From contig DATKPE010000029.1 in the NCBI GenBank assembly GCA_035524335.1, positions 64,918-128,917 of the forward strand: DNA of 64,000 bases, in the 5' to 3' direction. The stretch is from Bacteroidota bacterium. Its GTDB lineage: Bacteria > Bacteroidota > Ignavibacteria > UBA10030 > SZUA-254. Below, piece by piece: positions 1 to 64,000 of this stretch. Position 1 is the stretch's first letter. Every line of letters begins with the position of its first letter. The translations under genes and the position numbers were made by a program. The notes under the pieces were generated by a model. It worked only from the letters and a program-made list of their open reading frames with translations. It had not been told where the DNA came from and searched no databases.

Positions 1-22
1 TCTTCAACGGTGGGGGAAAAAA

Positions 23-1483
23 TCAGTCGTCCCTGCCGGTTTTGGGGACAGGTCCGAGGACTTCGTCGACCGAAAGGATATGGATGGGCGCCAGATGGAG
101 GGAATCGAGTCCGGATTCTATCAGCGACCGGTCACCCACAATGACGATCGTGAGGGAATCGGGGACGACGCAGCGCATCGCCGCCGCCCTGACATTTTCC
201 CCGCCGACCGAACGGATGCGGTCCGCGTACAAATTAAAGTAATCGTCCGGCAGGCCGTACGTCACCAGTTCGGAGAGGCGCGATGTAATGCCGTCGACCG
301 ACTGGAAATTCTGCGGATAGCGGAGGGTGAGATAATTCTCCGCCCGCGAAAGTTCATCGGGCGTCACCGGATCCCGGATCGCCCGCAGTTCGAGAAGAAG
401 GGCGGCGAGTGCCGGCGCAGTGACCGCGGTCTGAACGGCGGTCCTGACGACAAAGGGACCCGGAGAGAGCCGCGCTTCGAACGATGAGGACGCCCCGTAG
501 GTATATCCGTGCGTTTCCCGGAGGTCCTGATTGAGCCGGGAGGTGAATGACCCGCCAAGGATATCGTTCATGACCTGGACGGCAAAATAGTCCGGCGACT
601 TCCGTTCGATCCCGATGGAGCCGGCCATGATCTCGGACTGTGCCGCACCCGGTTTATCGACAAGATAAATTGCGGTCGGCCGCCGATGCGGAGCCGGATA
701 TGGAACGCGCGGCGCGACTTTCCCCGGCGCCCAGCCCGAAAACAGCCGTTCCAGCTTCGGCAGTATGTCGTCCATCCTGATATCGCCCACGACAAGAATT
801 GTCGCATTGCCGGGCTGAAACCAAGAATCGTGAAAACTGCGGAGATCTGCGGTGGTGATGGCGCGTATGCTCGATTCCATTCCGGTGGTCGGCCGTCCGT
901 ACGGATGATCCGGACCGAAAACCGTGACGTGAAACAGCACGGATGCGATCGCGGAGGGGTCGTCGTGCCACTGCGCGATGGAAGTCAGCAGTTCGGTCCG
1001 CTTCCTGCCGAGTTCCTCCTCCGGGAACCGGGGGGAAAGGACCATGTCGCGGAGCAGGACGAGACCCGAATCGAGATGGGCGGAGACGGTATGGAGGGAT
1101 GCGCCGCTCGTATGCCATCCTGCGTAGGCGGTGAGCGTCGCACCGAGGAAATCGACCGCATCAGCGAACGCGAGCGCATCCCGCCCGCCTGCGCCTTCCT
1201 GCATCATCGTCGCGGTAAGGCTGGCAACCCCCGCCTTGCCCGGCGGGTCCTCAGCGACTCCCCCTTTGACGGCAACCTCGATCTGCACGAGCGGAAGATT
1301 GTGTTTTTCGAGGAGGACCACAGGGATGCCGCCGGAGAGGGTCGCATGCTGAACCGCCGGCAGATGCAGTTCGGGCAATGGACCCGGAGGAGGGGGAGCG
1401 CTTCTGTCGGGCTTCTGGCCGGGAGCGGATCCACACACTACCAGAATGCCGGCGGCGGCGATCAGCAGTCTCCAGGAAATCAT
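23..1483 (-). CDS. M16 (insulinase) family zinc peptidase, non-catalytic partner subunit (no HxxEH), secreted
   Basis: ORF 23..1516 has the insulinase fold but lacks an HxxEH zinc motif. Start moved to ATG at 1483 (MISWRLLIAAAGILVVCGS..., signal-peptide-like), directly abutting the stop of the upstream M16 gene at 1485. Confidence 0.65.
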   Translation of the reverse strand: MISWRLLIAAAGILVVCGSAPGQKPDRSAPPPPGPLPELHLPAVQHATLSGGIPVVLLEKHNLPLVQIEVAVKGGVAEDPPGKAGVASLTATMMQEGAGGRDALAFADAVDFLGATLTAYAGWHTSGASLHTVSAHLDSGLVLLRDMVLSPRFPEEELGRKRTELLTSIAQWHDDPSAIASVLFHVTVFGPDHPYGRPTTGMESSIRAITTADLRSFHDSWFQPGNATILVVGDIRMDDILPKLERLFSGWAPGKVAPRVPYPAPHRRPTAIYLVDKPGAAQSEIMAGSIGIERKSPDYFAVQVMNDILGGSFTSRLNQDLRETHGYTYGASSSFEARLSPGPFVVRTAVQTAVTAPALAALLLELRAIRDPVTPDELSRAENYLTLRYPQNFQSVDGITSRLSELVTYGLPDDYFNLYADRIRSVGGENVRAAAMRCVVPDSLTIVIVGDRSLIESGLDSLHLAPIHILSVDEVLGPVPKTGRDD

Positions 1484-1484
1484 C

Positions 1485-2864
1485 CTACTTCCCCCCTTCC
1501 GGTGGTTCCGCGGCAAGGTCCTTCCGGCCGGCGGGAACGACGCTCAGCACGACCCGAACCGCCGGGTCGAGATATTTTTTTGCCGCCGCAGAAATACCGT
1601 CAGGGTCGAGCTTTCCGTATCGGCCGAGATCCTCCGCGAAATAATCCGGATTGCCGGTTGCGGTGAAGTACGCGTTGAGCTGATCCGCACGATCATACAT
1701 CCGTTCCATCCGGTCGACGAACGATGCCTGGATGGTATTCACCGCCCGAGCGATCTCGCGCCGGTCGGGTAAAATCCCCGACAAATTCCCGAGTTCGGCG
1801 TCGATGATCCGTTCCAGTTCTCCGAGGGTGTGCCCCTCGCGTGCCGTCGCGACGATGTAAAATTTCGAAGAGAGCTCATTTTCCTCCTGAAACGCGGTGA
1901 CGTCCTGGGCGATGCGGAGGTCGTACACGAGGCGCCGGTACAGACGTGAGTTTTTCCCTCCGGCGAGAATGAGCGACAGGACATTGAGCTCGGCGTTTCC
2001 GGGAGCAAACTGGGCCGGGGTGGCCCATGCCATATACAGCCGCGGGAGCTGTACGCGGTCTTCGGCGACAAGGCGGCGTTCAGAGGTCAGACGCGGAAGT
2101 GGAGCATTCAACGGCTGTACGGGAGGGCCGGCCGGGACGTCGGAAAACCAGCGGGTGACCGCCTTCCGGGCTTCCTCCGGATTGATATCGCCTGCTATGA
2201 CGAGGCTGGCATTCGACGGGATGTAGTATCGCCGGAAAAATCCGACGACGTCGTCGTACGTCGCGGCGGTCAGGTCGTCCATCGATCCGATCACCGGAGA
2301 ATGGTAGGGATGCCCGGGGGGGAACAGGTTTTCGTCCAGCAGAAGCCACGCTTCGCCGTACGGCTGATTTTCGTACGTTTCCCTCCTCTCGTTTTTCACC
2401 ACATCGCGCTGTATATCCACTTTCGCCGGGGTCATGGAATCGACCAGGAACGCCATCCGGTCCGATTCGAGGAACAGGGTGAGGTCGAGCGCATTCGAAG
2501 GCGCTGATTCAAAATAATTGGTTCGATCCACCGACGTGGAAGCATTGTTGTCCCCGCCCGCGGCTTCGAGCCATTCATCAAATCTGCCCAGGGGAACATG
2601 GCCGGAACCTTCAAACATCAGATGTTCGAACAGATGCGCCAGGCCGGTGCGTCCCGCACGTTCCCGGGCCGATCCGACATGGTACCAGAGGTTGACGCCG
2701 ATAACCGGGACGGTGTGATCCTCGTGCAGTATGACGTGCAGGCCGTTGGGCAGGTCGAACATGCGGCACGGCATGGAAAGCTGGGCTCTGAGGGAGAGCG
2801 GCGAAGCGGCAAGAACGGCCGCCACCGTAAGAAGGCGGAGAAACCGACAGGCGCGCCGTTTCAT
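1485..2864 (-). CDS. M16 family zinc peptidase, catalytic subunit (HLFEH motif), secreted
   Basis: 459-aa ORF with N-terminal signal peptide (MKRRACRFLRLLTVAAVLAASPLSLRAQ) and inverted zinc motif GLAHLFEHLMFEGS (HxxEH). Paired in tandem with the non-catalytic M16 downstream. Confidence 0.8.
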   Translation of the reverse strand: MKRRACRFLRLLTVAAVLAASPLSLRAQLSMPCRMFDLPNGLHVILHEDHTVPVIGVNLWYHVGSARERAGRTGLAHLFEHLMFEGSGHVPLGRFDEWLEAAGGDNNASTSVDRTNYFESAPSNALDLTLFLESDRMAFLVDSMTPAKVDIQRDVVKNERRETYENQPYGEAWLLLDENLFPPGHPYHSPVIGSMDDLTAATYDDVVGFFRRYYIPSNASLVIAGDINPEEARKAVTRWFSDVPAGPPVQPLNAPLPRLTSERRLVAEDRVQLPRLYMAWATPAQFAPGNAELNVLSLILAGGKNSRLYRRLVYDLRIAQDVTAFQEENELSSKFYIVATAREGHTLGELERIIDAELGNLSGILPDRREIARAVNTIQASFVDRMERMYDRADQLNAYFTATGNPDYFAEDLGRYGKLDPDGISAAAKKYLDPAVRVVLSVVPAGRKDLAAEPPEGGK

Positions 2865-2912
2865 ATGCCCGCGGTGCCTGTCAGTCCCGGAAAAGATCGT
2901 GGGGAAAATGCA

Positions 2913-3419
2913 TCAGCGGTTTTTTCTCAGATACTCCAGCCGCGGTGCAAGGGTCTGTGCGGAGGTGAGCAGTTTCTCCTTACCGAACACCGCATCCTCC
3001 TGATGGGTGAAGGTGAGCTCGTACTCGTTGCTCATGACGATCGCTTCTTCGGGGCAGACCTCCTCGCAGAATCCGCAGAAGATGCACCGAAGCATGTTGA
3101 TCTCGAACTTGACCGGATAGCGTTCCTTCCAGAGTTCCGTTTCGGATCCCTGGACTTCGATGGCGAGAGCCGGGCAGACCCGGGCGCAGAGTCCGCAGGC
3201 CACACAGCGCTCGACGCCCTTTTCCTCCACAAGAACCGGGCGGCCGCGGAACGAGGCGGGCGGATCCCACCGTTCCTCGGGGTACTGCCGGGTGAACTTC
3301 GGCCGGAACACCTGCGAGAGAGTCAGAAAAAGGCCGTGCACGATCTGGGGGATGTAGATTTTATCCCAGATCGAAAGATCCTTTGCGTGAATGATCGGCA
3401 GATGATGTTCGGAACTCAT
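2913..3419 (-). CDS. nuoI: NADH-quinone oxidoreductase subunit I (2x[4Fe-4S] ferredoxin)
   Basis: Two CxxCxxCxxxCP motifs (CVACGLCARVCP, CIFCGFCEEVCP). Start set to internal ATG at 3419 (MSSEHHLPII...) rather than 3497, which would overlap nuoH. Confidence 0.85.
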   Translation of the reverse strand: MSSEHHLPIIHAKDLSIWDKIYIPQIVHGLFLTLSQVFRPKFTRQYPEERWDPPASFRGRPVLVEEKGVERCVACGLCARVCPALAIEVQGSETELWKERYPVKFEINMLRCIFCGFCEEVCPEEAIVMSNEYELTFTHQEDAVFGKEKLLTSAQTLAPRLEYLRKNR

Positions 3420-3459
3420 AAGGCCCTTTCTGACCGGATGATATGGAACGATGCAATCC

Positions 3460-4473
3460 TCATGATGCAAGAAGAACGATGCCGGTGAGAAACACATTCA
3501 GCAGGGAAACCGGGAGCATCACCTTCCACCCCAGGTTCATCAGCTGATCGTACCGGAATCTCGGTATCGTCCAGCGGATGACGATGAAGAAGAGAATCAA
3601 CAGTGCGACCTTCAGACAGAATGCCCCGACCTGCAGAAGGGAAACGACGATCGGGGAAAAGCCGAAGGCGTGCACGAACGGCAGCTGCCAGCCGCCGAGG
3701 TACAGCGTCGTGATGATCGCGCTCGAGGTCACCATGTTCGCATATTCGGCAAGAAAAAAGAGCCCGAATTTCAGCCCGCTGTATTCGGTGTGATATCCTC
3801 CCACCAGCTCCGGTTCCGCCTCCGGAAGATCGAATGGGAGACGGTTGGTCTCCGCAAACGCCGCGACCACGAACGTGACGAATCCCAGCGGCTGGAGAAC
3901 AATGTTCCACCGCCATCCCTCCTGCGCCGCGACGATCCTGTCAAGCTGAAGACTGCCCGCAATCATGACCACCCCGATGACCGACAGGCCCATCGCAAGT
4001 TCATAGCTGATCATCTGGGCGGAGGAACGCATACCGCCGAGGAGCGAATATTTGTTGTTGGACGACCATCCGCTGAGCGTGATGCCGTACACCCCGACCG
4101 AGGTCAGCGCAAGGATGAACAGAATCCCGATGTTCACATCGGCGATCTGGAGTTTGATGTCGCGGCCGAAGAGGGCGATGTGATCGCCAAACGGCACGAC
4201 GGCAAAGGTCGTCATCGCGATGACGATCGAGATGATCGGCGCGAGATCGTGCACAAACCGGTCCGCCGGATTCGGCACGATGTCCTCCTTCATCACAAGC
4301 TTGACGACGTCGGCGAGCGGCTGGAGAAGACCCTGCCAGCCGACCCGGTTCGGGCCTATCCTGTTCTGGATCGCCGCGGCAACCCGGCGCTCGACGAGCA
4401 CGACATACGCCACGACGCCGAGCAGGACGCCCAGCACCAGAACCACCTTTCCGCAGGAGATGATCGTTTCCAT
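3460..4473 (-). CDS. nuoH: NADH-quinone oxidoreductase subunit H
   Basis: Polytopic membrane protein with strong NuoH/ND1 similarity (GWQLPF..., LAEYANM...). ORF-track start at 4695 is an upstream extension; ATG at 4473 (METIISCGKVVLVLG...) overlaps the nuoG stop in TAATG fashion. Confidence 0.85.
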   Translation of the reverse strand: METIISCGKVVLVLGVLLGVVAYVVLVERRVAAAIQNRIGPNRVGWQGLLQPLADVVKLVMKEDIVPNPADRFVHDLAPIISIVIAMTTFAVVPFGDHIALFGRDIKLQIADVNIGILFILALTSVGVYGITLSGWSSNNKYSLLGGMRSSAQMISYELAMGLSVIGVVMIAGSLQLDRIVAAQEGWRWNIVLQPLGFVTFVVAAFAETNRLPFDLPEAEPELVGGYHTEYSGLKFGLFFLAEYANMVTSSAIITTLYLGGWQLPFVHAFGFSPIVVSLLQVGAFCLKVALLILFFIVIRWTIPRFRYDQLMNLGWKVMLPVSLLNVFLTGIVLLAS

Positions 4474-6161
4474 TATCGTTTCAGACTGCTGACTGTGACT
4501 GTCGGTTTTTTCACGGCTGTTCCCTTCGAACCGATCCTGAGGTAGGACATCCCCCTGAAGAATTCCCTGGTCGAGGCGATTTCGGTGAAAACTTCCTCCG
4601 CTGTTGCGTAGCGCCATTTCGCGCCGAGCGCGTTCGCGACTCCGAGACAGATCCGCCACGTCGGGCGCGCATCCCGCCGCGGTCCCTTCATCCACCGGTC
4701 GTTCGGAGCGCCGAACCTGTCGAGCCGGCTCATCGAGAAGCCGTCCATCGACCGCTCCTGCTCGAGGGTTGCCACGGCCGGCCTGATCCGTTGGACATGG
4801 CCGTCGCAGTTGACCATCGTGCCGTTCTTCTCCGCATAGGTCGCGGAGGCCAGCACGACATCGGCAAGCGCCGTGAGGGCGTTATGATTGCCGGCGTGCA
4901 CAACGAGAAAATCGACTTTTGCCAGCGCTTCCAGAACCGCGGGATCGGTCGCGAGCATCTCATCGATGACGTAAACCGCCTTGATCGTGCCTTCGCGGAT
5001 CCCGTTCAGAATACCATCAAAACTGCCGGTCGGATCGTCCGGTACCGCGCCGACCTCCACAACGCCCGCGCTGTTGGGCGTCTTGTCCGCGTGGACCAGA
5101 AGTGCATCGGCACTGCCGGGATCGGTGTAGCGTCGGAAATCGACTTTCCGGGTCCCGAGATGAGAGAGCAGTCTGCCGAACAGGTAATTATCCTCGTTCG
5201 TCGCAAAGGGGGATGCTATTCCCGCAATTTCGTATTTCTTGTACCCTTTCAGACCGACGGCAACGGCCGAGAGCGCTTCGTCCCAGCCGACCTCCACCAG
5301 CTCCCGTTCTCGCCGGATCATCGGGCTCTTCACCCGTGAGGCATCGTTGACGGAGGGAAAGGTGTTCAGCCTGCCGTGATCGCACATCCAGTAGTCGTTC
5401 ACCGACGGGTTGTGCCGGGGTGTGAGACGGAGGATCTCGTTGTTCCTCACCCACATCTTGATGTTGCATCCCCGGGCACAACCGACACAGAGCGTGTCGG
5501 TGGAGGACATCTCCCAGACGCGCGATCTGAACCGGAAATCCCTGCTCGTCAGAGCGCCGACCGGACAGATATCGATCGTGTTCATCGAATACGGATTATC
5601 CAGCTCGGTCCCGGGAAAGGTGGTGAGTTCGACATGATCGCCCCGCTTGGTGAAGACGAGCTGGGGCTTTTTTGCAATCTCGTCGCAGAACCGGATGCAC
5701 CTGGAGCACATGATGCAGCGTTCCGTATCCAGCATAACGCGCGGGCCGAGCGGCACCCGCTTGGGTTTCCGGTTTTTTGCGAAATCGAACCGGCTCACCC
5801 CTTCGCTGTAAGTGTAGGCGTAATCCTGCAGTTTGCACTCTCCCGCCTCGTCGCAGATCGGGCAGTCAAGAGGATGGTTGATCAGGAGAAATTCCATGAC
5901 GGCCTGGCGGGCGTTGATCACCTTCGGTGAATCGGTGTGCACGATCATCCCGTCGCCGACCTGGGTCGAGCAGGCGATCGCGAGCTTGGGCATCTTCTCC
6001 ACTTCCACGAGGCAGATGCGGCAGTTGCCCGCGACGGAAAGCTTCGGATGCCAGCAGAAATGCGGTATCTGCATCCCGTTTTCCAGCGCGGCCTGAATGA
6101 TCGTCTTTCCGGTTTCGGCTTCGATCTGTTTTCCGTCTATCGTTATCTTTGGCATTGACAC
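4473..6161 (-). CDS. nuoG: NADH-quinone oxidoreductase subunit G (short 562-aa form)
   Basis: N-terminal 2Fe-2S ferredoxin domain (MPKITIDGKQIEAETGKTIIQAAL...CWHPKLSVAGNCRICLVEV) followed by [4Fe-4S] cysteine clusters and a molybdopterin-like domain typical of NuoG. Confidence 0.8.
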   Translation of the reverse strand: MSMPKITIDGKQIEAETGKTIIQAALENGMQIPHFCWHPKLSVAGNCRICLVEVEKMPKLAIACSTQVGDGMIVHTDSPKVINARQAVMEFLLINHPLDCPICDEAGECKLQDYAYTYSEGVSRFDFAKNRKPKRVPLGPRVMLDTERCIMCSRCIRFCDEIAKKPQLVFTKRGDHVELTTFPGTELDNPYSMNTIDICPVGALTSRDFRFRSRVWEMSSTDTLCVGCARGCNIKMWVRNNEILRLTPRHNPSVNDYWMCDHGRLNTFPSVNDASRVKSPMIRRERELVEVGWDEALSAVAVGLKGYKKYEIAGIASPFATNEDNYLFGRLLSHLGTRKVDFRRYTDPGSADALLVHADKTPNSAGVVEVGAVPDDPTGSFDGILNGIREGTIKAVYVIDEMLATDPAVLEALAKVDFLVVHAGNHNALTALADVVLASATYAEKNGTMVNCDGHVQRIRPAVATLEQERSMDGFSMSRLDRFGAPNDRWMKGPRRDARPTWRICLGVANALGAKWRYATAEEVFTEIASTREFFRGMSYLRIGSKGTAVKKPTVTVSSLKR

Positions 6162-6231
6162 TCTGTCCGTCTGATGTTCACCTGGTTCATGTCCTGCGGG
6201 ATGACAGCTGTTCCGCGGTCCTCAATGTGCG

Positions 6232-7680
6232 TCATGCATGAGAGAGTTCATGCGGATGCACGATCCGCTGGCAGTAATTTTTATGAAATTCGCCTATGTG
6301 CCGGGCAAATTCTTCCAATTCCTCCTGGGGGGGGAGAAAAGTTGTCCGGAAATGGAGCGTCCCGGGCATCTGCCCGAATCCGGAGCCGGGGACCACACAA
6401 ATGCCGGTCTCCTCGAGGAGAGCCATACAGTAATCGAAATCCCGCCTGCTCTCATACTTCAGCCGCTCCGCCGGACTCATCCGGGCGGGATCGATCCCCT
6501 TTTCAGGAGGAAGTTCCAGCTTCACGAACGCATACATGGCCCCCTGCGGGATTTCCACCGAGAGCCCTTCAATCCGGTTGCACGCATTCGCGAGCAGTTC
6601 TGACTTCCGTTTCAGGGCCGAGAGAATGCCCTCCCGCTCCTTCTGATACACTTCGTAGCTCTCATCGCCGGGCTGGGGAGGCGCAACCATCATGTAGGTC
6701 GCGATCTGGCCGGGCAGATTCGCGCAGAGACTGATGGACTGCAGTTTGATCATTTCATCCAGCACCGCCGGCGGGATATTGCGCATTTCGAGATACCCCC
6801 CGCGGTGGCCGCACTCGCCGAGGAAACCTTTGGAGACCGAGTGGAAACTGAAGAGCGTCACATCCTCCGCCTTCATCTCATGCATGATGCGGGCGAACGA
6901 TCTGAACCGGAGTCCGGGCCGGTAGACGTTCTCCTGATAGACCTCATCGGCCAGGATCACCAGGGAATGCCTGCGGGCGAATTCGACGATCATCCTGATG
7001 TTGTCGGCGCTCAGTACCGCGCCGGTCGGGTTGCCCGGATTGATCACCGCAATCGCCACCGGGTGTATCCCGTCGCGCCGCGCCTGCTCGATGCTCTCCG
7101 TCAGAATCGATTCGCTCAGCTGCCAGCCGTTTCCCTCGTCGAGATAATAGCCGATCTGCCGGCCGCCGTAAAGCGCAATGGTCGCACTGTAGAGAGGATA
7201 TTGGGGAATGGGAATCATGATGCCGTCGTTCGGATTCCGCAGAAGGGCCAGGAGCGACGCCTGGACGCCTTTGCTCGCCCCGTCGGTCAGGATGATTGAC
7301 TCCCGTCGTGCGGGGATCCCGTCGCGGCGGGCGATGAAATCCGCCACCGCCTGACGGATAAATGGAACCCCCGCGCTCTGTGAATATGCTCCGGTTCCGT
7401 GCGGATTTTTCTTCTGAATCATCCTGACCCGCTCGACGATATCGCCGGGGTAACCGCGCAGAGCCGCGGGGTTCTCCAGGAGAGCGGGATATTCAAGAAG
7501 GCTCATCACCTGGCGGAGGTAGCTGAGCGGCTGTTGTTTGAGCGCCTGCGGATTGCCGATGTTGCAGTAGATGATCTTACAGCCCTGCTCCTCCAACTGC
7601 TGTGCGCGGATCACGATCGGTCCGCGAACCGCATATTCGGCTTTGAGGAGGTTTTTATTGAGGGCATCTGTCGTAATCAT
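6232..7680 (-). CDS. PLP-dependent class I/II aminotransferase, alanine aminotransferase-like
   Basis: 482 aa; PLP-lysine motif SVSKGFLGECGHRGGY and overall eukaryotic-type ALT/AlaA-like architecture. Confidence 0.7.
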   Translation of the reverse strand: MITTDALNKNLLKAEYAVRGPIVIRAQQLEEQGCKIIYCNIGNPQALKQQPLSYLRQVMSLLEYPALLENPAALRGYPGDIVERVRMIQKKNPHGTGAYSQSAGVPFIRQAVADFIARRDGIPARRESIILTDGASKGVQASLLALLRNPNDGIMIPIPQYPLYSATIALYGGRQIGYYLDEGNGWQLSESILTESIEQARRDGIHPVAIAVINPGNPTGAVLSADNIRMIVEFARRHSLVILADEVYQENVYRPGLRFRSFARIMHEMKAEDVTLFSFHSVSKGFLGECGHRGGYLEMRNIPPAVLDEMIKLQSISLCANLPGQIATYMMVAPPQPGDESYEVYQKEREGILSALKRKSELLANACNRIEGLSVEIPQGAMYAFVKLELPPEKGIDPARMSPAERLKYESRRDFDYCMALLEETGICVVPGSGFGQMPGTLHFRTTFLPPQEELEEFARHIGEFHKNYCQRIVHPHELSHA

Positions 7681-7709
7681 GGTGGTATGCCTTAGGGAAC
7701 CGTTTCCGA

Positions 7710-9041
7710 TCAGGCCGCCGTTGCTGCGGCAGCCGTCTGCGCACCGCTTTTCGGCCGGATGATCACCGTCGAAAACTGGTCCGGCCGGAACAGTTTCCTC
7801 GACACGTCGGCGACGTCGTCGATGGTCACCGCCTCGATGTGCGTGAGAACCTCATCGAGCGAGAGATACTCGCCGAAGTAAATCTCGCCGCTCCCGAGGC
7901 GCATCATACGGTTCGACATGCTTTCGAGTCCCAGCATCATGCTCCCCTTCAGCTGTGCCTTGGTTCTCCTGAGTTCGGAAGGAGTCACCGGTTTTGAGGC
8001 CAGCTTTCCAAGCTCGGTCTCGATCAGACGGAGCGACCGGTCGATGTGGCGGACATCGGTCCCGATGTAGATGCCGAAACAGCCGGTATCGCTCAGGAGA
8101 TTTGCAAACGAGTAGACGTTGTAGGCGAACCCGTACTTTTCCCGGATGTTCTGGAACAGACGCGAGCTCATGCCCTCCCCGAGAAGGGAGTTGAGCACCA
8201 GGTACGGATACCGGGCGCGGCTCTTCACATGATACCCGATCGTCCCGGTGCAGAGATGCGCCTGTGCGATCGGCTTTTCGAAGATTTCCTTCCGCGGCTT
8301 CAGCGTGCGCGGGCCCGCCGTGCGTCGTCCGCCGCCGGAGGCCGGTTTCATCGAACCGAAATAGCGTTCCGCGAGCTCCGTCACCTCTTCGTGCCTCAGA
8401 TTTCCGGCCGCCGCAACGATCATCCGGTCGGGAGTGTAATGACCGGCGACGTACTTCCGCAGATCCGACCGCCGGAATCCGCCGATGGTCTCTGCGCGTC
8501 CGATAATCGGATAGCCGAGCGGATGATTCCGGTAAATATTCTTGTCGAAATAATCGTGGATCAGATCGTCGGGGTCGTCCTCGATGTTCTTCAGTTCCTC
8601 GAGGATGACCCCTTTCTCCTTTTCCAGCTCCTTCTGCGGGAAGAGCGGATACCGGACCAGGTCCGAGAGGACGTCGAGTGCCTCTTCGAGGTAATCATCC
8701 AGAATTCTTGCGTAATAGCAGGTGTGTTCCTTGGTCGTGAAGGCATTCAGATATCCCCCCACCTGCTCGATGCTCTGTGCGATCCGGCGGATCGAATAGT
8801 GTTCGGTCCCTTTGAACACCATATGCTCCAGAAAATGCGAGATGCCGTTCTGACCGGATGATTCATCCCGCGATCCAACATTGATCCAGACGCCGACCGA
8901 GATCGACCGGACATACGGTATCTGCTCGGTCACCACACGGAGTCCGTTGGAAAGCTGCGTTTTCCGGTAGTGCGTCTGAAGAAACTGCCGCCCGTGCGGA
9001 ATTTCACGCGGAAGGGATGTTCGCATACTGCTCAGGAGCAT
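7710..9041 (-). CDS. M16 family zinc peptidase (HFLEH motif), no signal peptide
   Basis: 443 aa; ISHFLEHMVFKGTEH (HxxEH...E) insulinase active-site signature. No N-terminal hydrophobic leader. Confidence 0.75.
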   Translation of the reverse strand: MLLSSMRTSLPREIPHGRQFLQTHYRKTQLSNGLRVVTEQIPYVRSISVGVWINVGSRDESSGQNGISHFLEHMVFKGTEHYSIRRIAQSIEQVGGYLNAFTTKEHTCYYARILDDYLEEALDVLSDLVRYPLFPQKELEKEKGVILEELKNIEDDPDDLIHDYFDKNIYRNHPLGYPIIGRAETIGGFRRSDLRKYVAGHYTPDRMIVAAAGNLRHEEVTELAERYFGSMKPASGGGRRTAGPRTLKPRKEIFEKPIAQAHLCTGTIGYHVKSRARYPYLVLNSLLGEGMSSRLFQNIREKYGFAYNVYSFANLLSDTGCFGIYIGTDVRHIDRSLRLIETELGKLASKPVTPSELRRTKAQLKGSMMLGLESMSNRMMRLGSGEIYFGEYLSLDEVLTHIEAVTIDDVADVSRKLFRPDQFSTVIIRPKSGAQTAAAATAA

Positions 9042-9085
9042 TTCTGGTTAATTATTCAAAAATATAGCTATTATCGGAGCCAGAA

Positions 9086-9745
9086 TCAACTTGACGGGGT
9101 GGTGGAGCGGAGTGTGGAACCGCCCGATCCGATCAGCTGGCGCAGTTTCGTCACCACCATATCGATCGCCACAAGGTTCTCCCCTCCCTTCGGGATGATG
9201 ACGTCCGCCCATCGCTTGCTCGGCTCGACAAACTCGAGGTGCATCGGTTTCACCGTCGTCGTGTACTGTGCCATGACCGACTCGATGGATCTCTCCCGCT
9301 CCAGGACATCGCGGCGGATGCGGCGGAGCAGACGTTCGTCGGCGTCGGTATCGACGAAAATCTTGATGTCCATCAGCTCGCGCAGTTCCTTTTCGACGAA
9401 GATGAGGATGCCTTCCACAATGACAACGCTCTTGGGGTGAATGGTGACCGCCTCCGGCAGACGCCGGTAGGTCGCATAATCGTAGACTGGCTGTCGGATG
9501 GAGTTCCCCGCCTTCAGGAGACGAAGGTGTTCGATGAGAAGGCCGGTTTCGAGGGCATCGGGATGATCAAAATTGATCCGGTCGGGCGTGACCCCGCGGA
9601 AGGAATCCAGATCCCGGTAGTAATAATCATGCCGGAGAACGATCACCGAGCGATCATCGAAATGCTCGAGAATCCTGTGGGTAACCGTCGTTTTTCCCGA
9701 TCCGGTCCCCCCCGCAATGCCGATGATGAGAACCGACTGTTTCAT
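9086..9745 (-). CDS. udk: uridine kinase
   Basis: P-loop IGIAGGTGSGKTT and Udk-family similarity along the length. Start set at ATG 9745 (MKQSVLIIG...). Confidence 0.8.
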   Translation of the reverse strand: MKQSVLIIGIAGGTGSGKTTVTHRILEHFDDRSVIVLRHDYYYRDLDSFRGVTPDRINFDHPDALETGLLIEHLRLLKAGNSIRQPVYDYATYRRLPEAVTIHPKSVVIVEGILIFVEKELRELMDIKIFVDTDADERLLRRIRRDVLERERSIESVMAQYTTTVKPMHLEFVEPSKRWADVIIPKGGENLVAIDMVVTKLRQLIGSGGSTLRSTTPSS

Positions 9746-9917
9746 AAGGTACGGGAAATATAGCTGAATAGGCCGGGAGAAGCAAACCACAGAGGCACAA
9801 AACGTTGATTTTCATCCCGTTTTTATTTAAGTTATCCACGATTCTCATCGCCTAATCAACTATCCCGGACCGGCATCAGACCGGCCGAATGTCTCGTTCT
9901 TCTGGAGGAGTCACGCT

Positions 9918-10760
9918 ATGCCCGGCAATCCGTCAACCGTTCCCGCCTCAGTACGGGAAAAAATCATGCTGGAGAAGCTCGGCCGTCACGAATCGATCGA
10001 ATCGATCGACGAAATGAGCGATGAATACTACGAACACCTCACCAACCTCATGCTCCAGCAAGCCGATTCGGAACTGGCGGGAGGATTCGGATACGTTCCC
10101 TGGATCATGAAAGCCCCCACGACCGAAGAAATGCTCGTCGTCTCCGGCATCGTCCGCGATGAGGTCCGCCACGGTCGCGCCATGTACCGGCTCCTTGAGG
10201 ATCTCCGTTTCGGCGTCGACGACTGGGTTGAAAAAATGGATTTCACCTTCAGGGTCGACGATTCGCTCAACCTCGGCGCCGACAGGGCCTCGGGGGACAA
10301 GCGGGTGAACATCTTCTACTACCCCATTGATTCCTGGGCCGACTTCGTCATGTTCAATTTTCTTATGGACCGCGGCGCCGGACACCAGCTCGAGGACGTC
10401 AAAGTATGTTCTTTCGGCCCGTGGAGAAGGGAAATCGACAGAATCTTCAAGGAAGAAAAAACCCACATCGCCCACGGCGACTACTGGGTCAAACTCCTCG
10501 CCACCGATCCGAAAACCCGTAAGGAAGTTCAGGAATCGTTCAACCGGTGGTGGCCCAGGGTGATGTCGATCTTCGGCAGACCCAATTCCAGAAAGAACGG
10601 CCGATACCGCGACCTCGGCCTGAAAAAGCGCGACAATCACGACGTCCGCCGGACGTTCGAGGCCGAGGTACGGGAAAACGCCGAGAAATGGGGCCTGGTC
10701 GTTCCGGCCTGGACCCCGGACTGGGAAAAAATACCGGAAGATTCCGTCATACCCGGATGA
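9918..10760 (+). CDS. PaaA-like ferritin-fold diiron oxygenase subunit (1,2-phenylacetyl-CoA epoxidase subunit A family), stand-alone
   Basis: Blocks resembling E. coli PaaA from memory: YYPIDSWADFVMFNFLMDRG vs NYPTLSWADIGVIGWLVDG; FKEEKTHIAHG vs CKEESFHQRQG; FNRWWPRVMSIFGRPNS vs INRFWWPALMMFGPNDD. No paaB/C/D/E adjacent. Confidence 0.5.
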   Translation: MPGNPSTVPASVREKIMLEKLGRHESIESIDEMSDEYYEHLTNLMLQQADSELAGGFGYVPWIMKAPTTEEMLVVSGIVRDEVRHGRAMYRLLEDLRFGVDDWVEKMDFTFRVDDSLNLGADRASGDKRVNIFYYPIDSWADFVMFNFLMDRGAGHQLEDVKVCSFGPWRREIDRIFKEEKTHIAHGDYWVKLLATDPKTRKEVQESFNRWWPRVMSIFGRPNSRKNGRYRDLGLKKRDNHDVRRTFEAEVRENAEKWGLVVPAWTPDWEKIPEDSVIPG

Positions 10761-11611
10761 TCGAAACGATCGGCGTCATCGGAGCTGGCACGATGGGAAG
10801 CGGCATTGCCGCCGTCGCCGCCCTCGCAGGTCTCCGCGTCACCGTGTCCGACCGGACAGACCTCCTCCTCGCCGATGGGAAACGCCGGATCGAGAGCTCC
10901 CTGGCCGCTTCCGCGGAGAAGGGAAAAATAACCCAGCAATCCATGGCGGAAGCTCTGTCGCGGCTCGCCTTCGAAACGGCCTCCGGCCCGCTCGCCTCGT
11001 GCGATCTCGTGATCGAAGCGATCATCGAGGATCTTTCGGCGAAGCAGAAGCTCCTGGCCGATCTCGAAACCGCAATCCGCCCCGACTGCATTCTCGCCAC
11101 GAACACGTCATCCCTCTCCGTCACCGCTCTCGCATCCGCCGTCCGGACGCCGGAGCGTGTCATCGGGCTCCATTTCTTCAACCCCCCTCTTCAGATGAAA
11201 CTGGTGGAAGTGGTTCGCGGGGCCCGCACCTCCGCAGAGACATTCCGGCACGCTTCTTCCCTCGTGACACGGCTCGGAAAAACGCCGATCCCCGCCCGCG
11301 ACATCCCCGGCTTCATTGTCAACCGCGTGGCACGGCCGTTCTACGGCGAGGCGCTCCGGATCCTCGGAGAGGGAATCGCACCGGTCGAGGATATTGATGC
11401 CATCGTCCGGGAAGAAGGGGGATTCCCGATGGGACCGTTCGAATTGATGGATCTCATCGGCATCGACGTGAATTATGCCGTGACCCGATCGATGTACGAA
11501 CAGACGTTCGGCGAGCCCCGGTACCGCCCGCACCCCCTGCAGAAAATGATGGTGGACGCCGGCTCTCTGGGCCGGAAAACCAGGAAAGGATTTTACCGCT
11601 ACCCGTCATGA
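10757..11611 (+). CDS. hbd: 3-hydroxybutyryl-CoA / 3-hydroxyacyl-CoA dehydrogenase
   Basis: NAD-binding GVIGAGTMGSGIA, catalytic GLHFFNP, C-terminal PGFIVNR...PMGPFELMDLIG. ATG at 10757 overlaps the upstream stop (ATGA). Confidence 0.8.
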   Translation: MIETIGVIGAGTMGSGIAAVAALAGLRVTVSDRTDLLLADGKRRIESSLAASAEKGKITQQSMAEALSRLAFETASGPLASCDLVIEAIIEDLSAKQKLLADLETAIRPDCILATNTSSLSVTALASAVRTPERVIGLHFFNPPLQMKLVEVVRGARTSAETFRHASSLVTRLGKTPIPARDIPGFIVNRVARPFYGEALRILGEGIAPVEDIDAIVREEGGFPMGPFELMDLIGIDVNYAVTRSMYEQTFGEPRYRPHPLQKMMVDAGSLGRKTRKGFYRYPS

Positions 11612-13269
11612 TCAGCCACCGCACCGTACTTCTGCTGATGCTGTTCGTCATCACCTCGGCCTCCGCGCTTCCCGGCGGATCGGGTTCTCCGTTCGACCGG
11701 TACCGCGTACGCCATTACGATATCGCGGTCTCTTTCGACATCCCCTCAAAAACGTTTTCCGGGCACGTCGTCATGAGCATCGAGCCCGTCGAACCGCTTT
11801 CATCCTGCGTCTACCACGCCTCCTCGCGGGCGATGGTCATTGACTCCGTTCTCCTGGCGGACCGGCCGCTCCGCTTCCGCCGGCAGGGCGACTCCCTCGA
11901 GGTGTTTTTCCCGGCGCCGCGTTCCCCCGGCATCCGCACCGATCTTGTCACATATTATCACGGCCATTCGATCTTCACCGGCCAGTATGACGACGGCGGG
12001 GTCTATGTCCCCGACACAGCACGGTACCAGCGGCTTGCCACCATCAGCGAGCCGTTCTACGCGCGGCGCTGGTGGCCCTGCAAGGATCTTCCCTCCGACA
12101 AGGCGCCCGTAACGATTGCGGTCACCGTCCCGGCGGGATTGAAAGCGGTCTCCAACGGTCTCCTGAAAAGCGCCGACACCCGTGAAGGAAAAACGACGTA
12201 CCGATGGGAAACCTCCTATCCCGTGGCGACATACCTCGTGTCGGTAGCCGTCGCACCCTACACGGAATCCCGTTCCGAATACCATGCGGAAAACGGCCGT
12301 TCGATGCCGGTCGTCATTTACGCCTATCCCGCCGATTCTCAAAAAGCCGCCGCCGATTTCCGGGAAACCGACTCGGTCCTCCACTTCCTTTCACGGACAT
12401 TCTGTGAATATCCCTTCCTTGATGAAAAGTTCGGGTATGCGGAGGTGGACGGCGATCTGACGATGGAAAACCAGACGCTCTGCAGTATCTCCGCCTCCAT
12501 CATCAATGGCACCGGAACCAACAGGATGACGTATATCCACGAGACGGCGCATCACTGGTGGGGTGATCTCATTTCACCGAAGACATGGCACGACACCTGG
12601 CTGAACGAAGGCTTCGCCACATACACGGAAGCGCTCTACGCCGAATACAAAGGGGGACCGGAAAAATACCGTCGGTATGTCAACCTCTGGGCGAGTGTTC
12701 CGCCCGGCTCATACAGATCTCCCGTGATCGCAAAATCCGATACCGTCTTCTGGGATTGTTTCGCACTGTCGGTCTACCTCAAGGGAGCGCTCGTCCTGCA
12801 CATGCTTCGCGGCGTCGTGGGCGACCAGGTCTTCTTCGATATCCTCCGGAGTTACATCCGCGACCCGCGGCTCCGCTATGGGAGCGCCACGACCGCCGAT
12901 TTCATCGGGATCGCCGAGAAGATTTACGGAAAACCGCTTCGATGGTTTTTTGATGAATGGCTCTCAGCACCCCCCGATTCGTCGGACAGGCCTCTGTACC
13001 AGTTCTCGTGGAAGGACGAGCCGGGCCGCACCGGCCGCCGTGTCGCAGTTTCCCTGCGGCAGAAAGGGGCCGCAAACCATCCGTACCGGATGCCTGTGGA
13101 GATCGGCATGTATACCCACGGAGCGGCCGCATACCGGACGTTCATCGACAGTCTCGCGAATCAGGAGGTCCGGTTCGACACTCCCTCCGCACCCGATTCC
13201 GTCGTATTCGATCCGCACGGGTGGATATTCAAGTCTGTTGCGACCGACAGCGGCGGGGCGATGCGATGA
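11608..13269 (+). CDS. M1 family aminopeptidase (aminopeptidase N-like), secreted
   Basis: Signal peptide, GxMEN-type motif (DLTMENQ), zinc site HETAHHWWG...WLNEGFATY (HExxH-18-E). Confidence 0.8.
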   Translation: MISHRTVLLLMLFVITSASALPGGSGSPFDRYRVRHYDIAVSFDIPSKTFSGHVVMSIEPVEPLSSCVYHASSRAMVIDSVLLADRPLRFRRQGDSLEVFFPAPRSPGIRTDLVTYYHGHSIFTGQYDDGGVYVPDTARYQRLATISEPFYARRWWPCKDLPSDKAPVTIAVTVPAGLKAVSNGLLKSADTREGKTTYRWETSYPVATYLVSVAVAPYTESRSEYHAENGRSMPVVIYAYPADSQKAAADFRETDSVLHFLSRTFCEYPFLDEKFGYAEVDGDLTMENQTLCSISASIINGTGTNRMTYIHETAHHWWGDLISPKTWHDTWLNEGFATYTEALYAEYKGGPEKYRRYVNLWASVPPGSYRSPVIAKSDTVFWDCFALSVYLKGALVLHMLRGVVGDQVFFDILRSYIRDPRLRYGSATTADFIGIAEKIYGKPLRWFFDEWLSAPPDSSDRPLYQFSWKDEPGRTGRRVAVSLRQKGAANHPYRMPVEIGMYTHGAAAYRTFIDSLANQEVRFDTPSAPDSVVFDPHGWIFKSVATDSGGAMR

Positions 13270-13961
13270 CCCGGCGGCAGGAGCGGATCGTGATTACCGG
13301 AGACGACCGCCTCAGGAAGGAGCTCGCCGATGTCTGCCGGAGCGCGGGATTCCTCACCGGCGCTCCCGGGTCCGCTGGAGCCCGCAGTGCCCTTTGTGCC
13401 TTCGAAGTCACCAACCTCGACCGTGAACGCAAAAAGAAAAACCTCCGGGCGATCGAGCGATCGGTCCCTTCTGCGCGCGTCATCTTCTCCTCGTCGGTGA
13501 CCGTCACCGTGGACGAGCAGGCGGGGTGGCTGAGGAACCCCGGCCGGCTGGTCGGCATTTCAGCGCTCCCCGGATTCATCGGCAACCGGCTGACCGAGAT
13601 CGCGCCGGGGACTCTGACCTCCCGCGAACGGATTGCGGAAGCCGGAGAAATTCTGGGCCGCTGCGGGAAATCGTTCAGAATTGTCCAGGACAGGATCGGG
13701 ATGGTGTTCCCCCGCATCATCTGTATGCTGATTAACGAGGCCGCGTTCGCCCTGACCGAACAGGCGGCGTCGCCGCAAAATCTGGACAAGGCGATGAAGC
13801 TCGGGGCGCGGTACCCTGCCGGGCCGGTTGAGCTCATCGAAAAGGTGGGAGCATCGGAAATCGTCGCGGTCCTCGATGCGCTCGCCCGGGATCTCGGTGA
13901 GGAGCGGTACCGCACCGCCCCCCTCCTGCGCCAGCTGGCCCTCCAGACCCGGTTTTCGTGA
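13266..13961 (+). CDS. 3-hydroxyacyl-CoA dehydrogenase-like paralog, degenerate (no GxGxxG, catalytic His replaced)
   Basis: ATG at 13266 overlaps the M1 stop. Aligns with Hbd (RERKKKNLRAIE... ~ MELKKKVFAELD..., DKAMKLGARYPAGPVELIEKVG ~ DKAMKLGAGHPMGPFELADLIG). N-terminal is IVITGDDRL instead of the glycine-rich loop, and GMHFFNP is replaced by GISALPGF. Confidence 0.5.
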   Translation: MTRRQERIVITGDDRLRKELADVCRSAGFLTGAPGSAGARSALCAFEVTNLDRERKKKNLRAIERSVPSARVIFSSSVTVTVDEQAGWLRNPGRLVGISALPGFIGNRLTEIAPGTLTSRERIAEAGEILGRCGKSFRIVQDRIGMVFPRIICMLINEAAFALTEQAASPQNLDKAMKLGARYPAGPVELIEKVGASEIVAVLDALARDLGEERYRTAPLLRQLALQTRFS

Positions 13962-14028
13962 ACTTGAATTAGTCGGGCATCTTTCTTATACTTAGTTCTA
14001 TAACAATCACTTCACGGAGTCCACGTTC

Positions 14029-14724
14029 ATGAAACGCACACTGCTGATCATCCTCGCAGCCGCGCTCTGTCCCCTCATTTCGGCCTTCGCACAGCCCAAA
14101 ATTGAGGTCGTCGACGGCACGATGCTGAATTTCGGCGATGTATTTCACGGCAAGAAGGCCGAAAAAATCATCAAAGTCCGGAATGCCGGTTCCGATACCC
14201 TCCGCATTACCGATGTGAGGACGCAATGCGGGTGTACCGCCGCGATGATGACCGATGTCGACAAGCGGCTGGGGCCCAACCAGACGGGTCAGCTTTCCAT
14301 TGCCTTCGACACCCACAACTACACCGGCCAGGTATCCAAACAGGTCTACATCTCCTCGAACGACACGAGCAATCCGAAAGTGACGATCACCTTCACGACG
14401 AACATCATGGACGTGCTGACGTTCGATCCGAAGATGATTTCGTTCAACGACATGAAGGTCGATTCTGCCGCGACCCGGATGGTGACCGTCTTCAATCCCT
14501 CGTCCAAAAATCCGGTAAAGATCCTCTCCGTGGAATCGAAAAACCCCCTCCTGAAGATCAGCTTCATGAAAAATGAGCTCATGCCGGGAGAAAAAACAGA
14601 AATGCAGGCGGTGTTCACCCCCGAAAAATCGGGCCAGTTCCAGGGGGTGGTGGAAATAACAACCGATCATCCCACCGATCCCAAAATCGACATCTCCTTC
14701 TTCGCCTGGGTCAACAGAAAGTAG
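14029..14724 (+). CDS. secreted DUF1573 family protein
   Basis: Signal peptide MKRTLLIILAAALCPLISAFA; hallmark VRNAGSDTLRITDVRTQCGCT motif of the DUF1573 Ig-like family; RBS GGAG upstream. Confidence 0.6.
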   Translation: MKRTLLIILAAALCPLISAFAQPKIEVVDGTMLNFGDVFHGKKAEKIIKVRNAGSDTLRITDVRTQCGCTAAMMTDVDKRLGPNQTGQLSIAFDTHNYTGQVSKQVYISSNDTSNPKVTITFTTNIMDVLTFDPKMISFNDMKVDSAATRMVTVFNPSSKNPVKILSVESKNPLLKISFMKNELMPGEKTEMQAVFTPEKSGQFQGVVEITTDHPTDPKIDISFFAWVNRK

Positions 14725-14731
14725 AACCGCG

Positions 14732-15430
14732 ATGAAAAGCATCCGCCGCATCGTCATACCGACACTGCTCTGCCTTGCTCTGTCGTCGGGCGCATTCCCG
14801 CAGGCATCTCTCGTGGTCCGGGAGGGGATGAATCTCGATTTCGGCCTCATTTACACCGGCCGCAAGTTCGTCAAAAACGTCACCCTCCTGAACATCGGCG
14901 CCGACACGCTTGAGATTTCCAAGCTGAGCGCCTCGTGCGGCTGTACCGGAACCCTTCTCGGCCACGATAAAATAGCGCCCCGGGACAGCACGGTCCTGAC
15001 GATCACCTTCAACTCATCCCGCTTCTCCGGCATTGTCGACAAAGCGGTCACCATGAACACCAACGATCCGACCCAGCCGAATGTCCGGATCGTGTTCACC
15101 GCGAACGTGGTGCGGGTCTTTGCCATCGACCCGGAATACATCGTCTTCCGGTCCACCCCGGACTCGTCCGTCACCGATACCGTATCGATTCAGAACATCA
15201 GTTCCGGTCCGATCCGCATCCTCTCCGCGGAATCGACCTCCCCTCTCGTGAAACTCCAGATGGACAAGAAAGCCCTTGCCTCGGGAGAGACCCTCACTCT
15301 CCTGGCCACTTTTTCGGGCAAGGAACCCGGTACGACCCGGGGCAATATCAACATCCGGACCGACCAGGAAAATCTCCCCACCCTGGAGGTGCGGTTTTTC
15401 TCGCTCATCACCAGGCGGCCGACGCCCTGA
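14732..15430 (+). CDS. secreted DUF1573 family protein (tandem paralog)
   Basis: Signal peptide, same architecture and [21 protein letters not shown] motif. 7-nt gap to the upstream paralog. Confidence 0.6.
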
Positions 15431-15464
15431 GCGTCCCTCCCTCACCGGCGGGCAGATCCCGACG

Positions 15465-16667
15465 ATGAACTCCTTACGTCCCGACGCGCTGATCCTCGCG
15501 GCAGTCCGCACCCCGGTAGGCAAATACCGCGGCCAGCTCAGCTCCGTCCGGCCTGATGACCTCAGTGCTGCCGTCATCAGCGCCCTCATCAGCACAACAG
15601 GCGTCCCTGCCGGACTGGTGGAGGATGTGATCTGGGGCTGTGCAAATCAGGCGGGTGAAGACAACCGGAATGTCGGCAGGATGGGGCTTCTGCTGGCCGG
15701 GCTTCCCGACAGCGTTCCCGGCGTCACCGTCAACAGGCTGTGCGGATCGAGTCTCGAAGCCGTCATCCAATGCGCCCGGGCTGTCTGGTCCGGCGACGCG
15801 GACCTGCTCATCGCGGGCGGCGTGGAGAGCATGAGCCGCGCCCCCTATTCGCTTCCGAAAAACCGGGACGGAAGCTTCGGCAATCAGGTCGCTTATGATA
15901 CCGCACTCGGGTGGCGCTACCCCAACCCCCGCATGAGCGCACGTTTTCCGCTTGAATCGATGGGTGAAACCGCCGAAAATATTGCAGAGCGGTACGGCAT
16001 CACACGGGAGGAGCAGGACCGGTTTTCCCTCGCCAGCCACCGGAAAGCCGTCGACGCCGAAGATGCCGGAAAATTCAGGGAGGAGATCATCCCGGTCGAA
16101 TCCGCCGAAGGGGGAACCGTTGCGCAGGACGAGGGGCCCCGGCGCGACACCTCGATGGAGAAACTCGCTCAGCTTCCTCCGATATTCAGAAAGAACGGGA
16201 CCGTCACCGCGGGAAATTCTTCGGGACTGAATGACGGCGCCTCGGCACTTCTGATCGCCTCGGAAGCGACCGCCCGCAGGCTGAAGATCGAGCCGATGGC
16301 GCGCATTGCCGCGTCGGGAATTGCCGGCGTCGATCCGCGCTTCATGGGGCTCGGTCCGGTTCCCGCCACCCGGCTGGCTCTCCGGAAATCCGGCCTTGCA
16401 ATGGGAGACATCGGGCTGGTGGAACTGAATGAGGCATTTGCGGCGCAATCTCTTGCGGTCGTCCGGGATCTCGGGATCGACGAGTCGGTTCTGAACGTCA
16501 ACGGCGGGGCGATCGCACTCGGGCATCCGCTCGGCTGCAGCGGCGCCCGGATCCTGACGACGCTTGTCCATGAGATGAAGCGGCGCCGCACCCGTTACGG
16601 TCTGGCCACGATGTGCATCGGGGTCGGCCAGGGTATTTCGACGATCGTGGAAAACCTCCTCAGCTGA
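15465..16667 (+). CDS. acetyl-CoA C-acetyltransferase (thiolase II)
   Basis: Thiolase signatures: [11 protein letters not shown] (active-site Cys), [19 protein letters not shown]. Start set to ATG 15465 ([21 protein letters not shown]). Confidence 0.85.
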
Positions 16668-16685
16668 TCCGCCTCCCGGCCGCTG

Positions 16686-18539
<1,854 letters not shown>

Positions 18540-18564
18540 CGGGTCGCCCGGGGGTGATGAGAGG

Positions 18565-18921
18565 TCAGAATGCGTTTTCGAGGTGAGTCACCGAGGTCGT
18601 GCCGCGACGGGAGGATACCGCGATGACGTCGAACCGGCACGACTGGTCGTCGAGATCGTGTTCGAAGAGATATCCTTCCGCGGTTTTCCGTATCTGGTTC
18701 TGTTTTTTCGGGGTCACGGCTTCCTCCGGCGCGCCGAACCGTGCGGTGCGCCGCGTTTTCACTTCCACAAAGACAAGGGTGCCTTCGAGAAGGGCGACGA
18801 TATCGATTTCACCCCGCCCGAACCGGTAGTTCTGTCCGACGATACGATAGCCCTTTTTCCGCAAATAGTCAACCGCAATCGTTTCCCCCTTCCTGCCGAG
18901 ACTGCTGGTCCGGTCCGGCAT
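18565..18921 (-). CDS. yraN: YraN (UPF0102) family endonuclease
   Basis: [32 protein letters not shown]...VFVEVKTRR. Start set to ATG 18921 (TGATG overlap with rnhB stop). Classic rnhB-yraN adjacency. Confidence 0.7.
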
Positions 18922-19523
18922 CAGGAAGCATCCTTCCCGGGCATCCGGAAGGATCTCCGGTGAATCTCGCACGGTCCGTATTTTTTGAGGGCGGCAAGAT
19001 GTTCCGGTGTGCCGTATCCCTTGTGACGGGCGAAGCCGTAGACCGGGAATCGCCTGTCATACTCGACCATGATGCGGTCGCGCGTGACTTTGGCGATAAT
19101 GGATGCGGCGGCGATGGTATAACATTTCGCATCCCCGTCGATGATCGGGGTCGAAGGGATGGAGCCGCCGTCGAACCGCGGTCCGTCCACCAGAAGGTGG
19201 TCGGGGATCAGCGACAGGCCGTCGACGGCATCTCTCATGGCCTTCATCGTCGCCTGGAAAATGTTGAGCCGGTCGATGTCGTCATGCGGAACGATGCCGA
19301 TCCCGATGCTGAGCGCACCGCCGCGGATGAGGTCGAAGAGCCGTTCCCGTTCCCGCGCCGTGAGCTTTTTTGAATCGTCGACCCCGTCGATGCCCCCGTC
19401 CTCCGGAAAAATCACGGCCGCGGCAACGACCGGTCCGGCCAGCGGACCTCTCCCCGCCTCGTCGATCCCGGCGATGAACCGTCTGCCCGCCGCCCAGTGC
19501 CGCCGTTCGAATTCCAGGTCCAC
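18921..19523 (-). CDS. rnhB: ribonuclease HII
   Basis: GIDEAGRGPLAGPVVAAAV active-site motif; length 200 aa. Confidence 0.85.
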   Translation of the reverse strand: MDLEFERRHWAAGRRFIAGIDEAGRGPLAGPVVAAAVIFPEDGGIDGVDDSKKLTARERERLFDLIRGGALSIGIGIVPHDDIDRLNIFQATMKAMRDAVDGLSLIPDHLLVDGPRFDGGSIPSTPIIDGDAKCYTIAAASIIAKVTRDRIMVEYDRRFPVYGFARHKGYGTPEHLAALKKYGPCEIHRRSFRMPGKDAS

Positions 19524-19532
19524 AGGTTTCCC

Positions 19533-21260
19533 TTAGAAATGGTTCAACAGGCCGATGTGAAGCTTCCCCTCGGCGAAACTCTCCCCCTTTCCGAAGGCAA
19601 GGATAACGGTAAGAAAACCGATCGGCGAATCGGTCCGTATTCCTGCACCGTAACCGTACTGCATGCTGTTCATCGTACCGCCGCCCGAGCCGACCGCCGG
19701 AGGAAGGGAGGTGAACCCGAGGTCAAACAGGACAAAAAGATGCGACCTGCGTTCCGGCACGAATCTGTATTCCGTATTGATCCAGGCGACCCGGCTTCCG
19801 ATCAGTTCGTTTTCGTTGTATCCCCTGATCGTGGACGCCCCTCCCAGGCGGAAATAATCTTCGGGACCGAGCGCGCTCCCTTCGATCTGCCGCCCGTGAA
19901 TACCTGCCATGAAAACCTGCCGGGGGATCGTCTCACGGAATAGCTCTGCGTCGACCGTCATCGTCTGAACGAGATTGGATACCTGCCCGTCCGGCGAAAC
20001 CGCATAGAGTTTCTTTGTTCCGATGAGATAGGAGGATCCGTACATGAACCCGCCGGTCGGACTGACCGGATCGTTGCGGCTGTCGAACTGGAGGGAGAGT
20101 CCGAAACTGATCGTCCTGCTGGCGGCGACCGGCTGAACGGCAAGGGTGCTCGAAGGGATGACGAGCGTATGCGTCATGAAACCGCCGAAACGGAGAAACT
20201 GATTGAAGGTGACGTCGGCATGCCCTTCCACGGTCCGCCGGACATAGGTGGAATCCTGCTGACGCTGATTGAGTCCTCCGCTTATCCCGATCGGATAACC
20301 GAAAATCCACGGCTCGCTGTAAAAAAGTCTGATATCCTGCGACGAAAAATCGTCTCTCTGCCAGAGGATATCCATCTTCCGTCCTGTTCCGAAGAGGTTG
20401 CCCATGCCGATGTGGACATACCCGGAGGTCGAACCGCCGTTCGCCGGGGTGTACCCCGCGATGGCGTCGAACGTGCTGGTGTTTGCCTCGGTTACCCGCA
20501 GGAGGAGCCCGCCTCCCGCGGAATCGTAAAAGAGTTCGGCCGGCTGGACCGAGGCAAACAGGCCGGTCCGCATGAGAAGCGACGGAATATCCTTCACTTT
20601 CTCCTCGTCGTAGCGCTCGTGCGGACCGATCCGGAGCTCACGGAGAATGACCCCCGGCGCGGTTTCCGTGTTACCCGATATCCGGATCTGATCGATGTCG
20701 ATGAGCCTCCCCTCGTCAATTCCCAGGAAGACGGTGACGCCGCCGGGCCCCCCCCGCTGTCCGAACTTTAGCGAATCGACGGTCACTGCCGCGAAGGGAT
20801 ATCCCGCAGAAGCATAGAGGGTAACGAGGGCAGTGATCTCCTCTTCGAGCCTCTGCTGGGAAAAATACATTCCCTCCCCGGGACGGAAGATGGCGGAAAC
20901 CGTGTCACCTCCGAATGCCCCTGCGCCCCGGGCCTCCACGGTGTCGACGGTGTATCTGAGCCCTTCCCGAATCTGATATCTGAGACCGATCGCGATGCTG
21001 TCGGATCCGGCGGGAAACTGTTCGTATGCGACGGAGGCATTCAGCCACCCGGCCGCCCGATAGAATTTTTCGAGGCGCTCACACTCCCGGTGGAGTTCGG
21101 AGGATGTCGCCACAGAGCCCGGTTTCAGCAGAATGACGCCGAGCAATTCGTCCGGAGTGAAGGCGGCGTTGCCGCTGAACGTGACGGATGCGATGCGGGA
21201 AGGTGAAGCGCAGAGGGTCAGCGGGCATAGGAGACATACGATAAAGATCCGGAATCGCAT
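19533..21260 (-). CDS. Omp85 (BamA/TamA) family outer-membrane protein
   Basis: Signal peptide from ATG 21260 (MRFRIFIVCLLCPLTLCAS). POTRA-like ISGNTETAPGVILREL. Omp85 motif FRLGGASTIRGY. C-terminal ...GLLNHF beta-barrel signature. Confidence 0.65.
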   Translation of the reverse strand: MRFRIFIVCLLCPLTLCASPSRIASVTFSGNAAFTPDELLGVILLKPGSVATSSELHRECERLEKFYRAAGWLNASVAYEQFPAGSDSIAIGLRYQIREGLRYTVDTVEARGAGAFGGDTVSAIFRPGEGMYFSQQRLEEEITALVTLYASAGYPFAAVTVDSLKFGQRGGPGGVTVFLGIDEGRLIDIDQIRISGNTETAPGVILRELRIGPHERYDEEKVKDIPSLLMRTGLFASVQPAELFYDSAGGGLLLRVTEANTSTFDAIAGYTPANGGSTSGYVHIGMGNLFGTGRKMDILWQRDDFSSQDIRLFYSEPWIFGYPIGISGGLNQRQQDSTYVRRTVEGHADVTFNQFLRFGGFMTHTLVIPSSTLAVQPVAASRTISFGLSLQFDSRNDPVSPTGGFMYGSSYLIGTKKLYAVSPDGQVSNLVQTMTVDAELFRETIPRQVFMAGIHGRQIEGSALGPEDYFRLGGASTIRGYNENELIGSRVAWINTEYRFVPERRSHLFVLFDLGFTSLPPAVGSGGGTMNSMQYGYGAGIRTDSPIGFLTVILAFGKGESFAEGKLHIGLLNHF

Positions 21261-21271
21261 TGCCGGTCCTT

Positions 21272-22576
21272 TTACCGGGCTCTCGGTCTCCAGACATCCC
21301 ACAGCGGATTCTGGAGGCGGTAATCGCCGAAGCCGGTTGCATCGATGAACACGAATTCACGGTTCTGCTCGTAATAGCTCCAGATCTCATACGGCTTGGT
21401 ATCGACTTCGAACGGGTGCCGCTCGATGTTGCTCGGCTCGCCGAAAATGATGTAGATCATTCCCATATCGGTTTTCCAGCCGTCGAGATAATGACTGAAA
21501 TGATGATTGGCATAGGCAACACGCGCGTAGTATTCATCCATCATTTCATTGGTTTCGGATGCCGGGTTCGGATTCCGGCGTTTCCAGAAAGCCTGGAAGA
21601 GACGACGTTTTTCTTCCGTGGGAGCTTCACGCATCCTGTCGATCGTATCCTTGTCGGCAATGTACTGCAGTTGCTCGACCGCCAGATTCAGGTCGGATAT
21701 GGAACCCGGCATGCCCCGCCATCGGACGGAAAATGATTTGACCGCTGATGCCCGGCTGCCGTCACCGGTCTGGAGCACACCCCCGCGCAGGGGGTAACAG
21801 TCGACCACCGCGGCATACTCACCCGTCGTGAACGAGGTGTCGCGGATCGGAAAGATGACCGATTTCCGGGCTCCGTCGAGCCATACGTTCAGCGTATCGC
21901 GGCGGATCGGTTCTCCGACTGTGCCCCGGATGGTTCCGACGACTGCGATGCTTTCGGGGGACGCCCGGTTGTAGGCTTCGAAGAAGACAGTCACCCCCTT
22001 GCGTCCGTCTCCGATGGTCGCCGCGACATTGGGCGAAAGGACCTTTTTACCCGTGGAGGTATCCACATCGTTGACGAGCATGAGGTCGCTGATCGCGAAC
22101 GGCCCCGCCAGAAGATCGCGGTAGGAATACTTCCGTTTGACCTGGGAGGATTTTTTCGTTTCCGCATCGGTGACCTGCACATTGATTTCATATACGCCGG
22201 GCTGGAGGCTGATCGATTTCTGGCTCAGCTTCGCGACATGCGGCGAAATCGATTCATCGAAGCTCCGGGTCTCCGCCGTCTCATCCCACTCACGCTCATC
22301 GACCAGTTTCTCCGTCGAATCGTGGATATCGAGGCTGATCTGGTATTTCGCCCTGAAGACATCCCCCTGCTTCAGGAACCGGATCGATTCGTACGGCACC
22401 TCGATGTAGATATCGACCTTCTGCTCGTTACCGCGGGGGGTGAGAAATCCGAAGAGATCGACCGATATTCTGGGCACATCGGTAACCGGCCCGGCAATCA
22501 TATCGGCCTGGCGGCCGGCGCACCGGCCGCTGACGATCACTGCAAGAAATACCGGGAATAAAAGATATCTGCGCAT
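21272..22576 (-). CDS. GWxTD domain protein, secreted
   Basis: Signal peptide MRRYLLFPVFLAVIVSG. C-terminal YLDGWKTDMGMIYIIFGEP matches the GWxTD domain signature. Confidence 0.55.
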   Translation of the reverse strand: MRRYLLFPVFLAVIVSGRCAGRQADMIAGPVTDVPRISVDLFGFLTPRGNEQKVDIYIEVPYESIRFLKQGDVFRAKYQISLDIHDSTEKLVDEREWDETAETRSFDESISPHVAKLSQKSISLQPGVYEINVQVTDAETKKSSQVKRKYSYRDLLAGPFAISDLMLVNDVDTSTGKKVLSPNVAATIGDGRKGVTVFFEAYNRASPESIAVVGTIRGTVGEPIRRDTLNVWLDGARKSVIFPIRDTSFTTGEYAAVVDCYPLRGGVLQTGDGSRASAVKSFSVRWRGMPGSISDLNLAVEQLQYIADKDTIDRMREAPTEEKRRLFQAFWKRRNPNPASETNEMMDEYYARVAYANHHFSHYLDGWKTDMGMIYIIFGEPSNIERHPFEVDTKPYEIWSYYEQNREFVFIDATGFGDYRLQNPLWDVWRPRAR

Positions 22577-22592
22577 ACAACTCCTGTACGCG

Positions 22593-23924
22593 TTAACGCG
22601 ACGATGCCTGACGCTGTCCCGTCCCCCGCCCAGCGACGGCGGCAGGCCGTGCGGAAAGATCGTGCGCCGCGGCGTCCGTAATGGTACAGTCGAGCAGTGT
22701 TCCGGGAGACAGCGGCGCGCCGGCGGTCACGATCACCTCATTGTCAATTTCCGGGGCGTCGGCTTCCGTCCGTCCGGTGCCGCCGGTCGCGGTGCGTTCA
22801 TCGATCATGATCTTCATATCCGATCCGATCAGCCGTTTGTTATTTTCGAGGGCGATCGACTCCTGGAGCGCCATGATCTCCATCCGGCGCCGTTCCTTTT
22901 CCTCGGCGGGCACCGGATCCCCGAGGGGATAGGCCGACGTCCCTTCTTCCGGCGAATACTCAAACACGCCGAGCCGGTCGAAGCGCATCGCGGCGACAAA
23001 CTCCATCAGCTCCCCGAATTCCCGCTCCCCCTCCCCGGGATAACCGACAATGAGCGTTGTCCGGAGCGTGACGCCGGGAATGCGATCCCGAATCGTCTGG
23101 ATCAGTTTTCTCAGTGATGCACCGGTGATGCCGCGTTTCATCGAGGTCAGAAGGGCATCGGAACAATGCTGTACCGGCATGTCGAGATATTTGCAGATGG
23201 TGCTCTGCGAGGCAATCACGTCGAGCACCTCGGGAGGAAAACCTGCCGGGAAGGCATACATCAGGCGGATCCAGTCGATCCCCTCCACCTCGCTCAGGCG
23301 TCGCAGGAGATCTGCGAGTGTGCGCCGTCCGGTGAGATCGAGCCCATAGTAGGTGCTGTCCTGCGCGATGATGCTCAGTTCCCTGACGCCGAGCAGGGCG
23401 AGGCGTTCGGCTTCCCGCACGACCCGTTCGGCCGGCTTGCTGACATGCCGGCCGCGCATCTGCGGTATGGCGCAGAACGAGCAGGGCCGGTCGCATCCTT
23501 CGGAGATCTTCAGATAGGCAAAATGCCGGGGGGTCGAGAGCATCCGTTCTCCCACCAGCTCATGCCGGTAGGTCCCGCCGATCGCCTCGATGACCTGATC
23601 GGGCCGGTTGGCGCCGACGACGGCGTCGATGCCGGGCAGTTCCCGGCGCAGATCGTCCGCGTACCGTTCCGAAAGACATCCGATGACGATGACCCTGCCG
23701 ATCCTTCCCTCCTCCTTGAGCCTGAGGGCATGGCAGATGGTATCGATCGATTCCTGTTTTGCCGCCTCGATGAAGCCGCAGGTATTTATGACCGCCGTCT
23801 GGGCATCCTCGCCGTCAGCCGCGAAGGTGAAGTTATTCTCCGCGAGCTGGCGCATCAGTACCTCGGAGTCGACTGTGTTTTTTGAACATCCGAGAGTGAT
23901 GAGCTTGATCTGCTTCGAAGGCAT
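22593..23924 (-). CDS. rimO: radical-SAM methylthiotransferase, RimO-like (ribosomal protein S12 methylthiotransferase)
   Basis: MTTase N-terminal LITLGCSKNTVDSE, radical SAM CDRPCSFCAIP, C-terminal TRAM domain. A short N-terminus favours RimO over MiaB. Confidence 0.6.
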   Translation of the reverse strand: MPSKQIKLITLGCSKNTVDSEVLMRQLAENNFTFAADGEDAQTAVINTCGFIEAAKQESIDTICHALRLKEEGRIGRVIVIGCLSERYADDLRRELPGIDAVVGANRPDQVIEAIGGTYRHELVGERMLSTPRHFAYLKISEGCDRPCSFCAIPQMRGRHVSKPAERVVREAERLALLGVRELSIIAQDSTYYGLDLTGRRTLADLLRRLSEVEGIDWIRLMYAFPAGFPPEVLDVIASQSTICKYLDMPVQHCSDALLTSMKRGITGASLRKLIQTIRDRIPGVTLRTTLIVGYPGEGEREFGELMEFVAAMRFDRLGVFEYSPEEGTSAYPLGDPVPAEEKERRRMEIMALQESIALENNKRLIGSDMKIMIDERTATGGTGRTEADAPEIDNEVIVTAGAPLSPGTLLDCTITDAAAHDLSARPAAVAGRGTGQRQASSR

Positions 23925-23933
23925 CGGGATCCG

Positions 23934-24881
23934 TCAGGTGAAAAGAATGTAATCGAGATAAAGATACACACAGGGCGCCACTAAAAGCAAACTGTCGAAC
24001 CGGTCGAATGCCCCGCCGTGACCGGGAATCAGCGACGATGAATCCTTCACACCGGCATCGCGCTTGAGCAGAGACTCCGCCAGATCGCCAAGCTGGCCGA
24101 TGGTGCCGACGATCGCCCCGATGAGGAGGGCTCCCGAAAGCGGAAGATAGGGCAGAACAAGAGCCCGCGCGGCCGCCGCGCTGAGAAGCGCCGCGATGAA
24201 TCCGGCGATCGCACCCTCCCAGCTTTTATTCGGGCTCACCCGCGGATAAAGCTTGTGCCGTCCGGCGGCGGACCCGACATGAAATGCGGCGGTGTCGCAG
24301 ATCCAGATCGTCGCGAAGACCGAAATCACCGTGTACCCGCCCCAGCGGTAGATAGCCGCGTGCACCGCAGGATCGTGCAGAGCGGAGGCGTCGGCAAAAT
24401 ACCGCAGAACGGGGAAATCCTCCGGGAGGAACACCTCCCGTATGCCGATGAATGTCCCGAAGAACAGGGGGATGTAGAGGAGTCCGAACAGCGTCGTGCC
24501 GAGATTGAGAATGGCAGATCCACCGTTCCGGAACAGCTCGATCAGTGTCAGAACGACGACCGTGATGAGAAGGATGATGATCAGCAGCTGGGACTGCGAC
24601 GGGAACGGAATCGCCACCCCGGCGTGATCGAACAGACCGGTGAGCCAGTATCTCAGTTTAACGTGGTAGAACGAAATATTGATGAAAAACCCGGCGATCA
24701 GGCCGGGAAAGACGAGCGGACGCGCCCCCTTTGCGGCGGCGAGGCGGAAGTATTCATGCAGTGCCACCCCCGAGATGACGATGACGAACGCGGCGAACGG
24801 CAGGCCGCCCGTCATGCAGAGCCAGATAATCACCGGTATCGCCACGACGGCTGTTCCGATGCGTTGTGCCAGATTGCTCAC
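23934..24881 (-). CDS. cdsA: phosphatidate cytidylyltransferase (CDP-diglyceride synthase)
   Basis: Polytopic; C-terminal KRDAGVKDSSSLIPGHGGAFDRFDS signature. Confidence 0.8.
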   Translation of the reverse strand: MSNLAQRIGTAVVAIPVIIWLCMTGGLPFAAFVIVISGVALHEYFRLAAAKGARPLVFPGLIAGFFINISFYHVKLRYWLTGLFDHAGVAIPFPSQSQLLIIILLITVVVLTLIELFRNGGSAILNLGTTLFGLLYIPLFFGTFIGIREVFLPEDFPVLRYFADASALHDPAVHAAIYRWGGYTVISVFATIWICDTAAFHVGSAAGRHKLYPRVSPNKSWEGAIAGFIAALLSAAAARALVLPYLPLSGALLIGAIVGTIGQLGDLAESLLKRDAGVKDSSSLIPGHGGAFDRFDSLLLVAPCVYLYLDYILFT

Positions 24882-24902
24882 GGTGTTTTCCTTTGCGGTG
24901 GG

Positions 24903-25874
24903 TTAATGCTGATCAGAACCCTGTTCGTCCGGCTGTGCCGCATGAAGAGCCTTCGACAGGGAGAGAAAATAGAGCGTCGAAACAAGAAACAGAACCCCGA
25001 AAAACCAGAAAATCACAAGGAGCGGACCTGTGGGGAGATGCTCCGGCTCCTTCGCTCCGATGACCCCGTTGTCCATCCCGAGGTACACCATGATGCACGC
25101 ATACAGATTATTGTAAAAATGCGCGGCGACCGAAATCCACAGGCTTCTGCCGTAGGTGCGGAGAAATCCGAGATATACGCCGAGAACTGCAAGCGGTATG
25201 AATTCGAAGGGATTCAGATGAAATCCGGCAAAAATGATTCCCCCGAGAATGATCGCATACACCGGCCCGATCTGAAGCTCAAAACTCCTCTGGATAAGAC
25301 CCCGGAAGAAGAATTCCTCCACAAGCGCCGGCACCACGGCAATGATCAGGATGACGAGCAGGAATTCTCCGGCCGTGTGGGTGGTCACGAGCAGTTTTGT
25401 CAGCTGTTCGATCGCCTCCTTCAGCTGATCCAGAATTCCCTGCAGTTCCGGCGGAAGCTGGATCCGGTCCTGGAAGACGAGGTAGACCTGAAGCATCTGC
25501 TGGAGTGAAATGATGCCGATCAGCGGCACGAGGAGCAGGCGGAGTTCCGGCCGGCGAAGCTGGAGAAAGGCCTTCGGCTCACGCGTCGCGAGCCTCGTCA
25601 GGGCAATGGCGGGGAGCAGAACCAGGCAGACCTGGGCAAGCCCGGTGATGATCCGCAGACCTGTGACGCTCTCCGCGGACGGGGTTTGTCCGAAGAGAAA
25701 CAGGGAGATGACCCCGCCCACGATCTGGTAGGTAATGAAGACAACGGCGAGGCAGAGGGCGGCAAAAAGGATCGGAGGAATACCGTGCCGTTCAATGAAC
25801 GGCGGAACGGGATATATCGTCCCGACCGGCTCGCGCCCCTCTTCCGCCCCGTTCCCGGGCTGATCTCCGTTCAT
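24903..25874 (-). CDS. CPBP (CAAX protease/Abi) family intramembrane metalloprotease
   Basis: EEFFFRGLIQR and FAGFHL motifs. The ORF-track N-terminal 97 aa (Arg-rich) is rejected; ATG at 25874 overlaps the upstream stop (ATGA). Confidence 0.65.
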   Translation of the reverse strand: MNGDQPGNGAEEGREPVGTIYPVPPFIERHGIPPILFAALCLAVVFITYQIVGGVISLFLFGQTPSAESVTGLRIITGLAQVCLVLLPAIALTRLATREPKAFLQLRRPELRLLLVPLIGIISLQQMLQVYLVFQDRIQLPPELQGILDQLKEAIEQLTKLLVTTHTAGEFLLVILIIAVVPALVEEFFFRGLIQRSFELQIGPVYAIILGGIIFAGFHLNPFEFIPLAVLGVYLGFLRTYGRSLWISVAAHFYNNLYACIMVYLGMDNGVIGAKEPEHLPTGPLLVIFWFFGVLFLVSTLYFLSLSKALHAAQPDEQGSDQH

Positions 25875-26827
25875 GCGCGGCGCAGGCGATGACTGTTGAT
25901 CATTGCGGCCAGAAGCGGAATCATCAGCTCGTGATGTCCGGTGAACAGATAGCCGCGGCCGCCGTTTCCGGTGGGACGCTCGACAACGTTGAGCCGCGAC
26001 CGGTACTGCTGGATCATGTCGAAATTCGCGCTCGAAAAATTCCTCACCGGCGCCCCGAGGTTCCGCGCAACCGTCACGGCTTTCAGGAAAACCTCCGGAA
26101 GTATGACGGCGGATCCGAAGTTCAGCACCACCCCGCCGTTCCCGAGCCCGGCCACTTCCCTGCACAGGACTCTGAAATCGCGGAAACTCATCTCCCCCGT
26201 CGCACCACCATCCATGGATGGCTGTTGATGGATAATATCGGTTCCGATCGCCGCGTGGACGGTGACCGGCACTCTGAGCCGGTAACAGACCGCCAGGAGG
26301 CTCAGCCGCCGCCGGCGGGCCTTCTGCAGTGCCCTGCCGAGTGCTTCACCGTACCCGATCGCATCCTCCGTCTCTCCCCGGCGAAGAACTCCGTTGATAA
26401 ATTCGCCCGTTTCCCGCGCCATGCCGAACGAACCGTCCGCAATATTGGCCGCCACATCCTCTGAGGTGGTCCCCCAGAGGGCGGTTTCCACGTCATGGAT
26501 CGCCGCGGCGCTGTTCATCGCAAGTCCGGTGATCACCCCCCTCTCAAGAAGATCGATCAGCAGAGGAGCACAGCCCACCTTCACGACGTGCGCGCCGATC
26601 ATCACCAGGCACGGTTTATTTCTTTTGCGTGCACGGACAATATCGTGCACAAGATCCCGCAGTTCGCGACCGGCGAGGATGGCCGGGACGGAAGCGAGGA
26701 ATCGTTCGAATCCGCCCCCCTTCGGCTCATAGACCCTGGCGAATTCAGCGGCCCGGACCTTGTTTTTCCTCCTCCGGATCGGAATCGTTCTGATCCGCGA
26801 GAGATCTGCCTGCGGATATGGTTTCAT
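25871..26827 (-). CDS. conserved hypothetical protein, tentatively deoxyhypusine-synthase-like fold
   Basis: No recognizable catalytic motif; weak similarity to DHS blocks recalled from memory (PVTVHAAIGTDIIH ~ PVFSPALTDGSLGD). Start set to ATG 26827 rather than GTG 26857. Confidence 0.3.
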   Translation of the reverse strand: MKPYPQADLSRIRTIPIRRRKNKVRAAEFARVYEPKGGGFERFLASVPAILAGRELRDLVHDIVRARKRNKPCLVMIGAHVVKVGCAPLLIDLLERGVITGLAMNSAAAIHDVETALWGTTSEDVAANIADGSFGMARETGEFINGVLRRGETEDAIGYGEALGRALQKARRRRLSLLAVCYRLRVPVTVHAAIGTDIIHQQPSMDGGATGEMSFRDFRVLCREVAGLGNGGVVLNFGSAVILPEVFLKAVTVARNLGAPVRNFSSANFDMIQQYRSRLNVVERPTGNGGRGYLFTGHHELMIPLLAAMINSHRLRRA

Positions 26828-26831
26828 GCTC

Positions 26832-27665
26832 TTACTCCTTCGGTACGGTTGCTTCACACCGGCTTCGCAGTCCGCGATATTCTATCAATTCTGCATCGAC
26901 AGATCCGATCGGTATCTTGGTATTGACCCGGACCGGCATTTTCAGGCGGTCGTCCGTCATCCAGACGAATATTTTCCCGTCACTCTTGAACAGGCCGCCC
27001 GCTTTCACGATCGGTTCCACCACGTGACATCGGAAATTCCCCGCGTCCACTTCCACCGTCTGCCTGCCGCGGTATTTGACGTCCAGGCCATAGGTGGAAT
27101 CCTTGAAAAAATTCTGCAGATGGATCCGCTGGCCTTCCGCCATCGCCGCGTAATCGATTGTCCGGGCGTAGTAGAATGCGGACATGATATCGTTGACATA
27201 CGGCGGAATAGGGCGGCTCCCCTCTGATGTTGTCGCCGTATGGGCCACCTGATCGAACTCGGCCGTGAAATCCCTGCTGAACGACCCCTCCCGCACATGC
27301 TGTTCAAACCGCCACGGGAAGATTCCCGCGGAATCAATATATGTCAGATAATGGTCGTCGACGCGATAAAAAATATCAAAAAACGGCTTCGAACGCAAGG
27401 TAAACTCGACTTTCAGGCAGGGACGCTGCCGCCAGGTCGTATCCGATATCTTCAGAACCGCTTCCCCCGCCGTTATCACGCCATAATTAATATTGAATTT
27501 CAGATATTCCCCTGCGCCGAACGATACATTCGGTATGACCCGAAGCTCTCCCGGACCTGCCGCGGTGTTCGCGGTATCGGCCGGCACGCGCAGAGAATCT
27601 GCCGCCGGCACTGCGGTCGCCGGCTGACTGCGCAGAAGAAGCATGACAAGGAGATAAATCGTCAT
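26832..27665 (-). CDS. secreted DUF3108-like protein (tentative)
   Basis: Signal peptide MTIYLLVMLLLRSQPATA; about 250-aa beta-rich protein. Family assignment from memory only. Confidence 0.4.
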   Translation of the reverse strand: MTIYLLVMLLLRSQPATAVPAADSLRVPADTANTAAGPGELRVIPNVSFGAGEYLKFNINYGVITAGEAVLKISDTTWRQRPCLKVEFTLRSKPFFDIFYRVDDHYLTYIDSAGIFPWRFEQHVREGSFSRDFTAEFDQVAHTATTSEGSRPIPPYVNDIMSAFYYARTIDYAAMAEGQRIHLQNFFKDSTYGLDVKYRGRQTVEVDAGNFRCHVVEPIVKAGGLFKSDGKIFVWMTDDRLKMPVRVNTKIPIGSVDAELIEYRGLRSRCEATVPKE

Positions 27666-28720
27666 ACCGTCTCCGCCTCAAGCTGACGAAGCGCCACCCG
27701 GTAAACATCGTCGACGGATATCGTCATCATGCATTCACACGCTGCCCGCCCGCCTCTGCACAGGCGGCAATCTGCCGGCTTGCCGACCGGCGTCAATACA
27801 GTTTTTTTTGCCGTGTAGGGTCCCCATCTGGCGGGACTGAGCGCCGTGATCTGCGGATAGAGCCCGATGACCGGAGTGCCGACCGCGGCGGCAAGATGGA
27901 GCGGCCCGGTGGAATTTGCGATAAACAGACGGGCCGTCTGCGCCAGAGCGCCGAACTCCAGAAGCGTCAACCCGCTCTTCATCCTGAAGACCCCCCCGCT
28001 CGCGATCCGTACGACCTCCTCCACCAGCGCTTCCTCGCCCGGACCGCCGGTGATCAGCACCCTGCGGCTCCGGTCTCCGGCAAGAAGTTCCGCCAGCCGT
28101 CCGAACCGTTCCGGGGGCCAGTCCCGGGCCGAGCCGCCGCTTCCCGGATGCAGGATGACAAGCTCATCACCCGCGGCGATGCCGATTTCCGCCAGAAGAG
28201 TCCGTACCCGGTCCCGACAGCGTTTTTCGGGGAGAAGCGCCGGCGTGGTATCGATGCCGTCGGAGGAAAAACCGATGGCGGAAAGAAGGTTAAGATTGTA
28301 CTCGAGCTCATGCCGCTCGGCGGTTTTCCGGTGTTCGTAGACCCTGCGGTTGAAAAGAAATGAGTACCAGCGGTATCCGGTGCCGACCCGAAGCGGGATG
28401 CCGGCAAGCAGAACCGCGAGCGCCAGCCGGAATCTGGGGTGTGTGTGCACGGCCGCGTCAAACCGGCCCCCCCGGAGCCTCCGGATAAGCGCCGTGATCG
28501 GAACAGGGGCCCCGCCGCTGTCTTCATGAATAATCTCGGTGACGGCATTGTCCGCCTCCACCAGCTCCGATGTGTACCCGCGTACCAGCATCCCCACAAT
28601 GGCGTCAGGATCGTGTTTTTTTACCACTTTCGCCATCGGAAGAGTGAGAATTACATCGCCGATCCGGTCGGTTCTGATAATGAGGATGCGTTTCGGCCGC
28701 ACAGTTGACTTCGACGCCAT
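27662..28720 (-). CDS. glycosyltransferase family 9 (LPS heptosyltransferase-like)
   Basis: N-terminal RILIIRTDRIGDVILTLPM and overall GT9 similarity. Start set to ATG 28720 (MASKSTVRPKRILII). Confidence 0.7.
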   Translation of the reverse strand: MASKSTVRPKRILIIRTDRIGDVILTLPMAKVVKKHDPDAIVGMLVRGYTSELVEADNAVTEIIHEDSGGAPVPITALIRRLRGGRFDAAVHTHPRFRLALAVLLAGIPLRVGTGYRWYSFLFNRRVYEHRKTAERHELEYNLNLLSAIGFSSDGIDTTPALLPEKRCRDRVRTLLAEIGIAAGDELVILHPGSGGSARDWPPERFGRLAELLAGDRSRRVLITGGPGEEALVEEVVRIASGGVFRMKSGLTLLEFGALAQTARLFIANSTGPLHLAAAVGTPVIGLYPQITALSPARWGPYTAKKTVLTPVGKPADCRLCRGGRAACECMMTISVDDVYRVALRQLEAETV

Positions 28721-29062
28721 GGTTTTCAATATACGTTGAATGCCGCTGATATACAACGATATAGCGATTCCGTCCGTTCCCGGTGAAGGCAGGGCCGGAT
28801 TTGATGACATGCGGAATTCTCGATGGAAGTGATTTCACCGGACTTCGGACAATGTTCGAAGGAGGATCCGTGCGATCCCACGTTCAGGATACGCGGGGAG
28901 CGACAAAATTAACGGAAACGGACGGACAATCCCTTTATTCCCGGGTGGATTGCCGGTTTTCGGAATAAATAGTGATAGAAATCACATCCATATTGAACAA
29001 CGATGGGGGATATTGTATCATGGAAGTGGGGATTACCTCATAACGCACTGGGTAACACTTCC

Positions 29063-29096
29063 TCGTCCCTAAGGGCAACTTCTCCCAAGTTGCCCT
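29063..29096 (+). terminator. rho-independent terminator, plus-strand orientation (GGGCAACTT-ctccc-AAGTTGCCC + TTCTTATTTTT)
   Basis: Perfect 9-bp GC-rich stem, 5-nt loop, 11-nt T-rich tract on the plus strand. In minus orientation the stem is followed by TTAGGGACG, not a U-tract. Confidence 0.5.
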
Positions 29097-29105
29097 TCTT
29101 ATTTT

Positions 29106-31010
29106 TCAGCTGTTTTTAATATCGTGAAGTCTGCGGAGGAAGTCCTGATGACGGGCGAGGTACGGGCCCGCATCCTCGCCCCGCGCGGTCGCAGTTTTCA
29201 GATCGTTCTGGTTTTCCTCGATCATTCGTTCGAGAAAACGCTTCCGCATCGCGAGGATGGCGTCGTGCGCGATCTGGCGGGAATCGCCGGTCCCGACATC
29301 CACCCCCCGTTCCTCCCACGTTTTGCTCAGGGCGTACTTTTCAAAAACGATATCGGCGACGAACCGCCGCAGATCGGGATCGTCGGCGGAGGAAACGATC
29401 CGCGCCGGATCGACGGGCGTGCCGGCTTCGGCCGACTCCATGAGAAGCTCCGCCAGACGCCGGCCCTCCGGATGGACGAAATCGTCGAGTGTGATCTGGC
29501 TGAAAACCCACTGGACGATCTCCGTTCCCCCGTCCAGCATCGCGTGGAGGAGATCGCGTTCGCCCGGCTGAAGCTCGGCGGCGGCATGGCCCGGCCCTGC
29601 GGCTGGATTCTCCGCGCGCTTCGGCGCCGGACGTTCTTCCCTCCCCGCAGACTTCCGTTCCTCACCCAGTTCCTTCTCGAGCGCACGGTGGAGCGTTGAT
29701 TCATAGAGCCGGTATTTCTGGGCGACCTGCTTGATGTAGAAATCGCGCTTGAGCTCGTCGGTGATCCGGGCGATCGACCTGACGATGCTCCGCACGGTCT
29801 TCGCCTGTCCTTCGGGCGTCGCAAACAGTCCCGCTTCCTCGGCCGTGAGCGCAATGAAATCGACGAACGAAACGGCATTCTCCAGAAGCGATCTGAAACC
29901 CGCCGCGCCCGCAGTCCGGACAAACGTGTCAGGATCCTCCCCGTGCGGCAGTCTTGCCACCCGCACGTCGAGGCCGTTTTCGTGCAGGAGATCGACCCCC
30001 CGGAGCGACGCCTGCGACCCGGCGGAATCGGCGTCATAGACAAGTGTGATCGTTTTTGTATACCTGCCGAGAAGCTGGATCTGATCCTTCGTCAGCGCGG
30101 TGCCGCTCGATGCGACGATATTATGAAAACCGGCCTGAAAGACGCTGATAAGATCGGCGTAGCCTTCGACCAGAATTGCGCCGTCGAGTTCCCGGATGCT
30201 CTCCTTCGCCTGGTTGAGCCCGTACAGAATCCGGCTCTTGTCGTACACGAGCGTCTCGGGAGAATTGATATATTTCCCCTGGATCGGGTCGTCCTCGTAC
30301 AACTTCCGGGCGCCGAACCCGACGACTCTCCCGGTCGGGGTAAAGACGGGGAACATGGCTCTCCCGCGGAAGTAATCGTACCAGGTGCCGTCGGGACGGC
30401 GGCGGGCCAGACCGGTTTTTTCGAGATCCTCCGGCCGGATTTTCTTCTCCCCCGAAAAGGTCACGAACGCATTCCACCCTCTGGGCGCATAGCCCAGCCC
30501 GAACATGCGGATCGTCTCATCGGAAAATCCCCGCCGGTGAAAATAGTCGAGGGCGAACTTTCCTTCCGCGGTGCCGGTGAGGGCCTGATAATAATAAAGG
30601 CCCGCCTCGCGGAGAATCTGGAAGTACTGTTCCTGCAGGCTTGCCGTCTGTTGATCGTCGGCGGAGGGGGCGGGAAGTGCGATGCCGGCTTTCTCCGCGA
30701 GGGTGCGGAGGGCTTCGGGGAACGAGACTTTTTCGAACTCCATCAGGAAGGTGAACACGTTGCCGCCGACGCCACAGCCGAAGCAGTGATACATCTGACG
30801 ATCGGCGGAGACGGTGAAGGAGGGTGTTTTTTCGGTATGGAACGGGCAGAGGCCGAGGTAACTTTTACCCCGTTTCTTCAGCCGGACGACGCTGCCGATG
30901 ATTTCGATGATATCGGTGGCGTTGCGGATTTCATCTATTTTTTCGGGCGGAACGCGCACAGATTGCGGTGAATTCGGGAAGTGTTGCTGGATGAACGGCC
31001 AGAATGTCAT
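29106..31010 (-). CDS. dnaG: DNA primase
   Basis: Zinc-ribbon CPFHTEKTPSFTVSADRQMYHCFGCGVGG; TOPRIM region EGYADLISV...DADSAG. Confidence 0.85.
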   Translation of the reverse strand: MTFWPFIQQHFPNSPQSVRVPPEKIDEIRNATDIIEIIGSVVRLKKRGKSYLGLCPFHTEKTPSFTVSADRQMYHCFGCGVGGNVFTFLMEFEKVSFPEALRTLAEKAGIALPAPSADDQQTASLQEQYFQILREAGLYYYQALTGTAEGKFALDYFHRRGFSDETIRMFGLGYAPRGWNAFVTFSGEKKIRPEDLEKTGLARRRPDGTWYDYFRGRAMFPVFTPTGRVVGFGARKLYEDDPIQGKYINSPETLVYDKSRILYGLNQAKESIRELDGAILVEGYADLISVFQAGFHNIVASSGTALTKDQIQLLGRYTKTITLVYDADSAGSQASLRGVDLLHENGLDVRVARLPHGEDPDTFVRTAGAAGFRSLLENAVSFVDFIALTAEEAGLFATPEGQAKTVRSIVRSIARITDELKRDFYIKQVAQKYRLYESTLHRALEKELGEERKSAGREERPAPKRAENPAAGPGHAAAELQPGERDLLHAMLDGGTEIVQWVFSQITLDDFVHPEGRRLAELLMESAEAGTPVDPARIVSSADDPDLRRFVADIVFEKYALSKTWEERGVDVGTGDSRQIAHDAILAMRKRFLERMIEENQNDLKTATARGEDAGPYLARHQDFLRRLHDIKNS

Positions 31011-31112
31011 CCAAGGTAAGAAAATCGGCCGCCTATAGCAAGAAGGGCCGGGGGAAGAACGACGACGGCCGGTTGTTCGCCGGCCGCCGATCGGTAAAGA
31101 TGTTTCTCGCGC

Positions 31113-32261
31113 TCACCGTTTTGCGGGTACCGGCACCTTTTCCTTTTTGCCGTTCTTCCGCACCCGGGCTTCCTTCCGGAGGAAGGCCTTTTCCACGGGC
31201 GGAACATGGCCGACCGGCTCCTCCTCGAGATCGGGATAGGTGAAGATCTCGTATTTGAAGTTCCGGAGGATGATGTTTTTTCCCGCCCGGCCGAGCACAT
31301 ACTGGGGAAGAAGAGGAATTTTTCCGCCGCCGCCGGGGGCATCGATCACATAGGCGGGGATGGCGAGACCGGAAGTATGGCCCCGCAGTTTGTCCATGAT
31401 CTCCAGCCCTTTCGAGACCGGCGTCCGGAAATGATCGGTCCCGCGGGTGATATCGGCCTGATAGAGATAGTACGGCCTCACGCGCATCGCCAGCAGTTTG
31501 CGCACCAGTTCGAGCATGACGTTCGGATCGTCGTTCACACCCTTCATCAGAACGGCCTGATTGCCCACCGGACAGCCGGCATCGGCAAGCATCTCACACG
31601 CTCTCCTGGCTTCGGGCGTGCATTCCCAGGGATGGTTGAAGTGGGTATTGACGTAGATCGGATGATATTTTTTCAGCATCCTGCAGAGTTTCGGCGTAAT
31701 GCGCTGGGGAAGGACGCACGGCATTTTGGTGCCGAGCCGGATGATCTCCACGTGCGGAATTTCCCGCAATCCCTTGAGGATGCGTTCGAGCAGAAAATCG
31801 GTCAGCATGAGCGGATCCCCGCCCGAGAGAATGACATCCCGGATCTGGGGATGGGAGGCGATATAATCGATCCCGTCCTGGATGTACTTCATGTTGATTT
31901 TCTTCGAATCGCCGACTTTCCGTTTCCGTGTGCAGAAGCGGCAGTACATGGAGCACTGACTCGTCGTCAGGAAAAGGACGCGGTCGGGATAGCGGTGCAC
32001 GATGCTCGGCACGGGACTGTGGGAGTCTTCCGCGAGAGGGTCTTCCGGCAGGCCGCCGTCCTCCAGCTCCTGAGCGTCCGGGATGCACTGCAGCCAGATC
32101 GGATCGCCGGGGGCGCGGATAAGGCTGAGATAGTATGGATTGATGCGGATGTGGAAGAGTGAGTTGAGTTTTTCCGCCATATCCTTTTCGAAGGAAAAGC
32201 GCTCCACCAGATCCTTTGCGCTGTCGACGCTCTGCCGGAGCATTTCTTGCCAGAGTTCCAT
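31113..32261 (-). CDS. kamA: L-lysine 2,3-aminomutase (KamA-type radical SAM)
   Basis: CSMYCRFCTRKR radical-SAM motif. Block-by-block identity to Clostridium KamA recalled from memory (HRYPDRVL, HFRTPVSKG, DAPGGGGK). Lys-binding Asp equivalents retained (YQAD, VIDAPGG). C-terminal CxCxxC Zn motif absent. Confidence 0.8.
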   Translation of the reverse strand: MELWQEMLRQSVDSAKDLVERFSFEKDMAEKLNSLFHIRINPYYLSLIRAPGDPIWLQCIPDAQELEDGGLPEDPLAEDSHSPVPSIVHRYPDRVLFLTTSQCSMYCRFCTRKRKVGDSKKINMKYIQDGIDYIASHPQIRDVILSGGDPLMLTDFLLERILKGLREIPHVEIIRLGTKMPCVLPQRITPKLCRMLKKYHPIYVNTHFNHPWECTPEARRACEMLADAGCPVGNQAVLMKGVNDDPNVMLELVRKLLAMRVRPYYLYQADITRGTDHFRTPVSKGLEIMDKLRGHTSGLAIPAYVIDAPGGGGKIPLLPQYVLGRAGKNIILRNFKYEIFTYPDLEEEPVGHVPPVEKAFLRKEARVRKNGKKEKVPVPAKR

Positions 32262-32285
32262 ACTTCTGATCTACATCCTCCTTCC

Positions 32286-32789
32286 TTACAGTGAGAGATA
32301 TTTTCCGTAAACGACCAGGTCGTCTCCCGGCCGGTAATAATCCCGGATGCGTGCGACTTCCTCATACGCGTTCCGGAGGTAAAACATGCGTGTCGGCTCG
32401 TACGACGGCTGTGACGAGGTTTCGGCCACCATAAGGCGTCCGCCGGAAGCCCGCGCCGTCTCTTCGGCATGACGGAGCAGGAGTCTGCCGAGCCCCTGAT
32501 TGTGGGCCTCGGGTTTGACCGCAATCCAGTACAGGTCGAACGTACCCGCCGTCATCGGCGTCGGCCCGATGCAGTAGTATCCGACAACCTCGTTCTCCTG
32601 CCGGACCGCTGTTGCGATGATGTAATCGGTCTGGCCGGGATCGCCGAGAACGGCGTCGATCAGCTCGAGGGCCACGCGGACTTCGTCGTGCGAAAAGACG
32701 CCGGTGCCCCGCAGAATCGCCGCAAGCGGTTCCCGGTCGCGGGCCTCGAGGTTCCTGACGGTTGCTAGGATATCCGTTCCAGCGTGCAT
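32286..32789 (-). CDS. GNAT family N-acetyltransferase (candidate beta-lysine N-acetyltransferase)
   Basis: GNAT core VVGYYCIGP...LYWIAVKPEAHNQGLGRLLLRHAEE. 24 nt upstream of kamA on the same strand. Confidence 0.65.
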   Translation of the reverse strand: MHAGTDILATVRNLEARDREPLAAILRGTGVFSHDEVRVALELIDAVLGDPGQTDYIIATAVRQENEVVGYYCIGPTPMTAGTFDLYWIAVKPEAHNQGLGRLLLRHAEETARASGGRLMVAETSSQPSYEPTRMFYLRNAYEEVARIRDYYRPGDDLVVYGKYLSL

Positions 32790-33847
32790 TCGATGATCTT
32801 GCCGATCAGGTCTTCGAAGGAATATCCAAACGTCTTCGCGGAGCGGGCGAAACCCGCGTCGTCGGAGATGTCGGGATTCGGATTCACCTCAAGGATGAAC
32901 GGCTGGTGATCCTTGCTCAGCCGGAAATCGACCCGCGCATAGTCGCGGCACCCGATGACCTGGTACGCTTTCAGCGCCATCTCCTTGATCGACGCCTCCA
33001 GCGCCGGGGTCAGCGGGGCGGGACAGATTCCCCTGGTGTGCTCGTATTCGACCGTCCCCTTCATCCATTTCGCGTTATAGCTGATAATCCGGTGGAATTC
33101 CTTCGGAAGGGTCGACATGTCGATCTCGGAAATCGGAAAGGCCACCGGCTTCTTGTTCCCCATGATCGCCACGTTCAGTTCCCGGCCGTCGATATACTCC
33201 TCGACGAGGGCGGGCTGATCGAACTGCCGGAAGATATACCGCACCCGTTTCCTGAGCTCCTCCGCCGAGTTGACGATCGAATTGGAATCTATCCCGATGC
33301 TCGCGTCCTCCCGGGACGGCTTGACGATCAGCGGGTACCGGAGGTTCTCGTCGGGCACGATCTTCATCGGACTGCGGATCACCTGAAACCGCGGGGTCGG
33401 CAGGCCGTGGTAGAGCAGAATCTCCTTCACCCGGGACTTGTTCAGCGCCGTGCCAAGCGTGAGCGGGTCGGATCCGGTGTACGGGATTCCCATCAGCTCA
33501 TAGATGCCGACGGCATGCATTTCATGGATCGACTCATTGCCGACGCTTTCGCAGAGATTGAAAATCACGTCGGGCTGTTCATCCTTGAGAAAGGAGACGA
33601 ACCGGGTGATATCCCCGTCGACATTGAACAGCAGTGATTTATAGCCGAGTTGTTGGATCGCCCGGGCGATATCCTCCCGCTCCTCCAGAACGCCCACTTC
33701 GGAAAGATCGGTCAAAACCTCCGCGTCGTTGATGATCAGCTTGCTCCCCTCCTGCAGGATCCCCGCTTCCGACACGAATTTCCGGCCCGCTTTGGTCTGG
33801 ACGGTCGGTTCATTATATATTACCGCAACAGTGATTTTTTTTCTCAT
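32765..33847 (-). CDS. ATP-grasp ligase, D-Ala-D-Ala ligase / L-amino-acid-ligase family
   Basis: Ddl-like motifs GIPYTGSDPLTLG, LIVKPSREDASIG, EEYIDGRELNVAIMG, ILEVNPNPD. Confidence 0.7.
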   Translation of the reverse strand: MRKKITVAVIYNEPTVQTKAGRKFVSEAGILQEGSKLIINDAEVLTDLSEVGVLEEREDIARAIQQLGYKSLLFNVDGDITRFVSFLKDEQPDVIFNLCESVGNESIHEMHAVGIYELMGIPYTGSDPLTLGTALNKSRVKEILLYHGLPTPRFQVIRSPMKIVPDENLRYPLIVKPSREDASIGIDSNSIVNSAEELRKRVRYIFRQFDQPALVEEYIDGRELNVAIMGNKKPVAFPISEIDMSTLPKEFHRIISYNAKWMKGTVEYEHTRGICPAPLTPALEASIKEMALKAYQVIGCRDYARVDFRLSKDHQPFILEVNPNPDISDDAGFARSAKTFGYSFEDLIGKIIECTLERIS

Positions 33848-33856
33848 GAGTGATCC

Positions 33857-35023
33857 TCACGATGAGTGATGTGCGAGGGACGCCTCGGTCTGCCCGAGGC
33901 CGTACCGGTGTGCGGCAAGTGCGAGCACGGACCGGATGAGCTGATTATAGCCGATGCCGGCGGCCCGGGCCGCCTTGGGATAACAGGAATTGTCTTCGGG
34001 ATTCGGAAGAATGCCGGGGAGCGGATTGACTTCTATGATATGCGGGGTCCCCTCGCGGTCGAGGCGCAGGTCGATCCTGCTCCAGTCGCGACAGCGGAGC
34101 ACCCTGTAGGTTTCACGGCAGACTGTTTCGATGGCGGCCTGAAGCGCGGGGGAAAGACGCGCCGGGCATTCGAATATATCGAGAGGTGCGTCGGATCGGT
34201 CCCAAATCCACTTCGCCTCGTACGAATAGACAGGATTGACGCCCGCGGGGAGCGAATCGAACCGGATTTCCACCACGGGCAGAACGGTGCAGTTTTCGCC
34301 GTTGCCGAGCATCGCGACCGTGAATTCGCGGCCGCCGAGAAAATCCTCGACGAGGGCCGCCTGGCCGTATTCCTCGTGAATCCGGCCCACCTGCCCTGCC
34401 AGCTCCGCCCGCGTCCGGACAAGAGATGCGTCGAAGATCCCCTTGCTGGAACCTTCGTGCAGAGGTTTGACAAAGAGCGGAAAGCGGTCCGGCACCCGGC
34501 TGAGATCCCGGGCCGAATTTACGACCGTAAACCGGGCTGTCGGTATATTATAGTAGGAGAGAATTTCCTTTGTTCGCGATTTATCGAGGCAGATCCCCAG
34601 GGTCAGCGGATCGGAACCGGTATAGGGAATGCCGAGCATTTCGAGGAGTGCGGGAACCTGCGCTTCCCGGGAGACACCGTGGAGACCTTCTGCGATGTTG
34701 AAGACGATCTCCGGCCGTTCGGCACGCAGAAGTTCCGGCGCGTTCTCGTCGGCTTCAATCATCACCACATCGTGTGATTCCGCAAGGGCCGCCCTTACCG
34801 CTTCGATGGTTTCAGGCGTGTCCCATTCGGCGTACAGATCGTTGAGATTCAGTTTGGAAGGATGATGCGCAGTGCGCAGCGGGGTGAGAAGAGAGCCACC
34901 TCCGGATTGTTCCGGAGGATCCGTTGAATCATTCGTGCCAGATTGTTGAGTACCATCTTCCTTTTTCTGATTGTAAACAAGCCCAACTCGCATCGGAGTG
35001 ATGTTCGCAGGAAGATCGATCAA
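33857..35023 (-). CDS. ATP-grasp ligase, D-Ala-D-Ala ligase family, paralog with low-complexity N-terminal insertion
   Basis: Shares GIPYTGSDPLTLG, LFVKPLHEGSSKG, EDFLGGREFTVAMLG, IIEVNPLPG with the downstream paralog. Has about 45 aa of extra Ser/Gly/Pro/Gln-rich sequence near the N-terminus. The true start may be ATG 34993 (MRVGLVYNQKK). Confidence 0.7.
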   Translation of the reverse strand: MIDLPANITPMRVGLVYNQKKEDGTQQSGTNDSTDPPEQSGGGSLLTPLRTAHHPSKLNLNDLYAEWDTPETIEAVRAALAESHDVVMIEADENAPELLRAERPEIVFNIAEGLHGVSREAQVPALLEMLGIPYTGSDPLTLGICLDKSRTKEILSYYNIPTARFTVVNSARDLSRVPDRFPLFVKPLHEGSSKGIFDASLVRTRAELAGQVGRIHEEYGQAALVEDFLGGREFTVAMLGNGENCTVLPVVEIRFDSLPAGVNPVYSYEAKWIWDRSDAPLDIFECPARLSPALQAAIETVCRETYRVLRCRDWSRIDLRLDREGTPHIIEVNPLPGILPNPEDNSCYPKAARAAGIGYNQLIRSVLALAAHRYGLGQTEASLAHHSS

Positions 35024-35105
35024 GTAACTCGTGCAGTCCTCTCAAGTTGTTCGACATCATTGAGATCCTTCCCTTCTCTCAATGGTTAATTACGATTGCC
35101 TGAGT

Positions 35106-35133
35106 AATATAATCATTTTAACCTATTTGTCAA
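35106..35133 (-). promoter_or_regulatory. sigma70-like promoter TTGACA-N16-TATATT for the ATP-grasp/GNAT/kamA operon
   Basis: On the minus strand: TTGACA (35133..35128), 16-nt spacer, TATATT (35111..35106), in an AT-rich 208-bp intergenic region about 75-110 nt upstream of the first ATP-grasp start. Confidence 0.4.
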
Positions 35134-35231
35134 GAAAAAAATGCTCCAACGAGGGTAAAAATGACTTCGGATCTCCGGTCACCGTCCGACTTTCATCCTC
35201 CGGTATCGCGGGACCTTCAGCCATCGGATGA

Positions 35232-37466
35232 TCAGCCGACCTGCATGAGGGTCAGCGCGTCCTTCCATCTCTCCGCGAGCTGTCTCCGGAGTGAACGATG
35301 CCCGGCTTCACGGAGATGCGGATCCTCCTGCACGATCCGGAACGCCTCGGAGCGGGCGCGGGTCAGAAGCTCCCCGTCGGTCACAAGGTTGGCGATCTGA
35401 AGTTCCGGAATACCGCTCTGCCGGGTTCCGAAAAATTCACCCGGACCCCTCAATTCCAGATCAATTTCGGCAATTTTGAAGCCGTCCGTGGTCTCGACCA
35501 TCGTCGCCAGACGGCGGACCGACTTCTGCCGTTCCGCGTCCTCCCCCTCGGTGAGGCGGGAAGAGGGCGCACGCTTTACCCCCCGCGCCAGCCAATCCTC
35601 CGTCACCAGAAGACAGTACGACTGCTCCCCCCCTCTCCCGACCCGGCCTCTCAGCTGGTGCAGCTGGGAAAGGCCGAACCGTTCCGCATGCTGGATGACC
35701 ATGACGGTGGCATTCGGTATGTCGATCCCCACCTCGACCACCGTTGTCGCGACAAGAATGTTGATCTTTCCATCCTTCATCCCGGTCATGACGGTATCTT
35801 TTTCGTCTGCGGACATCTTTCCATGGAGGAGACCGACGGTGAGATCCGGAAATATTTTCGTCCTGAGTTCCTCATAGCTCTCGGTCGCGGCCCTGAGGTC
35901 GAGCTTCTCCGACTCCTCCACCAGAGGATAGATGATATAGACCTGACGGCCCGATTCGATCTCCTGCCGGATGAATTTATATACCGACTCCCGTCGTGAA
36001 TCGGGAAAAATTACCGTTTTTACAGGCTTCCGCTCCTTCGGCAGTTCGTCGATGATTGAAACATCCAGGTCTCCGTACAGCGTCAGGGAGAGTGTCCTCG
36101 GTATGGGGGTCGCGGTCATGACCAGGATATCGGGCTGGATACCGGGCATGTCCGCTCCCGCCGCCGATTTCTCGCGGAGAGCAAGCCGCTGAGCCACTCC
36201 GAAGCGGTGCTGTTCATCGATGACAATAAGGCCAAGCCGGGCGAATTCCACCTGCTCCTGAATGAGCGCATGGGTTCCGATGACGATGGAGGCTCTTCCA
36301 TTCCGCACGTCGTCCAGCACATCCTGCCGCAGGCGTTGTCGCTGGCCGCCGACCAGGAGACGCATGGTGATATCCGTTCCCCCGAGCATCGATGCGATGT
36401 TGCGGTAATGCTGTTCCGCCAGGATTTCGGTCGGCGCCATGAGCGCCGCCTGGTAGCCGTTTTCAGCCGCAATGAGCATGGCGATCAGAGCGACGACGGT
36501 TTTCCCGCTTCCGACATCCCCCTGCAGGAGGCGGTTCATCGGCTTCCCGGAAGCCATATCCGCGGTGATCTCTTTGATTACCCGCGTCTGCGCCGCGGTG
36601 AGACGGAACGGAAGACGGTCGACAAGGGCCCGCGCCAGTTTGCTCTGTACGCTGAAGACGATCCCGGGGAGTTGATCCTTCATTGCCGACCGCCTGAGGG
36701 CGAGAAGCATCTGGAGGGAAAAAAGTTCGTCGAATTTCAGACGCTCCCTCGCCCGGCCGAGGAGCAGTTCTGATTCGGGAAAATGAATATTGGCCAGCGC
36801 TTCGCGGACGCCGAGGTAACCGAGACGCCGGAGAAGCTCATCAGGAAGATGTTCCGGGACGAGATCGAGAAATTCGTCGATGACCGTCCGGAGAATCCTG
36901 CGGAGGCCTTTCACATGGAGATTGACGTCCTTCAGGTTCTCGGAGGAACCGTACTTGGGGACGATACCGGTGGTGTGCAGAAAACCGGAAGGACCTTCGT
37001 CCTCATCATCGGGGGTCAGCCGGTCGATGGAGGGATGAATGAACTGGGGTCGTCCGCGGTAGGCAGTGACTTTGCCGGAAACAGCCAGAAGGTCGCCCGG
37101 GGCGAATGCCTTCCTGAAGTAGGAGACGCTTCGGAAAAAGATGAGAGGGATCGTGCCGGAATCGTCGCCGAGAATAATGATGAGCCGCTGGCGGGGCGGG
37201 CGCCCGACCAGATCGACAGCCCTGACGGTCCCGACGGCGGTTGTCCAGCGCTCCGAGCCGATCGTGCCGGCGAGCCGGGCAACGGGAAGAGCCGAACCGA
37301 GGTCAATGTACCCGTACGGAAAATAGTAGAGGAGATCGTAGACTCTGGCAATGCCGTGCTCCTTCAGCGCCTCGGCCCGTTTCGGCCCGATGCCGCGCAC
37401 ATACTGCACGGGATCATCCAGAGAGCGGCGGTTTACGGGAGAGCTCATACGCGGGGGAATCGGCAC
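35232..37466 (-). CDS. recG: ATP-dependent DNA helicase RecG
   Basis: 744 aa; wedge domain then DEAD-box helicase motifs (GDVGSGKT, DEQHRFG); N-terminal HhH GIGPKRAEAL. Confidence 0.85.
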   Translation of the reverse strand: MPIPPRMSSPVNRRSLDDPVQYVRGIGPKRAEALKEHGIARVYDLLYYFPYGYIDLGSALPVARLAGTIGSERWTTAVGTVRAVDLVGRPPRQRLIIILGDDSGTIPLIFFRSVSYFRKAFAPGDLLAVSGKVTAYRGRPQFIHPSIDRLTPDDEDEGPSGFLHTTGIVPKYGSSENLKDVNLHVKGLRRILRTVIDEFLDLVPEHLPDELLRRLGYLGVREALANIHFPESELLLGRARERLKFDELFSLQMLLALRRSAMKDQLPGIVFSVQSKLARALVDRLPFRLTAAQTRVIKEITADMASGKPMNRLLQGDVGSGKTVVALIAMLIAAENGYQAALMAPTEILAEQHYRNIASMLGGTDITMRLLVGGQRQRLRQDVLDDVRNGRASIVIGTHALIQEQVEFARLGLIVIDEQHRFGVAQRLALREKSAAGADMPGIQPDILVMTATPIPRTLSLTLYGDLDVSIIDELPKERKPVKTVIFPDSRRESVYKFIRQEIESGRQVYIIYPLVEESEKLDLRAATESYEELRTKIFPDLTVGLLHGKMSADEKDTVMTGMKDGKINILVATTVVEVGIDIPNATVMVIQHAERFGLSQLHQLRGRVGRGGEQSYCLLVTEDWLARGVKRAPSSRLTEGEDAERQKSVRRLATMVETTDGFKIAEIDLELRGPGEFFGTRQSGIPELQIANLVTDGELLTRARSEAFRIVQEDPHLREAGHRSLRRQLAERWKDALTLMQVG

Positions 37467-37522
37467 ACCACACCGGGGGAAGGAGTCATTGCGGACCGGT
37501 CAGGCGGAGGAGGCCGGGCTGT

Positions 37523-38521
37523 TCAGATTTCCCCCTTTGCGTCGCGCGTCATCAGGTCGGACGTCGCGATAATCGGATCCTTGTCCTCGAACAGCACCTG
37601 GTACACCTCATTCACGATGGGAAGCTCGACGTGCAGTTTACGACCGAGGTCATAGACCGATTTTGTCGTTGCGACTCCTTCGGCAACCATGACCATTTCT
37701 CCGAGGATGTCCTGGAGTCTCCGTCCGCGGCCAATTTCCTCTCCGACGTGGCGGTTCCGGGAATGCCTGCTCATGCAGGTGACGATAAGGTCGCCGATCC
37801 CCGAAAGTCCGGCAAATGTGTGAGGCTGGGCGCCCATGGATCGCCCGAGGCGGGAGATTTCCGCCGTCGCGCGGGTCATGATCGCGGCTTTCGTATTGTC
37901 GCCGAAGCCCGCCCCGTCCGCGATTCCCGCCCCGATCGCAATGACGTTTTTAATGGAGCCGGCGAGTTCGACGCCGCGGATATCGTCGCTCGAATAGACG
38001 CGGAAATAGGGTGTCATGAAAACCTGCTGGGCGACGCGGGCGGCGTCGAGGCTCTCCGAGGCCGCCACGACGGCTGTCGGCACCTGCCGGGCCACCTCTT
38101 CAGCGAACGAAGGCCCCGACAGCGTCACAACACGAACCGGTGAGATCGTCGGCAGAACCGCCCGCAGAACCTCCGAGACGGTCAGGAGGGAGGTGTTCTC
38201 GATCCCCTTTGCGACGTTGACGAAAAACGTATGCCGGAAATCGTGTCCCTCCAGCTGTGCCGCGACAGAGCGGACGAACTGCGCCGGGATGGCGGTCACC
38301 ACGAGGTCCGCCCCTTCGACGGCGGCGAACAGATCGCTCGTGACGGTCACTTCCTCCGGGATCCTGATGCCGGGGAGAAGGCGGACATTTTCGCGCGACG
38401 CCGCGAGCGCACGCGCGTGGTCGTCCCGGTGGGCCCAGAGGGTGACATCGTGAACATTATAGTTGAGGAGAACGGCGAGGGTGGTTCCCCAACTGCCCGC
38501 GCCGAGCACTGTTATATGCAT
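37523..38521 (-). CDS. gpsA: NAD(P)H-dependent glycerol-3-phosphate dehydrogenase
   Basis: MHITVLGAGSWGTTLAVLL Rossmann motif. Adjacent to plsY. Confidence 0.85.
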   Translation of the reverse strand: MHITVLGAGSWGTTLAVLLNYNVHDVTLWAHRDDHARALAASRENVRLLPGIRIPEEVTVTSDLFAAVEGADLVVTAIPAQFVRSVAAQLEGHDFRHTFFVNVAKGIENTSLLTVSEVLRAVLPTISPVRVVTLSGPSFAEEVARQVPTAVVAASESLDAARVAQQVFMTPYFRVYSSDDIRGVELAGSIKNVIAIGAGIADGAGFGDNTKAAIMTRATAEISRLGRSMGAQPHTFAGLSGIGDLIVTCMSRHSRNRHVGEEIGRGRRLQDILGEMVMVAEGVATTKSVYDLGRKLHVELPIVNEVYQVLFEDKDPIIATSDLMTRDAKGEI

Positions 38522-38575
38522 GCAGAACCTTCAGGAGAGCGTGAGCCCCCGGGGGAGCGGCCGTCGCCCGGGATC

Positions 38576-39241
38576 TTATTCCGGCAGGCGGATTTTGGTG
38601 AACCGGTGTTCCGTCCCATCGAGGAGCCGGCGGATATTCGCCCGATGCGTATACAGAAGAAGCAGGCTGATGCCGATGCTGAAGAAAATGAGCGTGTGGT
38701 ACCCCTGCAGTTCGCCATGAAAGACATTGTGACGGAGACACATGGTCAGGGGAAAAGCGACGGCGGCGCTGATCGAGCCGAGCGAGATATACCGGAAGAG
38801 CAGGACCACGATGGAAAAGACGCCGAGCGCGATCAGGGCCTCGATCGTCGCGAGACCGAGGAGCACCCCGCCTGCAGTCGCGATGCCTTTCCCGCCCCGG
38901 AACCCCCCGAAGGCAGTCCAGACATGCCCCAGGATCGCCATACAGCCCGCAATGATCCTGATGAGCGTCACGTCGGTGAACGGTGTCGCGTTGGTGAAGG
39001 GAAAGGGGCCGTACATCAGTTTGGTCACTATCATCGTCGCGATATATCCCTTGAGGATATCGATGGCGATGACGAAAATGCCCATCCGGTATCCAAGTAC
39101 CCGCATGACATTCGTTCCGCCGGCATTGCCGCTGCCGTGCTCCCGGATATCGAGACCGCGCACAATTTTCGTGATGATGATGCTTGTCGGAAACGATCCC
39201 ACCAGGTAGCTAAGAACGACCACGAGTGCCAGAGGCATCAT
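38576..39241 (-). CDS. plsY: glycerol-3-phosphate acyltransferase PlsY
   Basis: GSGNAGGTNVMRVLG signature; 5-6 TM helices. Confidence 0.85.
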   Translation of the reverse strand: MMPLALVVVLSYLVGSFPTSIIITKIVRGLDIREHGSGNAGGTNVMRVLGYRMGIFVIAIDILKGYIATMIVTKLMYGPFPFTNATPFTDVTLIRIIAGCMAILGHVWTAFGGFRGGKGIATAGGVLLGLATIEALIALGVFSIVVLLFRYISLGSISAAVAFPLTMCLRHNVFHGELQGYHTLIFFSIGISLLLLYTHRANIRRLLDGTEHRFTKIRLPE

Positions 39242-39312
39242 ATCTCATCCCGATGATAGTTCGAAAAATGACTACAGCCATCCATGTAAAGATACAAAAT
39301 TGCCGGAAAGAA

Positions 39313-40038
39313 TCAAGAATCGCATGATTCGCACCCGGACCGCGTCCGGCAGATGATTTCAGCCAGTTCCAGGTCCTCGGGGGTCGTTACCTTGATGTTT
39401 TCGTAATTTCCTTCGACAATTTTCACCTTCCCGCCCGCCGATTCCACGAGAGATGCGTCATCCGTCGCCGCCCTCTGTTCCGCGGCCGCCTTCCGGTATG
39501 CCTCGAATATAACCTGAAAACGAAACCCCTGCGGCGTCTGCACCGCACGGAGCTCATCCCTGGGGAGCGTTCCCCGGACGAAAAGGTCTTCCGAGGCGAT
39601 TTTGACCGTCTCCTTGGGGATCATGGCCGGCACGGCGGCGCCGAAAAGGGCCGCCGCATCCAGGACACGCTGAACCGTGCCGCCATCCGGAAAGGGCCGG
39701 ACGGCGTCATGGATCAGGACAAGTTCGGGAGGATCGGCGGCAAAAAATTTCAGCCCATTGTAGACGGAATCCTGCCGTTCGGCCCCCCCTCCGACGACCG
39801 CGACGATCTTCGACAGGCCGAACCGGCGGAAGATCGTTTCCATTTCCCCGGTCAGATCGGCCGGAGCGGCGACGACGATCCGGCCGACCGCCGGCAATTC
39901 CTGGAAAAAACCTAGCGCATGCACCAGGAGCGGTTTGCCCGCCAGATCCATGAGCTGTTTCGGCGTCCCGGCGCCGAGGCGTACCCCTTTCCCCGCCGCC
40001 GGAACGATCACGCCGACCGTGTTGTGTCCGGAAGACAT
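39313..40038 (-). CDS. ispD: 2-C-methyl-D-erythritol 4-phosphate cytidylyltransferase
   Basis: VGVIVPAAGKGVRLG...PKQL. Start set to ATG 40038. Confidence 0.8.
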   Translation of the reverse strand: MSSGHNTVGVIVPAAGKGVRLGAGTPKQLMDLAGKPLLVHALGFFQELPAVGRIVVAAPADLTGEMETIFRRFGLSKIVAVVGGGAERQDSVYNGLKFFAADPPELVLIHDAVRPFPDGGTVQRVLDAAALFGAAVPAMIPKETVKIASEDLFVRGTLPRDELRAVQTPQGFRFQVIFEAYRKAAAEQRAATDDASLVESAGGKVKIVEGNYENIKVTTPEDLELAEIICRTRSGCESCDS

Positions 40039-40043
40039 GACAC

Positions 40044-41081
40044 TCAGACGATCAGCATCGCGTCGCCATAGCTGTAGAACCGCCACTTCTCCTTGATCGC
40101 CTTCTTGTACGCCTTGAGGACAAAATCCCTCCCGGCGAATGCGCAGACCATCATCAGAAGCGTCGATTCAGGCATATGGAAATTCGTGACGAGCCGGTCG
40201 ACGATCTTGAAATCGTACGGCGGGAAGATGAATTTGTCAGTCCATCCGCGGTTCGCCTTCAGGTGCCCCGTCGTCGTCACGCTCGATTCGAGCGCTCGGA
40301 CGGTGCTCGTTCCCACGACGAACACTTTCCCCTTGCCGTCGATCGTCTTATTCACCATATCGACCGTCGATTGCGGGATCTCATAGTACTCGGAATCCAT
40401 CTTGTGCTTCGAGAGATCCTCCACCTCCACCGCGCGGAACGACCCGAGCCCGAGATGCAGGATGACGGGGGCGACCTTTACCCCCTTCTTCTCGAGCTGT
40501 GCGATCAGGCGCTTGGTAAAATGGAGACCGGCCGTCGGCGCCGCCACCGATCCGATGTATTTCGCATACACCGTCTGGTACGACTCCTTGTCGTCGTCCG
40601 TGGCATCGCGGTTGATGTAGTACGGCAGGGGCGTCACTCCGATCCGTTCGATCACCTTGAACAGGTCGTTTTTATAGTTGAAGCGGACCGTCCTGCCGCG
40701 GGAGGTGGTATTGTCGATGACCTCGCACCAGATCTTTCCGTCATCAAAATAGATTTTATTGCCGATGCGGACCTTTCTGGCTGGATCGACGATCACATCC
40801 CATATCCCTTCGTCATGGTTCAGCTCGCGGAGAAGGAACACTTCGATCTTGGCGTTCGTTTTTTCCTTCCGGCCGAACAGCCTCGCGGGAAAGACCTTCG
40901 TCTGATTGACCACGAGGCAGTCGCCTTTGGAAAAATAGTTCACGATGTCGCTGAAGCGGTGTTCCTCCATCGACTCGTCGGCGCGTTTCAGCACCATCAG
41001 CTTGGATGCATCCCGCGGCTTCGCCGGAAATTTGGCAATCAGGTTCCGGGGCAACGGGTATTTGAAATCTGAGAGTTTCAT
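40044..41081 (-). CDS. queA: S-adenosylmethionine:tRNA ribosyltransferase-isomerase
   Basis: MKLSDFKYPLPRNLIAKFPAKPRDASKLMVL N-terminus and QueA similarity throughout. Confidence 0.85.
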   Translation of the reverse strand: MKLSDFKYPLPRNLIAKFPAKPRDASKLMVLKRADESMEEHRFSDIVNYFSKGDCLVVNQTKVFPARLFGRKEKTNAKIEVFLLRELNHDEGIWDVIVDPARKVRIGNKIYFDDGKIWCEVIDNTTSRGRTVRFNYKNDLFKVIERIGVTPLPYYINRDATDDDKESYQTVYAKYIGSVAAPTAGLHFTKRLIAQLEKKGVKVAPVILHLGLGSFRAVEVEDLSKHKMDSEYYEIPQSTVDMVNKTIDGKGKVFVVGTSTVRALESSVTTTGHLKANRGWTDKFIFPPYDFKIVDRLVTNFHMPESTLLMMVCAFAGRDFVLKAYKKAIKEKWRFYSYGDAMLIV

Positions 41082-41138
41082 CTCTCGTCTCCTGTCTGGT
41101 GATATGTGTTCAGCTGTTCGTGTCCTGCCGGCCGTCTG

Positions 41139-43867
<2,729 letters not shown>

Positions 43868-43871
<4 letters not shown>

Positions 43872-44590
43872 TGCGGTATCCTATTCTGAGAATGTGAATG
43901 TGAAATAGTCGTTGTCTGTAAAAACCTGTTGAGAAGATTCCGTGCAAACACGTTCCCCGCGTCAGCCATCCGTTCGGGATGATACTGGACGAGGCAGAAG
44001 AACGAGTGGCCGGCCGGCTGACGAAGCTCCAGCGCCTCGACGATTCCGTCGTCCGAGCGGGCCGCCAGCCGGAGCCGATCCGGGATTCCGGCGACCGCCT
44101 GATGATGGCTCGAATTCACTTCGCCGTTCAGCGCGCCGATCATTGCGGCGAACGAAGTCGCCGGTTCGGCCGCGATGGCGTGGCGGCATTCCCCGTCGTT
44201 CGTCCGGTGCGGCCTGTATCCCGCCTCCACCAGGTCGGGGATCAGGCTACCGCCGAGGCAGACCGCCGCGATCTGCATTCCCCGGCAGATGCCCAGGAGC
44301 GGAATGCCGCGGTCCAGCGCGGTAGTCAGGAGGCCGATTTCAAATTCGTCCCGGCGCGGGTCGGTACCGGTTATAGACGGATGAGCCGCGGGACCGCCGT
44401 ACAGCTCGGGACTTACGTCGTGCCCGCCCGTAAGAAGGAGTCCGTCACAGCGGTCCAGCGTCCCACCGTTGCCTCTGCCGTAGGAGAGCACCTCGATCCT
44501 GAGACCGGTCCCGCCGCCTTCCAGCCAGGTTATATATTTCCGGAATTTGTCTTCCGAGCCGCCGGTATCGGTCACCGCAATCGTGATCAT
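43868..44590 (-). CDS. class I glutamine amidotransferase-like / peptidase C26 (gamma-glutamyl hydrolase) family protein
   Basis: Nucleophile elbow GICRGMQ and the His-containing HH motif of the C26/GATase-1 triad. Confidence 0.55.
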
Positions 44591-45630
44591 CGCGTCACAC
44601 CGGCCGTCCGGGCGATCATATCTTTCAGCACCTGTTCACCTTCCACGATCTTCATCCTTATTTCGAGATAGCGCCATCGGTCGTCTGTGATCTCCCGCAG
44701 TCCGCCGGCGATTCTTGCGGCATCCTTCTCGGTAGTGACGATCAGCCGGCTTCCCGCGTGTTCCGCCTGGAGCGCTATCTCCCGGAGTTCCGCGGGAGAA
44801 TAGCGGTGATGGTCTCCGAACACCCGGAGCCCCCGCACGTCATATCCGGCGGCCGCAAGCGTCGTGCGGAACGATTCCGGTTTCGCGATCCCGCAGAACG
44901 CATAGCAGGACATGCGGGGTTCTGCGCCCGGATCCGTCCGGTTCCGTCCGTCGATGCCGACCAGGGCGGCGGGTTGTTTTTCAGCCGTCACGACCAGCCC
45001 GCCGTAATATTTTCTGATGCCCGCCGCGGGATCATCCGCACCTTCCGAGCTCCGGATCAGGACAACGCATCCCGCACGTTTGAGAGCGTGAAGCGGTTCG
45101 CGGAACCTGCCTGCGGGGAGCAATACGGGGCTCGTCTGCAGGTCGGCGGCATCGATAAGCACGATGTCGAGGTCGCGTTTCAGATAACGGTGCTGAAAGC
45201 CGTCGTCAAGAACAATGCACCCGACATGAAAGCGGTCAATCATGAAGCGGGCGCCCCGGATCCTGCGTTCATCCACCATCACGACCGCCGGGCGGAATTT
45301 CCGCGCGATCTGGACCGGTTCATCTCCCGCTTCGGCGGTATCCGCGAGGACCCGTTCACCGTCCGAAACGATCATCGTCCCCCGGGTCGACCGTCCGTAG
45401 CCTCTGCTCAGCGTTCCGGTTTTGACGCCGAGGCGCGTGAGGCAGTCGACGATATATTCGACCAACGGGGTCTTGCCGCTGCCCCCCGCGGTGAGGTTCC
45501 CGACGGATATCACAGGAACCGGCACCCGCACCTGCGAAAGGATTCCTGCATCGAACATCCGGTTCCGCAGGGCAACAGCGCCGCCGTAGATCCACGCCGC
45601 CGGACGAAGAAGCATCATGGTCAATGGCAC
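44587..45630 (-). CDS. lpxK: tetraacyldisaccharide 4'-kinase
   Basis: P-loop VISVGNLTAGGSGKTP; adjacent to lpxB. Confidence 0.75.
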   Translation of the reverse strand: MPLTMMLLRPAAWIYGGAVALRNRMFDAGILSQVRVPVPVISVGNLTAGGSGKTPLVEYIVDCLTRLGVKTGTLSRGYGRSTRGTMIVSDGERVLADTAEAGDEPVQIARKFRPAVVMVDERRIRGARFMIDRFHVGCIVLDDGFQHRYLKRDLDIVLIDAADLQTSPVLLPAGRFREPLHALKRAGCVVLIRSSEGADDPAAGIRKYYGGLVVTAEKQPAALVGIDGRNRTDPGAEPRMSCYAFCGIAKPESFRTTLAAAGYDVRGLRVFGDHHRYSPAELREIALQAEHAGSRLIVTTEKDAARIAGGLREITDDRWRYLEIRMKIVEGEQVLKDMIARTAGVTR

Positions 45631-46754
45631 ATCGAATAAACCGCGTCCACAACCCTTGCCGATGCTCCGGGGGAACCGAGTTTTTCCCGGATGACCCCGA
45701 GCGCTTTCGACATGCTGGCCCGCCGCCCGGGATCCCGCAGAAGCGCCACCGCCTCTGTGGCAATCGTCTCCGCGTTCGCCCGTCCCTGGATCAGCTCCGG
45801 GACAACGGGTCCGCCGGCGACGATGTTGACCAGGCCGATCGACCGGATACGGATCAGCGGTCTGATGATCACGTACGTGAGCCGGGACATTTTGTAGACC
45901 ACGATCATCGGAGTCCGGTAATATCCGGTCTCGAGCGTGGCGGTCCCGGAGGTGACAACCGCCAGGTCGGCATTCTTCATGATGTCGTAGGATGCATCCT
46001 GAATGAGCCGGATATACTCCTGCCCTCTCAGAAATGAACGCATATACTCCATCTCCAGCACCGGCGAAACGCCAACCGCAATCTGAGCTCCGGTCGCCTC
46101 ATTGATAAGGCGGGCGGCCCCGAGCATCGCCGGAAAAATGCGTTCGATCTCCTGCCGCCTGCTGCCGGGAAAGAGCGCAACCACCGGGTGGTCTCCGCTG
46201 AAACCGTGACGCGCCAGGAACTCGCCGCGTCCCGGGGGATCCGTCAGAACCTCCAGCAGCGGATGTCCCACAAACCGGACCGGGATCCCGGCCTTCTCAT
46301 AGAGCGCTGTCTCGAACGGAAACACCACCAGCATGGTGTCCACAATTCCCTTCATTTTCTTTATCCGTCCCGGTCTCCAGGCCCAGATCTGGGGGCTGAT
46401 ATAGTAGGCGACCGGTATATTCTCTGCTTTGACCCGCCGGGCAAACCGAAGGTTGAATCCCGGATAATCGATCAGAATGACGATATCGGGGCGTCTTCCG
46501 CGGAGCAGTGCGGCAAGCGTCCGCTCAACCGCCTTCAGGGTGGGAAGATGCCGCACCACTTCCCAGAACCCCATCACGGACAATTCGCGTATGTGAAAGA
46601 CCGCATCTAAACCGGCGGAGATCATCAGGTCGCCGCCGATGCCGAAGACGTCGCACGCCGGGTTTCTGCGTTTCAGTTCCCGGACCACTCCCGCGCCATG
46701 GAGATCGCCCGACGGCTCGCCGGCAACGATCATGATCCTGGCGGGTCCGTTCAT
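45621..46754 (-). CDS. lpxB: lipid-A-disaccharide synthase
   Basis: N-terminal IMIVAGEPSGDLHGAGV and GT-B fold similarity. Confidence 0.8.
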   Translation of the reverse strand: MNGPARIMIVAGEPSGDLHGAGVVRELKRRNPACDVFGIGGDLMISAGLDAVFHIRELSVMGFWEVVRHLPTLKAVERTLAALLRGRRPDIVILIDYPGFNLRFARRVKAENIPVAYYISPQIWAWRPGRIKKMKGIVDTMLVVFPFETALYEKAGIPVRFVGHPLLEVLTDPPGRGEFLARHGFSGDHPVVALFPGSRRQEIERIFPAMLGAARLINEATGAQIAVGVSPVLEMEYMRSFLRGQEYIRLIQDASYDIMKNADLAVVTSGTATLETGYYRTPMIVVYKMSRLTYVIIRPLIRIRSIGLVNIVAGGPVVPELIQGRANAETIATEAVALLRDPGRRASMSKALGVIREKLGSPGASARVVDAVYSMCH

Positions 46755-47332
46755 CGGCGGAGGATCCAGAGGCCGACGATGAGGAGCGTCAGGATGCCGA
46801 TTGCCTGAAGGGTGCGCCGTTCGGAAACAATACCGCGGCGCCAGTCGATGTCCGGCTGGTCATGTTCCCCGCCGGTGTAGGGACGCAGTACCGGAAGGAA
46901 CCTCGGCACTTCCCTGCAGTATGCCGCATATTCCGCCGCAAACCTGGTCCGGAGGTATTCCTCCTCCAGGCTCACGATCAGGGAGTACTGCACAAAGAAC
47001 CAGACGAACGCCACGGCGGCGAGGATCGGGGTATCGGCCATGATTCCCGCCCCGGTATAGACCAGAATGTTGCCGACGTAGAGCGGATTGCGGACATGGG
47101 CAAAAGGTCCGCGGGTGATCAGGAACGAACCTCCGACAGGTCCCGTGGTCCGCGTCTCACTGCCGGCTATCGCGACGCCCCACAACCGTATTCCTTCCCC
47201 GATGAGCACCACGGGAAGGCCGGCGGCGATCGAAACGATCGAGGGGGTGCCGATGATCACCATCGCGATCAGAAACGGGATGGGGGTATAGCTTCGGAAG
47301 CGAAATATGGTCTGGCGGATATCGCTGGCCAC
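46751..47332 (-). CDS. ICMT/PEMT-family membrane methyltransferase
   Basis: 193-aa 4-5 TM protein with ITRGPFAHVRNPLYVGN (isoprenylcysteine carboxyl methyltransferase-like) motif. Confidence 0.5.
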   Translation of the reverse strand: MASDIRQTIFRFRSYTPIPFLIAMVIIGTPSIVSIAAGLPVVLIGEGIRLWGVAIAGSETRTTGPVGGSFLITRGPFAHVRNPLYVGNILVYTGAGIMADTPILAAVAFVWFFVQYSLIVSLEEEYLRTRFAAEYAAYCREVPRFLPVLRPYTGGEHDQPDIDWRRGIVSERRTLQAIGILTLLIVGLWILRR

Positions 47333-47335
47333 CGG

Positions 47336-48070
47336 TCACCCGCCGAGATAGACGTTCCGCCGGGCGAGTTCGGCCCGGTGCCGTTTGCGGACGTTTTTCC
47401 GGCGCCCATCGGTGGCGACGACGTCCCTGAGCCGCTCCTGAACCGACGCGAACGTGGTGTATTCAAAATAGGAGATGTTTTCCCGGCGGCAGTAGTTCAG
47501 CAGATCGTCCTTCGCAAAGACAATGTCCGCAAACCGGGCCGGGCATCTGTCCGAATATCCCTCGCCGACATAGACGATGAGGTCCTCATCCGCGGAGAGG
47601 GTGAGGATATGATTCCGTTTACAGCATGCGCACCGGGTGCAGACCTCGTCGGTGAAAGGAAACCCGGGAACGAACCGTACGCCGCTCCCGTCCGCTTCGG
47701 GGACAATCTCCAGATGATTGGAGAACCTTTTCACCGACCCGACTCCGTGCCGCCGGAGGATCCGGTCGATGTAGTAATCCATGCCGTCGCTCAGAATGAC
47801 CGCTTCCACACCCGAGGATTCACAGAAGGCGATAAACGCGGGGAATGTGGGATCTATCTGCTGGCCGTCGAGGAACCGGTTCAGTTCACCGGGGTCCACC
47901 GTACCGCAGGCGGCGCATTCGCGCCGGAAGCATTCGGCGGCGGAGATTTCCTCGCGCCGGTATGCCTCGATGCTGGCGGTGCTTTCGGCGCCGCCGAACC
48001 GTTCAAAGAGGGCGTCGCCGACGTCTTTGACCGTTATCGTGCCGTCAAAATCGATGTATACTCGTACCAT
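47336..48070 (-). CDS. HAD-IB family phosphatase, MtnX-like
   Basis: DFDGTIT HAD motif I; Cys cluster CTRCACCKRNHI; C-terminal VGEGYSD. Resembles B. subtilis MtnX from memory. Confidence 0.5.
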   Translation of the reverse strand: MVRVYIDFDGTITVKDVGDALFERFGGAESTASIEAYRREEISAAECFRRECAACGTVDPGELNRFLDGQQIDPTFPAFIAFCESSGVEAVILSDGMDYYIDRILRRHGVGSVKRFSNHLEIVPEADGSGVRFVPGFPFTDEVCTRCACCKRNHILTLSADEDLIVYVGEGYSDRCPARFADIVFAKDDLLNYCRRENISYFEYTTFASVQERLRDVVATDGRRKNVRKRHRAELARRNVYLGG

Positions 48071-48104
48071 GCGTAGCGGCCCGGTGTCCGCCGGGGCGGG
48101 ATGT

Positions 48105-51100
48105 TCAGTTCGTGACCGTCGCGGATCGTATGCGGGCTTCTTCGTTGAAGCGCACGGTGACGATCTTGGAGATCCCCTCCTCCTCCATCGTCACGCCGTA
48201 GAGGGCGCTCGCCGCCTCCATCGTCCGCTTGTTGTGGGTCACGACAATGAACTGCGTATTGTTGGAGAATTTTTTAAGGATCCGCGTGAAGCGGTCGATG
48301 TTTGAATCATCGAGGGGGGCGTCCACTTCATCCAGAATGCAGAACGGACTCGGTTTCACGAGATAGATGGCGAACAGAAGCGCGATTGCGGTCAGCGTCT
48401 TTTCTCCGCCGGAGAGCAGATCGATGGAGGTCGGCCTCTTGCCCCTCGGCTTCGCGATGATTTCGATATTGGCCTCCAGCGGGTCGACGTTCTCCTCGAT
48501 CCGGAGATCGCATTCATCCCCTTCAAGGAACAGTTCCTTGAAAATGGTGATGAAGTTTTCCCGGATCTTGAGAAACGTCTCGGTGAAGATTCTCTGGGCG
48601 GTGGTATTGATCTCCTCGATCGTATTCAGGAGGGTTTTTTCCGCCTCGATCAGATCGTCCCTCTGCTGGGTCAGGAACGACAGCCGTTCGCTCTCCGCGG
48701 TAAACTCGTCGAATGCGGCGAAATTGATCGCTCCGAGGACCCGGATCCGTTCCTTGAGGGCCTTGACTTCCTCGCGCCGCGCCGCGAAATCGACCCACTC
48801 ATCCTCCGGATATTCCCTCAGCTCGAGCGTGAATTCGAATTCCTCCAGCGCCCGCGTTCTCAGGTGCTCGATGCCGGACTTCAGTTCGGATGTCTTCATC
48901 TCCAGATCATGCACCGCGGACGTCGTGTCGTCGTGGAGCCGTCGTTCGTCCTTGACCTGCAGTTCGATCTGATGGATCGAATTCCGCTGTTCCTGATACC
49001 TCTGCTGAACCGTCCGCGTTTCCGTTTCCAGCACGGCAAGACCGTCCTTCAGGGCAGTCAGATCGGTCTGCAGTGTTTCCGCTTCGGCTCCAAGCCTGGT
49101 CACCTCTTCCCGCGCCCGGGCGATCTCCTGATCGCGCCGCTGGAGTGTAATGCTCGTGTCGTTGATCCGTTCCTCCGCCCTCTCCCGGTCGCGTTCGATC
49201 GCCTTGCTCTCTCCCTGAAGCGTCACGACGCGGATCTCAAGATCGTTGACCGCCTTCGTCCGGTCGTTCAGATGCGCCTCGAGCCCTTCGAGCTCGCGGG
49301 TCGACCGGTGCAGGAGCTCCTCTTCCTCGCTCCGCCGCCGTTCCAATTCACCGAGATCCGACGTCATTTTCTCATATTCGTCCCGCAGACCGAGGATCTC
49401 GTGCTCGAGCTGGCGCACTTCGTTCAGGTTCCGCTCGATGCCGTCATTGGCACGTTTCTTCTCGAATTCGAGCTGGGCGATCCGCATTTCGACGGAGGTC
49501 ATCTCCTTTTCGATCGCCTTGACCGCATCGCGGAACGACCTCGTATCCATCGCCTCTTCATCGGCGGCGCGCGATTTCACCTCGTCCAGCAGAGTCGCGT
49601 GGCGCTTTTCCAGCTCGGCAATCTCGCCTTCCAGCGCGGTGATCTGGGACCGTTTGCCGATGATTCCGACCTCATCCTGGCGGGATTCACCGCCGCGGAG
49701 AAATCCGCTCCCCGACGCCGTCTGGCCTTCGAGGGTCACGCAACGTACACCGACGTACTGTCCGAGAATCTTCCGGACGGCATCGACGTCCTCCACGATG
49801 AGAACGTCTTCGAGGAGGAAATTCAACAGCTGGCGGTACTTCGGTTCGCATTCCACCACTTCGGCGGCACGGACGGCCCCTCCGGGGGCCATTGTTCCCC
49901 GGCGCCTCACCGACGGAATCCAGTCGAGACAGATGAACGCCGCGTTGCCGTGCTTCTGACGCTGGAGATCGGCGACCGCGGCATATCCGTCCTCGACCGA
50001 ATCGACAACAATCATCTGGGCGATATCGGCGAGAACCGCTTCGACTGCGCGGCGGTATTTCGGGGCGGACTCCACGATATCCCCGATGCTCCGCACATTC
50101 TTCTGTTTCCAGGCATCCTGGGTGAGTATGTACCGGGCACCGGCCGAGTAGCCGTCGTTCCCCTCCATCATCCTCCGGATGAATTCTATCTTCGAACGTC
50201 GCCGTTCAACCTCGTGCGTCGTTTCAAGGAGCTTTTTCTGGAGTTCCTCGATATCCTGCTTAAGAATCTGTTTCGCTTCTTCCTCTTCCGCAAGTCGGAT
50301 TTCGGCCTCCGCAAACTGCTTCCGGAGATCGCGGTCGTGGGCGGTCAGCTGGGCGATGAGCGCTTCATTCCGCTCGATATCGCCGGTGTACAGCGTGTTG
50401 TCCTCGACGGAGCGGTCGATGCGCCCCTTCAGATTGTCGATCCGCGTCTTGACGCGTTCCTGTTCCCCCTTGTGGCGGATGATCTCGTGAGCGATCGTGA
50501 GGACGGTGTCGCGGACGGCCTGCGTGTCGGTTTTCTTCTGCTCGACCGCACGGCCGGCGGCGGCAAACTCCTCCCTGACACGCGCGAATTCGGTCTCCGC
50601 ACCCGCAAGCTCGCCGGTCAGATGCCGGAGCCGCTCCCGGAGTGCGATCACCTCGCTGGTCAGCGATTCCTCCTGATGACGGAGGTCGACCTTCTCGGAT
50701 CCGAGCCGCTCGATGTTCGCCTCGAGGGCATGCCTCCGTTCGTTGCCGACGAGAATCTTTTCCTCTATCTGGTGAATTCCGTCGTTCTGCCGGGAAACCT
50801 GGCTCTGCCGGTCGCGCAGGAGTTCCTCGGTCGCGGCGGATTCCTTCCGGAGCCGTTCGCTCTGTTCCTCCAGGTTCCGGAGCTCCTGGTCGATGGTCGA
50901 CTTGTCCTCATGCGCGCCGCGGAATTTCTGTTCGAGCGGACGGAGTTTGCCGTGCAGGTAGGCGAACTCCCGTTCCAGGAGATCGATTTCGAGCGATTTC
51001 AGTTTTTTTGCGACTTCGTTGTACTGTTCGGCTTTTTTGGCCTGGCGCTCGAGGGTGGAGACCGTTTTCTGGACCTCCTTGACAATGTCGTTCACGCGCA

Positions 51101-51665
51101 TGAGGTCCGCCTGGACGTCGTCCAGCTTGCGCATGGCGGCCTTCCGCCGGTGCTTGTATTTCGTCACTCCCGCCGCTTCCTCAAACAGCCGGCGGCGCTC
51201 GTCGGTCTTGTCGCTCAGGATCGATTCCACCATCTTCAGCTCGATCACCGAGTAGGCGTCGCTCCCCATGCCGGTGTCCATGAACAGGTCGAGGATATCC
51301 TTGAGACGGCAGGGAACCTTGTTGAGCTGGTACTCGCTTTCGCCGGAACGGAACACGCGCCGGGTGATGGTCACTTCGCTGTATTCCGTCGGGAGAATGC
51401 CCTTCGTGTTCTCGATGGTGAGGGAGACCTCGGCGAGCCCGAGCGGCTTCCGGTTCTTGGTCCCGTTGAAGATCACATCCTCCATCTTGTCGCTCCGGAG
51501 GGTGCTGTACCTCTGCTCCCCCAGCGCCCAGCGGATGGCATCGACGATGTTCGTCTTACCGCAGCCGTTCGGCCCGACGATCGCCGTCACGCCGGCATCG
51601 AAGGAGACCTCGATGCGCTGGGCGAACGACTTGAATCCGATGACCTCAATTTTCGATAGATACAT
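48105..51665 (-). CDS. smc: chromosome segregation protein SMC
   Basis: 1186 aa; Walker A GPNGCGKTN; long coiled coils; hinge; C-terminal signature LSGGEKTLTAIALLFA and Walker B. Confidence 0.9.
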   Translation of the reverse strand: MYLSKIEVIGFKSFAQRIEVSFDAGVTAIVGPNGCGKTNIVDAIRWALGEQRYSTLRSDKMEDVIFNGTKNRKPLGLAEVSLTIENTKGILPTEYSEVTITRRVFRSGESEYQLNKVPCRLKDILDLFMDTGMGSDAYSVIELKMVESILSDKTDERRRLFEEAAGVTKYKHRRKAAMRKLDDVQADLMRVNDIVKEVQKTVSTLERQAKKAEQYNEVAKKLKSLEIDLLEREFAYLHGKLRPLEQKFRGAHEDKSTIDQELRNLEEQSERLRKESAATEELLRDRQSQVSRQNDGIHQIEEKILVGNERRHALEANIERLGSEKVDLRHQEESLTSEVIALRERLRHLTGELAGAETEFARVREEFAAAGRAVEQKKTDTQAVRDTVLTIAHEIIRHKGEQERVKTRIDNLKGRIDRSVEDNTLYTGDIERNEALIAQLTAHDRDLRKQFAEAEIRLAEEEEAKQILKQDIEELQKKLLETTHEVERRRSKIEFIRRMMEGNDGYSAGARYILTQDAWKQKNVRSIGDIVESAPKYRRAVEAVLADIAQMIVVDSVEDGYAAVADLQRQKHGNAAFICLDWIPSVRRRGTMAPGGAVRAAEVVECEPKYRQLLNFLLEDVLIVEDVDAVRKILGQYVGVRCVTLEGQTASGSGFLRGGESRQDEVGIIGKRSQITALEGEIAELEKRHATLLDEVKSRAADEEAMDTRSFRDAVKAIEKEMTSVEMRIAQLEFEKKRANDGIERNLNEVRQLEHEILGLRDEYEKMTSDLGELERRRSEEEELLHRSTRELEGLEAHLNDRTKAVNDLEIRVVTLQGESKAIERDRERAEERINDTSITLQRRDQEIARAREEVTRLGAEAETLQTDLTALKDGLAVLETETRTVQQRYQEQRNSIHQIELQVKDERRLHDDTTSAVHDLEMKTSELKSGIEHLRTRALEEFEFTLELREYPEDEWVDFAARREEVKALKERIRVLGAINFAAFDEFTAESERLSFLTQQRDDLIEAEKTLLNTIEEINTTAQRIFTETFLKIRENFITIFKELFLEGDECDLRIEENVDPLEANIEIIAKPRGKRPTSIDLLSGGEKTLTAIALLFAIYLVKPSPFCILDEVDAPLDDSNIDRFTRILKKFSNNTQFIVVTHNKRTMEAASALYGVTMEEEGISKIVTVRFNEEARIRSATVTN

Positions 51666-51671
51666 GCCGCC

Positions 51672-54179
51672 TCACGCAGGATGCTGTAAGGAATCGAGAA
51701 TGAACCGCAGGTACATCGACATCGAGAGCGTGTAATCGAGATAGCTGTAGAGCGCCGTACCGGCGACCAGCACCAGAACGATGCTGACCACATAGACCTT
51801 CACCGGGATCACATCGTAGATGATGGAGATCCCCTTCAGCAGACGGATCACCGTCCAGACCGTCAGCACCGCGACGAGCGTCACCATCGGCGAGATGTAA
51901 AATTCCGTCTCCATCGAGAGACGGTAGAGCACCATCGCAACGGGGATGAGGAGAATGTACGGAAGCGCCGACCAGACGGTGATCGAAACCGCATGGTAGA
52001 AATAGACGTGCGTACGGACCATGAGCGACCCGAGCCGCACCAGAACGCTCACCGCGCCGAAGAGCACGAACGTGAGCGCCGAAATCACCAGGATGAAATT
52101 CAGCGGATGCCACACAAGCCGCACCAGCCATTCCTTCGCCGGATCCGCGAGGAGCTGGCTGAGGAGGTTGTCGAGCGTCAGATTGTCCCGGTAATGATAG
52201 AAGACGCTCGACAGGAGCGTTGCCCACGTCACCGACAGGATCAATCCGAGCGTCACCGTGTGGAGATACGTGATGATGCGCTGATCGCGCACGTCCGCGA
52301 AGAAATTGTATGTCCGGAAGAGCGACCTGTTCACGCAGTCGCGGAACCGCCGGTTCCCGTTGTAGAGGAAGAAAAACGAGATGAGCGCGATGATGCCCGC
52401 CACGACGTAAATGACCGGGGCGTTGGAGGCATAATTCCCCACCGGCAGAGCCTGGACCTTTTCCCCGTTGTACACCGCCCGGAGAACGTCGAACGCGGTC
52501 CGCTTCTCGCGATCGCCGCTCACCACTCCCATCGAGATCACATACGGATCGTGGGAATGCGTCGTGAGGCTCGGTCGGTCGGACGACCAGTCGTTGTACG
52601 ACCAGAAGACACCCCCGGCAATTTTCGCCTCGCTGATCGCTTCCTGGAACAGCATGGCCAACCGGGCCTGCGATTCCATCGAGAGTGGATCGCTGTATCC
52701 GCCACGGTTTCCCGGCTCGACCATCCGTCCGTACCGCACGACAATGAGCGGCTTGTCCGGGAAATGCGCCTTCCACTTCCGGAGCGACTCGCGGAACGCC
52801 TTCGCGTCGGTGGTCAGACAATCCCACCCGACCATGTCGGCCTCGGCGAAACAGGGATGTTCCGCCGACTGGGAGGCGAAGTAGACCGGCCGCTTGTCGA
52901 CGGACCGGACGGCATTCCGGACCGCGGAGATATTTTCGCACATCGCGGCGGAGGTGACCTCTATACCGTCCCCGATACCCCACGCAAGCACGCTCGGATG
53001 TTCCCGGTCGCGCGTCGCCATCTCCCGCGCATACGTCACCGCCAGGTCCTGGAAATAATCCTTCCCGAGGATTTCCTCCGGCACGTTCCGCATCGGGATT
53101 TCTTCCAGCGCGAGAAGACCGTACCGGTCGCACAGGTTCAACACATAGGGATGCGGCGGGGAGAGGAAGCGGATGACGTTCGCCCCGAGCGTCTTGATCT
53201 GCGTGATATCCTTTTCGATCGCCTCATAGGTCAGCGCGGAGCCGTACAGCGGATGATCTTCGAACCAGACGATTCCCCGGAGAGGTTCGAGACTGCCGTT
53301 GATGAAGAGGCGGCCGTTGTCCCACTCAAAACTGCGGATGCCGATGTCCTGGTCGAATTCGTCGTACACCGACGCCGGCGTTTTTCCGACGATTTTGACG
53401 ATGGTCGCCTTCACGACGTACAGATCGGGGGTCGAGGGCGACCAGAGCTTCGGTTCCGGTATGCTCACCTCGGCCGAAACGACGGTCGATTTATTCGGCT
53501 GATGCTGGAACGGAACGACCGCGCTCTTGACGACCGGACTGCTGTCGAGCTTTTCAATAAATTCGACCTGATACCCGTACGACTCCTGCGCGGGCGTGGG
53601 GCTCAGCCCGTGATCCATGATTTCACTGTGCACGGTCAGACGAACCGGTTTGTCCTCCTTCGGCGGATCGTAGGAGACTTCCACGTTCTCGATCGCCAGC
53701 CGCGGGGTCGCGAGGAGGTAGATGTCGCGGAATATGCCCCCGTAGGTTTTCCATCCGCCGACCTGTTGACGCAGAGGCAGGGTAGTTTTGGGAGAGAGCT
53801 CGTTGTCGACCATCACCCGGATATTGTTCTCGGAACCGGGCTGGAGGATGTTGGGCGGAATCGGCAGAACGAACGATGTGTATCCGCCCATGTGACGCCC
53901 GATGAAATTTCCGTTGATGCTGATCTCGCTCATGTAATTGATGCCGTACACGACGAGCGAAAAGCTGTAGGAGTCGAGCATCTCGGCGGAGACGGTGAAC
54001 GAACGGGTGAAGGTCAGCCGCCCCTCGCCGTCGTACGACGACGGAACGGTGACGTTCGTCCAGTCCTTGCCATTGATGGAGTAGCGCCACTGACCGGCGA
54101 GATCAATTTTCTGCCGCGTGGGACTGTCGGGGTACATCGCGGCATCAGGGCCGCTCCTGGTCGGCTGTCCATTCTCCAA
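51672..54179 (-). CDS. glycoside hydrolase family 2-like protein fused to a C-terminal polytopic membrane domain
   Basis: N-terminal GH2 sugar-binding and TIM-barrel similarity (residues about 1-560). C-terminal about 270 aa contain 7-8 hydrophobic helices. ORF-track start is a TTG; see the finding on upstream in-frame signal-peptide sequence. Confidence 0.6.
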   Translation of the reverse strand: MENGQPTRSGPDAAMYPDSPTRQKIDLAGQWRYSINGKDWTNVTVPSSYDGEGRLTFTRSFTVSAEMLDSYSFSLVVYGINYMSEISINGNFIGRHMGGYTSFVLPIPPNILQPGSENNIRVMVDNELSPKTTLPLRQQVGGWKTYGGIFRDIYLLATPRLAIENVEVSYDPPKEDKPVRLTVHSEIMDHGLSPTPAQESYGYQVEFIEKLDSSPVVKSAVVPFQHQPNKSTVVSAEVSIPEPKLWSPSTPDLYVVKATIVKIVGKTPASVYDEFDQDIGIRSFEWDNGRLFINGSLEPLRGIVWFEDHPLYGSALTYEAIEKDITQIKTLGANVIRFLSPPHPYVLNLCDRYGLLALEEIPMRNVPEEILGKDYFQDLAVTYAREMATRDREHPSVLAWGIGDGIEVTSAAMCENISAVRNAVRSVDKRPVYFASQSAEHPCFAEADMVGWDCLTTDAKAFRESLRKWKAHFPDKPLIVVRYGRMVEPGNRGGYSDPLSMESQARLAMLFQEAISEAKIAGGVFWSYNDWSSDRPSLTTHSHDPYVISMGVVSGDREKRTAFDVLRAVYNGEKVQALPVGNYASNAPVIYVVAGIIALISFFFLYNGNRRFRDCVNRSLFRTYNFFADVRDQRIITYLHTVTLGLILSVTWATLLSSVFYHYRDNLTLDNLLSQLLADPAKEWLVRLVWHPLNFILVISALTFVLFGAVSVLVRLGSLMVRTHVYFYHAVSITVWSALPYILLIPVAMVLYRLSMETEFYISPMVTLVAVLTVWTVIRLLKGISIIYDVIPVKVYVVSIVLVLVAGTALYSYLDYTLSMSMYLRFILDSLQHPA

Positions 54180-54368
54180 GAACCTGATATCTTTCTGGAA
54201 CAGCTGGCTTTTCCCCCGGGCGGCAATGGCGAGGAGGCCGAGTGCGAGAAGAACAATTCTTACCAGCGCGCGACTATGTAAAATCGTTTTAATATCGCGA
54301 GGTCAGAAAAAGTGAATAGAGAAAACCACCCGAAATTAGCGAAAATCCCGGTTTTCGGATTGAGTTGA

Positions 54369-54397
54369 AATATAATAAAAATAGGAGGGGAATGCAA
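54369..54397 (-). promoter_or_regulatory. sigma70-like promoter TTGCAT-N17-TATATT upstream of the GH2-membrane/smc unit
   Basis: Minus strand: TTGCAT (54397..54392), 17-nt spacer, TATATT (54374..54369), within a 315-bp AT-rich intergenic region. Confidence 0.35.
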
Positions 54398-54494
54398 TGA
54401 AAAATATGGGAATTTTGGGGATTTTTTGAGAATGGAGATCACACGGCCGGCCGAATCACCGCCCGGTCAACCGGTTACCATCCCTCCCCGGCGC

Positions 54495-55268
54495 CTATTT
54501 TTTCGATGCTTCGAGGGCCGCCGTGATGATCGCCGTAAAACCATCCGCCTTCAGGCTGGCCCCGCCGATAAGTCCGCCGTCTATATCGGGTTCCCGGAAG
54601 AGCGTGCCGGCATTCTGCGCATTCACACTCCCCCCGTAGAGGATGATCAACTGCTCCGCCGCCGCCCAGGAATAAAGCTGTCCGAGCAGTTTTCGGATGA
54701 GGCGGTGGACGTCGTTCGCCTGCTGGGGGGTGGCGTTCTTCCCCGTTCCGATCGCCCAGACCGGTTCGTAGGCGATGACCACCTTGCCGATATCATCGGC
54801 GCTGATTCCGGCCAGGACACCCTTGATCTGCGCAGTGATGACGCGGTCGGTGATGCCGCTCTCCCGTTCCTGAAGGGTTTCCCCGACGCAGACGATCGGC
54901 GTCAATCCCGCGGCGATCGCCTTCTGCACTTTCTTGTTGATGAGCGGATCGTTCTCGCCGTAAAACTGCCGCCGCTCCGAATGTCCGAGGATGACGTGTG
55001 TGCATCCGGCCGAGAGGAGCATCCGTGCGGAGGTTTCTCCGGTGAACGCCCCGTCGTCCTGCTGTGACATGTTCTGCGCCCCGAGCCCAATCCGGGTGTT
55101 CTCGAGGAGCGGTTTCGCGATAACGAGGGAGACAAACGGCGGACAGATGACGATGTCGGCGTCGGCGGGAAGATCTTTCACCGACGCGGCGAGCGACCGC
55201 ACGAGCTCCGCCGTCTCGTCGATGTTCTTGTTCATTTTCCAGTTGCCGGCTACGAGTTTCCTGCGCAT
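54495..55268 (-). CDS. tpiA: triosephosphate isomerase
   Basis: MRRKLVAGNWKMNK; active-site motifs of TIM. Confidence 0.9.
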   Translation of the reverse strand: MRRKLVAGNWKMNKNIDETAELVRSLAASVKDLPADADIVICPPFVSLVIAKPLLENTRIGLGAQNMSQQDDGAFTGETSARMLLSAGCTHVILGHSERRQFYGENDPLINKKVQKAIAAGLTPIVCVGETLQERESGITDRVITAQIKGVLAGISADDIGKVVIAYEPVWAIGTGKNATPQQANDVHRLIRKLLGQLYSWAAAEQLIILYGGSVNAQNAGTLFREPDIDGGLIGGASLKADGFTAIITAALEASKK

Positions 55269-55301
55269 AGGATTTCCGTAAGATGGTGGAGTGATCGGCG
55301 G

Positions 55302-56468
55302 TCAGGCGGCCTTGAGGGCGCTGGTGACCTTTTCCGCCGCTTCCTTCAGGGTGGAGGCGACTGCAAAATTCAAACCGGATTTTGCGAGGATTTCCCTCGC
55401 CTCTCCGGCGTTCGTTCCTTCCAGCCGGACGACGATCGGGACGGTCACGTTGACGCTCCGGGCGGCTTCCACAACGCCGTTCGCGACGCGGTCACAGCGG
55501 ACGATCCCGCCGAAGATGTTGATCAGGATCGCCTTCACATTCTTGTCGGAAAGGATGATCCGGAACCCGTTCGAGACGGTCGTGACGTTGGCGCCGCCGC
55601 CGACGTCGAGGAAGTTCGCCGGCTCTCCCCCCGCCAGCTTGATGATGTCCATCGTCGCCATCGCCAGACCGGCGCCGTTCACCATACAGCCGACGTTCCC
55701 GTCCAGCTTAATGTAGTTCAGATTCGATTTCGACGCCTCGATCTCGAGCGGATCCTCCTCCTCGAGGTCCCGCATGGCGACGATGTCGGCATGGCGGAAC
55801 AGGGCGTTATCGTCAAAATTCATCTTGGCGTCGAGCGCCAGGACCTCTCCGCCCGTGGTGAGAACCAGCGGATTGATTTCGGCGAGCGACGCGTCCGATT
55901 CCTCATAGGCCCGGTAGAGCGCGAGGAAAAATTTCACCCCGTTCTTGAATGCATCCCCGGTCAGTCCGAGACCGAATGCGATCTTCCTCGCCTGAAAATC
56001 CCGGAATCCGAGCGTCGGATTGATGTACTCCTTTAGAATCTTCTCGGGCGTCTCGGCGGCGACCTTCTCGATCTCAACGCCCCCTTCCGTCGAAGCCATC
56101 ACCACGTTCTGCGATCGGGCGCGGTCGAGCGTGATGCCCACGTAGAGTTCCTTTGCGATTTGGATTCCCTGTTCGATCAGGAGCCGCTTGACGATCTTTC
56201 CCTCCGGACCGGTCTGATGGGTCACCAGCCGCATGCCGAGAATCTGGGAAGCGTGCGTCCGCACTTCCTCGAGGCTTTTCGCGACCTTCACTCCTCCCCC
56301 CTTTCCCCGGCCGCCGGCGTGGATCTGCGCCTTGACGACCCAGACATTCCCTCCGAGCGCCTTCGCCGCATCGACGGCCTCATCGACCGAAAATGCGACC
56401 CGGCCCTGCGGTACAGCAACCCCGAACTTCCTGAGAATTTCCTTCCCCTGATATTCGTGAATCTTCAT
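55302..56468 (-). CDS. sucC: succinate--CoA ligase [ADP-forming] subunit beta
   Basis: [23 protein letters not shown]-grasp N-terminus and CoA-ligase C-domain. Confidence 0.9.
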
Positions 56469-56509
56469 GAACGCTCCGTCAATTCAATGTGAAAGGTGTT
56501 TCGCCGGAA

Positions 56510-58072
56510 TTATTTGAGCTTCGTCGCGATCGATTTCGCCTGCAGGAACAGCAGGAGGTAATCGTGTCCCCCGGCCTTCGAATCGGTCCCGCTCATGTTG
56601 AACCCGCCGAACGGATGAGCGCCGACCATCGCCCCCGTGCATTTGCGGTTGAGATAGAGGTTGCCGCAGAAGAACTCCTTCTTCGCGCGCTCCAGCTTCT
56701 TTTTATTCTTCGAGAAGATACCGCCCGTAAGCCCGAACTCGGTGTTGTTGGCGATCTCCAGGGCGTGATCGAAATTCCTCGCCTTGATCACCGCCAGCAC
56801 CGGTCCGAAAATTTCCTCCTGCGCTATCGTCCCCTTCGGATCGACGTCCGCGATCACCGTCGGCTGAATGAAAAATCCCTTCTCGGCCGGACGCGCCGGC
56901 CGGCCGCCCGTCACGAGCCGCCCGCCTTCACGCAGTGCGGTCCCGACGTACTCCAGGATCTTGTCCATCGACCGCTTGTTGATCACCGGTCCCATGTAAC
57001 TGCTCATCTCGTGCGCCGGACCGACCGACATCGTTTCGACCCGTTTCTTCAGCAGTTCGACGAATTTGTCGTAGACCTTCTCATCCACGATCGCCCGCGA
57101 ACAGGCGGAGCATTTCTGTCCCTGAAAGCCGAACGCCGCCACCGCAACCGCCGCCACCGCCTCGTCGAGGTTCGTCTCATGGTCGATGATCATGCTGTCT
57201 TTTCCGCCCATTTCGGCGATGACCCGCTTGAGCCAGATCTGGCCGGGCTGGACTTTCGCCGCTTCCTCGTTGATCCGGATGCCGACTTCCTTCGATCCGG
57301 TGAATGCGATGAACCGGGCCTTCGGATGGCGTACCAGCGTATCCCCCACTTCCGCGCCCGGTCCTGCCACAAAGTTCACCACACCGGGCGGCAGACCCGC
57401 CCTTTTCAGAATTTCGATGAACGTGTAGCCGATGAACGGGGAATCGCTCGACGGTTTGAGGATCACCGTATTGCCGGTCACCACCGCCGCGACGGTCATG
57501 CCGACGAGGATGGCGAGGGGAAAATTCCACGGCGGTACGACGATGCCGACGCCAAGGGGGATGTAGACCATTTCATCTTTTTCGCCCTTGAGCTGTGTCG
57601 GGAGCTTCACCGCGGCGTACCGGAGCATCTCGCGTCCGTAGAACTCGCAGAAGTCGATCGCTTCTGCCACATCGGCGTCGGCTTCGGGCCACGTCTTGCC
57701 CTCTTCCAGCATCTCGACCGCATTCAGGTGGAACCGTTCCTTCCGCATGATCGCGGCGGCTTTAAAGAGAACCTGAGCCCGCTTCGCCGCCGGCACGTTC
57801 TTCCACGTCCCGAAAGCCTTCCACGCGGCGTCCATCGCGCGGAGCGCATCGGCCGACGTCGCCTGCTGGAACGTTCCGACGACCACGTCGGGGTTCGAGG
57901 GATTGAGCGAATTCAGTTTCCGGTCGCTGTAAACTTTTTCGCCACCGATGATGTTCGGATATTCCTTGCCCAGCTCTGCCTGAAGCTTTTTGATTGCCGC
58001 TTCCTGCTTCGTCCGGTTGGCCGGTTTTGACCAGTCGGTGTAGGGCTCGTTTTTAAATTTTGATATCGCCAT
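56510..58072 (-). CDS. rocA: L-glutamate gamma-semialdehyde (1-pyrroline-5-carboxylate) dehydrogenase
   Basis: Aldehyde dehydrogenase with RocA/PruA-type N-terminus (NEPYTDW...) and a C-terminus near-identical in blocks to B. subtilis RocA (GNLYLNRKCTGAMVGAHPFGGFNMSGTDSKAGG). Confidence 0.85.
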   Translation of the reverse strand: MAISKFKNEPYTDWSKPANRTKQEAAIKKLQAELGKEYPNIIGGEKVYSDRKLNSLNPSNPDVVVGTFQQATSADALRAMDAAWKAFGTWKNVPAAKRAQVLFKAAAIMRKERFHLNAVEMLEEGKTWPEADADVAEAIDFCEFYGREMLRYAAVKLPTQLKGEKDEMVYIPLGVGIVVPPWNFPLAILVGMTVAAVVTGNTVILKPSSDSPFIGYTFIEILKRAGLPPGVVNFVAGPGAEVGDTLVRHPKARFIAFTGSKEVGIRINEEAAKVQPGQIWLKRVIAEMGGKDSMIIDHETNLDEAVAAVAVAAFGFQGQKCSACSRAIVDEKVYDKFVELLKKRVETMSVGPAHEMSSYMGPVINKRSMDKILEYVGTALREGGRLVTGGRPARPAEKGFFIQPTVIADVDPKGTIAQEEIFGPVLAVIKARNFDHALEIANNTEFGLTGGIFSKNKKKLERAKKEFFCGNLYLNRKCTGAMVGAHPFGGFNMSGTDSKAGGHDYLLLFLQAKSIATKLK

Positions 58073-58247
58073 GGGAGGACCTCAAATTCGATGTTATAGA
58101 TGGAGAATGGGGGAAATATTCCTTTAACGAGCACAAATTTCGCAAAAAAATGTGGAGAATCCAAATAAAGGACAATTAAAAAATGAAGGGGGAAAAGTAA
58201 TAAAATCTCATGTTCCAGTCACGATAGATACCATAAAATCCGTACCG

Positions 58248-58272
58248 CAGTCACGGTCCACACCGTGACTGC
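58248..58272. repeat. perfect 11-bp inverted repeat GCAGTCACGGT-ccc-ACCGTGACTGC (candidate operator or RNA hairpin)
   Basis: Directly read from sequence; additional partial copies CAGTCACG (58216-58223) and CGCAGTCG (58302-58309) nearby. Confidence 0.5.
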
Positions 58273-58654
58273 AGAACGTAAAATCTAGTAGTTTCCCGCG
58301 ACCGCAGTCGAACGGTTGACAATCGCTTCGTGAAGCTTTACACGTGCGGTATCAGGCCCGGGGGGGGTTCTGTTCTTCGGCATTGTGAGAAGTGAGCGAT
58401 AATCGAACGCCGATTAAAGGAGAGAATGATTTCACCCGGCGTCGTGGGTTCAGAATGACGAGGGGACTTTCGGCAGACTCTCGTGATCGGATCAGGTGGA
58501 ATAAAATCAGAAAATATGCACTGAGAGAATTATTCTTTCAGGATGATGTCAGCGGTTGAAAAATCCGGATATCAAGCAGGGATTCGGAAATTTGGTGATT
58601 TGAATTTATTCCGGATTTCGGATGTTACGCCCCATATCTTGCATTGCCACAACT

Positions 58655-61570
58655 TCACTTTTCAGAAATAACCGGCAACAGCGCCTTCATCACCGCATCA
58701 TGCACCGCCGGCCGAACTGATCGGATCTTTTCGTTCGCTCTTGTCGGATAGACCCGGTTGGTAAGAAAGATGACAAACAAATTCTTCGTTGGGTCGGCCC
58801 AGACGGAGGTTCCGGTGAAACCGGTGTGACCGAACGAGATTCCGCTGAAGAGAGATCCCGCACTGCTGTAACCGTTCATCGTTTTTGTGTCCCACCCGAG
58901 CGCGCGCGTATCGGCGCCCGCCTGCCGCGTCGTGAAAAGTTTCACCGTCTCCGGCCGGAGATACTCCCTGTGGCCGTACGTTCCCCCGTTCATCAGCATC
59001 TGGACCAGAATCGCCAGATCGGAAGCGGTCGAAAACAGGCCGGCATGACCGGAAACGCCGCCGAGAAGATAGGCATTCTCGTCGTGCACCGTTCCACGGA
59101 CGATCCCCTTCCGCACGATCGTGTCGAGCTCCGACGGCGCCACATTATCCCACATCGACATCGGCGGCCGGTACATCGTCCGCGTCATGCCGAGCGGGCC
59201 GAAAAAGACCGAATCGACATACCGGTCGAGCGAGACGCCTGTGATTTTTTCGATGATCTTACCGAGCAGGATGAAGTCGAAGTCGCTGTAGACGGTCGAA
59301 TCCCCTGTCGGGTAGATCATCTCCGTCTGGTAGACCGAATCGAGCGCCTGCCGGGCCGTTGTGCAGGTGAGATAGAGCCGTTTGAACGGCGGGAGGCCGC
59401 CGTTATGGAGAAGAAGATTCCTGATCGTGATGCGCTGTTTGCCGTGGTTGTCGCACTGCGGCAGGATATCGACCAGCCGGTCGTCCAGGCGCAGTTTCCC
59501 CTCGTCGTACAGCCTCATCACCGCCGAGGTCGTCGCGATCACTTTCGTCAGAGAGGCGAGATCGTATATCGTGGCGGCATTCACGGCGGGGCTTTTCGCG
59601 CCATACTCGAGCGTGCCGAACGCTTTGTTGAACACGATCGCCCCGTTTCTTCCCACAAGCACCTGTGCGCCGGGGAATGCCGAATCCCGTATCGCCTTCT
59701 GAATGATCGTATCGATTCGGGCAAGACTGTCGCGCCGGAATCCGGCCGCTTCGGGGCTGTCTTTCCGTAAGGCCGTCTGCCGGAGCTCGACGCCGTCGCC
59801 GTACGCCGCGATGCCGGGAATCGTCACCGGCAGTTTACCCCCCACGGGAATTTCGCCGCAGAGCGCCTCGACCGCCGCTTCCGTGGAAACTTCGGCGTCG
59901 GAGTAGGTGCAGAGGTACGCGTCGAACCGGGGAAACCCGGAGAGGATATACGGGCTCCCCATCGCGATGAAGCAGGTTTTTTTGTTGTGCAGGGTGAGCG
60001 AATCGATCATGCCGGCGAGCTGGGGCGGAAGGCCGAACTGGCCCGATCCGGAGCGGGCCTTCGAAAAGACGATACAGAGAATCAGGTCCGCCTTCCCCGC
60101 CGCCTGCCAGAGGTTCCGGCTGTCGATCTCGTTGCTCGAAGGGTCGAGGTGATACGTGGTGAAGTTCGTCATGCGCCGCCGGAGCTGGGCGGTGAAGTAA
60201 TCGCCGACCGGCTCGTTCGACCAGGGATTCGTCGGCCGGTTGATCTCCGTCCGGTAGTTCTCCGCATCGGCGACAACGACATTCAGAATCCTCCCCCTTG
60301 AAAACCGTGAGAGGGGAAGGATGCCGCCGTCCCTCACCACCGTGATCGACTTCCGGGCGATCTCCTTCGCCAGCGCAAGATGTTCGGGCGATTCAACCAC
60401 GTCGGATACAGAATCGGGGGAAAACGGTGTCCGCCGCGGAAGACCAAGACGCTCTTTCACTTCCAGTATTCTGCGGACCGACCAGTCGATCCGTTCCTCG
60501 GAAATCTTTCCGGTCCGCACCGCGTCGGCGAGCACCCCGATCACCGTCTCCTCGTCCGGCGGAAGGAGGAGCACATCGACGCCGGCCTGGATAGCTTTCA
60601 CCGCGGCGGAATCGGGATTGAATGAATTGACGAGTGCGCCCATGTCCATCGCATCGGACACGACGAGACCGGTGAAACCGAGATCGCGCCGGAGGAGGCC
60701 GGTCACCGCATTCTCCGAGAGCGTCGCGGGAATGGAGACATGCGGATCGAGTGCGGGAAGTTCGAGATGGGCGACCATGACGGCGGCAAGATCGCGCCGG
60801 ATCATTTCCCTGTAGGGCACGAGATCGATGCTGTCGAGCCGCCCGCGCGAATGGGTGACGACGGGAAGGCTGAGATGCGAATCGACGTCGGTATCGCCGT
60901 GTCCCGGAAAATGTTTGCCCGTTGCGAGAACGCCGCGCGACTGGACACCTGACGCATAAGCCGCGGCCATGGCGGCCACCAGCGCCGGCTGTTCGCCGTA
61001 CGAACGGGTGTTGATGACGGGATTCTGCGGATTGAGGTTCACGTCGGCCACGGGGGCGAAACACCACCGGATGCCGAGGACGCGCAGTTCGTCGGCCGTG
61101 GCGGCGCCCTCCTGATACGCAAGAGCGGTATCGCGCGTTGCCCCGAGCGCCATTGCCTCCGGGAAACGGGTCCCGCGCCGCAGGCGCATGGCGGATCCCC
61201 ACTCGAAATCACCTGCCGTCAGAAGCGGTACGGCGGCGAGCTTCTGCATCCGCTCGATCATCGCCGCGGTTTCGAGCACATCGCCCTGAAAATAGGCGAG
61301 TCCGCCGATGTGGAGGTCCTTTACGAGATGTTCGGTCTTCCGGTATTCATCGGACGCGTGTCCGTAAAAGTAGCCGTAGGTCCGCGACATGATCATCTGC
61401 CCGATTTTTTCCTCGAGCGTCATCGAGCGGAGGGTCTGTCCGGCCCAGCCGGAGGCCGGAGGCGCCGGGGAGAGCTGTTCACGAAGTACCGGTCGGGGCG
61501 AAGTGCATCCCGCCAGGATCAGCAGGAATGTGAGGAGGGGGAAATATGCGGACGGCTTAACGGAACGCAT
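58655..61570 (-). CDS. lipoprotein: glycoside hydrolase family 3 (NagZ-like beta-N-acetylhexosaminidase) fused to beta-lactamase/transpeptidase-fold serine hydrolase
   Basis: Lipobox LILAGC; GH3 motif KHFPGHGDTDVDSH; C-terminal SxxK motif ASLTKV of PF00144-type serine hydrolases. Confidence 0.7.
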   Translation of the reverse strand: MRSVKPSAYFPLLTFLLILAGCTSPRPVLREQLSPAPPASGWAGQTLRSMTLEEKIGQMIMSRTYGYFYGHASDEYRKTEHLVKDLHIGGLAYFQGDVLETAAMIERMQKLAAVPLLTAGDFEWGSAMRLRRGTRFPEAMALGATRDTALAYQEGAATADELRVLGIRWCFAPVADVNLNPQNPVINTRSYGEQPALVAAMAAAYASGVQSRGVLATGKHFPGHGDTDVDSHLSLPVVTHSRGRLDSIDLVPYREMIRRDLAAVMVAHLELPALDPHVSIPATLSENAVTGLLRRDLGFTGLVVSDAMDMGALVNSFNPDSAAVKAIQAGVDVLLLPPDEETVIGVLADAVRTGKISEERIDWSVRRILEVKERLGLPRRTPFSPDSVSDVVESPEHLALAKEIARKSITVVRDGGILPLSRFSRGRILNVVVADAENYRTEINRPTNPWSNEPVGDYFTAQLRRRMTNFTTYHLDPSSNEIDSRNLWQAAGKADLILCIVFSKARSGSGQFGLPPQLAGMIDSLTLHNKKTCFIAMGSPYILSGFPRFDAYLCTYSDAEVSTEAAVEALCGEIPVGGKLPVTIPGIAAYGDGVELRQTALRKDSPEAAGFRRDSLARIDTIIQKAIRDSAFPGAQVLVGRNGAIVFNKAFGTLEYGAKSPAVNAATIYDLASLTKVIATTSAVMRLYDEGKLRLDDRLVDILPQCDNHGKQRITIRNLLLHNGGLPPFKRLYLTCTTARQALDSVYQTEMIYPTGDSTVYSDFDFILLGKIIEKITGVSLDRYVDSVFFGPLGMTRTMYRPPMSMWDNVAPSELDTIVRKGIVRGTVHDENAYLLGGVSGHAGLFSTASDLAILVQMLMNGGTYGHREYLRPETVKLFTTRQAGADTRALGWDTKTMNGYSSAGSLFSGISFGHTGFTGTSVWADPTKNLFVIFLTNRVYPTRANEKIRSVRPAVHDAVMKALLPVISEK

Positions 61571-62492
61571 TCAAGCCGAGGATCGCCGCGCCGAACGCGG
61601 CGGGAAATTTCGGCCGCTGAACGACGACCTGCGGCAGTGAACTGAGAATCTTGTCGCGCACCATCTTGGCGTAAACGTTGTCGGCATCGAGAACGCCTCC
61701 CATCAGCGCGACTGGGAGTTTCTTCCGCGGACGCACTTGCATGACGAGAACGCGGACCTGATCGGACAGATCGGAGGCGTTTTTGATGAGGAGAAGATGC
61801 GACTGCCGGTCCCGTTCGGCGACGGCTTCAAACACTTTCGGCGTGAACGATGCAATATCGGCGTGATCGTAGTAGATCTTTGTGAGAAGTTCCTCGGGGG
61901 ACGCGGCGCCGAAATGCGCCAGCGCTTTTTGCGTCAGGACCGTTTTTTCACCCCGGCCGTCGACCTGCCGGTAAACCGCCGCCAGGGCGTCCCGTGCGAT
62001 CGCATACCCGCTTCCTTCGTCGCCGAGCAGTTTGCCCCAGCCGCCAGCCCGCAGGATTTTATCTTCCTCGGTCCGGTAGAGCACGATCGATCCGGTGCCG
62101 GCCACCACGACGATCCCGGGCCCGCTCGCAAACGCGGCCTCGAGCGCGATGCGCGCATCGGTCTCCACGCGCACCTGTTTGAGGGGGAATTTCTTTTTCT
62201 GGCTGTGAGCGAGAAGTCCGTCGATGAACTCGGCCCGCTCGGCCGATCTTCCGGCGCCTGCGAGGCCTGTGACAACGTTGGCGATGGTGGAGGAATCGAG
62301 AGTGAGTTTCTGGGCACACTCATGGACGAGATCGAAAACCGTCGAAACCGCCTGGCGGACGCCGACGGTAAGGAGATTGGACGGACCGCCGGAGGCCTCG
62401 GCGTGAACCGTACCGTCCATTCCCACCAGAATTGCATCGGTTTTGCTCCCCCCACCGTCAATTCCTACGATGTACTGCTTGGCTTCGCCCAA
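61557..62492 (-). CDS. BadF/BadG/BcrA/BcrD-type ATPase (N-acetylglucosamine kinase-like)
   Basis: YIVGIDGGGSKTDAILV N-terminal ATPase motif; 311 aa. Confidence 0.6.
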   Translation of the reverse strand: MGEAKQYIVGIDGGGSKTDAILVGMDGTVHAEASGGPSNLLTVGVRQAVSTVFDLVHECAQKLTLDSSTIANVVTGLAGAGRSAERAEFIDGLLAHSQKKKFPLKQVRVETDARIALEAAFASGPGIVVVAGTGSIVLYRTEEDKILRAGGWGKLLGDEGSGYAIARDALAAVYRQVDGRGEKTVLTQKALAHFGAASPEELLTKIYYDHADIASFTPKVFEAVAERDRQSHLLLIKNASDLSDQVRVLVMQVRPRKKLPVALMGGVLDADNVYAKMVRDKILSSLPQVVVQRPKFPAAFGAAILGLNAFR

Positions 62493-62623
62493 AGATCCAT
62501 TCCGACAGAATGATGTGATACGGCCTGAAATTCAGGCGATAAGGTATCAAAATTGGCCGTGAGATGCAACAGATCGGATCCCGGCGTCACACGGATGATT
62601 GACAACGATGGAAGGATGAATCT

Positions 62624-63517
62624 TCAATGAACCGGATAGATCCGGCCCGAGGCGGCGGCAAGCGTATTGGACATCAGCATTGCGATGGTCATCGGTCCCA
62701 CACCCCCGGGAACCGGCGAGATCGCAGATGCGACCTCAGCCGCGGACGGAAAATCGACGTCGCCGGCGATCCTGTATCCGCCCTTCGACGCGGCGTCGGG
62801 CACCCGGTTGATGCCGACGTCGATCACCACCGCGCCCGGTTTCATCATCTCCCCGGTCAGGAACCCCGGCCGGCCGATCGCCGCGATGAGAATGTCGGCG
62901 TCGCGGGTGTACCGGCGCAGATCCGCGGCACCGGTGTGGGCGATGGTGACGACGGCGTTCGCTCCGGGCTGTTTCTGGAACAGCATGTTTGCCAGCGGCT
63001 TGCCGACAATGTTGCTCCTGCCGACGATGACGACATGCCTCCCCGAAGGATCGTTCCCGCTTCGCAGAAGCATCTCCTGCACACCGAGCGGCGTGCACGG
63101 CCTGAAGCATGGAGCCCCGGCGAGAAGACGTCCCGCGTTCACGGGATGAAATCCGTCGACATCCTTTCTGTAATCGACCGCGTCGATAACGGCGGCTTCG
63201 TCGATATGCCGCGGGAGAGGAAGCTGAACCAGAATTCCGTGAATGCGCGAATCCATGTTATACCTGTGGATCTGCTGGAGCAATTCACCCTGCGTGATCG
63301 TTTCGGGAAGACGGGATGTGACGGAGTACCATCCGAGTTCGGTGCAGGTCCTTCCCTTCATCTTCACGTAGGACTCGGATGCGGGATGGTCGCCGACCAG
63401 GATGAAGGCGAGTCCGGGCACGATCTCTTTTCCGGCCCGGAGTCGGTCGGCGGCGCTTTTCACCTCGCCGAGGATTTCCGCGGCCATTCGCTTACCGTCG
63501 ATCAGAGTGGCAGGCAT
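62624..63517 (-). CDS. folD: bifunctional methylenetetrahydrofolate dehydrogenase / methenyltetrahydrofolate cyclohydrolase
   Basis: N-terminal MPATLIDGKRMAAEI...; FolD-specific YVKMKGRTC; GRSNIVGKP NADP site. Confidence 0.85.
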   Translation of the reverse strand: MPATLIDGKRMAAEILGEVKSAADRLRAGKEIVPGLAFILVGDHPASESYVKMKGRTCTELGWYSVTSRLPETITQGELLQQIHRYNMDSRIHGILVQLPLPRHIDEAAVIDAVDYRKDVDGFHPVNAGRLLAGAPCFRPCTPLGVQEMLLRSGNDPSGRHVVIVGRSNIVGKPLANMLFQKQPGANAVVTIAHTGAADLRRYTRDADILIAAIGRPGFLTGEMMKPGAVVIDVGINRVPDAASKGGYRIAGDVDFPSAAEVASAISPVPGGVGPMTIAMLMSNTLAAASGRIYPVH

Positions 63518-63527
63518 CGCGAACCGG

Positions 63528-64000
63528 TCAGATAAATGCGGGATAGATGAAACTCTCGAACTTCAGCGCTTTGCCGGTTTCGCCATCGACCTGCAGGTAG
63601 ACGCCGCAGAGGCGGACGTCGAACGTCGCCATTTCGTACTTGTAGGGCGTCTGGTGAAGGAAGCGGCGGATGGCGATATCCTTCTTGAGTCCGATCACGG
63701 AATCGTACGGTCCTGTCATCCCGACGTCGGTGATATAGGCGGTGCCGGCGGGCAGAATCCGGGCGTCGGCTGTCTGGATATGCGTGTGGGTGCCGACGAG
63801 CGCGGAAACCTTCCCGTCGAGGAACCAGCCGAGAGCGACCTTTTCGGCGGTCGCCTCGGCGTGCATATCGACGAAAATCACATTTGTCTGCTCGCGGATT
63901 TTACCGACCGCCCATTCCGCCTTCTTGAACGGGCAATCGATGGGCTGCATGTAGACTCTCCCCTGCAGGTTCAGAACGCCGACTTTGCCCTTGTCGCCGA
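63528..64000 (-). CDS. ymdB: YmdB-like metallophosphoesterase (2',3'-cyclic-nucleotide phosphodiesterase family), 3' portion; N-terminus beyond window end
   Basis: Reading frame stays open to the window edge (…GDKGKVGVLNLQGRVYMQPIDCPF…). Blocks near-identical to B. subtilis YmdB from memory (IFVDMHAEATAEKVALG, VGTHTHIQTADARILPAGTAYITDVGMTGPYD). Confidence 0.75.
   Translation of the reverse strand, partial: GDKGKVGVLNLQGRVYMQPIDCPFKKAEWAVGKIREQTNVIFVDMHAEATAEKVALGWFLDGKVSALVGTHTHIQTADARILPAGTAYITDVGMTGPYDSVIGLKKDIAIRRFLHQTPYKYEMATFDVRLCGVYLQVDGETGKALKFESFIYPAFI

Follow-up and report, generated by a model that had tools for sequence, protein, structure and literature searches.

The 64,000-nt window, that is, the whole stretch of DNA analysed, contains at positions 31113-35023 of the minus strand a compact group of four genes, in the order AG1, AG2, GNAT and KamA. 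AG1 (33857-35023) and AG2 (32765-33847; 360 aa) are paralogous ATP-grasp ligases of Ddl fold, separated by a 9-nt gap. AG2 overlaps by 25 nt a gene for a 167-aa GNAT N-acetyltransferase (32286-32789), and a further 24-nt gap precedes KamA (31113-32261; 382 aa), a short-form lysine 2,3-aminomutase. The group had been outlined in a sequence-only reading, whose gene order, strand and spacings all hold. So does the promoter then proposed, a minus-strand sigma-70-type element (35106-35133) with a -35 hexamer TTGACA (35133-35128), a 16-nt spacer and a -10 hexamer TATATT (35111-35106), matching 11 of 12 consensus positions. Eight related genomes show no change in either hexamer or in a GCATTTTT tract upstream, although the intergenic DNA around these elements has diverged.

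Between promoter and AG1 lies a 5' UTR block (35024-35058, minus strand) conserved at the nucleotide level in the eight relatives and carrying a Shine-Dalgarno-like GAGAGGA about 13 nt ahead of a TTG codon. The block matches nothing in Rfam, shows no covariation and would fold into no more than a weak hairpin (-1.8 kcal/mol), and a small reading frame that overlaps it is not kept open in the relatives. Gene callers start AG1 at the ATG at 34993 (378 aa). Three relatives have CTT, CTC or TTA in place of that ATG, which makes the TTG at 35023 the probable true start (388 aa). At the other end, a pattern scan placed a GC-rich minus-strand hairpin with a 10-bp stem at 31063-31089, 24 nt past the KamA stop and ahead of dnaG; its T tail is weak and such sites are no more numerous than in shuffled sequence, so that a role as terminator is only suggestive. 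The operon is flanked by recG and dnaG, a position conserved throughout Ignavibacteria-like genomes. No transporter, exporter, resistance, immunity, tailoring or precursor-peptide gene was found in its surroundings, nor was there a PADLOC match or a phage association. Judged from the recG and dnaG neighbours and the absence of transporter, resistance and precursor-peptide genes, the setting appears intracellular and housekeeping-like.

KamA has the Radical_SAM and LAM_C Pfam domains and aligns to the Clostridium subterminale lysine 2,3-aminomutase (2A5H; E 7e-125), with the equivalents of D293, D330 and K337 kept, including both lysine-binding Asp residues noted earlier. The Cys triad, the PLP lysine and both Asp residues that bind the epsilon-ammonium group are present in 59/59 full-length homologues linked to such clusters. 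KamA scores 297 against TIGR00238 (cut-off 199) and 472 against the AblA model (cut-off 525), the latter match spanning only model positions 31-362 of 417; the short form is without positions 363-417 and has Asp where Cys268 would stand. The EpmB model gives 233 bits (cut-off 369). By its residues, KamA is of authentic lysine 2,3-aminomutase type, with every lysine-specific active-site residue present. The GNAT matches Pfam Acetyltransf_1 (E 3e-11) and, more strongly, PDB entry 2R7H (E 2e-32), a structure of unassigned function. Among NCBIfam models only weak rimI and AAC(6') matches were recorded and AblB was not matched, so homology of this short, 2R7H-type protein to AblB or YodP was rejected. 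With it falls the sequence-only identification of KamA plus GNAT as the known AblB/YodP-type route to acetyl-beta-lysine.

Both ligases match Dala_Dala_lig_C in Pfam (AG1, E 5e-35; AG2, E 2e-41), together with weak RimK and TTL matches. They share 39% identity over 280 aa (E 8e-67) and, as had been observed, an identical block, GIPYTGSDPLTLG. The low-complexity N-terminal insertion also seen earlier maps to AG1 residues 14-46 (ATG numbering), where pLDDT is below 50; the AlphaFold2 model as a whole has a mean pLDDT of 89 and is confident outside the insertion. In Foldseek the AG1 model finds DdlB enzymes best (TM 0.80-0.84, 24-28% identity), and the nearest solved structures of the ligases are small-molecule Ddl enzymes, followed by L-amino-acid ligases of the BL00235 type (E 7.5e-21). 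Also weakly similar are the ATP-grasp domains of cyanophycin synthase (E about 1e-6) and 3LN7 gshAB. The equivalents of K97, K144, E180, E187, K215, R255, D257, E270 and N272 are invariant across 59 AG1 and 74 AG2 sequences. Together, conserved residues and predicted fold suggest that AG1 and AG2 are catalytically intact paralogues.

Their best database names are D-alanine--D-alanine ligase, yet a canonical Ddl function was rejected, in keeping with the earlier view. Scores against the NCBIfam Ddl model (AG1, 188 bits; AG2, 175 bits) are below its cut-off of 243; the GGxSxE N-terminal motif of Ddl is absent; H63E and Y216W are invariant in the AG1/AG2 alignment and the D-Ala2 loop is altered; and some hosts are wall-less archaea. 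AG1 carries L282C in addition to H63E and Y216W, and AG2 has an acidic, un-Ddl-like loop on the acceptor side (G149D, S150A, G276D, S281A, L282G).

Neighbourhood conservation was assessed in 80 loci retrieved with two AG2 motifs, a sample thereby biased toward AG2 relatives. All four genes accompany one another in 49 of these loci, with identical order on one strand in 48, and a GNAT is present in 61. On this count the arrangement is no chance juxtaposition, and the four genes are predicted to form one conserved transcription unit. The module occurs in MAGs of Thermoplasmatales, Bathyarchaeota, Hadarchaeota and Aenigmarchaeota; in Desulfovibrio mangrovi, Oceanidesulfovibrio, a G20-like Oleidesulfovibrio contig and Planctomycetota the order is KamA-AG1-AG2-(HDAC)-GNAT. 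Some hosts of the module are tractable, Desulfovibrio alaskensis G20 among them. Ten loci hold the ligase pair with no KamA in the flank, and their ligases do not differ at the specificity positions from KamA-linked AG1 and AG2; either kamA lies elsewhere in these genomes or beta-lysine is not an obligate substrate. No curated NCBIfam family describes the module, nor does the open-access full-text literature searched, in agreement with the earlier impression that the set was undescribed.

Gene fusions extend the picture. Archaeal proteins join KamA to AG1 (738 and 739 aa) and AG2 to GNAT (526 and 519 aa), the fused GNAT being Acetyltransf_3, another Pfam type than the operon GNAT, so that the two acetylation steps may not be orthologous; one delta MAG has a GNAT-methyltransferase fusion. 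The 150 top-ranking representative clusters include about 40 double ligases in tandem (AG1-AG2), two KamA-AG1, one AG1-KamA and three AG2-GNAT proteins. Cross-phylum synteny and independent fusions show the ligases to be functionally coupled to KamA and GNAT. The fusions line up as a single chain, KamA-AG1-AG2-GNAT-MTase, which suggests the order of the pathway and would put acetylation after both ligations, not before.

Variant neighbourhoods may point to the chemistry of the product. A deacetylase of the HDAC family (acetylpolyamine-amidohydrolase type) lies inside four of the five clusters found via GNAT. In 10 delta/Nitrospinae loci a pyruvoyl arginine decarboxylase gene lies immediately ahead of the ligases, joined in several of them by SpeY- and SpeB-like genes; the three are genes of agmatine-dependent homospermidine synthesis (PMC13625781). 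The osmolyte label first given to the operon found no support in the analysis, and the deacetylase and these same-operon polyamine genes point at least as strongly to the metabolism of a polyamine-like polycation. Of the original interpretation, the single conserved unit, the lysine-type KamA and the non-Ddl ligases stand; the AblB-type GNAT and the osmolyte label do not, and acetylation is now placed after the ligations.

The reading favoured, with a probability of roughly 0.55, is that the operon is a self-contained cytoplasmic module making a small beta-lysine-containing amide or peptide. Conversion of L-lysine to beta-lysine by KamA, with radical-SAM/PLP chemistry, is well supported; every step past KamA is read from gene context. 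The fusions suggest that AG1 would take beta-lysine directly, most likely phosphorylating its carboxylate and joining it to an amine partner in the manner of PylC, which couples what the lysine mutase PylB makes. AG2, with its acidic acceptor-side loop, would attach a second unit to a cationic amine of the intermediate, and the GNAT would cap a remaining free amine of the ligation product. In related clusters the acetyl group may be removed by the HDAC-type enzyme, and in others a PmtA-like methyltransferase may N-methylate the product. Partner substrates could be amino acids, further beta-lysine, or a polyamine (agmatine, homospermidine). Because the module is conserved, and its genes have been fused repeatedly, in anaerobic bacteria and archaea, an N-acetylated beta-lysine amide or peptide is its most likely product. 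The compound probably stays inside the cell as a solute or polycation, with acetylation adjusting its charge; a role as cell-wall precursor or exported antibiotic is unlikely.

Unlikely, though it fares best among the alternatives, is modification of a macromolecule, in which the ligases would put beta-lysine on a protein (EF-P/IF5A-like or ribosomal, compare EpmA and RimK) or an envelope polymer and GNAT and HDAC would act on the modified side chain. Beta-lysine serves EF-P modification in other bacteria, GNAT and HDAC families often target protein lysines, SpeY/DHS-like neighbours and KamA recall IF5A and EF-P chemistry, and the weak RimK and TTL matches are to families that modify proteins. 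However, no efp, LysW-like or ribosomal-protein gene that might supply a target or carrier is linked in any locus, there is no EpmA-like gene and KamA is far below the EpmB cut-off. Moreover, two ligases and an acetyltransferase are more than one beta-lysylation requires, the closest structures act on small molecules, and archaea without EF-P and peptidoglycan have the module too.

Next in order, and doubtful, comes a beta-lysine oligo- or poly-amide, alone or with another amino acid, as an acetyl-capped storage or protective polymer of cyanophycin or poly-lysine type. The paired and fused ligases do recall polymerases with two activities, among them cyanophycin synthetase, to whose ATP-grasp domains they are weakly similar, and RimK and CphA act iteratively; but AG1 and AG2 are compact Ddl-type enzymes without primer-binding or additional domains, known polymerases need no GNAT or deacetylase partner, and no degrading peptidase (e.g. 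cyanophycinase) is linked. Lower again, and improbable, is a small cluster for an exported bioactive beta-lysine peptide of streptothricin-, blasticidin- or bacilysin-like logic. A KamA-family mutase with an amide ligase does recur in several antibiotic pathways, as is generally known (see also PMC11641026), and the BL00235-type relatives fit this scheme, whereas the conserved housekeeping site, the missing exporter, immunity and tailoring genes, the lack of PADLOC or phage association and a distribution that looks vertical over many lineages of both domains do not. Mere adjacency of an ordinary N-epsilon-acetyl-beta-lysine pair, whose gene content KamA and GNAT do have, to divergent D-Ala-D-Ala (or D-Ala-D-X) wall ligases, as the database names would have it, is highly improbable in light of KamA-AG1 fusions in both orientations, AG2-GNAT fusions, a GNAT that is not AblB-type, and sub-cut-off ligases that lack D-Ala-binding residues and occur in wall-less archaea.

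The proposed beta-lysine amide or peptide module has partial counterparts among known systems. With the Ddl/VanA family the ligases share the full three-domain fold (TM 0.80-0.84) and all ATP/Mg and acyl-phosphate residues, but at 24-32% identity they fall below all curated cut-offs, carry H63E, Y216W and an altered 276-282 loop, occur as pairs linked to KamA instead of mur/fts genes, and are found also in archaea without murein. EpmA/EpmB likewise use beta-lysine from a KamA-family aminomutase for ATP-dependent amide ligation; however, EpmA is a LysRS paralogue and not an ATP-grasp enzyme, KamA here is far from EpmB, and there is no efp linkage. GshF and the glutathionylspermidine and trypanothione synthetases also perform two successive ATP-dependent amide ligations, often in one fused polypeptide. 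The C-terminal domain of GshF is a Ddl-like ATP-grasp, in line with the weak gshAB match, and the polyamine theme of the latter synthetases recurs where the module lies beside polyamine biosynthesis genes; there is, however, no sequence orthology and no cysteine or glutamate ligase signature, and a polyamine role is suggested only by gene neighbourhood.

In Ngg/AsnO, a fused, cooperating GNAT and ATP-grasp pair makes an N-acetylated dipeptide solute (N-acetylglutaminylglutamine amide, NAGGN); its ATP-grasp is of RimK/cyanophycin type and not of Ddl type, and the present module has no AsnO-like amidotransferase and its substrate is supplied by KamA. PylB/PylC follow the same logic, with a radical-SAM lysine mutase yielding a diamino acid whose carboxylate a Ddl-like ATP-grasp enzyme couples to an amine, but KamA is no PylB homologue, PylC was not among the solved relatives detected, and the module lacks PylD but includes two ligases and an acetyltransferase. 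AblA/AblB of methanogens and green sulfur bacteria and Bacillus kamA-yodP make N-epsilon-acetyl-beta-lysine, and here too a lysine-specific 2,3-aminomutase gene adjoins a GNAT gene, with beta-lysine as the committed intermediate. Unlike AblA/AblB, the module has a 167-aa GNAT of 2R7H type, a short KamA with Asp at the Cys268 equivalent, and two obligatorily linked ATP-grasp ligases, fused to KamA and GNAT, so that acetyl-beta-lysine would be at most an intermediate or substructure of its product.

The operon on the minus strand at 31113-35133 encodes, in order from its promoter, two ATP-grasp ligases, AG1 (33857-35023 if translated from a TTG codon; public gene callers choose an ATG, giving 33857-34993) and AG2 (32765-33847), the acetyltransferase GNAT (32286-32789) and the lysine 2,3-aminomutase KamA (31113-32261). 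The tight spacing described in the sequence-only reading was confirmed: AG1 and AG2 lie 9 nt apart, AG2 and GNAT overlap by 25 nt, and 24 nt separate GNAT from KamA. Pfam assigns Radical_SAM and LAM_C domains to KamA, Acetyltransf_1 to GNAT and Dala_Dala_lig_C (PF07478) to both ligases. AG1 and AG2 are indeed paralogs, with 39% identity (E 8e-67) and a common GIPYTGSDPLTLG block, and the low-complexity insertion near the AG1 N terminus appears as a disordered loop (residues 14-46, pLDDT <50) in a predicted structure that is otherwise confident (mean pLDDT 89, pTM 0.87). The operon lies between recG, upstream, and dnaG, downstream, a GC-rich hairpin follows the KamA stop codon, and the same locus is found on metagenome contigs of 144 kb and 203 kb. 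The host is an uncultured bacterium of Bacteroidota/Ignavibacteria type.

The promoter-like element proposed earlier, TTGACA-16-TATATT (35133-35106), agrees with the consensus at 11 of 12 positions, and both hexamers are unchanged in eight related genomes in which the neighbouring intergenic sequence has diverged, leaving a phylogenetic footprint. Because the AG1 ATG at 34993 is replaced by CTT, CTC or TTA in three of eight relatives, while the TTG at 35023 is kept in six and is followed by residues (I/L-D-L-P) conserved at the amino-acid level, translation of AG1 is taken to start at the TTG. Immediately 5' of this codon, a block of about 35 nt (35024-35058, minus strand) is conserved at the nucleotide level in eight relatives and contains GAGAGGA, which could pair with the conserved TCTTCC of AG1 codons 4-6. 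A riboswitch or leader RNA was rejected, since an Rfam scan of 30900-35400 gave no match at E <= 1 and the conserved leader, at -1.8 kcal/mol in RNAalifold, shows no covariation. A precursor or carrier peptide was also rejected, because the small overlapping frame upstream of AG1, which encodes RGLHELLDRSS, does not hold up as an ORF: in related genomes, among them L021 and L007 (L-numbers denote related loci from other genomes or contigs) start codons are missing or a stop lies within it. Its conservation is better explained by a Shine-Dalgarno motif followed by the genuine N-terminal codons of AG1. No small ORF of the graspetide/microviridin or LysW type was found beside the ligase genes, where the intergenic gaps are only 9 and 24 nt.

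KamA aligns over 352 residues with the lysine 2,3-aminomutase (LAM) of Clostridium subterminale (2A5H; E 7e-125). Its CxxxCxxC radical-SAM motif (CSMYCRFC, residues 103-110) is invariant in 60 of 60 sequences, these being the window KamA and 59 cluster-linked homologues, and residue-by-residue alignment equates D270, D307 and K314 with Asp293, Asp330 and the PLP-binding Lys337 of 2A5H. The two aspartates bind the epsilon-ammonium group of lysine and are replaced in glutamate and arginine 2,3-aminomutases. That KamA retains both of them, as first read, holds in the alignment and across the homologues: the aspartates and the PLP lysine are kept in all 59 full-length KamA sequences, with one truncated ORF as the sole exception. 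Since the cysteine triad, both aspartates and the lysine are present in every full-length homologue, beta-lysine is the product expected from the sequence. KamA scores 297 bits against the family model TIGR00238 (cut-off 199) and 472 bits against the AblA equivalog TIGR03820, below the cut-off of 525 because its match is confined to positions 31-362 of the 417 in that model; the last ~55 AblA-model positions are absent from this short form. Clostridial LAM has C-terminal cysteines that form, with Cys268, the zinc site of the enzyme, whereas the window KamA ends at residue 382 in a Lys-rich tail without cysteines and has Asp at the Cys268 equivalent. The partner KamA of Desulfovibrio-type clusters is longer (431-484 aa).

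The ligases fall outside canonical Ddl, as the first reading supposed. AG1 and AG2 score 188 and 175 bits against a curated Ddl cut-off of 243 (NF002378), and lie far under the cut-offs of all Ddl equivalog models. By Foldseek the predicted AG1 structure resembles DdlB structures (TM 0.80-0.84, 24-28% identity), and a profile search found Ddl/Van ligases as the nearest solved relatives, followed by the L-amino-acid ligase BL00235, with no solved structure within the AG1/AG2 subfamily; PylC and other characterised non-Ddl ligases did not emerge as closest relatives. When 59 AG1 and 74 AG2 sequences were aligned to E. coli DdlB, whose numbering is used here, the ATP/Mg and acyl-phosphate residues proved invariant (K97, K144, E180, E187, K215, R255, D257, E270, N272). 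Ddl enzymes bind D-alanine through the Glu15-Ser150-Tyr216 triad, His63 and Ser281/Leu282. Both paralogs carry invariant H63E and Y216W substitutions; AG1 has in addition L282C, and AG2 has G149D, S150A, G276D, S281A and L282G, which render its acceptor-side loop acidic. The N-terminal GGxSxE segment of Ddl could not be aligned with the ligases, and a conserved A-E-x-D motif lies at about that place in AG1. There is no cell-wall (mur/fts) context, AG1 and AG2 adjoining KamA and GNAT between recG and dnaG, and the window holds no further Ddl-like gene. With scores under the cut-offs and D-alanine-binding residues replaced, and with the ligase pair present in archaeal metagenome-assembled genomes (MAGs), assignment of AG1 and AG2 to canonical ddl was rejected.

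GNAT gave only weak NCBIfam matches at E <= 0.001, to rimI (42 bits) and AAC(6') models, and none to an AblB-type model. The solved structure nearest to it is 2R7H (E 2e-32), deposited by structural genomics from a Desulfovibrio strain and annotated no further than 'putative D-alanine N-acetyltransferase', with the mycothiol synthase MshD a distant second. AblB/YodP acetyltransferases are two-domain proteins of about 270-290 aa, whereas the window GNAT has 167 aa. The ablA/ablB-type route invoked in the sequence-only reading thus survives as shared logic and not as family membership, because GNAT lacks an AblB-type match and is closest to 2R7H.

Together, these assignments favour a model, to which we give a probability of about 0.55, wherein KamA, AG1, AG2 and GNAT act in that order to make an intracellular small molecule. 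KamA would convert lysine to beta-lysine, a step graded as supported. AG1 would then activate a carboxylate and couple it to an amine; the simplest candidate is the carboxylate of beta-lysine, in analogy to PylC, which uses what PylB produces. AG2 would carry out a second ligation, onto a cationic amine, and GNAT would cap a remaining amine, with an extra deacetylase or N-methyltransferase step in some lineages. Either a compatible solute or a polyamine-like polycation would fit as the product. No transporter, immunity, precursor-peptide or target-protein genes were found in or beside the clusters examined, and PADLOC gave no defence match except a trivial radical-SAM hit; these absences and the housekeeping position of the operon argue for an intracellular small molecule. 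A defence system was rejected for want of a PADLOC signature.

Few fates of beta-lysine are known: it is fermented, acetylated to N-epsilon-acetyl-beta-lysine, used to modify EF-P or built into a few antibiotics. EF-P offers a precedent for modification of a macromolecule, which we regard as unlikely here. The EpmA/EpmB system combines an EpmB-type mutase with a LysRS-paralogue ligase and linkage to efp, none of which the window operon matches: KamA scores 233 bits against the EpmB model (cut-off 369), and neither an EpmA-like gene nor efp occurs in the window cluster or the related loci examined. A polymer, which the first reading had allowed for and two peptide-bond-forming ligases might suggest, seems likewise unlikely. 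Antibiotics provide the parallel for an exported bioactive peptide, and with neither transporter nor immunity genes at hand we consider such a product very improbable.

That an acetyl-beta-lysine route merely sits beside divergent Ddl genes is more improbable still. The gene-neighbourhood comparison used one genome per species, scanned with two AG2 motifs, to yield 80 loci, in which gene content was scored by tblastn with the four window proteins. All four genes are co-localised in 49 of the 80 loci, in 48 of them in the same order on one strand; AG1 adjoins AG2 in 67, GNAT is present in 61 and KamA lies in the flank of 55. Bacterial carriers include Ignavibacteria, Melioribacter, Kapaibacterium, the cultured Stygiobacter electus, Desulfuromonadaceae, other Deltaproteobacteria and Auribacterota. 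Among archaea, the ligase pair occurs in MAGs of Thermoplasmatales, Bathyarchaeota, Hadarchaeota and Aenigmarchaeota; in the first three of these, KamA is a neighbour of the ligases or is fused. A search seeded with 2R7H adds Desulfovibrio mangrovi (complete genome), an Oleidesulfovibrio (G20-like) contig, Oceanidesulfovibrio indonesiensis, one Planctomycetota MAG and one further contig, with the order KamA-AG1-AG2-(HDAC-family protein)-GNAT, where HDAC denotes the histone deacetylase/acetylpolyamine-amidohydrolase family. A full-library HMMER search with AG1 gave 1363 representative clusters (50% identity) at E <1e-30 in bacteria and archaea. Seven loci (L033, L039, L040, L042, L050, L060 and L072) have an AG2-like paralogue (41-44% identity) but none of AG1, KamA and GNAT; there it adjoins peptidase-C39-like and isochorismatase-family proteins (e.g. 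L060:7076-9038); these loci probably represent a different system.

Gene fusions bear on the order of the steps. In Thermoplasmatales and Hadarchaeota loci, KamA and AG1 form a single polypeptide (738 and 739 aa) and AG2 is joined to a GNAT domain (526 and 519 aa), while in one Deltaproteobacteria MAG (L051) GNAT is fused to a methyltransferase. The best 150 of the 1363 AG1 clusters include about 40 tandem double ligases, two KamA-AG1 fusions, one AG1-KamA fusion and three AG2-GNAT fusions. The fusions combine into a linear chain, KamA-AG1-AG2-GNAT-(methyltransferase), which is also the gene order of Desulfovibrio-type clusters and from which we infer the order of the pathway.

Variant loci bring in polyamine genes. 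In ten loci from Deltaproteobacteria/Nitrospinae MAGs (L038, L046, L047, L051, L053, L055, L063, L064, L069 and L070), KamA is absent from the flank and a pyruvoyl arginine decarboxylase (ADC) gene lies directly upstream of the ligases (e.g. L053:4355-8966). In several of these, genes for a SpeY-like deoxyhypusine synthase homologue and an arginase-family protein precede the ADC, with ORFs overlapping or near-abutting, and all apparently form one operon with the ligase genes. SpeY, SpeB and pyruvoyl ADC are agmatine-dependent homospermidine genes (J Biol Chem 2026, PMC13625781), described in a study that does not mention AG1/AG2-type ligases. AG1 from the ADC loci differs from other AG1 at zero group-specific conserved positions, and AG2 only by Y/F at one position; on these grounds a difference in substrate was rejected, and either kamA lies elsewhere in these genomes or the ligases have no strict need of beta-lysine. 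Three of the loci also hold, between ADC and AG1, a third, divergent ligase-like ORF of ~305 aa with weak RimK/LysX and ATPgrasp_ST matches (L046:2077-3015, L047:5949-6854, L051:5173-6093).

Other variants carry additional modifying enzymes. An HDAC-family protein (PF00850, ~580 aa) adjoins GNAT in four of five clusters reached from 2R7H (L084:10629-12386, L086:6250-8004, L087:6265-8004, L088:6211-8004), three times between AG2 and GNAT and once, in D. mangrovi, immediately after GNAT; no such gene occurs in the window or in the 80 AG2-seeded loci. The protein, found in or beside Desulfovibrio- and Planctomycetota-type clusters, has a weakly GNAT-like N-terminal region. A SAM methyltransferase follows GNAT at L046:5883-6560 and L047:9466-10122 and is fused to it at L051:8143-9327. 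It most resembles the phospholipid N-methyltransferase PmtA, with a sub-threshold score of 144 bits, and in all three loci the gene after it encodes a RimI-like GNAT. The deacetylase, methyltransferase and polyamine-gene contexts point to an amine-rich compound subject to reversible N-acetylation or N-methylation, with a link to polyamine metabolism. A gene for a sigma-54 activator lies ahead of the Desulfovibrio-type clusters (L084:4857-6569, L085:4874-6465, L086:762-2903), and in D. mangrovi a putative sigma-54-like element, TGGCATATCTGTTGCT (TGGCAT-N5-TTGCT), lies ~110 nt before kamA. GGAAC-N6-GTTCC palindromes also precede D. mangrovi kamA and recur in the G20-like contig. Two further proteins were noted, a 174-aa CxxCxxCC (PF03692) protein between KamA and AG1 (L088:3671-4195) and a 112-aa protein without a family match just before KamA (L086:2568-2906).

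A more specific and tentative proposal, possible but improbable as it stands, is that the module makes an overlooked class of polycations, in which two Ddl-like ligases, acting one after the other, would join beta-lysine by amide bonds to more beta-lysine or to a polyamine, a new branch of polyamine metabolism. The partners would be beta-lysine itself or agmatine, putrescine or homospermidine; charge would be set by dedicated acetylation and deacetylation of the GNAT/HDAC type or by N-methylation; and the branch would be common to Ignavibacteria, Desulfovibrionia, Desulfuromonadia, Planctomycetota and several archaeal phyla.

The enzyme families are already known, and the novelty lies in their conserved, fused combination and its product. 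None of AG1, AG2, GNAT and the HDAC-type partner has a model of its own in NCBIfam release 20 (June 2026), the public names of the genes are generic, and no description of the gene combination was found in the open-access full-text literature. The homospermidine study, a review of EF-P, the Desulfovibrio sigma-54 regulome and the G20 mutant-library study likewise make no mention of it. The module would add a further, apparently widespread fate of beta-lysine. It offers a fusion-suggested enzyme order and a GNAT structure, 2R7H, that is solved though without an assigned function. Hosts that are cultured or tractable include D. mangrovi, Stygiobacter and relatives of the Desulfovibrio alaskensis G20 type, Melioribacter being so far represented by MAGs only. 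Identification of the product would give functions to thousands of genes named 'D-alanine--D-alanine ligase' or 'ATP-grasp domain protein', put right a systematic misnaming that swells apparent cell-wall gene counts, archaea included, and could expose a new compatible solute or polyamine analogue for life in anoxic sediment and groundwater.

Two known systems invite comparison. In the NAGGN system (Ngg/AsnO), a RimK-type ATP-grasp enzyme is fused to a GNAT and works with the AsnO amidotransferase, whereas the window operon has Ddl-type ligases and no amidotransferase gene in or beside it, so that the likeness is one of logic only. For a beta-lysine polycation, the action of the two ligases would resemble the making of trypanothione, in which spermidine is loaded at both ends.
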